Positions 1-64,000 of a stretch of 64,000 nt of DNA are shown here, piece after piece (within the stretch, counting starts at the first letter, position 1; each line of letters starts with the position of its first letter). A model generated the notes under the pieces. It searched no databases and was not told where the DNA came from. It was given only the letters and a program-made list of their open reading frames with translations. Origin of the DNA: Leucoraja ocellata. Taxonomy: Eukaryota. Location of the stretch: contig JAWMAR010000039.1 in the NCBI GenBank assembly GCA_036785375.1, positions 1,426,001 to 1,490,000 of the forward strand, given 5' to 3'. The translations under genes were made by a program, and so were the position numbers.

Positions 1-225
1 AAAGGGAGAAGAAGGGATGACCAGGATTGAACAAGTCTTTGATTATGTTGGCTGCTTTTCCAATGCAGTGTGAAGTACAGATGGAGACAATAGTGGGAAG
101 TCTGCACTGTGTGATGGACTGGGCTACACCTACAACTCCCTGGTACTTTTTGAGGTCTTGGGCAGAGCTGTTCCCAAACCAAGCTGTGATGCAACCTGAC
201 AGAATGCTTTCTGTGTAGAAGTGTT
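1..225 (-). mobile_element. Rex1/Babar-type non-LTR retrotransposon fragment (degraded)
   Basis: Colinear with 12540-12745 (agggggagaagaggga..., ttcccaaacca.gctgtgatgca.cc.ga.agaat), which is the reverse complement of the RT C-terminal region seen at 6661-7030. Confidence 0.55.
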
Positions 226-867
226 GTAACAGTTACTGTTGACAGGCCGATGTGATGGCCAATGGCAAAGTCTGGAACTTATCCTGATGCAGGGTCCCGA
301 CCTAATATGTTGACCATGTCTCTGCCTCCACGGATGCTGCACGACAGTTGAGTTCTTCCAGCTGTTTGTATTTTGCTCCACATTTTAACAACTACTGTAC
401 AATTTCCTGTATCTCTAGAACTTTGGACACACTTGAAAAGATTTTAAAATAAAAGTTTGACATTTTCTTGCACATCCCTTTTTAATTTCACCCATTTCTC
501 TTTTTTTTTTTATCAGCGGGTCAGGTAAATGCTGTCTTTCTTTTTATCTTTTCATCCAGAAGTATATTTAACTTCTGTGCTTTTATCTCCAGTATACTTG
601 TCTCAATCTGAAAGGGAACCATTTTCTTGTTTCCCATGTCAGCAGTGCTTCCATTGAAGAATAACATGTTTCTGTTTTATATCTGGTTGATGCCAAATGA
701 TTTAATTTTTTCCCCATTATGTAATCAGATATCCCCATCAGGTCTATTATTTCTAAATTGTGGAAATGTACCTTTGGAGTTGGCCTGGCTCCAATCGCAG
801 CCCAATCCTACTACTGACACATCACGAGGTCTAACCAAAGGAAACATCTCTCATTTCCCTTTCTCCT

Positions 868-965
868 GACTCAGTCTGAAGAAGGGTCTCGACCCGAAAC
901 ATCACCTATTCCTTTTCTCCAGAGATGCCGTCTGACCCACTGAGTTATTCCAGCTTTTTGTGTCC
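868..965 (+). mobile_element. Penelope-derived short unit with hammerhead-like core
   Basis: CTGAAGA (876-882)-A-GGGT-CTCG-ACCC-GAAA-CATC followed by the gatgccgtctgacccactgagttattccagc segment shared with the Penelope element at 44332-44780. Confidence 0.75.
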
Positions 966-2869
966 AACATGAAGGAACATCGCCTTTGGTTATCTAAATA
1001 GGCAAGCCAGAACTTTATGCATGGGGCTTTATCCGGGTGTGTCTTGCATTGATCGATAAGGAATGACTACATGTAGACCGTACACACTCCGGAATCAACC
1101 CTGGCTGCAAATGGTTTAATTGCAAGCTGTTTGGATGCCTTGCATGGCCAGCACACTTTGGCAAGAAGTCCCTTTAATGGGAAAGGACTTACTGATCGTG
1201 GCAAGACTTATATTTTCCCAGCAAGGAGAAAATGTGATGACTTAGGAAGCACAACTGAAGCACAATGTGTATTCAATTTCTCTCAGTCCCTTTAGGTTTA
1301 AAAAAAAAATGTATTTCCTACTCTTTTGGTTTCTCTTCCAACCTTATGATTTCCTTGGCTTTGTTTAAGGTAGGATCCTTGCCAGACTTGTGGCAGGAAC
1401 AATGGGGAGACGCTGCAGAAAATGGAATCATGTTTTTATGAAGGGAGCAAATAAAGTGAGGTATTTTATTTAATGCTCGTTCACAGAACAGAACAGTTGT
1501 TTGTATGGAGGGCTCTGTTTTTGCAGGGAGTTGAGGGCGATTTGCTGGCCCAGGAGGCAACGATCCTCCCGGGCTGCCCACCTCCCTGCATATGGTGGGA
1601 AACTTGCGTTTCTCATTGAACCAGCTGCAGAGCAAGCAGCTGCCGCTGGTATGTTCTGGCAATGAGACGACCCCAGGCAGGGAGAGGCAGAGGGCTGAGA
1701 TTGGGGGCACTGGCGTGCTAATATTGACATTCATGCAACTTGTTGAGGCTGCCTGCTCAAACACGGGGCTAGGGCCCATCAGCATTGCTGCCCAACGCTC
1801 GGCTTTTATACCCATACCGTATTTCCACAAATATCACTTTGCTGAGCTAAACGACAGCAAGTCATCACGTGCCGGAGAATGCAATCCAAAAACGATCTCT
1901 CAACGGGATAGCCGGCATCGTCACGCTGATCGTGAGGAGTGGATTTTCCGAGCCAGTTTGAAAGCCAGGCAGCTGCTCAGCGTGGGATCGAGTTCACTAC
2001 CTGTTGCCGTTCCCAGCCCAGAGACAGCTCCACAAAACAAAATGCTGCAGGAAATGTTGGTATTGCCCTGATGGTGAAATAATGATTCGCAGCCCACCGT
2101 GTGTGCAACAAACATATGCCTTCACTTAAGCTTCATCTGTCAATTTGTTTCTTCCATTCAGTACAGTTCAAAGATGTAAAAATATTGTTTTGAGGCTCAA
2201 CATCAGCCCAGCCTGTTGAACAAAGTGTAATTACCTACTGGCCGACAGTTAATTGATTAATTGCACAGTTTCTATAATTATCAACTGGTGGTATTCAGTT
2301 TGCAGGCAATTGCACAAAGCAGTTTGAAGGGTGGCCCTGGTGGGTTTGAAGGAAGGAGGGGAATGATATGGTCTTGAGTTTGTTTGCAAATTTATTTGTT
2401 GTGAAAAAACACTTCAAAGATGGCCTTACTGGAGCTGGGTCAGAGGAGAGGTTTCAGGAAGGAATTCCATCATTTCTCTTGTCTGAATGCACTTTGAAAA
2501 GATCCAGCCATGGAACTATTATCTCACAAAGGATGGTCACCACATGGTCCCTGGAGTGTAAATCACTTGGCATCAACTCTGCACCATTTATATCCTGCTG
2601 TGTCCAGACCAAACCAATTCATAATGTCTCTTCCATTTTAACATGGCCTCTCCTACATTCGCAGCTCCTCTGTTGCAGTCCTCTATTTTACAATCCTTTC
2701 AGGGCAGCAGTGCTGAGCCTTTGGAAAGTGAAGGATTGAGAGAATTGGACAATGTGACTGAGTTAAACAATCAGTGTCCCACTTGTTAGCTACATTCCAC
2801 AGCTTTTGACTCCAGCCACCTCTGCTTCTCCTGCATACACTGTACGCCGCTCTGGGTCCTACATGACAG

Positions 2870-3226
2870 TTCATAAGTGATAGGTGCAGAATTAGGACAT
2901 TCAGCCCAACAAATTACTCCACCATTCAATCATGGCTGATCTAACTCTTGCCCCTCAACCCCAATCTCCTGCCATCTCCCGTTAACCCCTGACAGGTTCC
3001 ATATTAATCAAGAATCTATCTATCTGTGCCGTAAAACATATCCATTGATTTGGCCTCCACAGCCTTCTGTGGCAATGAATTCTACAGGTTCACCACCCTC
3101 TGACTTAAGAAATTCCTCCTCATCTCCTTCCTAAAGGAACGTCCTTACGTTCTGAGGCTATGACCTCTGGTCCCAGACTCTCTCACTAAGGGAAACAGCC
3201 TCTGCACATCCACACCATCCAAGCCA
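2870..3226 (-). mobile_element. CR1/HER1-type LINE 3' fragment
   Basis: Reverse complement resembles the 3' end of the CR1 copies at 5486-6120 and 13510-13830 (gatcagccatgattgaatgg, ttctgcacctat). Confidence 0.85.
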
Positions 3227-3674
3227 TGGTGAGCAATGAGCTAGCATCCCGGCCCACCTTTGTAGTTAATGGTTCCATGTACGATACTTGGCATACCTGT
3301 GGGACTCAGGATATTAGAAACTTTGTTTACACACAGGAGATCGCTCTGTGACATTCAGTCTGCACAGAGGGGATATCGCCACCTATTACAGTCATTTCTT
3401 TCCATTCTCAGTTCTCCACAACTGACTCAGTGGCTTGCACCATGATGTGTAGAGTGGTGTTTCTCCGGCGTAACTGTTGCTGGAGTGTTCACGAGGCAGT
3501 CTCTAACTGTGCACATCACATTGTGATGACAGCATTTGTTTACATGCCTTGCCTTGCACTGTCAAAATATTGACATGACAACACAATCTGTTTAAAACCA
3601 CCACATGAATATTCAGCAAAAGCCTGACCAAGAGTTAGGACTCTGAGCAACCGCACATATACATTCACATACTT

Positions 3675-4160
3675 GCACTGCCACAGAGCTTGGTCGACAT
3701 GACCCACCTTGTCCATGTCGACCAAGTTAGTACACTGGGCTAGTCCCATTTGCCTGCATTTGGCCCATGTCCCTCCAAACCTTTCCGATCCAGATATCTT
3801 TCAAAGGTATTTTTATTGTCAGGTGTACCAGTGACATTCGATTTACCAAATGTCTTTTAAAGTCATGAATATATCTGCTTCCATCGTTGCCTCTGGCTGC
3901 TCATTCCAGATACGGCTCTGAGCGGAAAAAGTTGCCCGTGAGGTGACTCTTATATCTTTCACCTTAAGCTTTTTGTTTCAGAATCCTCTTCTCCTGGGAA
4001 AAAAGACTGTGAGCAATCACTTTATCCATGCCACTCGTGATCTTGTACCCCTCAGCCTTCTATATCCCAAAGATAAAAGTCCCAGCCGACCCAACCTCTC
4101 CCCGTAACTCAGGCCCGCCGTGCTGGTGAATCTCCCCTGCACCCTTTCCAACTGCCCTGT
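3675..4160 (-). mobile_element. CR1-type LINE 3' fragment (older subfamily)
   Basis: ORF 4017-4205(-) contains LERVQGRFT...GLSYGERLGRLGLLSLGYRRLRG, a CR1 ORF2 C-terminal motif. Confidence 0.8.
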
Positions 4161-5485
4161 AGGGGTGGCTGAAGTACCAGGCCACACCACATGTCCACAT
4201 CTCAATGTGTTTCAGGGTCTTGACTACTTCACCACAAAAGAATTTCAATGTAATTGACTCTAACATGTGCCTATTAAGCCATGTTTAAATCACCATGGAT
4301 TTAATCGACACTGGGGTGACATTTCAGGAATGAATGTATGATCCAAAAGTACTGATGGTTAGAGCAGTGCTTTCTCATTCAACCTCAGGCAATAGAGATG
4401 TGTTACAGTAAATATTCATACATTATTCCACGATGGCTCCATTCGTTTCTGCGTGAACCATTACTTGGTAAAGATCTTCCAGTTTGGTTGGCTGAGGCAC
4501 TGAATAATTGTTGGATTGGGTCAAGGGTTAGGTTGGCTTTCTGCCCGATATAAATATCAAAGATAGTGTGAGGAAGCCAGGCCTGACCACACTGAGGTCA
4601 GTCTGCAAGTACAGATTGACTCGGTTTAGTGAGGACAGGAGTTGAATTTAATAGGGACAGTGTGATTTGGTTTGTTATCTTCTGCGTTGAAACAATTGTT
4701 GTAAATATACGATTAAGGTTTCAAGGTCAAGGTTTCGGGAGAAAAGGAATAGGTGACATTTCGGGCCGAGACCCTTCTTCAGAAGATGCTGTCTGATCTG
4801 CTGATTGCTCCAGCTTTTTGTGTCTTATTATAAAAGATACTTGGTATATACCTCCCTTTATCATAGGCTGACACATTTGCCTTGAATGAAGAGCATATCC
4901 AGATGAATTATTTAGAATCACAATAGATTTTTTTTGTAAAAGCTACTTTTGTTAATAAATATATTGGTAGATTACTCGTACTCCATTGAGTACAGTATGT
5001 AGATAGCGTACATGAATCTTAAATCACAGCATGAGATCACCTTATCAAAGAGCTTGCAGTGTGCACTTATCGTTGAGCAGTCACAGCTTCTTGGTGTGAC
5101 TGAGCCTTCTGTGGAATGCCCCATCCATTAACAGAAGCAAATGTAATTGAATGGAGAGAGGTGACATTGTTAGCTCCGAGTGTTTCTGAAAGTCAGTTCA
5201 CAGGTATAGTTCTTGGCTGCTCTCCAGTTTCCATTTTTTTTGCAGTCAATAAATAAATAATTGCAACGATCATTTAAACATCATTTTCATTTTTTCTACA
5301 TCTATAAATTATAGAAACACACTGATAACATCCAGCAAGGTTACTTGCAGATATTCTCAAACTATTTAATGTCATTGGGGTTGTCGGCAGAAAATGGAGT
5401 TATGATCGGTGTTTGGCTTCAAGAGATCACGTTATTGTGCCATAGAGAAACACAGGCCCTTCAGCCCATTAAGTCTGCGTCGACC

Positions 5486-6120
5486 TAGCAAAAGGATTTG
5501 AGTATAGGAGCAGGGAGGTTCTACTGCAGTTGTACAGGGCCTTGGTGAGACCACACCTGGAGTATTGCATACAGTTTTGGTCTCCTAATCTGAGGAAAGA
5601 CATTCTTGCCATAGAGGGAGTACAGAGAAGGTTCACCAGACTGATTCCTGGGATGTCAGGACTTTCATATGATGAAAGACGGGATAGACTCGGTTTGTAC
5701 TCGCTAGAATTTAGAAGATTGAGGGGGGATCTTATAGAAACTTACAAAATTCTTAAGGGGTTGGACAGGCTAGATGCAGGAAGATTGTTCCTGATGTTAG
5801 GGAAGTCCAGAACAAGGGGTCACAGTTTAAGGATAAAGGGGAAATCTTTTAGGACCAAGATGAGGAAAACTTTTTTCACACAGAGTGGTGAATCTCCGGA
5901 ATTCTCTCACGCAGAAGGTAGTTGAGGCCAGTTCATTGGCTATATTTAAGAGGGAGTTAGATGTGGCCCTTGTGGCTAAAGGGATCAGGGAGTATGGAGA
6001 GAAGGCAGGTACAGGATACTGAGTTGGATGATCAGCCATGATCATATTGAATTGCGGTGCAGGCTCGAGGGGCCGAATGGCCTACTCCTGCACCTATTTT
6101 CTATGTTTCTATGTTTCTAT
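5486..6120 (+). mobile_element. 5'-truncated CR1/HER1 LINE (ORF2 C-terminus, 3'UTR and (TTTCTATG)n tail)
   Basis: ORF 5530-5925 YRALVRPHLEYCIQFWSP...EGVQRRFTRLIPG...RRLRGDLIETYKILKG is typical CR1 ORF2; stem-loop ggccgaatggcc then ttctatgtttctatgtttctat tail; possible 4-bp TSD GACC (5482-5485 / 6121-6124). Confidence 0.95.
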
Positions 6121-6660
6121 GACCATCAGCACCAATTTACACCAGTCCAACATTAGTCCCATTTTATTGTTCTTCCCACATTCTCATCAACTACCCCAGT
6201 TTCTACCACCGACATGTAAACTAGCAGTACTTTAACAGTGGCCACTTCACCCATCAGGAGGTTCAGGTGGTCTTTAAATGGTCATGATTGTCCATTTGCA
6301 AGATTGCAAGATTATTTTCCACTCTGTGACTCTTTGCTCTGGCATGTGTTGGAAGGAAAATGCAAAGAATTGGCCCCATGCTTTGCTACTTGAGATGCTA
6401 CTAAAGGCTGCCCGTTTGATTCCTGGAGACGATGCATGCATTGTCCATAAGTGGATGGAGATGAACCACAATACATTCCCATGAATGCATGCTGTCACAG
6501 AAGGCCTAGAGAAATGAATCCTGGCTTTGCAAATTAAGTCCTTGAGTCATAGAATTATGGAAACACAGACCCTTCAGCCCGACTTGGCTATGCCGACCAT
6601 CTACACTAGTCCCACCTACCCATGTTTGGTCCATGTTCCTCTAAACTTTTCCGATCTGAG

Positions 6661-7219
6661 AAAGTTTGTCAAGGAAGACTCTCTCTAACTTCTACAAGTG
6701 CATAGTAGTGAGCATGCTGGCTGGTTGCATCGTGGCTTGGTTCGGCAATTTGAGCGCCCTGGAGAGGAAAAGACTACAAAAAGTAGTAAACACTGCCCAG
6801 TCCATCATCGGCTCTGACCTTCCTTCCATCGAGGGGATTTATCGCAGTCGCTGCCTCAAAAAGGCTGGCAGTATCATCAAAGACCCACACCATCCTGGCC
6901 ACACAATCATCTCCCTGCTACCTTCAGGTAGAAAGTACAGGGGCCTGAAGACTGCAACAACCAGGTTCAGGAATAGCTACTTCCCCACAGCCATAAGGCT
7001 ATTAAACCTGGCTCGGACAAAACTCTGATTATTATGAACCCATTTTCTGTTATTTGCACTTTATCAGTTTATTCATGTATGTATATATTTATATTATGGT
7101 ATATGGACACACTTATCTGTGTTGTAGTAAATGTCTACTATGTTCTGTGTGATTAAGCAAAGCAAGAATTTCATTGTCCTATACAGGGACACATGACAAT
7201 AAACTCACTTGAACTTGAA
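6661..7219 (+). mobile_element. 5'-truncated Rex1/Babar-clade LINE (RT C-terminal domain and 3' tail)
   Basis: ORF 6666-7028 FYKCIVVSMLAGCIVAWFGN...RLQKVV...IIKDPHHPGH...LLPSGRKYR...TTRFRNSYFPTAIRLLN; ends aataaactcacttgaacttgaa. Confidence 0.85.
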
Positions 7220-8211
7220 GTAGACATGAGCTTTCCTTATTTATTCATTTCTTGCAATCATCGCCCATCTCCGCTTGCCCATCTGTAGTGACGGTGGTAG
7301 GGAGCTCCAGGACTCAGATCCAGGGACAAGCAAAGAAGGGCAACATGTCTTCATGTTGGCGTGGTCGGTGAGGTTTCGGGAGAACATGAAGAGACAGGGT
7401 CCCGTGTGACTGAACCTGTTACGATGCCTGTGCTTTCAGAATAGCCCCAGTGAGGAAACGCAGCATATTTAATGGACGGCGTACACAGTAACTATCTTGT
7501 GTTGGTGATGGCAGGAAGGAATGAACATTCAGGGTGGACGTGGCATCAGTTAAAGGGGGCTGCTTGTGCAAGACGGCTGAGAACAATGGATCTTAAACGG
7601 TAAAATAAAAAGTGTGACTTCATTAAAATGCCACTACTGATACCAAGTTGAGACCAGATTCATGAGGAGGTTGTGAATTAACTCAAAATACAAAGTGACT
7701 TTGGTGATTCAATAAAGTAGACTTTGATAGTTCCAGTTTATTCTGTGTCGTAGCTGATGAATTGTTTGAACCCTGACCTTCGGCGTTCTGGTTGTCAGCT
7801 CTGGAATTCTCTTGCTAAGCTGCCCCCTCCATGTCCATAATCTACCATGTCAGTGTTGTTCCTGCATTCCCAGCGTGACTCAGAGTCCTGCTCACAGTTC
7901 ACACACACTCTGAAACGTTGAAATATTCACAGGTCCCAGCTGAGCTCTCACTGTAAAAGGTGATGACTCCCAACAATGCAGAACCACCCCCAGTGTGCAC
8001 TGCAGTGCAAGTCTGGGCTATTTTATTTATTTTCCTTATTATCGAGCTGTGATTTCTCAACTAGAATTTTCGTCCATGGTGTTTTACTGATCACAAGAGG
8101 AAAGCAGCTCGGCATAGAGCTTGCTAAACTGTCCGAAGGCATCAGAGGTTAAACAACGTTTTAATTTTTACCATGCTAATCGACTTACATGACAAAGCAT
8201 CATAACACAGA

Positions 8212-8680
8212 AGGTAGATACAAAATGCTGGAGTAACTCAGCAGGCCAGACAGCATTGTAGTTTTAGTTTTTAGTTTAAGAGACACAGCGTTGAAACAGG
8301 CCCTTCGGCCCACCGGGTCCGTGCCGACCAGCAATCCCCGCACGTTAACACTATCCTACACACACCCGGGACAATTTTTTTTACATTTACCGAGCCAATT
8401 TACCTACATACCTGCGCGTCTTCTGAGTGTGGGAGGAAACCGAAGGTCTCGGAGAAAACCCACGCGGTCACGGAGAGAACGTACAAACTCCGTTCAGACA
8501 ACATCGGGATCGAGCCCAACTTTGTAGAAAAAGAATGGCTGACATTTCAGGTTGGGACCACTTCTTTGAAAAGTCACCCAACCATTTTCTCCGGAGATGC
8601 TGTCTGACCCGCTGAGTTATTCCAGTACTTTGTGTATAACTTTGGTATAAGTCAGCATCTGCAGTTCCTTATTTTGACAC
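8212..8680. mobile_element. Penelope-derived inverted unit interrupted by an HE1-type SINE
   Basis: aaaatgctggagtaactcagc arm at 8222-8255 resumes at 8528; opposite-orientation arm gatgctgtctgacccgctgagttattccag at about 8596-8670. Confidence 0.7.
8262..8521 (-). mobile_element. HE1-type tRNA-derived SINE, 5'-truncated
   Basis: Reverse complement of the full copy at 27798-28122, including the (ctaaa)n tail; TTGTAG duplicated at 8256-8261 and 8522-8527. Confidence 0.85.
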
Positions 8681-9289
8681 TTTTGGCTGGAGCCGCCAGC
8701 AGCAATTTTTAGATTATGCTTTCCGATTCAGCAAGAGACATTCTGGCACATAACACATGAACCACCTTATTCTTGGGACGTGGTAAGCCTGAAATCTCCG
8801 TGGTTGAAGCTAGTTCTGCCAGTTAGAGAGGCGTCTATCTGCACATCCTGAATTGTCACTGCCTCGACTGTTTCCAGCTTACCAGTCTTGTTGCAGAGTG
8901 TTGATCTTCGGGGCTGTCAGTCTTGCGGCTCTGATTATTCCTCCACTTGGAGTCTGTGGTCCAGTAGTCCTTTCTTTGTGGTGGGATGGCTGCTTTAAGT
9001 CCAACTGCTGCCTCGTTATGTCCTACTCCAGATGGAGTGGGATGGATTTTTGTTCAGTTGTGGTTATTCTCCACTGAGTGTTGCAGAATAGCAGGGAGGG
9101 CGGGCTGCACTAAGTCAGTCAAGGCATGCTGGGTCTCGCAAAGACGAACAGAAGGCAGAATTGGAAGCTCCATGAACTCTGCTCTTTCCCAGTGAGCAGC
9201 AAACGTGCAGGCTTTGTTTACCGCCTTTACTCGCTGGGTTCCTGGCAGCATGTCACTTGTAAAGAAAAGTACACTCGTTGGCCTTCCTC

Positions 9290-9450
9290 TTCTTCTTCTT
9301 CTTCTTCTTCTTCTTCTTCTTGCGTATGGCGTGCACAGCCTAAAGTTGCAGGACAACTTGTTCTATTTGATCTTATTTGATTGTGCACACCAGGTTGATT
9401 GCATTCGTCGAAACAGGGCGGACCACGTGAAGGTTGCAATCTCCCACCCC
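9290..9450 (-). mobile_element. Full-length short non-autonomous retroposon with HDV-like ribozyme head and (AAG)n tail; probably Ingi/Vingi-type
   Basis: Perfect 11-bp TSD TGGCCTTCCTC (9279-9289 / 9451-9461); minus strand ends ...GCCATACGC(AAG)n; no tRNA A/B boxes; clade assignment is inference. Confidence 0.85.
9397..9450 (-). ncRNA. HDV-like (CPEB3-type) self-cleaving ribozyme, minimal P4
   Basis: GGGGUGG(P1)-GA-GAUUGCA(P2)-ACC(P3)-UUCACGU(L3)-GGU(P3')-CCGCCCU(P1')-GU-UUCGA-CGAA(J4/2, catalytic C)-UGCAAUC(P2'); G1-U wobble at the cleavage site; activity untested. Confidence 0.88.
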
Positions 9451-9579
9451 TGGCCTTCCTCCATCCTGATCAAATACTTGTGTCTCAGTTGTAGAAACCA
9501 TTCTGTGTGCAAAGAAACCTTTGTTTTTGAGTAATGCGCAGACCTCAGGCTTGAAATGGTTCATTGCGGGCTGAGTAAG

Positions 9580-9726
9580 GTCGTAATGTCATATGGAATA
9601 GGAGTAGAATTAGGCCATTCGGCCCATCAAGTCTACTCCGCCATTCAATCGTGGCTGATCTATCTTTCCTCCTAACCCAATTCTCCTGCCATCACCCCAT
9701 AACCTCTGACACCTGTGCTAATCAAG
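9580..9726 (-). mobile_element. CR1 3'-end fragment
   Basis: gaattaggccattcggcccatcaagtctactccgccattcaatcgtggctgatc is the reverse complement of a CR1 3'UTR. Confidence 0.8.
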
Positions 9727-9893
9727 AGCGTACATGTGGAATGTGTACTGCAGGCTGCGTACTGTGGAATGGCCGTGTTTGGGAGCCGTACATGTGGACT
9801 GTGTACTGAGGGCTGTATATGGGAGCCTTACAAATGGGCTGTGTACCGTGCATGTTGGGGTGTGTATCTGAGCTGTATATGTGGCCTGTACAC
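9727..9893. repeat. Degenerate minisatellite
   Basis: Recurrent gtacatgtgg / ctgtgtact / ctgtatat units. Confidence 0.55.
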
Positions 9894-10509
9894 TATCTTT
9901 GCAACAACATTGATTTTCATCGGGTAATCTGTGCTGCACAGAATTGCAAAGTATAGATTACTGTGAAATCTATTCCTGTCTCAGTGGGGCAACGTCCACG
10001 TGAGGGAGTATTTTTATAAAGATTTAAAATGAATTTGTTTCCCTCTCCCTGTTGGTGTGACATTTTAAAAGCAATACATCTGTCAGGGGAGTGGTACCAA
10101 AATGCTGTGTAGTTCATTAATCCCGTCTGCACCATTTCTCATTCAACCCTGTCATTAGGAAATATTCTATTTATGGAGGTCTGCATGTGCTGAATTTTAA
10201 ATTATCAGAAATTAGTATGTTTTTTTCTCCAGGTAATTTTCTTTTAGCTGTAAATGACTTGCCAATAAAATAAATCAGCGTTGCTTACAGCCGTTCACCC
10301 CACTCCTATCGCACACCCTGCCCCCATTGTCATCCCACACCATCACTCCTCCGTTACCCATCTCCCACCCACCCCCATCACCCCCCCTGTTCCCATCTCC
10401 CATCGCACGCCCTGCATCCATCTCTCACTCCACAATTAGTGCTCAGAGTCTGTCATTGTGTACCAGAGTAAACTTCCATTCTCTCTCTCCTGGATCCCTT
10501 TCGAACTTG

Positions 10510-10778
10510 TAAAGATACAGCGTGGAAACAGGCCATTCGGCCCAGTGAGTCTGCGTGGACCAGTCAAGCACCAGTACACCAGTTCCATGTCTTACACACT
10601 AGGGAGTAATTTACAGACATCAGTTAACCAACAAACCTACATATCTTTGGGATGTGGGACTGGAGCATCTGGAGAAAACCCTATACGGTCACAAGGAGAA
10701 CGTGCAAACTCCACACAGACAGCACCAAGGTCTGGCTCGAACCCGGGTCTCTGGCGCTGTGAGGCAGCAAACACCACC
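10510..10778 (-). mobile_element. HE1-type SINE
   Basis: gatacagcgtggaaacaggcc...ggagaacgtgcaaactccacacagacagcacc...tcgaacccgggtctctggcgctgtgaggcagca. Confidence 0.85.
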
Positions 10779-11510
10779 CAAATGAGGAGATCTACTTTAT
10801 GTTGTCACTGCCTTAACTGCATTCGGTGTTATGTGAATGAATCAGTGATCTCACACGCGATTTCCCTTGTTCTGGATGTTCACGCCGACACAGTCCAGCC
10901 TGCTACACGTGGTGTCATCGTGCACTTGCATTCCCCATCACTTGTTGCCTGGGCAGAGTCCCAAATTATGAACAACTCCCCAAATTGTTCAGCTATCGAT
11001 TCCAGCTCGGCAGTGATGATTATAATGGGAACAATGCACCTAAAAGAAAGAGTTAAAGCCAATGAAATACTTTAAGCAGTGTACTCACTGACGTAATAAT
11101 GGATACAAAGCCACCAATTGCTACACATCAAGGACCCGGATTTAACAATGCAATACTGACCAGATAATCACAACCAGTAATTTTGAATTGCACCTTGTTA
11201 AATATATTGCTCCTTCTGGGAATTTGAAATAAAAACATGTATTTGGATGTACAAGAGGTCAGGCAGCATCCTCATGAAACATTCACGGAGGCCACTTGAT
11301 CTGATTATTTCCAGCATTCTGTTTTCATGTTCTTTCCTCTGGAGCCTCGCTACCACCAAGGAAAGAGCGGTGAGCTTGATGGTTATGTTTCTCACAGGAC
11401 GCAGTGTTTGTCCCCACAACCCTGTGTGCAACACAGCTGTAGTTTGTACTATGTCTGGCACTTATCAAATCACCAGTTTTTTCTTCTGAGAGCAACGTAA
11501 TTATTGCAAC

Positions 11511-11875
11511 GTGCAAGAAGGAACTGCAGATGCTGGCTATACACGGAAGATAGGCACAAAATTCTGGAGTAACTCAGCGGGACAGGCAACATCTCGGGAG
11601 AGAGGGAATGGGTGACGTTTTGGGTCTCGACCCTTCTTCAGACTACTGGGTGACGATGACGGAAGGCTCTCGACTCGAAACGTCACCCATTCCTTCTATC
11701 CAGAGATGCTGCCTGTCCCGCTGAGTTACTCCGGCATTTTGCGTCTAGCTAATGGGCGACGTTTTGGGTGGAGACCCTTGTTTATTCTGATGAAGGGTCT
11801 CGACCCGAAACGTCACCCATTCCCTCTCTCCAGACCTGCTACCCGTTCCGCTGAGTTACTCCAACGTTTTGTGTT
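11511..11875. mobile_element. Composite Penelope-derived element (alternating -/+/-/+ hammerhead-bearing units)
   Basis: TSD TAATTATTGCAAC at 11498-11510 and 11878-11890; intact core CTGATGA-A-GGGTCTCGACCC-GAAACGTC at 11787-11814. Confidence 0.8.
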
Positions 11876-12244
11876 CATAATTATTGCAACTTCTGTTAAA
11901 GCACAATTCTGGAACCTGATGGAATACTTACAACCTATTGTGATGAGTACAGTTCCAAAAGCCCCACAGCCTCCAGGAGATAGCAGGGTATTTGATTCTG
12001 CCCCATCCACCTGTTTGAACATAATAAGGTTCCATCAATACGGCATTGCCACAGTGTGGGCACCATCCAAACTCATCTACACTGTGACAGCTTTTATTTT
12101 AGCAAATCAATACGTTTAACTCCGAAAAGATGTGGGCAGCTGATCTATAGGAACACCTCCACCTTGGGTTCCTCTTCCTATCCTGATTAGGAACTCTCCC
12201 ACCGAACCTTCATTGACAAAGGTTTCATCCTGGAACTCACAGCG

Positions 12245-12745
12245 GTTTAGTTTAATATTATTGTCACATGTACTGCGGTACAGTGAACAGATTTGTGTTT
12301 AAGTGCTATCCTGTCAAAGAAACAACTACACATGAATACAACCTAGCCATCCAGTGCAATGAAGTCTGACAAAGCATGATTAAAGATAGTTCAAAGGTCT
12401 CCAATGAGGTAGACGGGAGGTCAGGACTGCACTCTAGTTGATGAGAGGACAGTTTAGTTGCCTGTTCACAGCTGGGAAGAAACTGTCCCTGAATCTGGAG
12501 GTTTGCATTTGCAAATTTCTGTACCTCTTGCCTGATCGGAGAGGGGAGAAGAGGGAGTGACACCGAGGTTGTGCTGGCAGTCTTGTCAAGGCAGCGTGAA
12601 GTGTAGATGGAGTCAATGGAAGGGAGGTTGGTTTGTGTGATGTTCTGGGCTACGGACTCAACAGCAATTTCTGTGGTCTAGGATGGAGCCGTTCCCAAAC
12701 CATGTTGTGATGCATCCCGATAAAATACTATCCACAGCGCATCTT
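12245..12745 (-). mobile_element. Rex1/Babar-type LINE 3' fragment
   Basis: ORF 12434-12616(-) HSLFSPLRSGKRYRNLQMQTSRFRDSFFPAVNRQLN is homologous to the 6666-7028 peptide; gtgacaataa tail. Confidence 0.8.
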
Positions 12746-13509
12746 TAGATGCCAAATCTACAATTGTACAGTGGGTGTACATTTACCTCACAGACGAGCA
12801 GTTATAGATGGTGACGAGCATCAAATGCTGGCATTGCCAATAAAATCGGCCCATGAAAAACAAAAATGTAATATTATTGAGCAGGATAACAGCATCTGTG
12901 TCGGGGAAATGCTGGCATCTTGGTGTTGTTCACCCTGATGCACTGGTTGCAAGTACATCACTGTTCCTCACTGAACTGCCTCAGTGCTGTGGAGCTCGCC
13001 ACGTCTGGGGAGACCTGAACTTGCAGAAGTAGAGGGGGGCTCGCACATGGGAGTGAAGGTCACACATACGGCTGTAAACTAGAGAGAGGATGGCGCAGGG
13101 AAAAATGTGGCTGCACAAAGGCTGACCAGTCCACGTTCTCTCTTCATGGCTTGTGATGCGAGTGTCATTGACAAAGTCAGCAGTTATTGCTCGTCACAGT
13201 TAACCCGAGTGGCCACTCCAGAGGATAACTGGGTGTCGGGTCAGTGCAGAGCCACACATAAACAGTGATGTGTAGGCTGGGTGGGCCATTGGAGAGCCAG
13301 GTGAGTTGTTATGACAATCCAGTGGTTTCATGGGCACAGTTACTGATATTCCGGATCATTTAATTAACTAAATTTAAGTTTCCCACTTGGCACGGTATGG
13401 TTTAATGTGTATTTCTCAGTTAATAGTTTGTGACTCTGTATTATCGGCCCAGAGGCAACATCACTGTGCGAGCAGACTCTGAGGCAACAGGTCAATATTT
13501 TCCACGACA

Positions 13510-13830
13510 AGTAGAGAGAGTCTTGAACTAGAGGTCACAGCCTCAGAATTAAAGGACCTTCCTTTAGGAAGGAGATGAGGAGGAATTTCTTTAGTCAGAG
13601 GGTGGTGAACCTGTGGAATTCTTTGCCACAAAAGGCTGTGGAGGCCGTCAATGGATATTTTTAAGGCAGAGATAAATAGATTCTTGATTAGTACGGGTGT
13701 CATGGGTTATGGAGAGAAGGCAGGAGAATGGGGTTAAAAGGGAGAGAGAGATCAGTCATGATTGAATGGCGGAGTAGACATGATGGGCCGAATGGCATAA
13801 TTCTGCTCCTATCAATTATGACCTGATGAC
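13510..13830 (+). mobile_element. CR1 3' fragment
   Basis: aactagaggtcacagcctcagaattaaagg...aggaggaatttctttagtcagagggtggtgaacctgtggaattc...ggccgaatggcataattctgctcctat. Confidence 0.88.
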
Positions 13831-13914
13831 AAAGGTATCGTCCCAGTTGTGGTGGAAGTACTCTCAGCTCCGTCCGCCGGGTCCATACTCTGCTCCGGAG
13901 CTCATCCTCACAGT

Positions 13915-14107
13915 GATAGACACAAAAAGCTGGAGTAACTCAGCGGGACAGGCAGCATCTCTGGAGAGAAAGAATGGGTGACCCTTGGTCTCGACCCAAA
14001 ACGTCACCCATTCCTTCTCTCCAGAGATGTTGCCTGTCCCGCTGAGTTACTCCACCTTATTGTATCTATCTTCGGTTTAAACCAGCATCTGCAGTTCCTT
14101 CCTACAC
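13915..14107. mobile_element. Palindromic Penelope-derived unit
   Basis: Arm ggagtaactcagcgggacaggcagcatctctggagagaa..aatgggtga is inverted as tcacccattccttctctccagagatgttgcctgtcccgctgagttactcc; imperfect flanking duplication atcct(ca/ag)cagtg. Confidence 0.75.
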
Positions 14108-15869
14108 CTATCCTAGCAGTGGTTGGCTCCCTGCAGCAGAGCTGCGCCAGAAATGCTGCCATTAGAGCTGCTTGGGCAATTTAATTCATATCAGAAGCTG
14201 CTGCACAGAGTAATGACCTGTGATGTCTGAAACCCTACTGGGGCCTGGATGCTGGAGCATCGCAGAGGTTAGAGATACAAATGCAGAGCCACTCACTGGA
14301 ATACACTTAATTGGAACAAAACTTAGTGCTGTGTTCTTTCAGTGCTATAAGCCCAAGATGGGAAGGTTTTATATCTCCGAGCCACCAAGCCACAGCAGCT
14401 TGAATGATTAACAGCCGAGCCGGGAAACTTGTTTTCATCTCCTGCTGGGGAAGATAGTTAAAGGATAGAGTAAACCTAAATATTATTGGGGTTTTTCAAA
14501 TCTGGCAATATTTCACATGTGAGGACTTTGCCTGGCTGTCAATTAATATTAAACTATTGATTTCTTCCAGGCTGTTGCAAAAATAATCTTGGCATGGAAT
14601 CTGTTCCCTGGAGCTAATCATACTGCAATCAATTGTCACTAAAAGCGTCTCTAGATTGGCAGGAATGCAGCCTATAAATCCCCATGAATTATAAACCGTC
14701 ATCTGCATTGATGGCAGCTCTCATATTTTGTTGCATTAAACTCTCGCATTGAGCCCCTGGGGCCAGGAACTGAAGAGGCAGTGTAAATCTCCAGCTGCGC
14801 TCCTTTGAAAACACACACTCTTCACAATCAAGCAAACTAACTTTCAACTGGTGGCGGAATCAAAGTCTCTCTGCACTCCATGAGAGGCCCGTGATGAAAA
14901 TGGTGCTAATTGGTCTGATCCATCACTGTGCTGTCGAACTGCCCAAAAAGATTTATATTTCCCGAGCTAACAAGTCACCAAGTGATGCCTCTTGTTGCAC
15001 CATCTCCCCACCCAGGAAGGGAGAGGCCACCCCTGTAACTGCACTGTGTACGATTGATAATAAACGGTGTTTGTTCGGGCTCGGCTCATGCCCTCTCTGG
15101 GAGGGTAGTAGGCAGGCAGCAGATTCATCAGGGTGGCACTGAGCTGGAAGGAAGAGACTTCAGAACTGGCAGGTTTTCCCAGGGGGTCGTTGGCTTCATT
15201 TCTCCCAGTCGTAGTACAAACAGTCACAGCTTGTGCTCTGCAGACCTGCTCTTCACTGCCGTTAGTCTGAACATGTTCTTAATTGGTGCGTTCATCAAAT
15301 AAAGACGGAATTTGCACTTGCCACCAGATTGTTACTTCCGAGTACTCACCAAGTCAGCTCCTTTACAATGTCTCTGCATATTAATAAGGAATTCCAAATA
15401 AATAATTACAAAAAAAAGGCTTGCTATAAACATGATGGGATTCAAGTGTCCTTTGAGAGAGTTGGTGTACGTGTGAGTAATATTCATATGTTTGTATAAG
15501 TTAATTAGCTCTCATTAAACAGCATTGCGGAATAAATGAATGAACAGTTCACATTTTAATGGCAAACCTCAACAGTAATGTAAACTCAAGGGATTTAGAA
15601 TTAACCCTTTAGAACGTGTCTGACTCCAGTGCTGCATGAGGCAACATAATTCCTGACGAGTCCTTTATGTTTCCACAGGGTCACATTGTGAGATGTCTCT
15701 TCTGGGCTGTTGTTATGGTTTGGTTATAATATTCCATTGGCAATTCTGTGGGTTGAGTCGACGAGTGCCTGAATCACACAGACCAGGAGGTTTTGAGTTT
15801 CAGTCTACAAGACGTGCTCACGTAGGTTAATACCAGTCAGGGTCAGTTGACGGCATCAGATTCCCCTGT

Positions 15870-16151
15870 AGACATAGAAACATAAAAAATAGGTGCAGGG
15901 GGAGGCCATTCGGCCCTTCAAGCCAGCACCGCCATTCATTGTGACCATGGCTGATCGTCCCCAATCAATAACCCGCGCCTTCTTTCTCCCCATATCTCTT
16001 GATTCCACTAGCTCTAACTCTCTCTTAAATCCATCCAGTGACTTGGCCTCCACTGCCCTCTGTGGCAGGGAATTCCACAAATTCACAACTCTCTGGGTGA
16101 AAAAGTTTTTTCTCACCTCAGTCTTAAATGGCTTCCCCTTTATTCTAAGAA
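15870..16151 (-). mobile_element. CR1 3' fragment
   Basis: ORF 15856-16173(-) LRIKGKPFKTEVRKNFFTQRVVNLWNSLPQRAVEAKSLDGFKRELE; catagaaa tail. Confidence 0.9.
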
Positions 16152-17399
16152 TGTACTGGACAGACTGCTGCAACCTTCTCCTCGGGCAACCGCTCGGGAT
16201 CGAGGATGTCTTACTTCCAGTCTGATTTCATAGCGGCACCCTCTCAGCTGTATTGAGCACATGATGCCAATCGATGTCATGGGCATGGGCATGTTGGGCA
16301 GAAGGGCCTGTTTCCATGCTGTATGACACTGTGACTATAGGACTCCTGAAGCACCTATTGCAAGCCCTGTCATGAGAAGACATTATCAGGGCTACAGGAG
16401 AAACAGATTCAATAATATGAGCCCCATGGAAGAAATGCATCTTCCCCGCTGCCTCCTGAGAATCCCTGGCCCATGGGCACTCTACATGGAGGCAAAACAT
16501 CCAAGTAAATCTTGAGATCTTAGTAAACGTAAATAAGGAATGGAAGTTCATCTGATGCCTGTGGAACCACATCCCAACAAAGAGTTAAAACTTTGCAGAG
16601 AAAAGTAATTTAATGCAATGATCTGTAATAGAAGGGATTCAGTCACTACACTTTGCAGGCAAGAGGAAGGAAAACTAAGATCAAACTTTTAAAAGGAGGT
16701 AAAAATGCAGAGGTCAAATGTATTGTAGGGGAGGGCAAATAAGGAATGAATTTCAGACTGCAGTGCCCTGGATTTAAAAGGGTTCAAATATAATTTGAAT
16801 CTATATGGAAATATTTGTATAATAAGGATAATAATTGAAAAGAGAAATCAAGACATTCTAATGTAGAATTAGGAACTTAGATGCAAGGAGAAAATTAGCT
16901 AAAATGCAAGCCTTAAAGTTAACATGTATGGGAAGTATAGATGTAAAGGAGATGTTGGATTATTGTGATCAGAACTGCGGGCTCAATCATTCTGCTTGCT
17001 GCCCTGTCATGTTTGCTGATCTTATTGTCCACCTCCCTCCACATGAACTCTCCACCCTGTATTCACAATCGTTTCCTTGGGCTTGCTATCTTACTTTTCA
17101 AATCTGCTCAATCACAGCACCATCGCTATACTTCCTTGAATCTATCTCTCACTTCCTTGAATTACCATCTATTCCCTTCCCTGACCCATCCCCACCTTTG
17201 TTCGGTCTCTGCCCCTTGTTAAAACTCTGGCATCATTTGTTTAGATTGGCAGTCCCCTGACCTGTGGCCCTCCATTTGTACAGACATGGCAGGTAATACT
17301 GATTTATTAAATCACGTTTTTGTGTATATCTCCGATCGCCTATTTCCCATTAAAGCTATTACTCGTTATACTGACTGTCTTCATGGTACAGGCACCTCT

Positions 17400-17680
17400 G
17401 AGTGTGCCTGTAATTGTGATTCCATCCCATACCTTGCACTTCTCTGGATCTGCATCGTTAAACCTTGTTACATATTTGTTCCAGAAATCAGGCTCAGATC
17501 GTGACTCCGCACCATCATCAAGAACGTCTCTTTTCACTTCATAACATTGCCCAATTCAGCACTTGGCTAAGGCTCAAAGCCCTTGAAACTTACCTGAAAA
17601 TTGGATCCCAGTAATATAGCTGGCCTTCCTTGTTCTTCTATCCATGCACAATGTTATCCAAATAGGGTCCAAATGCTCAC
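17400..17680 (+). mobile_element. Highly degraded L2-type ORF2 relic
   Basis: aaccttgttacatatttgttccagaaatc...cgcaccatcatcaagaacgtctcttttcacttcataacattgcc resembles a frameshifted L2 motif NLGVIFDPE..F..HI..I.K.A.FHL.NIA. Confidence 0.45.
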
Positions 17681-17684
17681 GCAT

Positions 17685-18010
17685 GTATAAAGTCATGAGG
17701 GCATTTGACAGGGTGAATGCTCAGTCTTTTCTCCAGGGAGGGCAATCAAGAACTCAAGGGCTTAGGCTTAAGGTGAGAGGGACCTGAAGGGCAACATTTT
17801 CACTCAGAGTTGTGGGTATGTGGAACGAGCTGCCAGAGGCAAGCAAAATAACAACATTTAAAAGACATTTGAACAGGTACGTGGATAAGAAAGGTTTAGA
17901 GGGACATGGGCTGGGAGCAGGTAAATGGAACTTGCTTGAATGTTGCATCTTGTTCAGTGTGGACAGGTTGGGCCGATGCGCCTGTTTCCATGCTGTATGA
18001 CTCCATGACA
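17685..18010 (+). mobile_element. CR1 3' fragment
   Basis: ORF 17812-18000 MWNELPEA...TTFKRHLNRY; tail ctgtttccatgctgtatgactccatgac. Confidence 0.8.
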
Positions 18011-19371
18011 ACCAGTTTGTCTATCGACCCTCCACTTGCTGGCATTGATTGGCTGCCTATTGAGCAGTGACTTGAATCTGAAATCTGATTCATGATGGGG
18101 GATAGTTCATCCCTATCACTGGCACCTCCTCTCGTCCCATAACACACCAGGATCCCTGGCCTCTGCATCATTCCTGAATGTAATTGTTTCCGGATTGGTG
18201 CTTTTGCCTGCGGCTGCCAATGATTCTTTCCATTAACCTGTGCTTCTCCATCGCTGTTTCCTCATTTATGGCACTCTGCAAAACGTGTCTCTTTGATCAA
18301 CCATTGGTCCCCTCTGTGGATCTGTTGAACGAGAGGCTGGTGGGGTGGAAGTGGAACCCTAGACTTTCTCTGGTGGGTAGGACAGAGGTTGAGAGCAGAG
18401 GTGTGGGACGTAGGTGAACACTGGACCGTTGCGCTGCGTTCAACGTGTGCACTAGTGCAGTGCGTTGTGATTAAGCGAGTCCTCTTCCTCCACGTTCACT
18501 CCTCTCCCCTCCCCCCCTCTCCCCCCTCCCCCCCCCCCCCCCCCCCCGCCAGAAGCGGAGACTGGTGTAAGACTTGGCAGCTATTTTGATGAGGCAAGGA
18601 GTGATAAATTGTTTTCATTGGTCAGCAATGCAGTCATGAGGGGTCATAAATTTAGCAAAGAATTCATTACCCGGGAGGGTGCTCAGACTGTGGGACTCTC
18701 CACAGCAAACCACGTGGAAATATATTCCATAAATTCTTTGCAAAGGCCATTAGATGGTTGCTTGAAAACAAGGAATCTCAAATAGCACGGCAGTGAGCAA
18801 GAGAGTGCGATTAGACCAATAAAGTCATGGTGGAAAGTGCCAAAGTAGGTTTGATGAATCAACCTGGTTCTGCATTGTAACATTCAAAATGTTATCTCTT
18901 ATTGCGTACGTGCATGTGCGTGTAAAAGAGCCAGATGTGGGATTAACACAAGTGTGATCTGATCAGTGGGTTTTATGTCTGAATCAGACCCCAATTGTAC
19001 AACTTCAATTCTCATTGACTTTGGTGGACCCGATTCCATCAGTAATGACAGTGCTGTCCATGGAGAACGATGTGAACAGGGTGACCTTCCATAAAGCATT
19101 GGATCAGGGTAGTGTTCCCCAGTAACCACTCCATTCGTCAGCAAAATAGTTCTTGCAGCTGATGGGATGGTTTTATGAAAGCAGTGTGCGGTATGGGGAT
19201 GGGCATTGGAGGATTTGAAGCTGCTCTGTGCTTGTGTCATTTATGGAGAGTTAATCCAACAGTGTCTGGCACTGGCACACGAGGCTGATGGACAGGGTGG
19301 GGTGGAGGTGGAGGGGAAATTGTGGACTTGCCGTCGGCTCCACCAAGTCCCTGTTTTTCCTTTCCGATCCT

Positions 19372-19823
19372 TAGAACATAGAACAGGAACAGGCCCTTCG
19401 GCCCGCATGCTGAACATGATGCCAGGTTAAATTAATCAGCGCCGCCTGCATGAGATCCATATCCCTCCATATCCAAGTGCTATTAAAAAACATTTTAAAT
19501 GCCATTATTGTATCTTCCTCCACCATCACTTCTGGCAGCGTGTTCCAGACACCCACCACACTGTGTCAACAACTTGCCCCTTGCTTCTACTTTAAACTTT
19601 GTGCCTCTCACTTTTAAGCTACTATGCCCTCTGATCTTTTGACATTCCAAGCCTGGGAAGAAAGATTCTGACCATCTACCCGATCTGTTCCTTTCATATT
19701 TTGTATATATTTCTATCAAGTCTTCCCTCAGCCTCCTATGCTCCAATTTGTCCAGCCTCTCCTTACAGCCAATACCCACTTCTCCAGGCAGCATTCTGGT
19801 AAACCTCTTCCGCACTCTGTCCG
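19372..19823 (-). mobile_element. CR1 3' fragment
   Basis: ORF 19495-19836(-) DRVRKRFTRMLPG...RRLREDLIEIY. Confidence 0.8.
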
Positions 19824-19896
19824 AAGACTTCTTCATATTTCACATGGAAACTCAGTGAGTGATGTGCAACACTGGGCTTGCTGCTTCATTGGCAGT

Positions 19897-20385
19897 TAGA
19901 GTCATAGAGTGATACAGTGTGGAAACAGGCCCAACTTGCCCACACCGGCCAACATGTCTCAGCTACACTCAGTCCCACCTGCCAGCATTTGGTCTATATC
20001 CCTCCAAACCTGTCCTATCCATGTACCTGTCTAAATGTTTCCTAAATGTTGGGATAGTCCCTGCCTCAACTACCTCCTCTTGCAGCTTTTTCCATACGTG
20101 AACCACCCTTCCTGTACAAACGTTATCCCTCAGGTTCCTATTAAATCTTTTCTCCTTCACCTTAAACCTATGTCCTCTGGTTCGCGATTCACTTCCTCTG
20201 GGCAAGGGACTGTGCATCTCCCCAATCTATTCCTCTCACAATCGTATACACCTCTATAAGACCACCCCTCATCCTCCTGCTCTCCAAGGAATAGAGCCCC
20301 AGCATACTCAACCTTTGCCTATAGCTCAGATCCTCTAGTCCTTCCAACATCCTCGTAAAGCTTCTCTGTATCCTTTCCAGCTTGA
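19897..20385 (-). mobile_element. CR1 3' fragment
   Basis: ORFs 20189-20419(-) LERIQRSFTRML...RRMRGGLIEVY and 19969-20217(-) SRTRGHRFKVK. Confidence 0.85.
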
Positions 20386-21856
20386 AAAGCTTAAAGTTCT
20401 TAAATAAATGCAGGGTCACGTGCAGAGAGTGTACTCAGCACCCTCTCTGTACTCAAAAATAAAGCATTCAAGCTAAAACTATGATGTGAGCAATAAGCAG
20501 AAGAAAAAACATTGTAGGGAGAAGAACACAACAAGGTAGAATTAATCCAGAATCTCATCCTTGAGTGGATTCCATGTAGAGCTTGCACTTTAGGCAGGTC
20601 TTTGGGATGAAACAATCCCAAGCAGATTTTCCTAGTGCAATCTCTTATCTGGATGATGTCAATTTTCAATCCCCGAGAAAGCAGATCTTCAGACAAAACT
20701 ATAAATGTAAGCCATCAGTGTTATTATTTATCAATAGGAATCTTTTAACTCACAGTCATGTATTTGCAGATGGCTCTCGCGTCCTATTAATGTTGTGCTG
20801 GGACCGAGAGCAGCTTGTTTTAATGGTTTCCCAATCAGAGTAATTGAATTTGTCTGTTCCACGGTCAATTAACCTCCTTGGGTTAACCTTTCAAGCGCAC
20901 AGTCCAAGCCATCAAGTAAGTTTTAACTGAATTAATTTCTCAGCAGAGGTGTTGACACCAACAAATAAAATCTATCCAGTCCAGGCAGGGACTGATTGGG
21001 CTGCCGGTCAGCATTGCTATAGAAACAATGGACTTCGTCCAGCAATTCAACTGGCAGGAATCAATGTTTATCTTAAAGTCATACAAAATCTAACACAAAG
21101 GTGAACAGATGCGTGGAGCATTGTTTGTGATTTAACCCACATGGACAGCTGGGAAATGGCCCTTGAGAGCGGAGAAGAATATAAAATTAACAATAACATT
21201 AGGAACTCTACTTTTTATGAGTAACTTATTTCATTTCACTAGATTTCCCCCCCACCCCCGCTAAACGAGTCGTGGCCTTTCCACTCCCACACTTTAACAT
21301 ACAATAAATCCCCAGAAGCTGTTCCGTTGTAATCCTTGCAGGGAGATGCAGAAGCAATCTGTGTGACTGTACCTCTCAATTACCTTCATGGTGACGTTCC
21401 CAACCCATCTCCTGTACAACACACCATCTCACTGCGTACCCTTGGTATAGCTGTGGCCGTGACACCGTGACCTCCTTAATACCATTCCAACCACAATTTG
21501 GATTCACAGAGTGCCTTTTATGCTGGAGAGTGCCCCCATTTGTTGTTGATCACTGTAAATTAAAATGAAACAGAAGATATGATTAAATTTTTGGGGAAAC
21601 GTTTTAAGGGAAGTGTTAAAGGGGGAGAGAGACGGGAGACTTGTGGAGGAGGGTTGGTTTAGCCTGTTGATTCCAGAGTTTAATCCCTACCTGGCTTTAC
21701 AATCGGTGCTGGGGGAGTGGATGGATGAACGCATGCAATGGCAGAGTGAAATATCTGTGGGGTGGAGAGACGGAGATGTTTAGAGGGATAAATGTATGAG
21801 ATAATGGAGCGTTGAATATGTGGATACATTTATATTAGATATAACAAACATAACTA

Positions 21857-22123
21857 GAGCCATACAGTGTGGAAACAGGTCCTTCTGCCCAACTTGCCCA
21901 TGCCAACCAAGATGCCCCATCTACGTTAGTCTCACCTGCCTGTGTTTGGTCCATACCCCTCTAAACCTTTTCTATCTATGCACCTGTCCAAATGTCTTTT
22001 TAATGTTGTTACAGTACCTGACGCAACTTCTTCCTTTGGCAGCTCGTTCCATATACCCACTATGTGAAAAATATTGTCCCTCAGGTTCCTTTAAAATCTT
22101 ATCCCTCTCATCTTAAACCTATA
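21857..22123 (-). mobile_element. CR1 3' fragment
   Basis: Colinear with 19897-20170 (catacagtgtggaaacagg...cacctgcctg.gtttggtccatac.cctctaaacc). Confidence 0.75.
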
Positions 22124-24110
22124 TCGAAGATATGGCATAAAACCTTATTGATAATGTTGGACGAGATGTGCAGCCAGGAGAGTATTGGAATTGTCTTTAT
22201 TTTATTAGGCTGTCTTTTTGATGATCAACCCATCTGATCTATCATATGCTGTAGCCTTGGACAACCATCCTGACTATTCGCACTACCTCCGATCTTCACC
22301 TCATCCATATTTGTTGATGCATAGCCAGACTCTGATTTGTTTTCTCTCATAATGCTGACATGGAATCCTTTGAAAGGTTTTGAATTCGCATGAAGAGGCC
22401 TAATTTACTCAAGCAGGTTGAATTTTTGTAAGTATCAATTCGATTTTTGCAAGTGAATCCTAAATCCTGCACCTAAGTCTCTAAACCTGAACTCACAGCT
22501 TTTGATTCACAAGGTGAGCAAGAGTCCTAGCACTAATTCTGCACATGGTTATGAGAAACTGAGACAGAGCGGATGAGAAGGATCTATGTGCCTCAGTAGA
22601 GGTGTTAAAATCTTGAAAATCAATATCCCTTGGTTATTGTGAGAAAGATTAACTGGGGATTGAAGGGAAACTTTTCAGTCAGAGGGAAGAGAGAGTCTGG
22701 AACTCATTACCTACAGTACTGGTGGTGAAGGATGCCTTTGTTGCATTTAAAACAACTTGGAAGAGGAAACTGGAGCCCACAGACCAGGATCCGGAGGGTA
22801 CGATCCGCTACACTGTCATACATCCAATATGAACAGAATGGGCCAAATGACCAGCTCCAGTTCTATCAATTCATATAGTACAGTACAATTCATATAGTAC
22901 AGTACTTCTTTGAACTGGAATGTGTCCTGTTTAGAGAACATACAAACGACAGTTCTATTGCACTATAGTGAAGGTGAAGGTCGAGCATTGTGTTTACAAG
23001 GTTACAGACCTTACTGCTGGGGTGAAAACTATAGGTGGAATGAATGAATAATAAAGCCTTGGATCCGAGTGAATTAACTTGCATTTGAAACCGAGATGCA
23101 ATTTTCTAGCCGTGTTCCTCAGGGGTTCTCAGGTTGTTATTGTTAACAAACTTTAAACAGCTTTTAATGCAGTCACCTTAGCCCATGGGGATTAATCGCG
23201 CGGCCACAGTTTTTACTTTGGTGCCTTTTTTCGCTGCCTTTTGATTAATGTGCAGCCACGGGGGAGCTGATAGCAGCCTGTGCAGTGATACTGCCTTGCT
23301 GGCTCTGTCAGGAATCTGTAAATTTGTGAATTCAATTGTTGTATCTCTAATGGAAATAAGAGAGAAGTTTTTAGTTAAAAGAAAATTGGGTCTGAAGGGA
23401 CAGAGGCTGAATATTGCAAGGGGAACTTTGAGGGTAATTCTTTGGGGTGAAGTGAGGCTTGCCATTCACCCGCTTCTGTCGGCACTGCAGGTTGTAGTGC
23501 CTCTGAGAGAAGGTCACAGTGGCTTCAAATATCCTCAGAGTGGAACAGTGTGGAGTTCAGTGATGTCCAACATCGTAAACTCCCTCACAATAAACTTCCA
23601 AGTTTCTGACTCTGTCCACCCAGGGGGAAGGTGGCAAATTGGCTTAGATAAGAAACTATATCAATTTCCTTGCTGGTTCAGCAATTGTATTGCACGTGCA
23701 GCTTGGATCACCAGTAGCCATAGTCTCCACTGAATGAACTAACAGCAGTCAGCTCTGGCAGGTAGCAGACTGTATTTAGGGTCAGCAGAAGTCTTGATCT
23801 TGACAGCTGTCCAGCAATGATTGCTGGCGAAGGTGTATGCATCATGATGACTGTAAACCATCCTGGATAAAGTCTGAAGTAGGGTCCTGACTCAAACCGT
23901 CATCTATCCGTGAACTCCAGGGATGTCGCATGACCTGCTTTACTGGGCAAAGTATTAGAGGGCACAAGATTGTATTTGAAGGCATCACATTAAGGAGAAG
24001 TGAGGGAATTGGTAAGGAGAATAAAATAAGCATTCTGCTGCCCGCTAACATCCTGGACCTCAGATGCAAACTGTTTCTTTTCCTCAGAGGCAGACTGACC
24101 TGCTGAATTC

Positions 24111-24443
24111 AGTTTTAGTTTAGAGATACAGTGCATAAACAGGGCCTTCGGCCCACCAAATCTGCGCCGACCAGCGATCCCAGTACACTAGACACAAGGA
24201 ACAATTGACAATTTTGACCAAAGCTAATTAGCCTACAAACCTGCACGTCTTCAGATTCACGTTTATTGTCACATGCACCAATTAAGGTACAGTCTTTGGA
24301 ATGTGGGAGGAAACCAGAGCACCCGTGGGGAAACCTACACAATCATGGGGAGAACGTACAAACTCCGTACAGACTGCACCCATAGTCAGGATCGAACCCA
24401 CGTCTCTGGCGCAGTAAGGCAGCAACTCTACCACTGTGCCGCC
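24111..24443 (-). mobile_element. Near full-length HE1-type SINE carrying a ~40-bp LINE-tail insertion
   Basis: HE1 body interrupted at about 24252-24291 by cagattcacgtttattgtcacatgcaccaattaaggtaca, with GTCTT duplicated on both sides. Confidence 0.85.
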
Positions 24444-27400
24444 CCTTCCAGCATTCTACCAGCGTTTCCTATTTTAATTTCAAATATCCAAAATCTGCAG
24501 GTTTTTGGGTTTTCATTTCTTGTTGTAAAATTGTACTTCATTGCAATGTTTCTGCCCATAACACATTCTGATGAGTTGTATCTCGGCTGATTATATAGCC
24601 TGATCTTCCACCCCGCCTCATTGCGAGCACTAGACTTTTTCTCTGTTCGTGTAACACTGTAACACTATATTCTGCACTACTTTTCATTATCTCTTGTACT
24701 TATGTATGGCTTGGTTGTACTCATTGTATGGTCTGACTGGATAGCACACAAACAGAGCTTTAAGCTGTATCTCGGTACACATGCCAATAAAAAAACAAAT
24801 GGCAATATACAAGGTGATGAGAAGTACTACTTTATTTATCATTACTGTGTGCACTTTCAACTCTGTGATGCATCATATGGACAAGGAATCTCGTTGCACA
24901 AGATACAATTTGAATCTATATTTCCACAGCCAATTTATCACTGAGTACCTCAGCCTCCAAAACATCACGTGGTCACACCCTACCCTCTTTCTGCATCTGC
25001 TGAGATCTTTATTCACAGCTTCTTTGTCATGACATCTGAATTTTCCAGTGCTGTGCTTGGCAACATCCCATGTTGTTCACTACAGACACTCATCCAGGAC
25101 CTCACTGGTGATTTCCCTTCCCACTCAGTACTCGTCACTTGTAACCATGTGCTTCCCCTGGCCCCAACACTTTAACTTCAATACATTCACCCTCATGCAC
25201 TCCCTTTACTATGTTACCATCTCTTCTGACTTTTGCTCCTGTTTTGTGGGTCTGGATTTTCTCTGCGTTTGGGTTGTTTCCCTGACCTTGGGGGCATGTT
25301 ATTGCTTTAAAGGCACAGTACAAGTATTGTTTTTTGCTTGAGGCTCCTCGTTGTAACATGATCTTTAGTGCATCCTGCCATCATTACAGCCATCACAGCC
25401 ATAACCCTTGGTGCCACCATCTTAGTAAAGCAGCCAGCTGTAATTCATACACAGTATGAATCAATTCAGTAGTTATGGCATTCACTTTCAGCACTGCTGG
25501 ACTTTGCCTCTTTATTGTGTTGACTGATCAGTCTCTCTCCTTCCCACTTTGTGTAGCCAGAGATGAGATTGGCAACACTCAGGAGCGACCCCATAAACCT
25601 CTCATGGGATTTACAACCCTAGAGTATTCTTCCATTCATTTGTAGAAACAAGGAACTACAGATGCTGGTTTACAAAAGAAGACATAAAGTACTGGAGTAA
25701 TTCAGCGGGTCAGCCAGCATCTCTGGAGAACGTGGATAAGGTGGCGATTTGGATCAGGGCAGGACCCTGCCTTTGATGTTTTGTGTTGCCTTCCTCAAGG
25801 ACAAACCCCAATGACAGCCCTTCAGCTGTCGACACAAGAACCCTTCACCTTAATAGACAATTTCTTTCTCTAGTACAAGTCGGGGAAAGTAATGCCTTTG
25901 AGAGTTTTCCTTCCACCAGACTCGCTTGTATTTGAAGAAAAATAAAGCAGTCCTCTCGTCTGTATAGCACTCTGACTCTCTCACATGTACTCTGGAGACA
26001 CGGTGGAATACATGCCTTCCCGCTGAGCGATTGATTTTCATAAACAAAGAAGTATATGTCAGCAATGGCAATCAGAATGACAATTGTTTTCCTTTTATAT
26101 TTAAAAAGTATCACCACTCTTCCACACATGTGGATATCCCTCTTGTAAGATGTGCGTGCACGCCACATACAATTGCTTTGTTGGTAACAAGCTGTACTGA
26201 TTGAACTCGTCATCAAGCACTGTTTCCTTCCACCTGTAAAAGGAAGATAATAGGCCTCTCATGCATTTTGTTCAACAAACAATTCTCCCTATATTGTTTG
26301 ATAGTCTGCAATCAGCTGGCTCGCTGCCCTGCTGCTGTTAGCTCCCTGAAGAGGCAGGTGCTGTAGTATGATTACTTGGCACTGGGTGAACTAAACTTGT
26401 CATTTTTCTCTGACAACCACTTAGTAATCATTGTGTTCAGAGTGTTTTTACAAGATCGGGAAGAAAAGTAACATTGTGAGAACAATACCAACTATAGTCC
26501 CTGTATATATTTGTTGAACAAAAACCTGATAAGAGCTGGTGGGAAAGACTCAACAAGGCCTTATCGGACAAAGGGAAGTGTGAGGTAAACAGGTCCCCTG
26601 ACGGTCCTTGGCTGTTTCTGCTGTCGCGATGTGTAGATGTTCCTGTCGGGACTGGCATTGATATCCAGGCAGATTGTTGTGGCAGCTATTTTGCTTTTCT
26701 GGATAAGACTCATTACATAGTGAGACCTTGGTGTGCGGGTGCAAATACATCTGTACAGCAGAGCTCTGCGGTAAATGGTGAATGGAGGAGATTCACCAAA
26801 ATTAAGGCTTCATTATGATTGATGAACCGGGGGGGAGCTTAAAACTCAGAGGGGAAGCATTCTGCTTTAATTCTACTTCACTGTTATTAAATTCAGTTTA
26901 GTTAATTGCCACGTGTACCGAGGTACAATGAAAAGCTTTTTGTTGCGTGCTTGCCAGTCCCTGAGATATTACTGCTCTCTTTGAGGAGCCAGGCGGAGGA
27001 TGAGGAAGAGAGTTCCCTCAGCTCCAACTCTCATCTATCTCCTGGACATACCGTCACATCCCAAATACTGATCATCCCTAAATTCACTTATTTTCCATCC
27101 TTGACCCCACAATTATCCTGGGATTGACTGTGTAATTTTAATCTAAACACAAAAGTACTGCAGGACCTCAGTGTGTAGGGCAGAATCCGGTGAGGGAATG
27201 GACAGGTGCCATTTGGGACCGGGACCCTTCATCGGACTATTTTGGCATTTTAATGGCCAGGCAGGTGATTTCTGCAGATTTCATGACGGGTTAGATGGGA
27301 AAGTCAACTTCAGCGTGTTACTGTGGCAGGAGTGTCCCTGCATTGCTGACAGGCCAATTCTGATTACAGGAGGGAAATCTCCCAACGAGTGCCACAGAAT

Positions 27401-27797
27401 GGCAAACCCTGTGTTGTTTGCCTGACTTTCTTGCTTTGCAGCAAAGTCAAATGTTCCATGCGGAGGTGAGGGATTTCCAAACGGGGGAAGAACAAGGTGA
27501 AAAGTGAGTAGGTGTTGTTCAGGACATAGTGATGGTTTAATGTGCTTTTATTGTGACATGTGCAAATGCACAGTTATATTATTGTTGTTATATACAGTCC
27601 AGTACAGTAGTGCCACAGCCAAGCACATCCTCGACTTGCAAATACACAGAAATAATCTACTGAGCTGGCACGCAAGCTGGCATTTTCAGAGCCCAGTCCA
27701 CGCTCCAGTTCTTATGAACGTCGCCCGATCCAGGCAAGCCCCAGGCTGCTGCAGGGCCTCCAGCCATCGCCTTCCTGTTCAACTGTTCAACTTTGAA

Positions 27798-28122
27798 CAG
27801 GTGGCGCAGCGGTAGAGTTGCTGCCTTACAGCACTTGCAGCACCTGAGACCCAGGATCGATCCCGACTGCAGGTGCTGTCTGTAGGAAGTTTCTACGTTC
27901 TCCCCGTGAACGCATGGGTTTTCGCCGAGATCTTCAGTTTCCTCCCACACTCCAAAGACAGACAGGTTTGTAGGTTAATTGGCTAAGGTTTGTATACTTG
28001 GTATAAGTGTAAATTGTCCCTAGTATGTGTAGGCTTGTGTCAATGTGCGGGGATTGCTGGTCGGTGCGGACTCGGTGGGTCGAAGGGCCTGTTTCCGTGC
28101 TGAATCTCTAAACTAAACAAAA
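27798..28122 (+). mobile_element. Full-length HE1-type tRNA-derived SINE
   Basis: Pol III A box tggcgcagcgg, B box ggatcgatccc, body ttctccccgtga..gcatgggtttt..cctcccacactccaaagac, CR1-like 3' end gggcctgtttccgtgctg and ctaaactaaac tail. Confidence 0.9.
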
Positions 28123-28456
28123 CTTTTCTATTTTTCTCTGGTGTAGGAAAGCTGTAGAACCCGAGAATGTGTGAATTTCACACCATCTTCAGAGAACATC
28201 TTGAAAGCTTTGATTATGATTACGATGGAGCTATAATTAAGTCTTTTGGGTCAATGTCATGGTCTGTTCTAATGCAGTCTCTGACAAAGCGGAAAGATAC
28301 TTATTATAGGTTGTAAACCTAAAGAGCTTGCTCTGTCCATGTCTACGCTGGGAGAGTCAAGAATGTCTAATAACATTCTTACTGGCTGTAGCTTCACAGG
28401 CCCATTCATGCAATAATACACAAATAAATATTCAATAATAAATAATACACTCAAAG

Positions 28457-28675
28457 GGAGGTGGATATGTGGAACAGCTGCTAGAGGAGGTAGTTGAGGC
28501 AGGTACTATAACAACATTTAAAAGACACTTGCACAGCGATACGGATAGGAAAGGTTTGGAGGGACATGGGCCAAACGTGAGCAAATGAGACTAGGTTTAG
28601 GTTGGGCATCTTGATCGGCGTGGACAGGTTGGGCTGAAGGGCCAGTTTCAGTGCTCTATGATTCTATGACTGTGA
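28457..28675 (+). mobile_element. CR1 3' fragment
   Basis: tggaacagctgctagaggaggtagttgaggcagg...gggctgaagggcc...ctctatgattctatgac. Confidence 0.75.
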
Positions 28676-31264
28676 CTAATACAATAAATTAATAAGCAGT
28701 AATACTCGGTAACCAGACCCGATCGGAGACAACTGTTGCGTGAATTCCCAGAGGCCAACAATAAAGATCTCTCTTCATTCTTCAGTTTCCTTTCAGAGGC
28801 ACTTTCACACATTCCTTGGTATACACTATTTATCTGCTGGCAATAAATAATGCAACTTCCTATTAACCTTTTTAAAAAAAACACACACAACTAATTTTGA
28901 GCTGTTTGTTGTCCCTGGAGGGAGGGAGAAACCATGGCTATGTGTGTTTGACATGCAGCCCACATTGTATTAAACCAAGCAAGAGCTGACAGTTAGAGAA
29001 GGAAGGTACCGAGATATGGAGTTGGCATCTTAATGTTCACGGGGAAGCCTCATGTTTCTATATTTTATCACACAATCACTTAAAAAAAAATGTCCAGTGT
29101 TTTATTCACTGTTGAAACACTCAGACACCGAGGCCTTACCCACTCTGTATGGCAGAAGTTTGCACTTTCCAGTATAGGTTACATCTGTCGGTAGTTGAGA
29201 ACATTGCTTCTTCTACTACACGGAAGTGTGTGTTGATCCTCTATATCTGCATAATGAGTTGAGATATTTGTACGAGCATTATTAAAAATAATAGATCGAG
29301 TGGACACTTCAATTTACTATCTGGCTGATGCTAATTGTTTAAAACGATCAAAGAAATCCGGGTAATACGGTTAAAAGGCTTACAAGGAAATCACCCGGTT
29401 TCATGTGAGTGGGAGATTTATTCATGCACGTTGCTTATCCATTAGGTCTGTAAAGAGAGTCACTCAAACGCAGGGAGCGCTTGCTTTCTGATCTCAGAAT
29501 TAAAAAGAATGAGGTTTTAAATTTTAAGCTCCCACTGACCTTGCAGATTGCATGTAGCTTTTGGTAGCAGAGTCGAGAAATCTTATTAAATTCACCCTTC
29601 ATAAACCTTCGGAAAAAAATATGATTAATGGTTCCGTTTTAAAAAAAGGAGAAGCTTGGAAAAAAAAAAGCCGCAGCTCCAGTAGTCACACTGCCTCGTT
29701 CAGTCATGGAAAAAATGTAATACCAGTTGTGCTTTTATAGAAAAAACACGCCTAGTCTGTCAAATTGTATGATCAAAAATGTTTGATAAACAGACTGAGT
29801 TCATATGAATCGGAAATAAAGTAAAAACTTACAGCTTGCCAGAATGGGTTGTGCACTTACAGCTGCGGTCATCTTTCATGAGTTGTATTAATTTTACACA
29901 GTCTCACAACCTCCATGCTCCGCTGTAACACGAGTGAGTTTTCTACATATTTTTTGTATTATAAAATCACATTTACAATCCACGGTCTCGTAAATCTGCC
30001 CAATATATCATTAATGTCATTAAAATGCTTAATACCTGCATTGAGACAAAGCAGTTTGATTCATTGGTTGAGAATAGATCAATCAGTGTGCATTTATTCA
30101 TCCAGAGTTCCTTGTTTTATTTCCTCGTTCCACCTTTCACCTACCGGCCTTCCACCCCTGTTCCTTCTCGTCTTTATACCGGCCGTCTTCCTTCTCCACG
30201 CTCAGTCTTGATGCAGGAGCTCAACCCGAAACGTCGACAGTTCCATCCCCCACAGATGCCGCTCGACCTGTTCCAGCAGTTTGTTTCTTGTTCCAGAATC
30301 CAGCATCTGTCTCTCCACTATCATTGCAGAACTCCCTTAATACTCCCGGGGGTTCTCAGCTTAAATAATTTCAAATCCTATCATGGGTCCTGAAGCAACA
30401 CCTCCTGACAGTAATGTGATCGATCGGTGGTTGTCCTGGACTCGGTGGGCCATAGGGCCTGTTTCCTTGTTGTATCTCTCAACTAATCTCAACCAAACAG
30501 TAAAGTGTTAAATGCAACGATTGCATGACCTTCATTTCATGAAATTCAAACAATTTCTGTTCCTTACATCACTGGACAGTTATAAACAGTTGCGACATTT
30601 TGTGTGCCTTGTTTGTTCCTTGATGTCATCTCGTGCAAAAAGGCAGAAAAATCTTGCAGTTGGAAAGCCAAAGTATTTTTGTGGTTATGCATGGTTTGTA
30701 TTTCACATTTTCGATTACTTCAGTACAGCTGCAGCAAGGCTGGTTACTCGCTTTCCGCTCTCAGTCCAAGTTGACTGCTGTGAGGAGTTTTCCTTTCCCT
30801 TCTCTTTGTGCGACTTAAAAATCACCCTCGTTGAGGTCCCTTTGTCCCATTGGGCCTGGAGTTGTGAGGGCTGAGTGGCGCACCACACAGCTGGCCCCAC
30901 CGGTTTATTTGTGTAACATGAAAGCTCAACCGCATTGCCATCGCCTTCTCCCTCAGATAATCCATCAAATAAATAAACGTAAAAAAAGATGTCTGAAGGA
31001 ACATGACATCCAATAGCGCTTTAACCTGACACGCTGGGATAAAGCCATACTAACGTGATGCACACCTGCTCTTAATGGGTTGTGCCGAAAGAAGTGTGGA
31101 GCTGATAAATTTCTTTCCGGACTTGGGATAACGTTTATTTTGTGAAAGCCGGGTTTGTAATCCTTAGAGCACAGACGGATGTAAGAAGGTTTGATGGAGG
31201 CGTACGCGGCGAAGTTGTTCCCCGTGACGGGTGGCTCAAGGGTCAGGGGAACGAGAATTGACCA

Positions 31265-31640
31265 AGAGACACAAGAGACCGCAGATGTTGGAAACCGGAG
31301 CCAAAAAACAAACTGCTGGAGGAGTCAGTGGGTCAGGCAGCATCTGTGGAGGCAGAGGGATGGTCGATGTTTCAGGTCGAGAGCAAAAGACTCAAAGTGC
31401 GGGAGTAACTCAACGGGTCATGGAGCATCTCGGGAGGACATGGATAGGCGGCATTTCCAGTCGGGACCCTTCTTCAGACTAATGTCGGGGGGAGAAAATG
31501 GGAAAATAGTGGTGGGAGCAGAACAAACCCTGGCAAGTGAGAGGTGGATACAGGTGGGGGGGAGATAGATTGGCAGATGGGTGGACATGCATAGGCCGGG
31601 GTAGAAGTAGACAACAGGGTGTCAGATAAAGATTAAAAAG
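31265..31640 (-). mobile_element. Penelope-derived tandem units with purine-rich spacer
   Basis: Two gctggag..actcag.gggtca.gcagcatct units, cccttcttcagact (reverse hammerhead core), then a purine-rich segment like that in 44420-44540. Confidence 0.65.
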
Positions 31641-33003
31641 TAGTAAGCTGTGAGGTCAGATGAAGAGACCTCCCCCCCCCCACCACTCCACACTCCCTCC
31701 CCTCCCCACAATATAGGAGTGTGCTTCGGAGTCATAGTGTTTTTTTTTTAAAGATCTACGTCCTTCAAATCCAAAAAGAAACCAAGAAGATGGTAGTGAA
31801 AGATTTAGGCTGGCATGCATTTCGACCCATTCACCTGGCCCAATGAACAGAGTCCCTGTGGGTGGGGAGAGTAGTGGAGAGCTGGAGTTGAGCATAATAA
31901 TGACAGCAGGAGCAGCGGCCTGGTATGGCACAGCACGGCACCCAGAGGCACGGGAACAATTAATCAGCGTATGTGTTTCCGGAATCCCAAATCCCTACAA
32001 AGGAAAATAAACGTTTGCCATTCATTATTTTATATTCTATAATAGAATCAGAAGTGGAAATAGCACAATTGTTCCTGGATAGGAGGCCGAGGGAAGGATT
32101 GTGCATGTAGGTTATGGATGCTCCTTGCCCAGCCTTAACATACAAAGAACAGGACAGCACAGGAACTGGCCCTTCGGCCCACGATATCTGTGCTGACGTG
32201 ATGCCAAGTTAAACTAATCTCATCTGCTTGTGCCGTGGGGAGTAATGCTGTACATGTGCACCAGCAGACAACCTTCATGCTCCTGTTGCACAAGCTATTG
32301 ATGCTCAGGACTCATGTTCCAGGGGACCTGTGCAGTAGCACTGTCGAAGCAGAACTCACCCTCGTGCCATGACTGCCTCTTAGATCATTAGAATTCTCCT
32401 AACACCCCACACACTTGTAGCTTTAGAATATAATCATGTTTGGCACAGAACATCATCTGTGCTAATCATTCCCTATACTCTGCTCAACTCTCATTCTGAA
32501 ATGAGAAAGGACAAAGGCCAGAACACATCCTGTCACTTTTCATTAGGTGGTAACAGAGGGGAATTAAACACTATTGTCTTTACAAAGTGTCAATGCAAGC
32601 CTAATGCTCCACAGTTTAAATAATGATGCATCTCATGAAAGAGGAAAGGCCAAGCTGAGGATAGATGTTGTGAGCTGCTTAGAGAGCCAGGCGATGGAAG
32701 CTGTCAGTGTTGATGGTTTTAACTTTTGTGTTTCACAATGTATTACGTTTCAAAGCCAGATTTCATTATCATAATGTTAACACTTTTTGTTTTTGTTTTT
32801 ACATTTCATCTTTTTACGGTTGTTTAAAATTAGAAGCCTTTCCCCAGGCTGCCTCAAAATGTTCTTTACTTAATTTTTTAGAGCTATAACGTGAAACCAG
32901 GCCCTTTGGCCCACCGAGTCCATGCTGGCCATCAATCACCTGTTCACACTAGTTCTGCACACGGGCAATTTACAGAGGGCCAATTAACCTGCAAACTCGC
33001 ACG

Positions 33004-33257
33004 ACACGGGAAACCTCACCCGGACCGGACACGGAAAGGATTGACAGATTGATAGCTCTAACTCGATTCTGTGGGTGGTGGTGCATGGCCGTTCTTAGTT
33101 GGTGGAGCGATTTGTCTGGTTAATTCTGATAACGAACGAGACTCCCACATGCTAAATAGTTACGCGACTCCTGAGCGGTCAGCGTCCAACTTCTTAGAGG
33201 GACAAGTGACGTATAGCCACACGAGATTGAACAATAACAGGTCTGTGATGCCCTTAG
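33004..33257 (+). pseudogene. Retroposed 18S rRNA fragment (254 nt, 3' major domain)
   Basis: acacgggaaacctcacccgg...ggtggtgcatggccgttcttagttggtggagcgatttgtctggttaatt...aataacaggtctgtgatgcccttag is eukaryotic 18S sequence; CpG-type decay (ttctgataac, ggtcagcgt); no adjacent rDNA. Confidence 0.95.
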
Positions 33258-33363
33258 GCAGGAACGGGGTATTGATTGTGGATGATCAGCCATGATCACA
33301 TTGAATGGCGGTGCTGGCTTCAAGGGCCGAATGGCCTACTCCTGCACCTATTGTCTATTGTCT
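33256..33363 (+). mobile_element. CR1 3'UTR and tail fused to the 18S fragment
   Basis: aggcaggaacggggtattgattgtggatgatcagccatgatcacattgaatggcggtgctggc...ggccgaatggcctactcctgcacctattgtctattgtc, matching 6003-6120. Confidence 0.9.
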
Positions 33364-36300
33364 TTGGATGTGGGAGGATCCCGGAGCACCTGGAGGAAAC
33401 CCACGCAGTCACAAGGAGAACCTGCAAACTCCACACAGACAGCAACCAAGGTCAGGTTTGGACTCGGGTCTCTGGTGCTGTGAGGCTGTAGTTCTGCGCC
33501 GCTGTGCCGACTGGAATCCAGCCAAGGACTGGAGATGATGTGGAGGTTGGCTGATGTTTGGTCAGTGGTGTTGCAAGAGTCCATTTACTCTCGATGGCAG
33601 AGATCTGTCCTCTTCGGAAGCGAGCTACACTTTCTGGTTGCAATGCTCTTGTGCTGTTGCACATTAATGTAGTGACCGAGATCCTGCTGGAGCATCTTAG
33701 CTGGAGTCTCCCCCGTAAACTTTGACCTCGGAAATTGGCAGACACCAGCTGTCATACAAGGACAGAGAAGGGAAGAGAAATTGAAGGGAAGAGCAACTGA
33801 GGTGAATTGGAGTCATTCGGTTACATGGCGAGAAACAGAATGGAACAGAAAGATTAAGAGAGAGAGAACAAAGAGATACATAGGAAAAGTGAAAAATGGA
33901 AATTGAAATTAAGAGAATGTCTGTGATTGCATCAAATAGATTATATATCTCAATATTGAATAGATACTCACATTGTAAATACCAGCCCTATTATTGAGCA
34001 ACAATTTAAGTGGGCATATGGCGAGCAAAGGTGTTAAACTCTTGAAAGCCAGTTGAGGGCACGTTGCTGCTTTAATAAGGTGGACGTGCATCATCCAGCA
34101 TTGTGTGGTTTTTACATTTTACATGGCATCTCTTCCTCTCCACAGGTCATTACATGTTTGATTCATTTACCATGATAGGCACCATTAAACCCATCGGTTT
34201 ACCTTTGCATATATCACCAGCATGAATGGCAAATTAAGTTTCTCATTGAAATTCTGGCACTCATTTTGCTGAAAGGTATTCGGTCACTGAAATGCCCACC
34301 CAGTGTTGCTCAGTGAGCCTTGAAGAGTATCTTGTCATCAGCCGTTTGCCATCCAATCTGCTTCTCATGTTCCTTTCTGGTTTGAAAACTATCCCATTAA
34401 AAATAAGTTTCAGCACAATGAGTGCAAAAACTGCATTGAAAAACTCTCCGCGCCAGACATGTGATGATATCTGCTCTGCATGAGCCTCTGACGTTGATGG
34501 TGGGTGTCTCAGTTCAGCTCCGTTTAGTTTATTATAACGTGTAGCGAAGTGCAAGGCTTCATGTGGTTCCCTGGCACACTGTCTATACCCAGTCGAGTGC
34601 CTGTACTGTGCTGCCACTCCAGAAGGTTGCAATACACACTAATTCAGCCTCGCTAGGGCTGCTTTGCTTTGGAGGTGTCTCCATCACCAGAGTACAAGTG
34701 ATAAAATGAACCTTTCAGGAAGGGAGAAGAGACAAGGGTTAGGATGTTACTGTGAGATGGGACCTTTGTGGAATGATTGCCTTCAAGTGATGATGCACAG
34801 AACACAAAGTGCTGGAGCAACTCAGTGGGTCAGGCAGCAACTCTGGAGGACATGGGGAGGTGGCGTTTCAGGTCGGGACTCTTGTTTGAGAGGGTGATAC
34901 AAATCATCAGTAGTTGCAAGTCTTACGCGGGTTCCATAAACACGGAGCTGAGCTGACCCGAGGCGTAAACTGGACTACTGACCTCCAAACCTTCGTATTG
35001 CAGAGTTTGGAGGAGGGCAGGGGATGGACTGTGAATTGAAGATATCTGAGGTGACATCAATAGTCTGTTCACCTACGTAAATCAACACCACAACTTTTGA
35101 CATTTTAATCCTTTTTTTCACATTCTTGTATGGTTTGATAACTTTCCCAATATCTGTAAACTCATTGTGCTGCAGTCTGTAAAATCACACCACATCTATT
35201 TTCTAAGCTCTTCCATGTACCTTGGTTGATGTGTTCCACCATTGGCATTCAGCTGTCAAACTCCTGGTTTTCCGTAACTTCTCGTTCACTCCTTTCTCCA
35301 TTTAGATCCTTAAACTGTGCCTTTCGGACAGAGCGTTTGATATCTGTCATAATACCTCTTGTTTCTCGGTGTCAGGGTGCTCTTGTTATGTTTTCGTTTC
35401 CTAACGATGCTGTATGAACAAAGATTGGTGTTGTGGATAGACGTGGGAATGACTGTGGAAAAGTGACAGCCCTCACACTGGGGCAGAGATACAACACACT
35501 GAGTAACACCTCGGTGTTCAACTAACACCATTTCCTCTCCGCTGAGCAGGAACTCTGAGGAAAGAGACAAAAGGGAGCAGAATCTCAAAAGCTGTCCCAG
35601 TCTGCGTTGTGTGCCTCGTTTGTATTACCTGGCGTGAATGGAGTGCCCTGCCTCTGCGATAACACGCATTTTTTCCCGTCTTAAAAACAATGAAGTATTT
35701 TCTATGGCCTGAACTTGTAGCATGGCTATAATATGTCAGTCAGTCCGATCTGATAATCCCTTGTAAAGTTCCAGCTATTCATTTTATCTGTGACTCCTTT
35801 AAAGGAATAAAAGTGATATTTCATTCTTGACATGAAAAATTCATTGAATGTGGCAGTGTAGATCCATCTTTACTTAAAAGCCCTGATGGCCAGACATCAG
35901 GAGGAGCTCAGACCTTAATATCTAATTAAACATCACAAGCGGCAGATTAGGATGATTCACGCCTGACATTTATCACGACATCGTTGTTTCGTTGCTGTTG
36001 CATGTTTCAGCGGATCACTGAAGGGTCAGAGTCTCATTTACACGACAGCATTTGTAAATCTTAGGTAATGTCACCTTTGGTTATCAATGAAACTCCAGTG
36101 AAATTAAATTCTTTTTTTCACGTAGACAGATACACTGTACAATTTTGAACTCCGGGACATTGTTGTGCTGGAATTTTAAATCATCCCATGGGCTAAAACC
36201 TTGTCCAGCGTCGAACCTCCATTAATGCAGTGATCCCTCACTGCTCCCTGTCACAACTGCGTAGCTGAACCGTGGAATAGGTTTAAACTCGTACCTTCTG

Positions 36301-37044
36301 ATGTGAAACTAAGATCCAGTTCGGTGAGCGATGCTGGCTTGCACTTTAGCTGCAGATTGCTCATTTCTTTGTATTTCTAATTAATTAAATAAATGGTATG
36401 ATAATGATGGTAGATATTAAAACCACAAACCATCTATCACTGATCTGACTGCCTGGACACTCTCACTGGTAAATTAATTGAGCCCATTCTTGGGACTTAA
36501 ATTGTACAGTGCTGCTCTACCTTAATTAAAGATTTATTTTGGAGTCCAGTTGAAATGTAATTCCCAGAATTGTAAATGGATTTTGCAGATTTGTTTGAAT
36601 GCATTATCATTTAATTTCCTAGCATTGTTTCAGAAATAGGAAATCTAGTGGGGAATTTTTCTAACTAAAATGTGCAATTTTATACTCAATCTTCCAGTTG
36701 CTTTTAATATTGTTCCAAAATGCACTTAGTTTGCTGTTTAACACAATGCCACCATTCACAGCACGAACATCCCCACAGAGTAACATGGCTTTTACATTTC
36801 ACATGTTGGCTCTCTTATTGAATTATGGGGCCCGTTGTTTTAAGATCAGTGACTGGTTTCAAAAATAATATATTGTGCATAAAAGCTGTGAGATTTTTGT
36901 TTTACCCATGTTGTGGATTAAAGAGAATTTTCTGTGGAGAGGAGTGAGTGCTCTGTGAGGCATTATGGAAAATATTAAAGGTCCTTTGTGCCTTCACAAC
37001 CACTAAAATGTCAGCAAACATTGTTAATGGCGACAAGAGTGATT

Positions 37045-37480
37045 ACCGGTGCTGGAATCGAGAACATAAACAGAACGGTGGAAGAACTCAGCTGATCAGG
37101 CAGCATCTGTAGAGGCAGAAGGTTTGGGTTGAGACCCTGCATCCAGACTGAGAGGGGGCAGGGATAGGGGATGGGGCAAAAAGGTACATAGGTGGAGCCG
37201 GATGGGAAAGGTATGATGGGCAAATGGAAGCAGGTCAGGTGGGGAGTTCGGGACCAAGCCTGGGAGGCAGACAGGGAGGAGGGTGGGCAGATGGACTCAG
37301 GGGGTGGGGAATGGGGGTGGCAGGCTTGAGCAGAAGAGGAATAAATCTGGTTGGAAGTGTAGATCACTGACTGCTGTGGAGCACCGATCATTTCCGTCTG
37401 CATGTTACTTCAACTCTCCTTCCAACTCCCAACTCCCACATCAACACGTCTGTCCTCGACCATCAACATCATGCTTGAAA
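37045..37480 (-). mobile_element. Degraded Penelope 3' fragment
   Basis: gaagaactcagctgatcaggcagcatct, reverse hammerhead-like tttgggttgagaccctgcatccagact, purine-rich spacer. Confidence 0.55.
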
Positions 37481-37499
37481 AGCCAAACACAGATTCGAC

Positions 37500-37830
37500 A
37501 CTGTGGCGGAGCTGGTAGAGCTGTCGCTCTCAGCCCAGAGACTCGGGTTCGATCCTGACCTCGGGTGCTGTCTGTGCGGAGTTTGCACGTTCTCCCTGTT
37601 GGATCAAGGAGAGCTGCTGCCTCGTAGCTCAGCCTCGGGCTTGATCCGGAACCCTGTTGTGGAGTTTGCATGTTCTCCTTGTATCCCTGTGCTTCAGCTT
37701 GCTTACACATCCCAAAGATATGTGGGTTGGTGGGTAAATGGGCCCTCATGTGGAGATGAATGGTGTAAACCGTGGAGAGATGATGGAAAAACTGAAAAAT
37801 GTGGAGGTTATACGGAAAATCAGTGGAAGT
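37500..37830 (+). mobile_element. Rearranged HE1-type SINE
   Basis: A box tggcggagctgg, B box ggttcgatcc, duplicated gagtttgca.gttctcc segment. Confidence 0.7.
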
Positions 37831-40402
37831 GTGTGAAGACAAGAAACTATAGATGCCGGAATCTTGAGCATCTCGAGAATAGTCCTGACCGGATATGTCA
37901 CCTATCCGTTCCGTTCACAGATGCTGCCTGACTCGCTGAGTTCCTCCAGCACTTTGTGTTTTGCTCAGAGTGGCTTCCTCCTATGCAGTCAGGTAACAGG
38001 CAAATGTCACTGAGGTTTCTGGATGTTCCAACTAATCGCAAGGCAAGATGACTCATCTTGAGAGAGTTCTAAAGAGGAGGCCCATGGCAACTGAAGGACT
38101 GTTTTCCAAAAGATGGTTGCCAAGCATTGGGTTGTGGTTGGAAGAGCAGAACTTATGTAAGAAGAGAATGCATTACACAAGTGGGCTGGGACGGTGTGTG
38201 AGATTGGACCTTGATGTGTGTGCAGTGGGAATATGATGTAATGAGGAAAGCAGAGGGCAAGGGGCATACAGAGTGAGGGACTGTGATATCATGAGCTGTA
38301 CAATAAGTGGAGAGTGACGGTGAGAGGAGGAGATGAGGAAACAGCTCACGGACAAGGCTGGGAGAGGCAGGGGCTGAGGTGGGCCGTGTGCCAACAGCAG
38401 CGGGAAGTAGCCAGCAACGGCTGGCTCGGACTCGGAAGGACCTCTGAGGGTGAGAACCAAACCCTGAGGTTCCAGAGCCGGCTTCAGTCCAGCAACGTGG
38501 AAGGTTTTCCGAGCTGGCGCCAGAAATGTGGATGCTGGCAGAAACGGAAAGGAACCGCTTTTGATTTTTGTCAACACTGAGCATAATAAAACTTTTGGCT
38601 CTTTCAGTTTCCACTACACTGAATGTTAGCGACCCGAGATATTTCCATTGAATGTGAGCACAATGGGCTTAAAGCATCGGTATAACATTCCTGCTGCAAA
38701 TGTAACATGTGCTCCAAAATTAGTTTAATGCTGAGCACATTAAATATAGTGAGCTGCTGCCAAATGTCATGAAGCACATTTTCAAAGCTTTATAGTTATA
38801 ATGTAATAAAACAAATATCTCCAAGAATTGTGGTGATTTTGTAAAGATGGAATTGCTGAATGTGCAATTTATTAGTCTATACTGTATGTGAAGAGATGAA
38901 TGCTTCGTTTTTATCTGCAGTTTACAGAACACTGATCCTGTCACTAGTTGCAAATGAGCTTTTTTTTTTATTTAGCATTGAGCAATTTTTTATTCATTAG
39001 GGTATTTCAATTAATTTGCTTCAAGTATGCAGCCTGCCTAACGTCATTGTGAACTCGGAACTTGCCACCGAAGCCGGAATGTGCCCTGTTCTCAGTGTGG
39101 GTAACAGAATAAGTGTGGAACAGTCAGATGTTCCAAATGAACAGGCTGCGGCCCAGAACGGATGTTGTGTACTGTTTAATACAGCGCTCCACAACTGAAA
39201 TGTGCTTACGCGTCACTCCAGAAATTGACCAGGGCGCTTCATGACATGAGTTGCGTGTGAAACAATGTCCATGTGATCCTGGGGCTTCCCCCAGGCAACC
39301 CTTCTGCCACAGTGCCTGTGAATGATGTCCTGTGGGCACCCACCTTTGGGTGCTCCTCAGAATATTCTGCACTCAGAGCACTGCACACTGGATAATCCCA
39401 CACTCGCCTTTTATCCACCGCATGTCCTGATAGCCCATGGCCCTGGACCTGAACCCAATCCATCAATCTTTGCCCACTCATCTATTTCCTCACCTGCTTA
39501 TTCTTCCCCCCTCCTCTGGCCAAGCATGGCACTCACTGGAGACCTCCACTCATACCCTCTCCCCAGCCACTCACCTGAAAGGCATTCTGATCCCGAGATG
39601 ACCCCCAGTCATCTCCCACCCGATCTCCCTGTGTCAGGCGGCACGTGTGCAGAAACATCCATTTCCATGGCCTGAAGGACCAATTCTGAGCATTGAACAC
39701 AAGACCAATGCCCCCATGAGGAAGTGATGAGGAAGTGCTGGGCTGTTAAACGTCAGAGATGGGCTGTGAAACCTGCCTTTCAGTGAGATGTTAAATTTAG
39801 ATGCTGCTTATGCTGATGTACTGGTGTAAAGAACCGCACCACACGTTTCACTGGCAGGGCAATGATCAGTTTCCTCTTGTTTAATTGTATCCTGCCCTCT
39901 ATCCATTTCCCAAAGTGAAGCTGGTTTAGGGCAATGTCAGTGAGAGATATGAAGTTGCAAAGTCTTAACTTACTGATGACATTCAACTGAATGCACTCAA
40001 CAATCCTTGGCACGTTATCTTGTAACGCTTCCTTACACCCTGACTGCCTGTCTGCATTCTGTATTTATAACTCAAAATGTATTAAACCGCCACACTGGTG
40101 TAAATATTCATTGAATTGCCATGTTGTTCGTATTCACAATATTAAAATGCTTGATACCGAAACTCTCCCCAGTCTGTGCCAGTGGGAAACGTCACAGGAA
40201 GAATTCTGCTCCTTCTCTGAAATTTCTAGTGTATTAGCATTTCTTAAAACAGATTCCAAAAATGGGAAAGCGGGTTTTAAAAAGCAAAATACTGAGAGTG
40301 GCATCCTATCTACCCATCCCAAAGCATTATTAACATTTTCCCAATCTTACATTGCTGTGTGAGCAGAGAGAGGTGGGAATGAAGCAACAGGAACCATCGT
40401 TG

Positions 40403-40595
40403 CCACAAAAAGCTGGAGTAACTCAACAGGTCAGGCAGCATCTCTGGAGATAAGGAACAGGAGACTGAAGAGGGGTCTCAACCCGAAACGTCACCAATTC
40501 CTTTTCTCCAAAGATGATGTCTGACCCACTGAGTTATTTGGGTCTATCTTCGGTTTAAACCAGCATCTACCTAGGTAGTTCTTTCCTATACACCA
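40403..40595. mobile_element. Palindromic Penelope-derived unit with hammerhead core
   Basis: CTGAAGA-GGGGTCTCAACCC-GAAACGTC at about 40465-40492 between inverted gctggagtaactca / tgagttatt arms. Confidence 0.7.
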
Positions 40596-42548
40596 GGAAC
40601 GACTAGGTGTGGACATGGTTATGGAGCAATGATATATAAAGGTCATACATGGAACACACAGAACATGTTGCTGGGTAAGACCACTGGAAAGAAGAAAAGA
40701 GTCACACCGAAAGCATGTGTTGCAATTGTGCAGGGATATTTTTACAGGTGTATAATTCTGTTAAAATAACCAAGAGCTTGCATATGAGTACATTGGTATT
40801 CAGTTCCACATCCCATAGCACAATGCTTGGTATCTGGAACAGTGACCACAAGAAACATATTGATTGGTCAGGTCACAGTCTGTACAAAGTAGGAGATGTT
40901 GTGCATACTGTCGGGTTCAAACGTCCCATGTGATTAGAACTTTAATATTTCTTCAGGTTCAGCTTTGACGTCCTTGAATGCCATCAAATCTCATCCCGCC
41001 AGTGAATTGTCCAAAGTGGTATTGCTCCATTTTATAACAGGGCGTTGCTGGTGAATGGACAGAAGTAATCCAATTGCAAGAGGAGCTTGCCTTGTGATTC
41101 ACATCAGCATCTGGACCCCTCAATTAGATTTACTGAGCTGTAATTTACTGAGCTGCATTCCTGCCTCAATTACAATCATTTAAAAATGTTTCTTGCTTTG
41201 CTCCTTTTGTTTAATGGGTCTGCTGAAGTCAGCATCGTGAAGGAGGAGACGGTGATGGGCGGGGACTTGGACTGGTCCATGGAGATACCTGACAGTGGGC
41301 AGCAACCCCAGCCAGCTACTAGCAGGTTCTGAACACTGCAAACACTAACTAAACTGTGAGCTGTGAGCTGTCTCATTGCACAAAGGACTTTGGGCACTTT
41401 GCATTAATATGGGTTTTTTTTACTTTATCGAATTAAAAAAAAAGATGTTATCTATGAGTTGTATGTTTACAGACCTGTATACTGCTGAGAATAAAAATGT
41501 TGTTCGGTTGTGGGTAAAGCAACAATTACTCACTTGCCTCATTGATGACTCTTGACGCTTGAGCCAGGGTTTGGCCATTTGAGGTTTACAAATGCCTCTG
41601 GTAATCCAACTAGATCATTAAAGAATCCTAAAACCATTTCCATGGATGTAATGGTAATTTGGAAATCTGTGATTGAATATGAGAATATATGTTCAGTTTC
41701 TAATCCACGTTTACTGTAAAGCACAGTTGTGAGTGAAAGGGCTATTTAGTACCACAATGCGATTAACTCTAATCCTGTATTAACCTATTTGATCAAAGCG
41801 TGGTACAAAGAGAGGCTTTGTAATTAGGGCTAAGAACCTACAGCCCTGCCATAATCCCCAGGGTATGACTGCCCTACACACACACACATATACAGATGGG
41901 GGAATCTTTGTCAACGGTGACTGTTTTGGGCATTTACCTTATCTCTTTGGGTCATTCTGCAGTCCTTTGAAGCAGTACAACTCCCTAATTAGTGTTAGGG
42001 CATCGGTAATCCTCAGCCCTTACCTGCCAGAGTTTCCTCGATCAGGTTTTCCTTCCATCCTGATGTACGTTAAATGTAGGCTTCATTCTGGAGGTTTTTC
42101 TCTGCACGAATCCCCCCCCCCCCCCCCTTCAAAATTAGTTTTGGGTTTTCATCACCTATTCCTTCTCTCCAGAGACGCTGCCTGTCCCTCTGAGTTACTC
42201 CAGCATTTTGAAATGTTTATGCAATTATTCTCTCCTTGTGTTGCACGATGCCGTCCTGCTTCGGGAACGAGTCCTTCGTAGCCAATGAAGCATAAATCTG
42301 TGCCTGGTTTACACGTTATATGGATGTTTAATGTCGGGCCACACGACCTGGTTCTGTGTTATGGATTCTATCTAATTCAATTTGCGCAAAGATTACAGGA
42401 GAGATCTATGTGCCATTAACCTGACCGCCGAATGCCTATTCAAGATGCTAAACAAATTCACCCTGACTCCCACAGCACAGCTTTGGCTGCTCTCAAATAC
42501 TTGGCTGCAGGTGATTTTCCGTTTACTCCATCTCCACCATATGCTTAC

Positions 42549-42960
42549 AGCAGGTTGGAGGGAGATGGTGATGAGGATGAGAGAGGCAGGATTGCTCGCC
42601 ATATGTGTGCCGTGTAATGCACAGCCTCTGCTGCCGTCGCTGGGCTCTCTGTGATAAGTCTTCAGCCCTGGCTCCGCGTTTAAAGACGAGAAATTATCCA
42701 CTATCGACCACCCTTTCATCGCGGGCGGCCACGCAGATTTATTCTCGTCTCTCACGGGCCACTGTCGTCCCGTGCATTCGGCTACATACAGCATGTTCCT
42801 GTACTTGAGCGTAATTTGAATGTGCAAGAGACGCGGATCAGAGCAGCTGAATTGTGAAGCGAGCACCTGATGTCTCACACTTCACACTCGAAACTCATCC
42901 TCGCTCGCTGTGTGTTCGAGGCGGAGGTTCACTAGGGCTCTCAGCCGGGGTAACCTACAA
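42549..42960 (-). promoter_or_regulatory. CpG-rich patch with candidate minus-strand first exon
   Basis: Local CpG enrichment in unique DNA; GCCCGCG-ATG at 42719 opens 57 codons to donor-like CT|GTAAGC at 42549/42548; product unrecognised. Confidence 0.3.
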
Positions 42961-44331
42961 TGAGGAAACCCCCGTGGGGGGCCTTTTAATTTCTTCCTCG
43001 CCCCCTCCCCCCTCCCCCCCCCCCCCCCGTGAGAAATGAGTAATCAGTGGGAAAGTTGCAGAGGCTGGGGGAGAGCACTTGGCAAATGATGAGGGGCATG
43101 GAACATCACAATGGGCGAGTTAGAGTCGAGGGGCAAAATTACAGGAAGTGATTTACACTGTAACGTTAAAATATATAACAGGGATATACGAAGAATATAC
43201 CGGAATATCATTCTAAGCTGGCCATCAGTGATCTCCGTCTATGGATGGCCATTCGATGCGCTGTGCACAGACTGGATGGAGGGATATATGGTCTCTCTCT
43301 GCTTTGGCTGAAATGGTCAGGTTCAGGCCAAGAGTCAAAATGCAGGTAAAGTTCATGATTGAAGCCAAGTCATTCACCCTTTGCTCCAACCAGGCAAGAT
43401 ACAAATGTACAATATAACCTGAACACGCAATTAATATCTTGTCTCCAAAATTCCAGTAATAAAATACTCTCCCGGTGTGTACATGAAGGATTAATCAGGG
43501 TCGGCAGAAAAATATAATAAAGATTTCCATGAGCAAAGGTGTGGCAATTGCATATGCATGACTCCATTAATGGAAGAGGTATATTACACCAGTGTCCGAG
43601 GCAAGCTGTTTCTAACACCTGATTAATTTACAACTAAACTGGGCAAGTATTTCTGTAGCCCAACTGTTGAATTAGTTGAAATTGTAGCTTCTGTTGTTCT
43701 GATATTAGTCTGGATATTTTTATTGCCTCTCTAGAGGCAACTGTATAGGTTGGTTACGGATTCAGTATCCTGTAAACTAATACCTCATTCCAATGGGAGC
43801 AAGGAAGAGCCTGCACAAGTCTGTTTGTGGGTTCAGCATTATAATTATTAACTATAATGGAAAACTGGCTTTCCTGGGTTGGTATTCATGTAATCTCAGC
43901 AATTATTCTGAGAAAGTTGGTTGATTTTTCATGTTGCTATTCATTAGTGGGCTCAGATTTAAAAAAAAATAACCCCTTTGACAATCCGCTTTTGTATTTG
44001 CTCAACCTACAATCTATCACGTGAATTTGTTATTTCCAAATGAGAGTTTATATTAATCTCGGAGAATGTTATGTCGAGGTTTTAAAACTATTTTTCATTA
44101 ATGAACATCTGGAAAATGAGTGTTTTTTGTTTTGCTGCAGTGTGGTGAATACGACAATCTACAGACCACAGAACCATTACTCATGCAAGTTGTTTTCAAA
44201 ATAAATATCCCAATGACTTTGTTCTTAGGTTGATATTGTTTTGGGGCCATGCCCTTTGACTGGCACAGGCAGCCTTTCGTGCCAGGTTTTATTGCCAAGG
44301 GGATTACAGAAGGCGGCGAGTTATTTGTGAA

Positions 44332-44780
44332 GGTTACACAAAAAAGCTGGAGAAACTCAGCGGGTGCAGCAGCATCTATGGAGCGAAGGAAATAGGCAAC
44401 GTTTCGGGCCGAAACCCTTCTTCAGACTGATCGGGGGCGGGGGTGGGTGGGGACAAGAAAGGGAAAAGGAGGAGTAGCCAGAAGGCTGGGGGATGGGAGG
44501 AGACAGCAGGGGGGCTGAGGAAGGGGAGGAGACAGCAAGGACTAACAAAATTGGGAGAATTCGATGTTCATGCCCCCGGGGTGCAGACTCCCCAAACGGA
44601 ATATGAGGTGCTGTTCCTCCAATTTCGGGTGCTGCTCGCTGTGGCCATGGAGGAGACCCAGGACAGAGAGGTCGGAGGCGGAGTGGGAGGGGGAGTTGAA
44701 GTGCTGAGCCACCAGGAGGTCAGCTTGGTTATTGCGGACCGAGCGGAGGTGTTCGGTGAAACGATCGCCCAACAATAACA
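44332..44780 (-). mobile_element. 5'-truncated Penelope-like element (GIY-YIG endonuclease C-terminus and hammerhead-bearing terminal repeat)
   Basis: Peptide LGDRFTEHLRSVR...VAQHFNSPSHSASDLSVLGLLH...KLEEQHLIFRLGSLHPGGMNIEF; reverse core CTGAAGAA-GGGTTTCGGCCC-GAAACGTT; TSD GAGTTATTTGTGAA at 44318-44331 / 44783-44796. Confidence 0.92.
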
Positions 44781-44846
44781 GTGAGTTATTTGTGAACACT
44801 GACTGAGGAAAGGATCGAATCGGTAAAAGTTTTTTTTTTCTTCTTA

Positions 44847-45244
44847 AGGGCCTGTCCCACGAGCATGCGACTGCATGCTGCAAGCGCGACCTAACGTGGT
44901 CGCGGGGCCGGTCCCACTTCGATCGCCGGACCCGTATGGAGTTGTGCGGAGCTGGTCCCGACATCGTGCGGTGCTCCGAAAAACTGATACTGTCCAAAGT
45001 TTCCGCATGGAAACGGCCTGCCGGCCCGCAGCCACATTAAGGCCGTACGCACCACCTCGACGGGCGTGCACAGCCATTCGACGCCGTACGCAGCGTCTTG
45101 ACGCCGTACGCAGCATCTTGACGGCGTACGCCTTCACTCGAACTTCACGTTAACTCATACGGGATCACTCGACCTCCGCGCAGCCCCCGCTTCCGGTTTG
45201 GTCGCGCTTGCCGCATGCAGACGCATGCTTGTGGGACAGGCTCT
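44847..45244. mobile_element. PIF/Harbinger-type MITE
   Basis: ~45-bp TIRs AG(G/A)GCCTGTCCCAC(G/A)AGCATGCG(A/T)CTGCATGC(T/G)GCAAGCGCGACC; TTA TSD at 44844-44846 and 45245-45247. Confidence 0.9.
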
Positions 45245-45269
45245 TTAGTTTTTAGAGCAACGTCATGAA

Positions 45270-45380
45270 ATCTGAGCACCTGGAGAAACCTACGTGGTGA
45301 CAGGGAGAACGTGCAAACTCCACACAGACGGCACCCGAGGTCAGGATCGAACCCTGGTCTCTGGTGCTGTGAGGCAGTGC
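45270..45380 (-). mobile_element. HE1-type SINE 5' part
   Basis: ggagaacgtgcaaactccacacagacggcacccgaggtcaggatcgaacc. Confidence 0.75.
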
Positions 45381-45451
45381 CAACCAATGGTTTTACAGTG
45401 GCTAAATGATAGCTTGGGGATCAGGCATTCCTATGGAGACCTTCATATAAA

Positions 45452-45476
45452 GGTGTGTGTGTGTGTGTGTGTGTGT
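45452..45476. repeat. (GT)n microsatellite
   Basis: About 12 GT units. Confidence 0.9.
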
Positions 45477-46402
45477 TGGGAGGGGGTGGGACCACATGTA
45501 TGTGATTTTCTTCCTGCGTCTCCTCCACATAATGAGCATGTGAAACTGCCAAATGTAATTTGCAGAGATTAGGAATATGATTTTTCACATGCTAATGGAA
45601 GATTCAGAAAAATTGTAAAACATTGCCCAGCAATACGTTGTCTGGATTCATAAAGGAAATAATAGTCCTAAGTTATCCCACTTTCTCATCCGCTCCCCAC
45701 AATGTTATGTACCAGCAGAAGGCAGTGTGCACGTGTGGCATTGGAATGGCCAGTATTCATATTGTTAAGATGATATGTTAATATCAGGTCTTAGCATTTA
45801 CAGCAGCACAAAACACTGCAGCATCCTTCATATAAACCCGAGAGTAATCAGTGGAATAATTCAGAGATTCTGCACACTTGAATGCTCACAGTTTCAGATG
45901 GTCAATGAAAGAGATAATAGTATTAGCTATCTGAGTCTTTAGCTTCCTGGATCCAGACTGTGGCTAATACACATGATTGGTGCTGAAGTGAAAAAGCCAC
46001 ACTTCATTGTATTGACACGAGCTGATATTGAAATATCAATAGCATGGGGTGATCCATGGAGCTCAGGTGCTTATTCTTCACTCCCAGTGGTGTGTTTTTC
46101 ATGAACAGAATTTGTAACTCGTCTGGTAAGCTGCGAAAACTGCCTGCAAAAACCATGATGTTTTATCCGTACTTACCTGAGCAAATAAGTTGTGGCTTTC
46201 GTTGAGCCTAGCCCAGAGTGGCCACATGCACTGTGCTGCAGTCAGCATGCACATCTGTGATAATCTACCGGCACCATCTCTGTCCACCTTACCTTGTGCT
46301 TAGTTGCGAACTGTCTGCTAATATATTTGCATGAAACTCCTTTGTACACTAATTCGATAAAAGACGAAACCATTCATCTCAAATGGGATTCATATATATG
46401 AG

Positions 46403-46567
46403 TGTGTAAGAAGGAACAGCAGATGCTGGTTTATACTGAAGATAGACACAAAATGCTGGAGTAACTCAGCGGGTCAGTTCTACAGAGATGTTGCCTGTCC
46501 CAGAGTAACTCCAGCATTTTGTGTCTATCTTCAGTGTAAACCAGCATCTGCAATTCCTTCCTACACA
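46403..46567. mobile_element. Fold-back Penelope-derived unit
   Basis: ~65-bp arms gtgtaagaaggaacagcagatgctggtttatactgaagatagacacaaaatgctggagtaactc and its near-exact reverse complement. Confidence 0.8.
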
Positions 46568-49234
46568 TTTAGTGTATCTTGCATCATGTTCGGCACAGAT
46601 ATGGTGGACTGTAGGTTTTATATGGAGTGCCTTGTAGAATGGTAGTTTTCACTCTGGTTCTCAGCAACAGCATCACCATTGTCACTCTACTGACATTTAC
46701 TTAGGATACCTTGGCCCTCTGTACTTGACATCCATATCAGAGACTATTAAATCAAATTCTTAACCTGAGCTGTCGTAATACCTCCATTTGTAGCTATGTG
46801 TCTACTTTTATTTGAGCACACTCCGGAGACGTGTCTTGGGATGTTCACTATATCTATGGCAGCATATAACAGTTTGGTCGTTGGTCAGAGTGGAACTCTG
46901 TGCATCTTGTTTTGCCATTGGGCGCATGATTAATTTTTACTTCAAATGTATTGCCATATGTTACGGAGAGGAGGAAATATAATTTAAGCTTGGTTAAGCT
47001 TGGCAAACTTTTGAATGCACGCAAAATGCCTCGAAGAGGAGGGAAGCATTTGATGCATATTCATTGAATTTATTTCCAATGATATTCCTGTATTTGGACA
47101 AAGAGAAATAGGAAACAGCTGCTTTCCTGCAGGAAATAGATGTTTGCAAATGAGCAGGCAGCCCCAAACTACCTAACTTAATGAAAAGTAGGGAATGTAC
47201 CTTGGAGGAAGAGTATTCTCGGCAAAATAAGGCCTTGATCCTTTCTGCTTGACACTGTAACAAGGGGGGTGATTTGTGTAGGAGAGAAGGAATTAACTAA
47301 GCAGATGGAGACTCTGTCAGTGAAGGTTAGCTCTCACTTTGGCTTGGCTGTAGACCAAAATGTAATCAATTAATGGCAATTATAAAGGGAAATTTTCTGC
47401 TGTGAACTTTGCCCAGTGTGGGCTGAGTTAAGATTGTCCAAATTCATTTTACTTAGGAAACATTACCAGCTATTATAGAAAAAAAGAATACTTATCATAT
47501 CCTGACCAGATTTCAAGCTTTGATCCCTGAGGGGAAAGGTCATGGTTCTTATTGACTGCACAGCCTTTTCCCTGGTGAATATTTGTGTTAATTCTGAGGC
47601 CGTTCTGCACGCCGCTCCTAACAATCAATATAATTTAGAAAAATCAGTTAAGAAGAACAGGGCTGCCACTTCCTGATTGACACCAATCTATCCTGAACAT
47701 ATAGCGAATACAGAGTAGCGAACATTTTCTGCTCGTGTCAATTTAATAGAAAATACAGATTTTGTTTGCTAATAATTCCCCTCCCCCCACATCTGCCAAA
47801 AACAGCCTTGTTTTTAATTGGTGGTACACGAGATGCAGATTGGCCTTTTGTTAATGATGAGGGCCCAAGTCAGTGGTGAAATCTATCGCAGAGCAATTGG
47901 TCAACAGCGTTTCTAGTTAAATGGGGACATCAGCCAGATGCTGCAGTGGCCCTGTGGTGCACAGACTGAACAACACCTGACCCAACACTTTCCACTCATG
48001 GATCCTCCTACAACCCCAGTATAGCTTCAGACGCCATGTACATGCTAAAGTGTTAACTTTGATTAGAATGCAAAAAAAAATATTTCCCTAAGCATTCGGT
48101 TAGGACAGATTGCATTGAATTTGGACTTTGGAAAATTCCTGGCACTGGGATTTAAATACATGGTAAAGGTCATATGAGTACAAGTGTTCACATACTCGGA
48201 GGGGCAAGTGTACTGAGATTACACCACTCATTAGATGAGCAAATGGTTGGATTAAGTGACTAGGGGTGAAATGGGGACAAATATCAGATAAACAGAGATG
48301 AGGAGGAATGAAATGTAAAGCTGGAGGAGGGATTGTCCACCCTTTGTCACTTACTCCACCCATCTGCGAACCCCTCCACCCCCCCCTCACCTGTATCCAC
48401 TTATTACTTGCCAGACTTCGCCAAACTCCCTCCCTCTCTTTTCCAGCTTTCTCACCCCTTCCCCAATCAGTTCCTGACCCGAAACATGGTCTGTCCATTC
48501 CCTCCACAGAGGCAGGCTGACCTGCTAAGTTACCTCAGCCCTTTATTGTCTTGCTCAATAAATGCTCGGATTTTATTTCTAAATAAGGAGCACAGGGTGT
48601 GTTTTTATTTTTCAAGAAACTAATATAAGCAGAATTGGTTATTTTGCAGTTCACTTCTCCTGAAGCTCGCTATGAATAATCTCTTCACATCCCTGTTATG
48701 GAAAATGTGTCATGTAATGAAATGTTGGACATGAAAACCTTCGCTGTGCAGCCCGATGCAAACGGTGAACAATTGCCCAAGCCCCGATCTTGCAATCGAG
48801 CCTTATGTGTATACACTTATGGGTGGCCGCCTCTCACAAATTGCCAAAATCAATCGAAGGTTGCTCAGTGTGATATCCTGGTCAAACATGACCAGCTGTA
48901 ATTTTTCAAACTTGTATAAAAAAAAAGTCACTCGCATTCATCTTCTGCTACGTTTGTACGACTTTATGATTTATTTAATATTATTACTTTTACTTATCAT
49001 CCTCCACTTTGGCTTCTTAATGTTAAAATAGAACTGGAGCATTGAATGCGGCTCCTCCATTGTAGCAAGTGCATTATAAACCATGTATCACAATCACATG
49101 GCACAGTTTCTTGTTTTAAATCAAGGCTGCAATTTCTAAAGAAACCAAAAACAACAGGGAATTTTCAAATGAATTTACACCTACAATTTTTTTAGGCTTT
49201 TGCTGTTTTGATCCAGATGATGGTGAAGCTTTAA

Positions 49235-49525
49235 ATTTAATGCTGGATGGTATGGCCTTGAGGTGAAAAGGGAGAGATTTAAGGGACCTCAGGTGCACCT
49301 TTTTCACTCAGAGGGCAGTTCGTATCTGGAACAAGCTGCCAGAGGATGCTGTAGAAGCAGATCCAATCACTTATTTTTAGAGAAGTTTGGACAGACATAT
49401 GGATAGGAAGGTTTCCGAGGGATATGGGCCAAATGGAGGTAAATGGTGGGGCATCGTGGTGGGCATGGACAATGTGGGCCAAAGGGCCTGTTTATGTGCT
49501 GTACAGTTCTGATTCTCTATGACTT
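49235..49525 (+). mobile_element. CR1 3' fragment
   Basis: ttttcactcagagggcagttcgtatctggaac...gtgggccaaagggcctgttt...ttctgattctctatgact. Confidence 0.75.
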
Positions 49526-49780
49526 TATATCTGGAGGATAATGTGCTATTCCAAACAAGCAATCGCTGCAAATAAATATTTCCAATGCAGTCGCTGTGTT
49601 TATAGAGGAGGTCAGGGAATGGCTATGCAGGAGTTCTAGGACTACCTTTCACCATCTAATTTAATTCCTCTTTTTTTCTCAATTGACGAATCTCTCTATG
49701 ACCCATTTCCTATCCCCCTAAGTATTGGCCAACGGGAGAATACTAGAGTCAATGAACGCATATTTTTGTAGCACTATACA

Positions 49781-49891
49781 CAGTGGCGAACTGGCCAGGG
49801 TGTCAGCTTGCCCGATGGCAAGTAGGCCCCTGATGAAGTGGGCCCCCTTTGTCTCCTGGCAACCAATACTTTTAGACCCAGTCCGCCACTG
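49781..49891. mobile_element. 111-bp hAT-type MITE
   Basis: 14-bp TIR CAGTGGCG(A/G)ACTGG; 8-bp TSD ACT(A/G)TACA at 49773-49780 / 49892-49899. Confidence 0.85.
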
Positions 49892-52001
49892 ACTGTACAA
49901 CCAGGTTGGTGAATCAGGAGGATGGTTACGGCTTGGGAGGACATGGTGTGTTACAGCAAGCCCTTGCTTCAGCAGCACCAAGTACTCACTGCTGGCCTTT
50001 CTCCCTTTACATTGTTCCCTTCAAATCACTGCGAGAGGAAATGGTGATTTCACCCACTATGCGTGCTTTTAATAGTGGCCTGTGGTGTTTTAACCAACTC
50101 TGATCTGGTAATATTGCTTTGCTTGTTTTCCATTGAATAAAACAGCATAGTTCATTGTATTCTAGTGGTATGCTTTTTTAAGGAAAAACAAATTAAGTTA
50201 AGGTAATCACTTCTGTAACAAAAATGTAAGTTTCCTTTTGGCCTGTGTCCCTGCCAGAGTAGAGTTTGTTTATACAAGATATCAATGCCAATTGAAAATA
50301 AATGAATTTCCTTTCCCTGGATCTCAGTGCCTCATCTATAGTTGTGAATCGTGTCAAGGTCTTTTCCAATATACTCCCCACATCTTTTGCAAGACTGGCC
50401 TGAAGCTAACATCCAGGAGAGTTTATGTGAGTGCCTCTGTTTCTGATTCTATTTCCTCCCTTTTATTATTCCCCGTAACCTTCCGAGGAATATGGCCGGA
50501 ATCTCGCCATTGCTTTGACGCAGTGCATGACAGAGTGGGAACTTTGAGTTCAAACCCCTCTACAGGCACACTCCCACAACAATCTCATCTGCCAGTACTA
50601 GCTTAAAAAATTAGTCTCCTTGTATCCGTCTCAGAACTCAAAAGTGCACGAGCAGTTAGTATCCATAGTGATGTCCCAAAACACACGGGTGTAAAACCGT
50701 TTGTAGAAAAATTAACTTTGTCTTGGACTGACTTCAAAGCAATTATCTAATCGCAAGGTTCAGGCAATGTTTCATGTAGTGCGACCTTGGCTTTTATGGT
50801 TGATGATATCATCTGAACACCTTTGTTAAATTATTGGTTTGTAATCGCTGGCAAGAACCGATTATTTTTCTAAGAAGGTGATTTAATACACATAGAATTA
50901 CCAGTAAAATCTATCTGATATATGAAATCTTTTCATTGGTTAACTTTGTTAATGTCAAATATCTTTTATGAAATATTATTGTTCATCAATATTGATATTC
51001 GCACCACCTGGCAGATACTGAAAGTGGGAAATTAAAATAATCCTGCAGGATTTAGTTTATTGAAGCTGAGCGAAGAATGTATTTTTGTAGAAAAGTTTCC
51101 ATCATTAATAACGTGGCTGCAACGAAGTTCTGCTTTCATGTGTCAGGCGAGGGGAATTTTGCCAGCGGTAATTGTAAAAATTCAATTTACCTACAACCAT
51201 CACAACTGTTTCTTCAAAGACTTTTGCTCTTTCTCACAATATTTTAAGACAATAATCAGCATAACACTTTTTAATCCAGCTAACCATTTTTTAGAAGCAT
51301 TGAAATTCATTGCATGAAAATAAACATAGTTATGGAGTATGTGCACGGAGAATGGTTTATAAAAGGTAATTCCTCTCCACTCACACATTAAAGCAGAACT
51401 TTAATGCAGCTGTATTAATGATGGAAACTTTAAAACAAATACTTAAAACTTAAAAAAAACCCATCCAGCTTCAATAAACTCTAAACTGCAGAACATTACA
51501 GATAAAGCTACTTTAATTTAAAAGATGATTTATTATCTATATGTAAAATAGAAATGTTATGATACTGTGAAACCATGTGTCATATTTTCACTGGAGCACT
51601 TGAGGGACAAGTAGTTGTCGGACTCAAGCTTGTTTCTATGATTAGTGTTGTAACATTTACTATCAGAGAGATAAGTTTCTTCTTTGGTCCCCTCCCTGGC
51701 GTCTTGCTGAGATAGCATTACATGGCATTGTTACTCCTCCAGGACTGTTGGCCAGCGACCATTATTCATGTACAAGATTGGTGAGTGCTGCTGAACCATT
51801 CCGCTGCAAGGAACACCATTGCCCAGTCAAATGTATGGTCCGTTGATGTCAGAATGTCGATATCTCTTGCCTCCTCCCCACCTTGCAACTGATGTTAACA
51901 TTTGTAAGCAAAGCTCAGAGTGAGATTAGCCAACTCAGCACAAAGTAAAACTCAAACTTGGGACCTTCTAGTGTGTTGTGGATGCCAGTTGTAAGCGTAA
52001 C

Positions 52002-52034
52002 CAAAGATCCTATAGATCCGCTATAGGATCTTTG
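52002..52034. mobile_element. 33-bp TIR-only micro-transposon (P- or hAT-type ends)
   Basis: CAAAGATCCTATAG-atccg-CTATAGGATCTTTG; TSD A(G/A)CGTAAC at 51994-52001 / 52035-52042. Confidence 0.8.
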
Positions 52035-52818
52035 AACGTAACCACTCCTCATCTGTCAGGGAAGCAGACCAAGTGTCACTGCAGGTACATACAGTAGATA
52101 AGTAGATTAATTAAAATCTCGACTGTAAAAGTTTGTACGGAAAAGAATATTTTCTTTGTGAGTTGGCAAATGGCTTTTGGATGTTGATTGATGGGAGAAT
52201 GGGGAACCAGAGCTAATACGCTGGAAGGTTCAACGATGGCACAGATGGTAGTCAGTTTTCTTCCCAACCAAACAGATGGTGTCAGAATTGAATGCCAGAC
52301 CTGTCAGTCTCGCGGTGACTTCCTACCACTGCTTGGATGTGAGCCTCACTATCGACGGTGTTGATAGATATGCCAGTCTGATCTACAAGGAGCATGCTTA
52401 CCTTGCGACGACCACGGTAGCAGTGATGGTAGCGATGTAGAGTAATGCGAGCCAATTATAACCTTCCCATCCGAAGATAAAACTGTAAACAGTATCCGAC
52501 AGCGTCTCTGCGGCATCACCGTGTAGAAACAATGTAAGCACCAGCTTATCAGCAAACTTGTCAGGCAGCTAGTTTATAATAATTAGAAATAGCAGTTATG
52601 GTGGTCAGTGACAGTTGGTCCTCCTGTGCAGTGGGGATCTCAGTGAGGTCAGTACAATCCAAAATTCCCGTCCTTCAGTGTCAGTGTCATTGTACGGGAT
52701 ATTTCGGGCTGGCAAATGAGACGGGGCATCTTGGTCAGCATGGGCTCTATGACTAAACGGCTGGTAAAAAAACTGAAGTGCCTTGTTAGCATTTGAAGAT
52801 TTGTGCTGAGTAAACCGT

Positions 52819-53392
52819 TTTTTTATTGCAAAATAGACATTATTCAGGTAATAAATATATACAATATGTGAACCGTGCGAAAAATTCATCCGACATTTTC
52901 GGAGGCTATACAAATTGTTCAATACAGTCTATATACATTTCTCAAATTTCACAAATCTGTCCTCCACCCATGCCACTCATGTGGCCCCCTGGCGTGGGAT
53001 ACCTTCCTTTATTTTGAGGGGTGTCTCCACCACACCCTGCCCCCCATGTCCAGCAGTGGAAGGACCCTAGACTGTGGTCCTCCCCCACCGAGCCTTGGCA
53101 TTGGCTGCACCGAGCATCAGTGCGTCCCTCAGCACGTACTCCTGCAGTCTGATGCGGGCCAGTCGGCAACATTCCCTGACGGACATCTCGCTCTGCTGGG
53201 TGGTGAACAACGCTCGTCTTTCACTGAGTTGATGACCTTCCAGCAGCACTCGATGTCAGTCTCTGAATGTGTCCCTGGGAACAGTCTATAAATCACAGTG
53301 TCCTCTGTGACGGAGCTGTTCGGGATAAAGCGTGCCAGGGACCCTTGCATACTTCTCCAGACTCTCTTTGCAAATCCACACTCTGCCAAGAT
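52819..53392 (-). mobile_element. L1/Tx1-clade LINE 3' fragment
   Basis: Frameshifted peptides ECGFAKRVW...VIYRLFPGTHSETDIECCWKVINSVKD and CCRLARIRLQEYVLRDALMLGAANAKARWG resemble a Tx1-type ORF2 C-terminus; ends in aataaaaaa on the minus strand. Confidence 0.7.
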
Positions 53393-54719
53393 TTGTTTTG
53401 AGTAAACAATCAAAGAACGATCATGGAGATTCCAGAGAGACTCGGATCACCATCGTTGCCATGTTGTGGAACATGGTGCATACTCCTTTGGGAGAGAGTG
53501 GTTAGAGAACAGGACAACATCAAGACAAGGATGAAAAGTGATGATCATTCACCACTCAGTTGTTGCTTCTTGCCGCAAGCCATATGCAATTGGCCAAATC
53601 CACGGAACCTCTGCACGAGTTACATTGAGTGGACTTCGGATACCTGGGGCATTATCGCAGATGAAGCAATTGATTGGCCCCAGCCGCAAAGTTAGAGAGG
53701 TCCTCAAATCAACATAATCACCAGAGTGAGTTTATGCTGTTTTAATGATGCTGAAAGCCTGAACGAGTCATGCGTTTTAATGTCAAATGTCCTAAACAGA
53801 ACAATGAAATTCTTACTTGCAGCAGCGCAACAGAATATGTAAACATAGTACTGTAAACAAAATGATAGATGATAAATGAGCCTGATGGCTATTAGTTATT
53901 TACAGACAAGTTCATTGACATAGGCAATTTTAATAATTTTGAAAATAATTCAAATTTAGCAAGAAATTGATTGCTTTACAACAAACCAGTTAACTGCAGT
54001 GTGACATCGTTTCATGATCATGTTCAATTGCTTAAAATTGTTTTACTCACAGGAGGAGGAAGAGACATGGACCCGGGCTGTTTATTTTGTGAACACACTC
54101 CTTTACAGCTGCCCAAATAAATCAGCAGCAGCTTCCTGCTCTTCCACTGTAACCAGTAAGCCAGTCAGTTGAAAGAGATTCTAAACCCTCTTGCTTATTG
54201 CATTAGTTCATGGCAGATTTTGGATTTCGAGATTTGTATAAAGGAATTTAGGCTGAAATCAAGGAAGATCTGTTTTAATAACCGGTGAAAACTCTCCCGA
54301 GAAATGCTATTTAAAATACTAATTGATAAAATAAAGTACATAATAATAATCAGTTGAAAGCATCGCATTTGTTCCAGCAATTTAATCACATTGCAGTTTT
54401 TTTTCCATGCAGCATGCGATGAAATTGTAGGAAAAATGGGATCATTAAATCTAATCAAAAGCTACCATGTAATGAGTTCTGATCGTGTAATCCATGTACA
54501 CACACAAACACACAGAGACCATGGAGGTGTCTGCAGTCTTCGGGCAGTGCACCATTCATATCCCCTTCCATGAATCTAATTCATGTATATGCAGTGAACT
54601 CCAGAAGTGTGTATTGTACAGTGAAGCAGGTCAAGCAGCAGGGAAACACTCGGCACCTGTGCTTTTCCAAAGAATCATCATTTCCCTCAAAGCACCCTCC
54701 TTCACATTGGCAAGTCCAA

Positions 54720-55025
54720 GTGCAGATTAAGCAATTGATTTGCCGTACACCTGCACTCTGTCCACCCAGGTCTGCTGGATCTCCCAGTCGCTCACAATTT
54801 TAACTCCCCTTCCCATTCTCACGCTGTCAGTTTCTGCCCTGGGCCTCCTCCATTGTCAGCGTGAGGCCGCAGCACCTCCTATTCCGCTGGGATAGCTCAC
54901 AACAAGAAGGGTCTCGACCCGAAAAGTCACCCATTCCTTCTCTCCAGAGATGCTGCCTGGCCCCGCGGAGTTACTCCAGCTTTTTGTGACTATCCAGCGG
55001 CATGCATGTCGATTTCTCCAATATG
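54720..55025 (+). mobile_element. Degraded Penelope GIY-YIG fragment with a nested hammerhead-type unit
   Basis: ttttaactccccttcccattct...ctgggcctcctccattgtcag is homologous to 44560-44760(-); inserted gaagggtctcgacccgaaaagtcaccc...gagttactccagc at about 54904-54992. Confidence 0.7.
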
Positions 55026-56819
55026 CAAGGGGTTGCCTCCGAATACTGGAATATTCCCCGATGCGGTACTTCCTGCCCTAGGTTTGGATAGTCTCATCAA
55101 TGCTTCTTCATGGGTTGCAGCTGGAATAGATGTACGCGATTCCCGGTTTGCATTCAATGCACTGTCTATCGTTTGAATACAATTAATGAAGATGATTCAG
55201 CCAGTAAGCATATTTCAGCATGGGATGAGGGTGAGGCGAGAGGGTAACAGGGAGAGGGGTTTGGGCGGAGGTGCATGGTGGGGAGATGGGGAAGGAGATA
55301 CCTTCCTTTACAGGATGAACATGAGGAAATTTGTGCTAAAATAACCTAATGCCTTTCATTCTGATTTACAAAGCACCTATTGCATGGAAATTAGTTCAAA
55401 ACACACCATCTGACTGTAGCTTGTCGTTCTGCGCTGTTTCCTTGCCTGCATATGGTGTCACAACTGTAGATAAGTAGGTGCCAGGTCTAAATTATTCAAC
55501 CAGCAAGCACTAGCATCTAGACAGTAAAGTCTTTGGCTCTGTTTTCATAAGGCTTGCACAATCTTGCAAACCTAATGGTGTGTGACATCCTGTTCAGAAA
55601 TAGGCAGATTTGAGAAGTTTGTTGAACAATCCTTTTGTTATAATTATATTCCCCAGTCACATGAGGACAACAATTAAATACTCTTTGGACTTTAAGGGAC
55701 ATGCTTAATCATGCTTGTTGCAAAAACATATTTTAGAAAAGCAGATGGTACCAACTAAACTCATGAAGCATACTACAATCTGCTTGAATGTTATAACCCT
55801 TTGTGAGTGCGAGCTTGGGTCAGTGGATCCCTATTCTCCGAGTCGGAAGTTTTAGATTAAGCACAAATCTGATGCGGCTGATGCTTTTGAGCAGCATTAA
55901 TGGATATTTAAACCAGTGTGGATTTGGATGTGAAATTATGTTTTATTTCATTTACAGTCACGTTTTCAAAGCTGAACATTAAGAATACAATGCTTTAAGA
56001 TTTCTGTAATTGGTCTTTGTCTGACAATTATCAACAGTGATATTGTCAGAGCAACCCTACATATTCATCTGTGCTTAAGTAAAAAATTTCTTTTTTAAAA
56101 TAGCGAGAAAAAATGTTTGTGAGAACACCTTGGACACCATGTGCCCTAGCCGTTTGCTCTATCAAATGCGGGGAGCTTGTCAAAACCTTCCGAAAGCCCA
56201 TGTACAGGACGTCGCCTTGCCTACATCATTTTCCTTTATAATCAGCTCAGAAATCTCAGGCAGATTTGTAGGCAGAGTTTTCCCTGCACAAACCACACTG
56301 ACTCCCCATAATCAATCTCTGCTTCTCCAAGGGATCATACTTCCTGTCTCCAAGATTTTTTTCCCCATAGTTTCCCTGCCGCTGATGTAAAGCTGATGGG
56401 CCTGTGGTTTCCTGGTTTATCCCCACCACTCTTCCAGAATATGGGAGTAGCGTTTGCTACCCTCTAGTCTTGCAGTCCCTCACCGTAGATGACGTAGCAG
56501 TCTCTGGCCGAGACCCAGGAATCTCCTGCCTTGTTTCCCGTCAGCCCCTGCGATAGATTTCATCAGGCTCTGGGGATTTGTCCATGGTAGTGTGCATCTA
56601 CAGACCTTACACTTCCTCTTTCTTGAAGCACATCATTCACTTAGCCTTGGAGGTTCAGAAAGCTTTCTCCCCCTTGTGATGGGCCAGTATCATTGTGAAA
56701 GGATGTGCAGGCAAGTATAAAAGATCTGCCCGTCTGCACCGGAGAAGTGGCGACATGGTTGAGTGTGGACCTGTGGCCATAGATGGAGTGGGCAGTATTG
56801 GAGAAGGTCAGCACAATCG

Positions 56820-57034
56820 AAACATAGAAACATAGGAAATAGGTGCAGGAGTAGGCCATTCGGCCCTTTGAGCCTGCACCGCCATTCAATATGATCATGG
56901 CTGATCATCCAACTCATCCCGGACTTCCCCAACATCGGGAACAATCTTCCTGCATCTAGCCTGTCCAACCCCTTAAGAATTTTGTAAGTTTCTATAAGAT
57001 CCCCCTCAATCTTCTAAATTCTAGCGAGTACAAG
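56820..57034 (-). mobile_element. Young CR1 3' fragment with internal deletion
   Basis: Near-identical to the reverse complement of 5696-5810 joined directly to 6020-6120. Confidence 0.85.
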
Positions 57035-57491
57035 CAATAGTGAGTGATGAGAGACACAAAATGCCAGAGTAACAGGCAGCATCTCTGGATAGAAGGAATG
57101 GGAGACGTCTCCCATCCCTTCTATCCAGAGATGTTGCCTGTCCCGCTGAGTGACCCCAGCATTTTGTGTCTATCTTCAGTGTACACCAGCATTTGCAGCT
57201 CCTTCCTACACATGGCTAGTGAGGAGAGATGTCCGCAAAAGGCAAACTTGGCAAGTCGAGTGCACTGATTCAAGGTGGGCTCAGTGAGTGGAAAGTTGGT
57301 TTGCAACCTTGGGAGGGTCACTTGTTTTTGGATCAGTATTTGATTTTGAAGCATCCATCTGTTTGACGTTATTTTACATGTACATATCATGTGAATTTAA
57401 ATGCCAGTGAAAGAAGTATAACCCAAGATGGTCGAACCAAATCCTGTGTTCGGTTTATATAGGTCTGAGTCATAGTTTAACAAATGTGGAG

Positions 57492-57700
57492 ACACAAGAA
57501 ACTGCAGATGCTGGTTTACAGAAAAAGACCCAAAGTGCTGCAGTAACTCAGTGGATCAGGCAACATCTCTGGAGAACACAGATAGGTGACGTTTTGGATC
57601 GGGACTCTTCAGACTGAAGAAGGGTCTTGTCACCAATCCATGTTCTCCAGAGATGCCGTTTGACCCACTGAGTTACTCCAGCACTTTGTGTCTTTTTTTC
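57492..57700. mobile_element. Palindromic Penelope-derived unit with TSD
   Basis: Inverted arms meet at TCTTCAG-A-CTGAAGA; TSD AACAAATG(T/C)GGAG at 57479-57491 / 57701-57713. Confidence 0.8.
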
Positions 57701-57864
57701 AACAAATGCGGAGTTGTTTGCTGGTAAAAGCATAGCTGCGTTGGAGATAACATTAAATCCTAAACTGCTTGACTCACTAGTTATGGTGATTAAACTAATA
57801 TTCAAAAGTCATTTACAAACTCTGACCAGAGAGTTGGAAACCAATGTCAAGTTCTGAATGTTTC

Positions 57865-58245
57865 CTGAAGGAGGCGCTACCTCGTAAAGGCAGTCAGTAT
57901 CATCAAAGACCTGCACCACCCTGGCCGCGCTCTCATCTCGCTGCTACCATCGGGGAGAAGGTACAGGAGGAGCCTGAAAACCGTGACCTTCAGGTTCGAG
58001 AACAGCTTCTTCCCAACAACCAACAACACTAACCACTACCTCAGCGATAATGAGCTGCCGTGGACTGTGTCCTTTTGGACTCCAGTTTGTACGACTGTTA
58101 TTAATTTATTGTATATGGATTATTATATATTTACCTGTGTGTTGTTGCATTAACGAGCCTGTTTAGCTGGAGCAAGGAAGAATTTCACTGTTCCGTTCCC
58201 GTACCTGACCATTAAACAGTCCTGAATTAACTCTTGACTCTTGAA
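57865..58245 (+). mobile_element. Rex1/Babar-type LINE 3' fragment
   Basis: cagtatcatcaaagacc.gcaccaccctggcc...aggtacagg..cctgaaaaccgtgacc..caggttc is homologous to 6850-6990; ctcttgactcttgaa tail. Confidence 0.75.
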
Positions 58246-59419
58246 CCCTGTGTCATCAGTGGAAGGCCAAGCATACAGCATTAGCAGAAACAATAATGTT
58301 GCACTATTCATGAACACAAATAACACTGCTTCAGGTTAATATAAAATATATAAAAAAGCAACGAATATATAAAAATATGATGACTGGGGATCTCAGTTCC
58401 AACTGCCAACAGTCAGTTATCCAAAGGGAAATAATAATCTGTTAATATAAAGCAACATTACTGCTAATAAATCAGGAAATACAGACAAGATCTAACTTTG
58501 CGGTGACAGTCAACATGATGCATAACGGCCATAAATTGAATAGCTTTTTGATCACCAAGGATCATCTCACCAGCCACTGGAGCATTATGGACATTGGGCT
58601 GAAGACCACGTGCCCCTGAGGAGATGGATGGTGGGGAAAGTGCAATGGGTTGTATTATATCTCCTCATTTGTCTTCCTGGCAGAATATCTCCGACTTTCA
58701 CTGTAATTAAACTGGTCGCATGTTAGGAAGGTTTTATTGTTTTCTGGATGATGTGGGTAAGCCATCGGTAGTTGTCCACAGTAGTAGGCACCTGCCTTCT
58801 CCTTAGACTCCGGTGAGATCAGTGGTGGGGTCAGTGTGCGGCTCTCACTGTTGAACCGTTTGAAATGTTTAAATCTATCCGGGGTCTGGCCAAAGGCGAG
58901 GGGACTATTTCATCACATACTGGCCTGTGGGCTGTGGCAAGGCTTTGAATTGTTGGACTTGTTAATTGCAGCAGCCTCAATCTCTTTCTTGCATCCATAT
59001 TGTCGATGTCATTGGTCTGGTTTAGTTGTCAGAATGATGTTTTTGCAATGAAGGAGTCGGATGTGGCAGTGCCATGAAAATGTCAGAGAAACCATTTTCT
59101 CCTTGAGATAGTTCTCACTTGACATTTGCGTTATGTAAATGTTAGCTCAATTTGTGATGTTGCCCTATTCTTGGAGTGAGATGGTTTAAAATACCGCACA
59201 ACCATTGCCAGTGACAATAAAAGTTTATTTTGCATAGAAATCTCTAATATTTGACGATTGGTTTAGAAGTATAGGTGCTGTCATTTTGGAGAGCAAACAT
59301 CTGTTGTCAGATGTTAATCTAAAAACCTTGTGATGATATGAACTTATATTGTGATACTGATATTATTCCCCAATTGCCAAGAGAAAGGGATTTAAGTTAG
59401 AAAAAAACAACAAAAAACA

Positions 59420-59833
59420 CTAGAATACATAGAACCTAGAAACAGAAAAATATGTGCAGAAGTAGGCCATTCGGCCCTTCGAGCCAGCACTTCCATTCAA
59501 TATGGTCATGGCCGATCATCTAAAATCAGTACCCTGTACCTGCTTTATCCCCCATATCCCTTGATTCCTTAAAAGCTAAATCTAACTCTTGAAAACATCC
59601 AGTGAAATGGCCTCCACTGCCTTCTGTGGCAGAGAATTCCATAGATTCACAACTCTGGGTAAAAAAGTTTTTCCTCATCTCAGTCCTAAATGGCCTACCC
59701 ATTATTCTTAAACTGTGACCCCCCTGGTTCTGGATCCCCCCCCAACATCAGGATAATTTTTCCTAGCCTGCCCAATCCCTTAAGAATTTTACATGTTTCT
59801 ATGAGATCTCCTCTCATCCTTCTAAATTCCAGT
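59420..59833 (-). mobile_element. CR1 3' fragment
   Basis: gtaggccattcggcccttcgagccagcac...ggcctccactgccttctgtggcagagaattcc...cccttaagaattt. Confidence 0.85.
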
Positions 59834-59834
59834 G

Positions 59835-60133
59835 TCAGCAGGTCAGGCAACACCTCTGGATATCAGTCTGAAGAAAGGTCCCGACCCAATACGTCACCTA
59901 TCCATGTTCTCCGGGGATGCAGCCTGACCTGTTGAATTACTCCAGTATTTTGTGTTTTTCTTTGGCATAAACCAGCATCTGCAGTTCCTTGTTATTACAT
60001 CTCTGGAGAACATGGATAGGAGACATTTTGGTTTGGGACCCTTCTTTCTATTTGGGACATGCTTCACCCATTCCTTTTCTTCAGAGATGCTGTCTGACCC
60101 GCTGAGTTACTCCAGCTTTTTGTGTCTATCTTC
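59835..60133. mobile_element. Cluster of Penelope-derived units in mixed orientation
   Basis: gtctgaagaaaggtcccgacccaatacgtcacc core; repeated gatgc.g.ctgacc.g.tga.ttactccag arms. Confidence 0.7.
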
Positions 60134-60549
60134 TGAACATTTTAATTTGTTTGTTCAGTGAATCCACCATGGTCCAGTAAGTTGTATTTTACTGGTGGTT
60201 ACCCGTTACATCTAAGTTGTGGCTACTGCATCATTCTGGCTGGTTATGTACATTATTGGGGGTGTCCTGTCAGTCAGTTAAACCCTCAATATTGAAGCAG
60301 TGAATTCAGGCTGCCATTTACTGAGTAGCTGGCGAGAATATGACTTTTCCATTCAAACTCTCCATCACAGGGGCATTGTAGAGAGGGAACATGCCTGGGC
60401 ATTGACTGGGTGGGGCATTCCTGTCGTGTGGAGACACCAGAAGTGACTACTTGGCAAGTCTGCCCCCTCCCCCCCCCCCCACAACCGTTCCCTATTTACC
60501 CCCCTCCTGTGGATACATCTCCCCCCTCTATCTCTCCTTCCCCTCCCCT

Positions 60550-60946
60550 CCCGGGTACCAGCGGAACGAGCAGCGATGGCGGGAGCGCGCCTGGCTGTGT
60601 TGACGGGAGCGCGCCTCCCCCTGCGCGGCCCCGCCTGCAGTGGAGGCTGCGCTGGCCGGCACTGCGCTCTCGGAGCGGAGCAGCGCGGCGGCTCCGGCTC
60701 CGGCTCGCACACCCGCAGCGGGGAAAGGGAGCGGGCCGGCTCCGGCTCCCGGACCATGTGTGGCCCCCGGCCCTGAGGCCCCTGCCCTGCCAGTCCTGCC
60801 CCGTCCCGTCCCGGACAGGACCGGACCCTCCTGCACCGCGCTGTGGGACGGCGGCTGCTGACAGCATGTGGACACCCTGCACACACTCTTGATGCTCCCC
60901 GCAACCCGCCCGTCCAAATATGATGAAATGGCAGCCCCGGAAGAAG
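60550..60946 (+). promoter_or_regulatory. CpG island with probable first exon of an unidentified gene
   Basis: Highest CpG/GC density in unique DNA of the window, GC box ccccgcc, donor-like GAAG|GTGAGA at 60946/60947; ATGs at 60920 (MMKWQPRKK, phase 0) and 60928 (gaaATGg, MAAPEE, phase 1). Confidence 0.6.
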
Positions 60947-60954
60947 GTGAGAAC

Positions 60955-61300
60955 GGGGGGACAAGAGGGGGAGAGGGAGCAGAGAGGGGGGAGAGAGGGA
61001 GAGAGAGACAGGAGGGGAGAGGGGGAGAGAGACAGGAGAGGGGAGAGAGGCAGGAGAGGGGAGAGAGGCAGGAGAGGGGGAGAGGAGTAGACAGGAGATG
61101 AGTGAGAGGTAGAGACAAGGGAGAGGGGAAGACGGGGAGAGGGAGTGAGAGAGAGTGACAGGACGGGGACGGGGTACAGGCAGGCGGGGAGCAGGGACAA
61201 GGGAAGACTGGGTAGAGAGGAGAGGGAGAGAGAAGGAGTGAGTGTGGGAGGGAGAGTGGGAGAGGGAGGTGACGGGGAGAGAGGGGTTGGAGAGTGGGGG
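60955..61300. repeat. Polypurine (GA-rich) low-complexity tract with ~18-bp tandem units
   Basis: Repeated caggagaggggagagagg units; explains the spurious S/P/L-rich ORFs on the minus strand. Confidence 0.85.
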
Positions 61301-61942
61301 GTCACCCAGTTTCCGTGTGGGACAGTGCCTGTCACTCACCCCAAGCGGTGCTCCTGCCGGGGACGATGCTATCTTCGCGTTGTCACTCTGAACGTTTTGT
61401 ACTCTTGTGATCTATTGCTGCGGAAAACTTTTTTTGTGCCTTTAAAAAAAACCCCAAAAAACCCGTGTTGCCATTCTGCGTGAGAATGTGCCGGCGCGGA
61501 GCGAGCAGCGGTGTAACTGTGTACACCCTGCCTGTCCACACTGACTGTGCGTGTCAGTATTGGTGTCGCCGACACGCAGCCGGCTGCTGTGGCCGGACTG
61601 ACCGACAATTGTTACAGAGTCTGGTGTCTGTAAATGACCCGGGATGGATGCCAGTGTGATCAAAACTGTAGGCGACAGTCAGTGGCGAAGTCCAGGTCTA
61701 GGTGGGAGAGTTGCCCAGTCTGTGGCAGCTAGTGAGTGCTGCCTGCACGCAGTGTTGCTGCCAATGTCCAGCCCAATCCCCCCTCCCCACCCCCAAAAAC
61801 TCAGAGTACAATTATTGTTATGTCGTTCCTTTTATTCACTATGTGTAACGCTTTATGCACTGGTTGTGCCTGTTGTAAGTGAACGCGACATGCGTGTAGA
61901 TGGTGTTGAGGATACAGACACGTCTGACAGTTTTATGTGCAA

Positions 61943-62126
61943 TGTGCAGGAAGGAACTGCGAATGCTGGTTTACACCAAAGAGAGACACAAAATGCTAGA
62001 GTAACTCAGCGGGACAGGCAGCATCTCTGGAGAGATAGAGAGGGAGAGGGAGAGAACAATTCCTTCCCTCCAGAGATACTACCTGTCCCGCTGAGTTACT
62101 CCAGCATTTTGTGTCTGTCTTCAGTA
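61943..62126. mobile_element. Palindromic Penelope-derived unit with TSD
   Basis: Inverted arms acacaaaatgct.gagtaactcagcgggacagg / cctgtcccgctgagttactccagcattttgtgt; TSD TTATGTGCAA at 61933-61942 / 62127-62136. Confidence 0.8.
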
Positions 62127-62980
62127 TTATGTGCAAAGCTGTTTTTTAAATGGACTGACATAAATGCAGCATTTTCTATTGGACGCGGGCTCAGCATGTA
62201 GAAGGCGATTGCCAAGGAATTGCACAGACAGTTCCGTGTGTTCCCACTGGAGGGCGTGTGCATTTGTGTCGACCAGGGTCGGCTAAAGTACAATTTTATT
62301 TAAAAAAAAAACCCCAAATTGTAAGAAGATGCAGGGTCTCTTAAAATGTTTAACGACACTATGTGCAGTCCATTGAAATACATTTAAGGTGGGGTGGGCG
62401 GTGATAAGTCAGATGGGCCCAATTTGCTTATTGTGTGGTTCAATGTTTTAGCAGTGATTAGCTCTGGATGTTGATGGCTAGAAATGTGGCCAACTTTGCC
62501 AACTATTGTTACATAGGTGTGAAGTAATCGGCAGTGTTTATTTGATTATGAGCTCCGTTTGTGTTGGTGTTTATTTGCGGGGGCTCTAATTGAGTAAAAA
62601 CAAGGCCAGGCTGTGATTACACATTAGTACTGGAGCACGCCCATAATTTCTAGATCTGGTTGGAAAGTCTTTATTGTGCCTTGTTGTGTTTAGTCACTGA
62701 GCCATGTTTCGCAAATTGTCTTCAACAAATGGAACAACGAGTAATGTGTGTTCTGCCACTTAGAGTATCAGTAACACTCGAATTCCCCATTATAGTGGAA
62801 GAAATAAGTAGCAATTGTAGTGAGAAATGGGGGGGATAAAGAGAGAGAGAGAAAGAGAGAGATGAAATTTATTTCACTACTTATGCAAAGCATTCAATAG
62901 ACAAAATGATTATCTGGTTCCTATCTTTCTATCCCATTCAGCCCAACATTAAATTATCTCGCCAGTTCATCAGGCATAGG

Positions 62981-63018
62981 CAAAGATCCTATAGCAGAGC
63001 TCTGCTATAAGATCTTTG
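62981..63018. mobile_element. 38-bp TIR-only micro-transposon inserted in a CR1 tail
   Basis: CAAAGATCCTATAGCAGAG|CTCTGCTATAAGATCTTTG; TSD G(G/T)CATAGG at 62973-62980 / 63019-63026. Confidence 0.8.
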
Positions 63019-63125
63019 GTCATAGGAGCAGAATTAGGCCATTCGGCCCATTGAGTCTACTCCGCCATTCAATCGTGGCTGATTTATATTTCCCTCCTAA
63101 CCCCCTTCTCCTGTCTTCTCCTCGT
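63019..63125 (-). mobile_element. CR1 3'-end fragment
   Basis: cataggagcagaattaggccattcggcccattgagtctactccgccattcaatcgtggctgat. Confidence 0.8.
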
Positions 63126-64000
63126 AGCTAGTGAGAGTCATTTAAAATTCTTGGCATAATTTACAATTTCCAAGCATCGTGACTCTTGGCATTTTGCCGA
63201 CTAAATGCTGTTTTTTAAAAAAGAACAAGAAAATAAAACAAGAAAAGGTGTTCCAAAGGGTGAAGATCAGAAGGTTAGTGTGACGTGGTTAATAGAGATC
63301 AGCTGTTGGACGAGGTTTGGCATGTTTACTGTGGTTGGGAATGGCTGGTTGTTCAGTATTCAGGTTCAGACCCTGTTATTGAAAAGTGACTCTTGGGAGC
63401 GACGAGAAGCCGAGCTTAAATTTACGACGCAGCGTTAAAAATTAGTCAAGAATGGGGAGCTTTGAATGAACTTCACTGCTTTCAGACCAAAAGATTGATG
63501 GTGTCCTTCCTTCCTTCCTTCCTTCCTGTGGAAAAGGTGCTGCAATTTAAATGTTAAAACGCACACGCGATCTTTGGTTAATTTATTAATAAATTCAGCG
63601 TTGGCAACATATTGTGGCAGAAAACAACAACTTGCATTGATAAAGTGCTTGGAATGTGCAAAGAAAAATGTCCCAGGCACTTCACAGCGATGTGGGGAAA
63701 ACAGATGTAGAAGCAAAGAGTGAGTGTAACAGATCGGCTGGAGAGAGGTTGGAGAAGTGGGGAGGGTCAGTGGGTTTAGGAAGAGGTTTACACTGTTCCC
63801 AGTGGTGGGCTGAAGGGAGGTGCAGCAGGAAAGCATGGGGAGATTTGGTGAGAGAGGTTGCAGATACTGAGCCAGGGAACGGGGTTGTAACAATCGAAAG
63901 AGAAAAAAATAGATTTAAATTTTAAGAGTCATGCAGCATGGAAATGGGGCCCTTCAGCCCAACATGTTCATACTGACCAAGATGCCCCCATCTATGATGG

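Follow-up and report, generated by a model that had tools for sequence, protein, structure and literature searches.

The window, the whole 64-kb stretch of DNA analyzed here, carries on its minus strand a short retroposon (9290–9450), hereafter the mini element, whose 161 bp comprise a 129-nt body (9322–9450) and a 32-nt tail of AAG units (9290–9321). A perfect 11-bp target-site duplication (TSD) flanks the element, with its 5′ copy at 9451–9461 and its 3′ copy at 9279–9289 in minus-strand orientation, and G1 of the element (9450) is the first base inside the duplication. The initial annotation had described this same layout, from the length and the perfect TSD to the position of G1 at its inner edge and the (AAG)n end, all of which is confirmed in the sequence. 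The body begins with a 54-nt HDV-like ribozyme fold (9397–9450), predicted to cleave just 5′ of G1 in the register of the CPEB3 ribozyme (PMC4836649), and continues into a 3′ structured domain (9327–9392), in which a 10–11-bp outer stem encloses a 7-bp hairpin. This domain is more stable than most of its shuffles (z = –2.73; 4 of 200 equally stable), and the outer stem is also kept in an older subfamily despite a different middle; the 3′ stem-loop may serve as the binding site for the LINE protein. The last segment (9290–9326) joins a Vingi-like terminus (..ACG-C) to the (AAG)n tail.

Elsewhere in the window, an isolated 278-nt fragment of 18S rRNA (32994–33271, plus strand; Rfam 208.9 bits) adjoins repeat fragments and is probably a retroposed rRNA piece, and MITE-like self-complementary repeats of 150–200 bp lie at 11548–11750, 13915–14070, 46403–46567, 57045–57216, and 61939–62125. 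The nearest named relatives of a CR1-type fragment occur in skates and rays (85–90% identity), pointing to a batoid cartilaginous fish as the probable host, and the segment 60300–61400 is GC-rich (0.57 in 60001–62000), possibly marking a CpG island or a gene start.

An HDV-like fold without P4

The parse of the head given in the initial annotation (P1, P2, P3, L3, J4/2, HDV pseudoknot order, 54 nt) holds in every sequence claim. P1 (5′ strand 9444–9450, partner 9415–9421) has 7 bp, including the G1·U36 wobble and one internal U5·G32 pair, and is separated by a 2-nt J1/2 from P2 (5′ strand 9435–9441, partner 9397–9403), which consists of 7 Watson–Crick pairs with its 3′ strand ending at 9397. 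A 3-bp P3 and the 7-nt L3, UUCACGU, with U20, C22, and G25, occupy 9422–9434. On the 3′ side follow G37–U38, the P1.1 partners, together with a 5-nt loop in the place of P4 (9408–9414), and J4/2, CGAA (9404–9407), with the putative catalytic C44 at 9407. With reference positions for the HDV-like core taken from PMC4836649, the head displays the defining features of an HDV-like ribozyme: the nested double pseudoknot of P1, P2, P3, and P1.1, the wobble at G1, U20·G25, C22–G37, and C-N-A-A in J4/2. Because a loose HDV descriptor matched once on both strands of the 64-kb window, at this very site, and never in 40 dinucleotide shuffles, the fold is more than chance.

Two descriptions in the initial annotation need adjustment. 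P4 had been taken as reduced to about 5 nt; the five nucleotides are present, but the segment does not fold, and P4 is absent rather than short. By the lack of a P4 helix, which is the criterion applied here, the head belongs with the minimal HDV-like ribozymes. Naturally occurring members of this P4-less class are active in vitro, and phages account for nearly 99% of the known examples (PMC10879173). The label “CPEB3-like” fits the register and the single-stranded core, but not family membership. Specifically, the mini element and CPEB3 share the register of positions 1–38, L3, GU, and J4/2, and differ in P3 and most stem pairs, and a comparison with Rfam that included the suggested CPEB3 and HDV models gave no ribozyme match for the mini element at the gathering cut-off or even at E ≤ 10, which places it outside RF00622 (≥35 bits). 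In ViennaRNA, which considers nested folds only and no pseudoknots, the 54-mer was not more stable than its shuffles (z = +0.92), and competing folds arose both for the whole element and together with the upstream flank of the window copy. The 54-nt head probably cuts its own 5′ end, and self-cleavage is likely to be active in source copies; counting against activity, certain well-folded trypanosome SIDER ribozymes are inactive (PMC4035085).

The UUCGA loop could also be read as the B-box of an ordinary Pol III SINE with a head that merely looks like a ribozyme, since TTCGA resembles the B-box core. Yet the flanking G and C of the B-box consensus are missing from the mini element, and copies at many loci carry runs of 4–5 T in this loop, which stop Pol III. 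Neither ARAGORN nor Rfam detected a tRNA, the head shows no derivation from tRNA, 5S, or 7SL RNA with the accompanying A and B boxes, and the absence of the descriptor match from the 40 shuffles likewise argues against a fortuitous fold. A Pol III origin is accordingly very improbable, in agreement with the initial annotation.

A dispersed family with precise 5′ ends

Across the host assembly (3.44 Gb), a 25-nt 3′ motif of the mini element has 3,428 exact matches (reversed control, 0) and a 21-nt ribozyme motif has 3,366 (control, 0; usable solely as a count). Both numbers are lower bounds on copies, with fewer unique loci, as flanks are duplicated in the assembly (4 of 30 and 6 of 30 loci were dropped as duplicates). 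BLAST returned 984 candidates, and the 40 that were scored are 95–100% identical. To avoid favoring full-length copies, 5′ ends were scored at the 30 loci listed first for the 3′ motif; 26 of these are non-duplicates, with a mean identity to the window copy of 93%. The TSD ends within 1 nt of G1 in 20 of these (12 exactly, 4 with a G that could lie on either side, and 4 with one extra base); four of the remaining six start further inside and are 5′-short, and two have no TSD. The TSDs vary in length (9–13 bp), and together with the simple-repeat tail, the dispersed copies, and some 5′ truncation, they identify the family as non-LTR retroposons, products of target-primed reverse transcription.

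Loose ends in contigs from four independent public runs, representing four organisms, also peak at 9450 with unrelated flanks; these are contig sequence ends, not RNA ends or a sign of expression. Per run, the counts at 9450 versus neighboring bases are 352 versus 46 and 69, 236 versus 64, 36 versus 9, and 66 versus 16. The family is present in other species, with holders in six organisms. The inference of a young, non-autonomous retroposon in the initial annotation is supported by this dispersed family; its 5′ ends do pile up at G1, and the 3,428 exact matches rule out a single-copy element.

Within the family, an older subfamily retains the head and the last 24 nt and differs in the middle. 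Two copies of different subfamilies (L004 and L018) lie ~700 bp apart in opposite orientation. Among three further loci (G000 C37:931038, C192:4501447, and C339:1887374), two matches have the head inverted relative to the 3′ end, in a twin-priming-like arrangement, and one 3′ end lies downstream of telomere-like repeats.

The commonest copy variants, G45U (16–50% of depth) and G32A (9–17%, with the P1 pair kept), lie at tolerant positions, against 2–4% for C44U. G45 is the subfamily-variable second base of J4/2, at which autonomous Vingi-type heads likewise carry U or C, and the loop replacing P4 varies in length among copies. C44 shows little variation, although its low C44U share is weak evidence of selection, because G-to-A exceeds C-to-U at every CpG in the four-run contigs. 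At core position G25, 6 of 24 sampled copies carry A (1–6% of depth in the contigs of the four runs), which may reflect decay of a CpG or the spread of a lineage whose ribozyme was weak. Also counting against activity, just 6 of the 26 copies retain every one of the 18 pairs and 7 core residues; by extrapolation, several hundred copies would retain an intact-looking core if this proportion is representative.

Vingi-type LINEs and the probable origin of the head

An Ingi/Vingi RT motif, used as a probe, matched the assembly 150 times (control, 0), and the matches fall into roughly eight groups by sequence. The 3′ end was obtained for six of the eight groups sampled: the protein ends in a zinc finger, little or no 3′ UTR follows, and the element closes with ..CG and an AAG- or A-rich tail. 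The terminus and tail of the mini element resemble these six ends. The full-length relatives P0016, P0017, and P0023 encode an APE endonuclease (EN) and RT in a single ORF and no RNase H; in the host's own genome, EN, RT motif, and stop span ~2.9 kb, as pieced together from parts and not from one whole copy. An endonuclease and RT without RNase H correspond to the definition of Vingi (PMC13708176), and in a visual comparison the 5′ ends of these autonomous LINEs look much like those of four Vingi elements in Repbase.

Four stretches of 260 bases upstream of endonuclease starts were inspected for 5′ heads, and in three of them an HDV fold is present whose P4 region is long. That of family B (L120) scores 50.4 bits (E = 2e-12) against Rfam CPEB3, beyond the cut-off of 35 that delimits RF00622, and the other two lie below it (L122, 5′-cut, 29.1 bits; L121, 18.5 bits). 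The family-A stretch (L119) has no ribozyme in its 260 bases; this copy may be truncated, or its head may lie within 60 further nucleotides.

Several other observations concern these LINEs. A metagenome search recovered Vingi copies, all without 5′ ends; contigs L113–L117 hold a young Vingi family with 81–82% amino acid identity to family B and the same tail type, and resemble contigs of another animal, making this family a candidate for horizontal transfer. At the family-A 3′ end (L105, L097), the stop codon and short 3′ UTR hold 11 nt identical to positions 8–18 of the mini element, perhaps by chance. Endonuclease-like matches with 31–33% identity to P0016 recur at ~1.8-kb spacing (G000 C2779, C4832, C2518, C1503, and C2566), which suggests a tandem LINE-derived unit.

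The stem pairs of the mini element were compared with those of the sampled heads in a fixed register, because MAFFT misaligned P4, and the J4/2 of family B was taken from the Rfam alignment. On this count, 9 of the 17 stem pairs are changed on both sides with pairing kept: 3 of 7 in P1 versus family B, 4 of 7 in P2 versus family E, and 2 of 3 in P3 versus family J. Common to all are the spacing, the GU, and L3 or a one-base variant of it, the Rfam CPEB3 consensus and the heads of families B and E having exactly the same L3. The mini P3 is shared neither by any of the three sampled heads nor by any of the four from Repbase. Aligned by eye in the same register, the mini head and the family-B head are identical at 31 of 49 positions, and the 5′ part of the mini element is homologous to a LINE 5′ end, as in the bipartite non-autonomous LINE derivatives known as SIDEs. 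Given the shared spacing, L3, and GU and the compensated pairs, the mini element is best read as a Vingi head fused to a Vingi-type tail, its ribozyme having arisen when such a head lost P4.

Compensated pairing also bears on the possibility that the head is a ribozyme relic that now serves Pol II as an internal promoter or binds a protein, with transcription start at G1 setting the 5′ ends. Such a role has precedent in trypanosomes, in which Pr77 of L1Tc/ingi acts as a promoter as well as a ribozyme and certain SIDER heads fail to cleave (PMC4035085), and it could accommodate the loss of P4 and the G25A change in 6 of 24 sampled copies. However, pairing in all three stems survives two-sided changes, which would be needless for a DNA promoter, and the subfamily variants lie at the free J4/2 base and in the loop; we regard a purely vestigial head as unlikely. 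Because the related Pr77 combines both functions, the mini element may contain a promoter, despite the term “promoter-less” in the initial annotation, also under the favored reading of a self-cleaving head.

A parent with near-identical ends was not found by five probes, whose matches were inspected by eye (50; 100 of 210; 58; 69; and 100 of 128) and each of which would overlook at least roughly half of the conceivable parents; what they recovered were copies with indels, truncated copies, and the older subfamily. The 3′ part of the mini element matches the Vingi-type families in terminus and tail type, with its last 20 nt found in none of the six sampled 3′ ends and its 3′ stem-loop in none of the families probed. 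This leaves some room for an active ribozyme-headed SIDE whose parent and motor is RTE or Ingi and not Vingi, as both clades give bipartite derivatives and carry HDV-like ribozymes (PMC5786205). Nevertheless, L3, GU, the 1–38 spacing, the terminus, and the tail all match Vingi-type families, the set compared in this genome, and the head register also matches the Repbase Vingi heads; an RTE or Ingi parent appears improbable. A PF14529 search for a partner was rejected, because the LINE that gave its top matches, I/Nimb-like with two ORFs, does not resemble the mini element; that LINE is young, and several of its 1,268-aa frames are open (L061–L090).

Relationship to the mammalian CPEB3 ribozyme

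The four Repbase 5′ ends (Vingi-2_Gav, Vingi-4_Crp, Vingi-2_SPur, and Vingi-1_BF), as printed in the supplement of PMC5786205, have the same architecture by eye. Vingi-2_Gav, also compared by eye, agrees with the Rfam CPEB3 consensus at 38 of 40 nucleotides over positions 2–41 and at all of the last 14, and the CPEB3 P4 stem is present in SINE2-1_AMi from alligator, too. Because only about six nucleotides of the HDV-like fold are invariant (PMC8256844), the identity of Vingi heads and CPEB3 in the free stems probably reflects descent and not convergence, and the mammalian ribozyme probably derives from a Vingi head. The transposon origin of CPEB3-type ribozymes hinted at in the initial annotation thereby gains support from autonomous Vingi LINEs (the 50.4-bit head and Vingi-2_Gav), not from the mini element.

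The CPEB3 ribozyme has been described as unknown outside mammals (PMC8233481), and its domestication from a mobile element has already been published as a general idea (PMC7761336). The sections of PMC5786205 covered here list six other clades as ribozyme-bearing and do not term the printed Vingi ends ribozymes, and HDV-like ribozymes reported from lancelet and sea urchin (PMC8256844) may be Vingi heads already assayed under other names. The journal literature searched yielded no link between CPEB3 and Vingi, nor did the articles inspected on Vingi and ribozymes make one. In its fullest form, an account for which we hold the arguments evenly balanced, the CPEB3 ribozyme would have been domesticated from the 5′ end of a Vingi LINE or of a short element derived from one, a link so far unpublished, with the Vingi heads of lancelet to crocodilians and rays as its outgroup. 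In rays, one lineage of this head would have shrunk to 54 nt, active without P4 and carried by a 129-nt retroposon, scattering hundreds of intact self-cleavage sites across the genome and offering a living model of intronic ribozyme birth.

As far as could be checked, three points are novel: a high-copy vertebrate retroposon with a P4-less ribozyme, the occurrence of ribozymes in the Vingi clade, and how nearly the Vingi heads match CPEB3; ribozyme-headed short elements with a LINE tail (SIDEs, RIME/NARTc, and Vingi derivatives) were already known. The proposed descent would supply the best-studied human ribozyme with a concrete origin and outgroup, open to testing, and Vingi would join the LINE clades with 5′ ribozymes. 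Moreover, Vingi-1 is under development for gene writing with RNAs that retain the native 5′ UTR (PMC13708176), and a self-cleaving Vingi head, if real, would matter for the design of such templates.

A model for mobilization

The direct observations comprise the copy number, the TSDs and tail, the precision of the 5′ ends, the HDV-type pairing, and the HDV-like heads of autonomous Vingi-type LINEs in the same genome. Beyond these, we consider it likely that the mini element is a SIDE of the Vingi clade with a P4-less self-cleaving head, mobilized in trans. Derivatives of Vingi with internal deletions have been described (PMC5786205). The element would be pared to the two signals needed for mobility, the ribozyme head and the 3′ stem-loop with its tail. 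A host transcript would read through a copy, or an internal Pol II promoter may drive transcription, and the 54-nt ribozyme would cut before G1, leaving the compact pseudoknot as the RNA 5′ end. A Vingi ORF protein, with its APE endonuclease, RT, and C-terminal zinc finger, would then bind the 3′ stem-loop and tail in trans, and target-primed reverse transcription of the mini RNA would create the 9–13-bp TSD. Because cleavage regenerates the head, every full-length copy may again act as a source. The 129-nt body would, on this model, set the minimal cis signals for trans mobilization, and the family would be a non-phage example of a P4-less ribozyme, available in thousands of naturally occurring variants.

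Comparison with known systems

The mini element corresponds to the CPEB3 ribozyme (RF00622) in numbering, with G1·U36, U20·G25, U21, C22, A23, U26, G37, and U38 at equivalent positions (PMC4836649), and differs from it in the P1, P2, and P3 pairs and in the lack of P4; the family-B head passes the RF00622 cut-off, whereas the mini element does not. In its nested double pseudoknot and the short L4 loop replacing P4, it resembles the minimal HDV-like and theta ribozymes (PMC10879173), but nearly 99% of those minimal HDV-like ribozymes occur in phages, often beside tRNAs, whereas the mini motif heads a vertebrate retroposon. SINE2-1_AMi (PMC5786205 supplement) is likewise short, with a Vingi 5′ piece that reads as the ribozyme region and a Vingi-like end. 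Unlike the mini element, which has no tRNA head and has kept its core, it bears an upstream tRNA head and is altered at G1, in L3, and in P3, as would be expected had the addition of the Pol III head been followed by loss of cleavage.

Parallels also exist among mobile elements that retain only LINE end signals. R2 SIDEs (PMC3414825) have no ORF, consist of LINE 5′ and 3′ signals only, carry a ribozyme at a precise 5′ end, and are mobilized in trans, and in their case cleavage has been demonstrated. RIME, NARTc, and SIDER (PMC4035085) are similarly ORF-less with LINE end signals, with active cleavage in several SIDERs, and the Vingi-1_EE derivatives of hedgehog (cited in PMC5786205) are short and bipartite. 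Overall, the mini element probably works like the R2 SIDEs, RIME, NARTc, SIDERs, and Vingi derivatives, and belongs with them.

What the first reader, a model, noticed from the sequence alone, without database searches (positions are those of the whole stretch)
33004..33363. 18S rRNA-CR1 chimeric retrocopy (possible 18S-headed SINE)
Seen: 254 nt of 18S is fused in the same orientation, through a 2-nt AG microhomology (33256-33257), to the last ~105 nt of a CR1 LINE including its stem-loop and (CTATTGT)n tail. It is inserted cleanly in an HE1 SINE without a clear TSD. Established: LINE RT template switching makes ncRNA-LINE chimeras such as U6-L1, and rRNA-derived SINE heads exist. Inference: CR1 RT switched onto ribosomal RNA, plausibly from the ribosome translating it. 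If the same junction is multi-copy, this is a new rRNA-derived SINE family.
Basis: partly seen in the sequence, partly recalled or inferred. Interest (0 to 1): 0.7.

Follow-up and report, generated by a model that had tools for sequence, protein, structure and literature searches.

The report
Ribosomal RNA piece captured by retrotransposon
A jumping gene copied a 254-letter piece of the cell's ribosomal RNA into this ray-like fish's genome once; it is not a new repeat family, but it is one of many such accidents here, whose ends seem to record where mature ribosomal RNA is chemically modified and cut.

Summary
Host 18S nt 1212-1465 is fused in sense, through a shared AG, to the last 108 nt of a young CR1-type LINE, inside a V-SINE with no target loss and a 0-1 nt duplication. 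It is not a SINE. The exact junction occurs twice genome-wide, and the second copy shares about 20 kb of flank at 98% (the other haplotype). It is a single chimeric retrocopy, the 18S/CR1 counterpart of human 28S/LINE-1 chimeras.

The wider pattern is more interesting. Of 44 dispersed rRNA pieces sampled, 17 abut a retroelement in sense at their 3' end, against 3 in the mirror position. Partners are CR1, V-SINE, RTE-like and Penelope-like elements. Five of 18 pieces start 0-3 nt from reverse-transcription-blocking rRNA modifications (controls 3-5 of 65; p 0.01-0.035), including this one. Six of 15 end at 18S 1383-1386, three of them exactly at a predicted hammerhead cut site. The templates were probably mature rRNA fragments. 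Read-level and cross-species tests remain open. The scan noted a similar 18S-SINE chimera in another genome.

The parts
32878..33003 (-). 3' half of the host tRNA-headed V-SINE-like element (HE1-like; name recalled, not tested)
   Evidence: similar to other SINE copies in the window and in fetched loci; rejoins with the other half to the SINE majority sequence
33004..33257 (+). 18S rRNA piece, host 18S nt 1212-1465; 5' end 3 nt downstream of U1209, the only U in the helix-31 loop (site of m1acp3-Psi)
   Evidence: Rfam RF01960 with structure line; 96.1% to host rDNA arrays; numbering; modification site and RT stop from PMC4872110
33256..33257 (+). AG shared by 18S and CR1 at the joint
   Evidence: chance level 16%
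33256..33363 (+). 3' terminal 108 nt of a young CR1-type LINE
   Evidence: 28 other genomic copies share it; the ORF upstream in copy L020 matches RT/endonuclease proteins of rays and skates (about 77-81%) and of birds and turtles (about 45%)
33274..33297 (+). predicted hairpin in the CR1 3' UTR
   Evidence: centroid structure, overall z -0.53: predicted only
33348..33363 (+). (CTATTGT)2CT tail; its last 3-4 nt overlap the target sequence
   Evidence: sequence, SINE majority sequence
33361..33511 (-). 5' half of the host SINE with degenerate A/B-box-like head
   Evidence: the outer end is approximate

Best explanation
A single, now dead, chimeric retrocopy. CR1 protein nicked the SINE and primed reverse transcription on its own RNA, helped by a 3-4 nt match between tail and target (shown as sequence, mechanism inferred). 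After about 105 nt the cDNA continued on an 18S rRNA molecule at nt 1465, most likely by an RT template switch at the shared AG (inferred; prior RNA ligation is the alternative). Synthesis ended 3 nt short of the hypermodified U1209, which blocks reverse transcriptase (inferred), and the end was joined bluntly to the target. It has not multiplied (shown). It is one case of a general process in this genome, in which several kinds of retroelement pick up mature rRNA fragments at their 5' end.
For: One locus on two haplotypes; other CR1 loci also come in 97-99% pairs, so the assembly keeps both haplotypes. Clean empty site. Similar decay of both parts: 18S 6 and 10 differences in 254, tail 2 in 108. 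Sense orientation and size match human 28S/L1 chimeras (n=18, median 269 nt, 83% sense; PMC13174262). Of 44 dispersed rRNA loci, 17 have a retroelement starting in sense within 30 nt of the 3' end versus 3 in the mirror position (p 7e-4; 15 vs 3, p 0.003, without two self-defined library entries). At two sister loci a 12-14 bp duplication encloses 18S piece plus partner (C24, C1143). Dispersed 28S pieces stop at or just before the mature 3' end (3842, 3848, 3851, 3851) and do not enter the spacer, unlike array-derived DNA. 5' ends within 0-3 nt of a blocking modification: 2 of 8 at 18S U1209 and 3 of 10 at 28S U3387, versus 3 (4-nt window) to 5 (8-nt window) of 65 control probe-locus pairs (p 0.010 and 0.035).
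Against: No real TSD encloses this insert, whereas CR1 TSDs peak at 3-5 bp (PMC4245944). No orthologous empty or filled site was examined. The 2-nt overlap is at chance level. The modification signal is modest: the 18S half was noticed after the fact, the 28S half alone gives p 0.03-0.07, and control pairs are not independent. Six of 8 and 7 of 10 pieces read through the sites. Lesions at the site were 2 of 6 for 18S (p 0.09) and 1 of 7 for 28S (expected 1.1). m3U gave mostly mutations rather than stops with one RT in vitro (PMC5066629). Mapping host U3387 to human m3U4530 rests on a recalled offset. 23 of 44 pieces have no library partner at the 3' end (the library had 10 entries).
Confidence: 0.8

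Rival explanations
1. RNA ligation before reverse transcription: a broken 18S fragment (2',3'-cyclic phosphate) was ligated, for example by RtcB, to a broken CR1 RNA (5'-OH), and the fused RNA was then inserted.
For: Sense chimeras can arise by ligation or by switching (PMC13174262 section 17). At three sister loci 18S ending at 1384 is joined exactly at the predicted hammerhead cut of a Penelope-like repeat, an end that would carry a 5'-OH. The overlap at this locus is at chance level.
Against: Here the CR1 part is cut internally, not at a natural RNA end, and no other of 29 sampled 18S pieces ends at 1465. End-to-end jumping by RT explains the hammerhead joints equally well.
Confidence: 0.12
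2. Two steps or DNA capture: a 5'-truncated CR1 inserted, and rDNA or 18S cDNA was patched in at its 5' joint by repair, or the two inserted separately at the same base.
For: No TSD ties the parts together. Zebrafish L2/CR1-type inserts often carry extra 5' nucleotides added during repair (PMC4245944, PMC4760211).
Against: The SINE rejoins without loss. There is a strong 3'-side, sense bias across loci. Pieces end at mature rRNA ends and lack spacers.
Confidence: 0.05
3. Founding or rare member of an 18S-headed SINE family.
For: It has the head-plus-LINE-tail layout with an intact CR1 3' end. rRNA-derived SINEs exist (SINE28, PMC4994717; 5S heads, PMC4494074).
Against: The junction was found at one locus only. 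The other rRNA-CR1 joints differ at both ends. No internal promoter is known for this Pol I RNA (established knowledge; not tested).
Confidence: 0.02
4. Assembly artefact or rRNA-read contamination.
For: No reads were laid on the joints.
Against: Two contigs carry it with different substitutions, and it is 2.4-3.9% diverged from the arrays, which are near-identical to each other.
Confidence: 0.01

Closest known systems
[quoted passage not shown]
   Same: An internal rRNA fragment of about 250-270 nt, in sense, 5' of a truncated LINE, with low and independent copy number; template switch or ligation proposed.
   Different: 18S rather than 28S ('18S' and 'CR1' occur 0 times in that paper's main text). 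The LINE is a stringent-type CR1 with a repeat tail and no TSD. Several other retroelement kinds do the same in this genome.
U6/LINE-1 and other snRNA/LINE chimeric retrocopies (Buzdin 2002, as cited in PMC4494074; RtcB route as drawn in PMC13174262 Fig. 7)
   Same: A non-coding RNA copy fused 5' of a LINE 3' end in one insertion.
   Different: U6 pieces are mostly full length and nuclear; this is an internal slice of a Pol I transcript whose 5' end sits next to a cytoplasmically completed modification.
SINE28 (PMC4994717) and SINEU (PMC4494074)
   Same: A structural-RNA-derived head on a retroposed element.
   Different: Those are described as multi-locus families (37 human loci for SINE28; SINEU argued not to be a sum of independent chimeras). 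This joint is single-locus.
Minimal hammerhead ribozymes of Penelope-like elements (PMC4209133, PMC11167929)
   Same: A sister repeat here carries the CUGAnGA / extra nt / helix II / GAAA / palindromic stem III layout.
   Different: Those papers found low or protein-dependent cleavage in vitro and no RNA-seq reads ending at the cut. Here three genomic 18S joints fall exactly on the predicted cut. This concerns sister loci, not the window element.

Membership tests
SINE family | many copies with the same head-tail joint at unrelated flanks | tested here: not met
   2 exact hits of 5 at up to 3 mismatches, both the same locus
SINE family | 3' tail taken from a partner LINE | tested here: met
SINE family | internal promoter and transcription of the element | not tested
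   no promoter assay; no RNA reads laid
ncRNA/LINE chimeric retrocopy | cellular RNA copy directly 5' of a LINE 3' end, same orientation | tested here: met
ncRNA/LINE chimeric retrocopy | one insertion event (TSD around both parts, or clean empty site) | tested here: inconclusive
   clean empty site but only a 0-1 nt duplication here; 12-14 bp TSDs at two sister loci
ncRNA/LINE chimeric retrocopy | both parts arrive together in phylogeny | not testable with these tools
   no relatives held for this genome; no read lay obtained
CR1-clade LINE (tail) | 3' end belongs to an EN/RT LINE of the CR1 type with a short tandem-repeat tail | tested here: met
   the ORF upstream of the tail in L020 hits PF00078/PF14529/PF03372 proteins of rays, birds and turtles; that these are CR1 is established knowledge; no tree was built
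HE1 V-SINE (host) | sequence identity to HE1 with tRNA head, V-domain and HER1 tail | not testable with these tools
   no repeat library; HE1 is listed as the tRNA-headed V-SINE of sharks and rays (PMC3747384); the layout fits by recall
Penelope-like element with minimal hammerhead (sister loci) | min-HHR core upstream of the cut site | tested here: met
   34 of 76 motif hits carry the core at the right spacing; Rfam hammerhead models did not hit 8 loci
Penelope-like element with minimal hammerhead (sister loci) | link to a Penelope RT/GIY-YIG ORF, and actual self-cleavage | not tested
   no ORF was linked; no assay

The most novel reading that the evidence does not exclude
In cartilaginous fish, germline retroelements of several kinds (CR1 and its SINE, RTE-like, Rex1-like, Penelope-like) routinely pick up mature, fully modified rRNA fragments. 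The genomic copies then act as a fossil record of RNA chemistry: 5' ends mark RT-blocking bases (m1acp3-Psi in 18S, m3U in 28S); a recurrent break at 18S 1383-1386 marks an unrecognised cleavage site; and joints of that break to the exact hammerhead cut of a Penelope-like repeat are in vivo evidence that these minimal ribozymes cleave, possibly followed by RNA ligation.
Probability: 0.4. Interest if true: 0.7.

Novelty: new variant of a known kind. Interest (0 to 1): 0.45.

Why it matters
The locus itself is a harmless one-off and not a new SINE. The set it belongs to suggests three things. First, rRNA capture is not special to mammalian LINE-1 but is shared by stringent-type LINEs, their SINEs and Penelope-like elements, which is the raw step from which rRNA-headed SINEs could arise. 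Second, genome sequence alone may reveal rRNA modification and cleavage sites in a germline. Third, it offers a direct test of an open question: whether Penelope minimal hammerheads cut in vivo.

Tried and rejected
Multi-copy family: rejected. The second full-length hit is the other haplotype, and three 3-mismatch hits held no rRNA.

DNA searches with the 18S piece were swamped by rDNA arrays (38 of the 40 scored places), so 13 short probes were used instead.

Run search: 20 of 24 listed runs hold part of the 1.8-kb stretch, and 8 hold half or more of its 182 words (3 organism labels, 3 studies). None was laid, so this says nothing about the joints, and the small shares are not used.

The probe beside the presumed 28S m1A site gave one usable locus (918-950), which is uninformative; it was counted with the controls. 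Mutation at modified sites in read-through copies was not significant. TSD search gave convincing hits at only 2 loci (C24, both haplotypes, and C1143) among 19 rows (17 loci); the other short matches look like chance. The second 18S-CR1 joint (C22) seemed to share 6 nt, but 11 of 16 other CR1 copies differ at one of those bases, so its overlap is not firm.

No gene context was found: 83 of 86 stop-free frames of 95 aa or more were scanned, with one weak below-threshold Pfam hit; short exons would be missed. No tRNA gene was called in the window.

Rows left out of the 44: haplotype partners and tandem duplicates, rDNA arrays, array-embedded insertions (L077, L119, L132-L135), 28S pieces starting at the R2 site or in R2-bearing rearranged units (L105-L114, L117), and loci without an rRNA alignment (L097, L159). 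One hit (C865:12974) was not fetched.

Paper searches that found no report of 18S-CR1 chimeras or of modification footprints in genomic rRNA copies: (listings only). The library lacks most subscription papers, so absence from print is not shown.

Full report
OBSERVATION. The window holds an 18S rRNA piece at 33004-33257 (Rfam RF01960). It is 96.1% identical to 28 of 28 host array copies examined and corresponds to host 18S nt 1212-1465. It is followed in sense by 108 nt that recur genome-wide as a LINE 3' end with a (CTATTGT)n tail. The ORF upstream of that tail in a longer copy matches RT/endonuclease proteins of rays and skates at about 77-81% and of birds and turtles at about 45%. That identifies a CR1-type LINE and suggests a batoid host (inference; no tree was built). 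The two parts share AG, an overlap that chance gives in 16% of joints. The flanks are two halves of a tRNA-headed SINE on the minus strand. They rejoin to the majority sequence of 33 copies with no loss, a 0-1 nt duplication and a 3-4 nt overlap with the tail. The predicted hairpin is not better than shuffles.

COPY NUMBER. A 121-nt junction query gave two full-length hits among 40 scored of 963 candidates. A 24-nt junction pattern with up to 3 mismatches gave 5 hits: 2 exact and 3 without rRNA context. The second exact hit, on C971, matches the window at 98% over 3.1 kb and over about 20 kb of flank. Other CR1 loci are paired in the same way, so the assembly keeps both haplotypes; a segmental duplicate is not excluded but would not change the reading. 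The two copies differ inside the insert (10 and 6 differences from rDNA, 6 shared). This argues against misassembly and shows an older, decaying insertion. The SINE-family reading fails.

THE WIDER SET. Ten 18S probes and three 28S probes were used to list rRNA matches outside the arrays. After collapsing pairs and leaving out array-embedded and R2-site loci, 44 loci remained, 29 of 18S and 15 of 28S. This is a sample, not a census.

Against a 10-entry repeat library drawn from loci in hand, 17 of 44 have an element starting in sense within 30 nt of the 3' end: 7 V-SINE, 4 Penelope-like, 3 CR1 and 3 RTE-like (the RTE label is recalled). Only 3 of 44 do so in the mirror position; 4 have an antisense hit at the 3' end and 23 have none (p 7e-4, or 0.003 without two self-defined entries). 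By eye, C1 is followed by a Rex1-like RT frame in sense (clade recalled) and C81a by a SINE head. At C24 and C1143 a 12-14 bp duplication encloses 18S piece and partner, which shows co-insertion there. The three rRNA-CR1 joints (window, C22, C220) differ at both ends, so they are independent events. Four 28S pieces end at 3842-3851, the mature 3' end, without spacer sequence, whereas array-derived DNA runs on into the spacer. This points to mature RNA as template.

5' ENDS. [quoted passage not shown] That loop carries m1acp3-Psi, whose acp group is added late in the cytoplasm and stops primer extension one base downstream (PMC4872110, passages). It also causes misincorporation and stalling (bioRxiv 840132, passages). 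Of 8 loci covering the next 20 nt, 2 start at 1211-1212. As a prediction I then probed beside 28S U3387, taken as human m3U4530 by a recalled offset: 3 of 10 loci start at 3387-3390. Together that is 5 of 18, against 3 to 5 of 65 control pairs depending on the window (p 0.010 to 0.035; 28S alone 0.03 to 0.07).

Against this reading: most pieces read through; lesions at the site are 2 of 6 (p 0.09) and 1 of 7 (expected 1.1); m3U gave mainly mutations with one RT (PMC5066629, passages); and the control pairs reuse loci. I rate this step at about 55-60%.

3' ENDS. Of 15 loci covering 18S 1340-1361, 6 end at 1383-1386 (resampling p about 5e-5 with a rough null). Two other pieces begin at 1384 and 1386, as expected for the other side of a cut. 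Three of the six (C8, C245/C1143, C113; first found with 18S probes, then 6 hits = 3 loci) are joined to a very common palindromic repeat. The joint falls exactly where intact copies have the predicted cleavage site of a minimal hammerhead core, within a 1-nt ambiguity. The layout fits Penelope-like min-HHRs (PMC4209133, passages), but Rfam did not call it and no Penelope ORF was linked. Two other 18S joints to this repeat (C553, C47) are not at the cut. Published work found weak or protein-assisted cleavage and no RNA-seq ends at the cut, so these joints would be rare in vivo evidence. They fit RT jumping from a cleaved 5' end, or RNA ligation. The window element does not end at this hot spot; no other of the 29 18S pieces ends at 1465.

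MECHANISM. Shown: structure, orientation, single locus, clean target, similar decay of both parts. Inferred: target-primed reverse transcription from the CR1 tail, a switch onto 18S RNA after about 105 nt, arrest near the modified base, and a blunt 5' join. Not shown: that the rRNA came from the ribosome translating CR1; whether the joint was made by switching or by ligation; that both parts arrived together in phylogeny. No read-level lay was obtained, so spanning reads, an empty allele and expression are untested.

COMPARISON. It works like, and by the features tested belongs with, ncRNA/LINE chimeric retrocopies. The nearest are the 18 human 28S/LINE-1 chimeras of median 269 nt, 83% sense (PMC13174262: abstract, passages and section 17). 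It fails the defining multi-copy test for a SINE such as SINE28 or SINEU (passages). CR1-type TSDs peak at 3-5 bp, and extra 5' nucleotides are common in fish L2 inserts (PMC4245944, PMC4760211, passages). HE1 is the listed V-SINE of sharks and rays (PMC3747384, passages); identity to it is recalled, not tested. No supplements were read, and the locus tables of PMC13174262 might bear on whether human chimeras also start at modified bases. My searches (listings) showed no report of 18S-CR1 chimeras or of modification footprints in genomic rRNA copies, within a library that lacks most subscription papers. An earlier scan note describes an 18S-SINE chimera in another genome (not checked).

VERDICT. 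Real, single-copy, a new variant of a known kind. The locus alone merits about 0.3. The multi-element pattern with end signatures raises the score to 0.45.

Noticed in passing
L071 (G000 C8), L086 (C1143), L084 (C245), L092 and L088 (C113): 18S pieces ending at nt 1384 are fused at the predicted hammerhead cut of a palindromic Penelope-like repeat at three loci. The C8 copy has an inverted 5' duplication and a later insertion of about 600 bp inside the 18S part, with a short duplication.
   Followed up: partly
L150, L151, L152, L153 (C26, C145, C440, C2165): Four very young (97-100%) 18S pieces at unrelated flanks all end at nt 1447-1448; their partners were not identified.
   Followed up: no
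L130, L136, L143, L144, L156, L080, L082: rRNA pieces sit just 5' of V-SINE heads; three end at or within 10 nt of the mature 28S 3' end. These are candidate rRNA-extended SINE heads, each at a single locus.
   Followed up: partly
L131 (C258): 28S nt 3387-3848 with an A-rich tail, 98.5% identical; it resembles the SINE28 layout (3' end of 28S plus poly(A)).
   Followed up: no
L105, L107-L114, L117: Many 28S pieces start at nt 2691-2695, the R2 target site (recalled), behind similar non-rRNA 3' ends, some far from the arrays: probably R2 elements carrying their 28S flank.
   Followed up: no
L077 and L119 (C865): An rDNA unit whose 18S is interrupted by a roughly 900-bp insertion at nt 1206-1212 and by another element near nt 1136-1140.
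   Followed up: no
L133, L134, L135: An element inserted in 28S near nt 3437, with a copy of 28S sequence at its end, in several rDNA contigs.
   Followed up: no
L074 (C195): Near full-length 18S copy (nt 4-1796, 95.5%) without spacers, inside an antisense LINE-like sequence.
   Followed up: no
window 33176 and loci L071, L086, L154: Several older 18S copies share C at nt 1384 where the present arrays have T, suggesting an rDNA change fixed after these insertions.
   Followed up: no
window 904, 11685, 11815, 19604 (minus-strand count), 52388 (minus-strand count): Copies of the hammerhead-core repeat in the window itself.
   Followed up: partly
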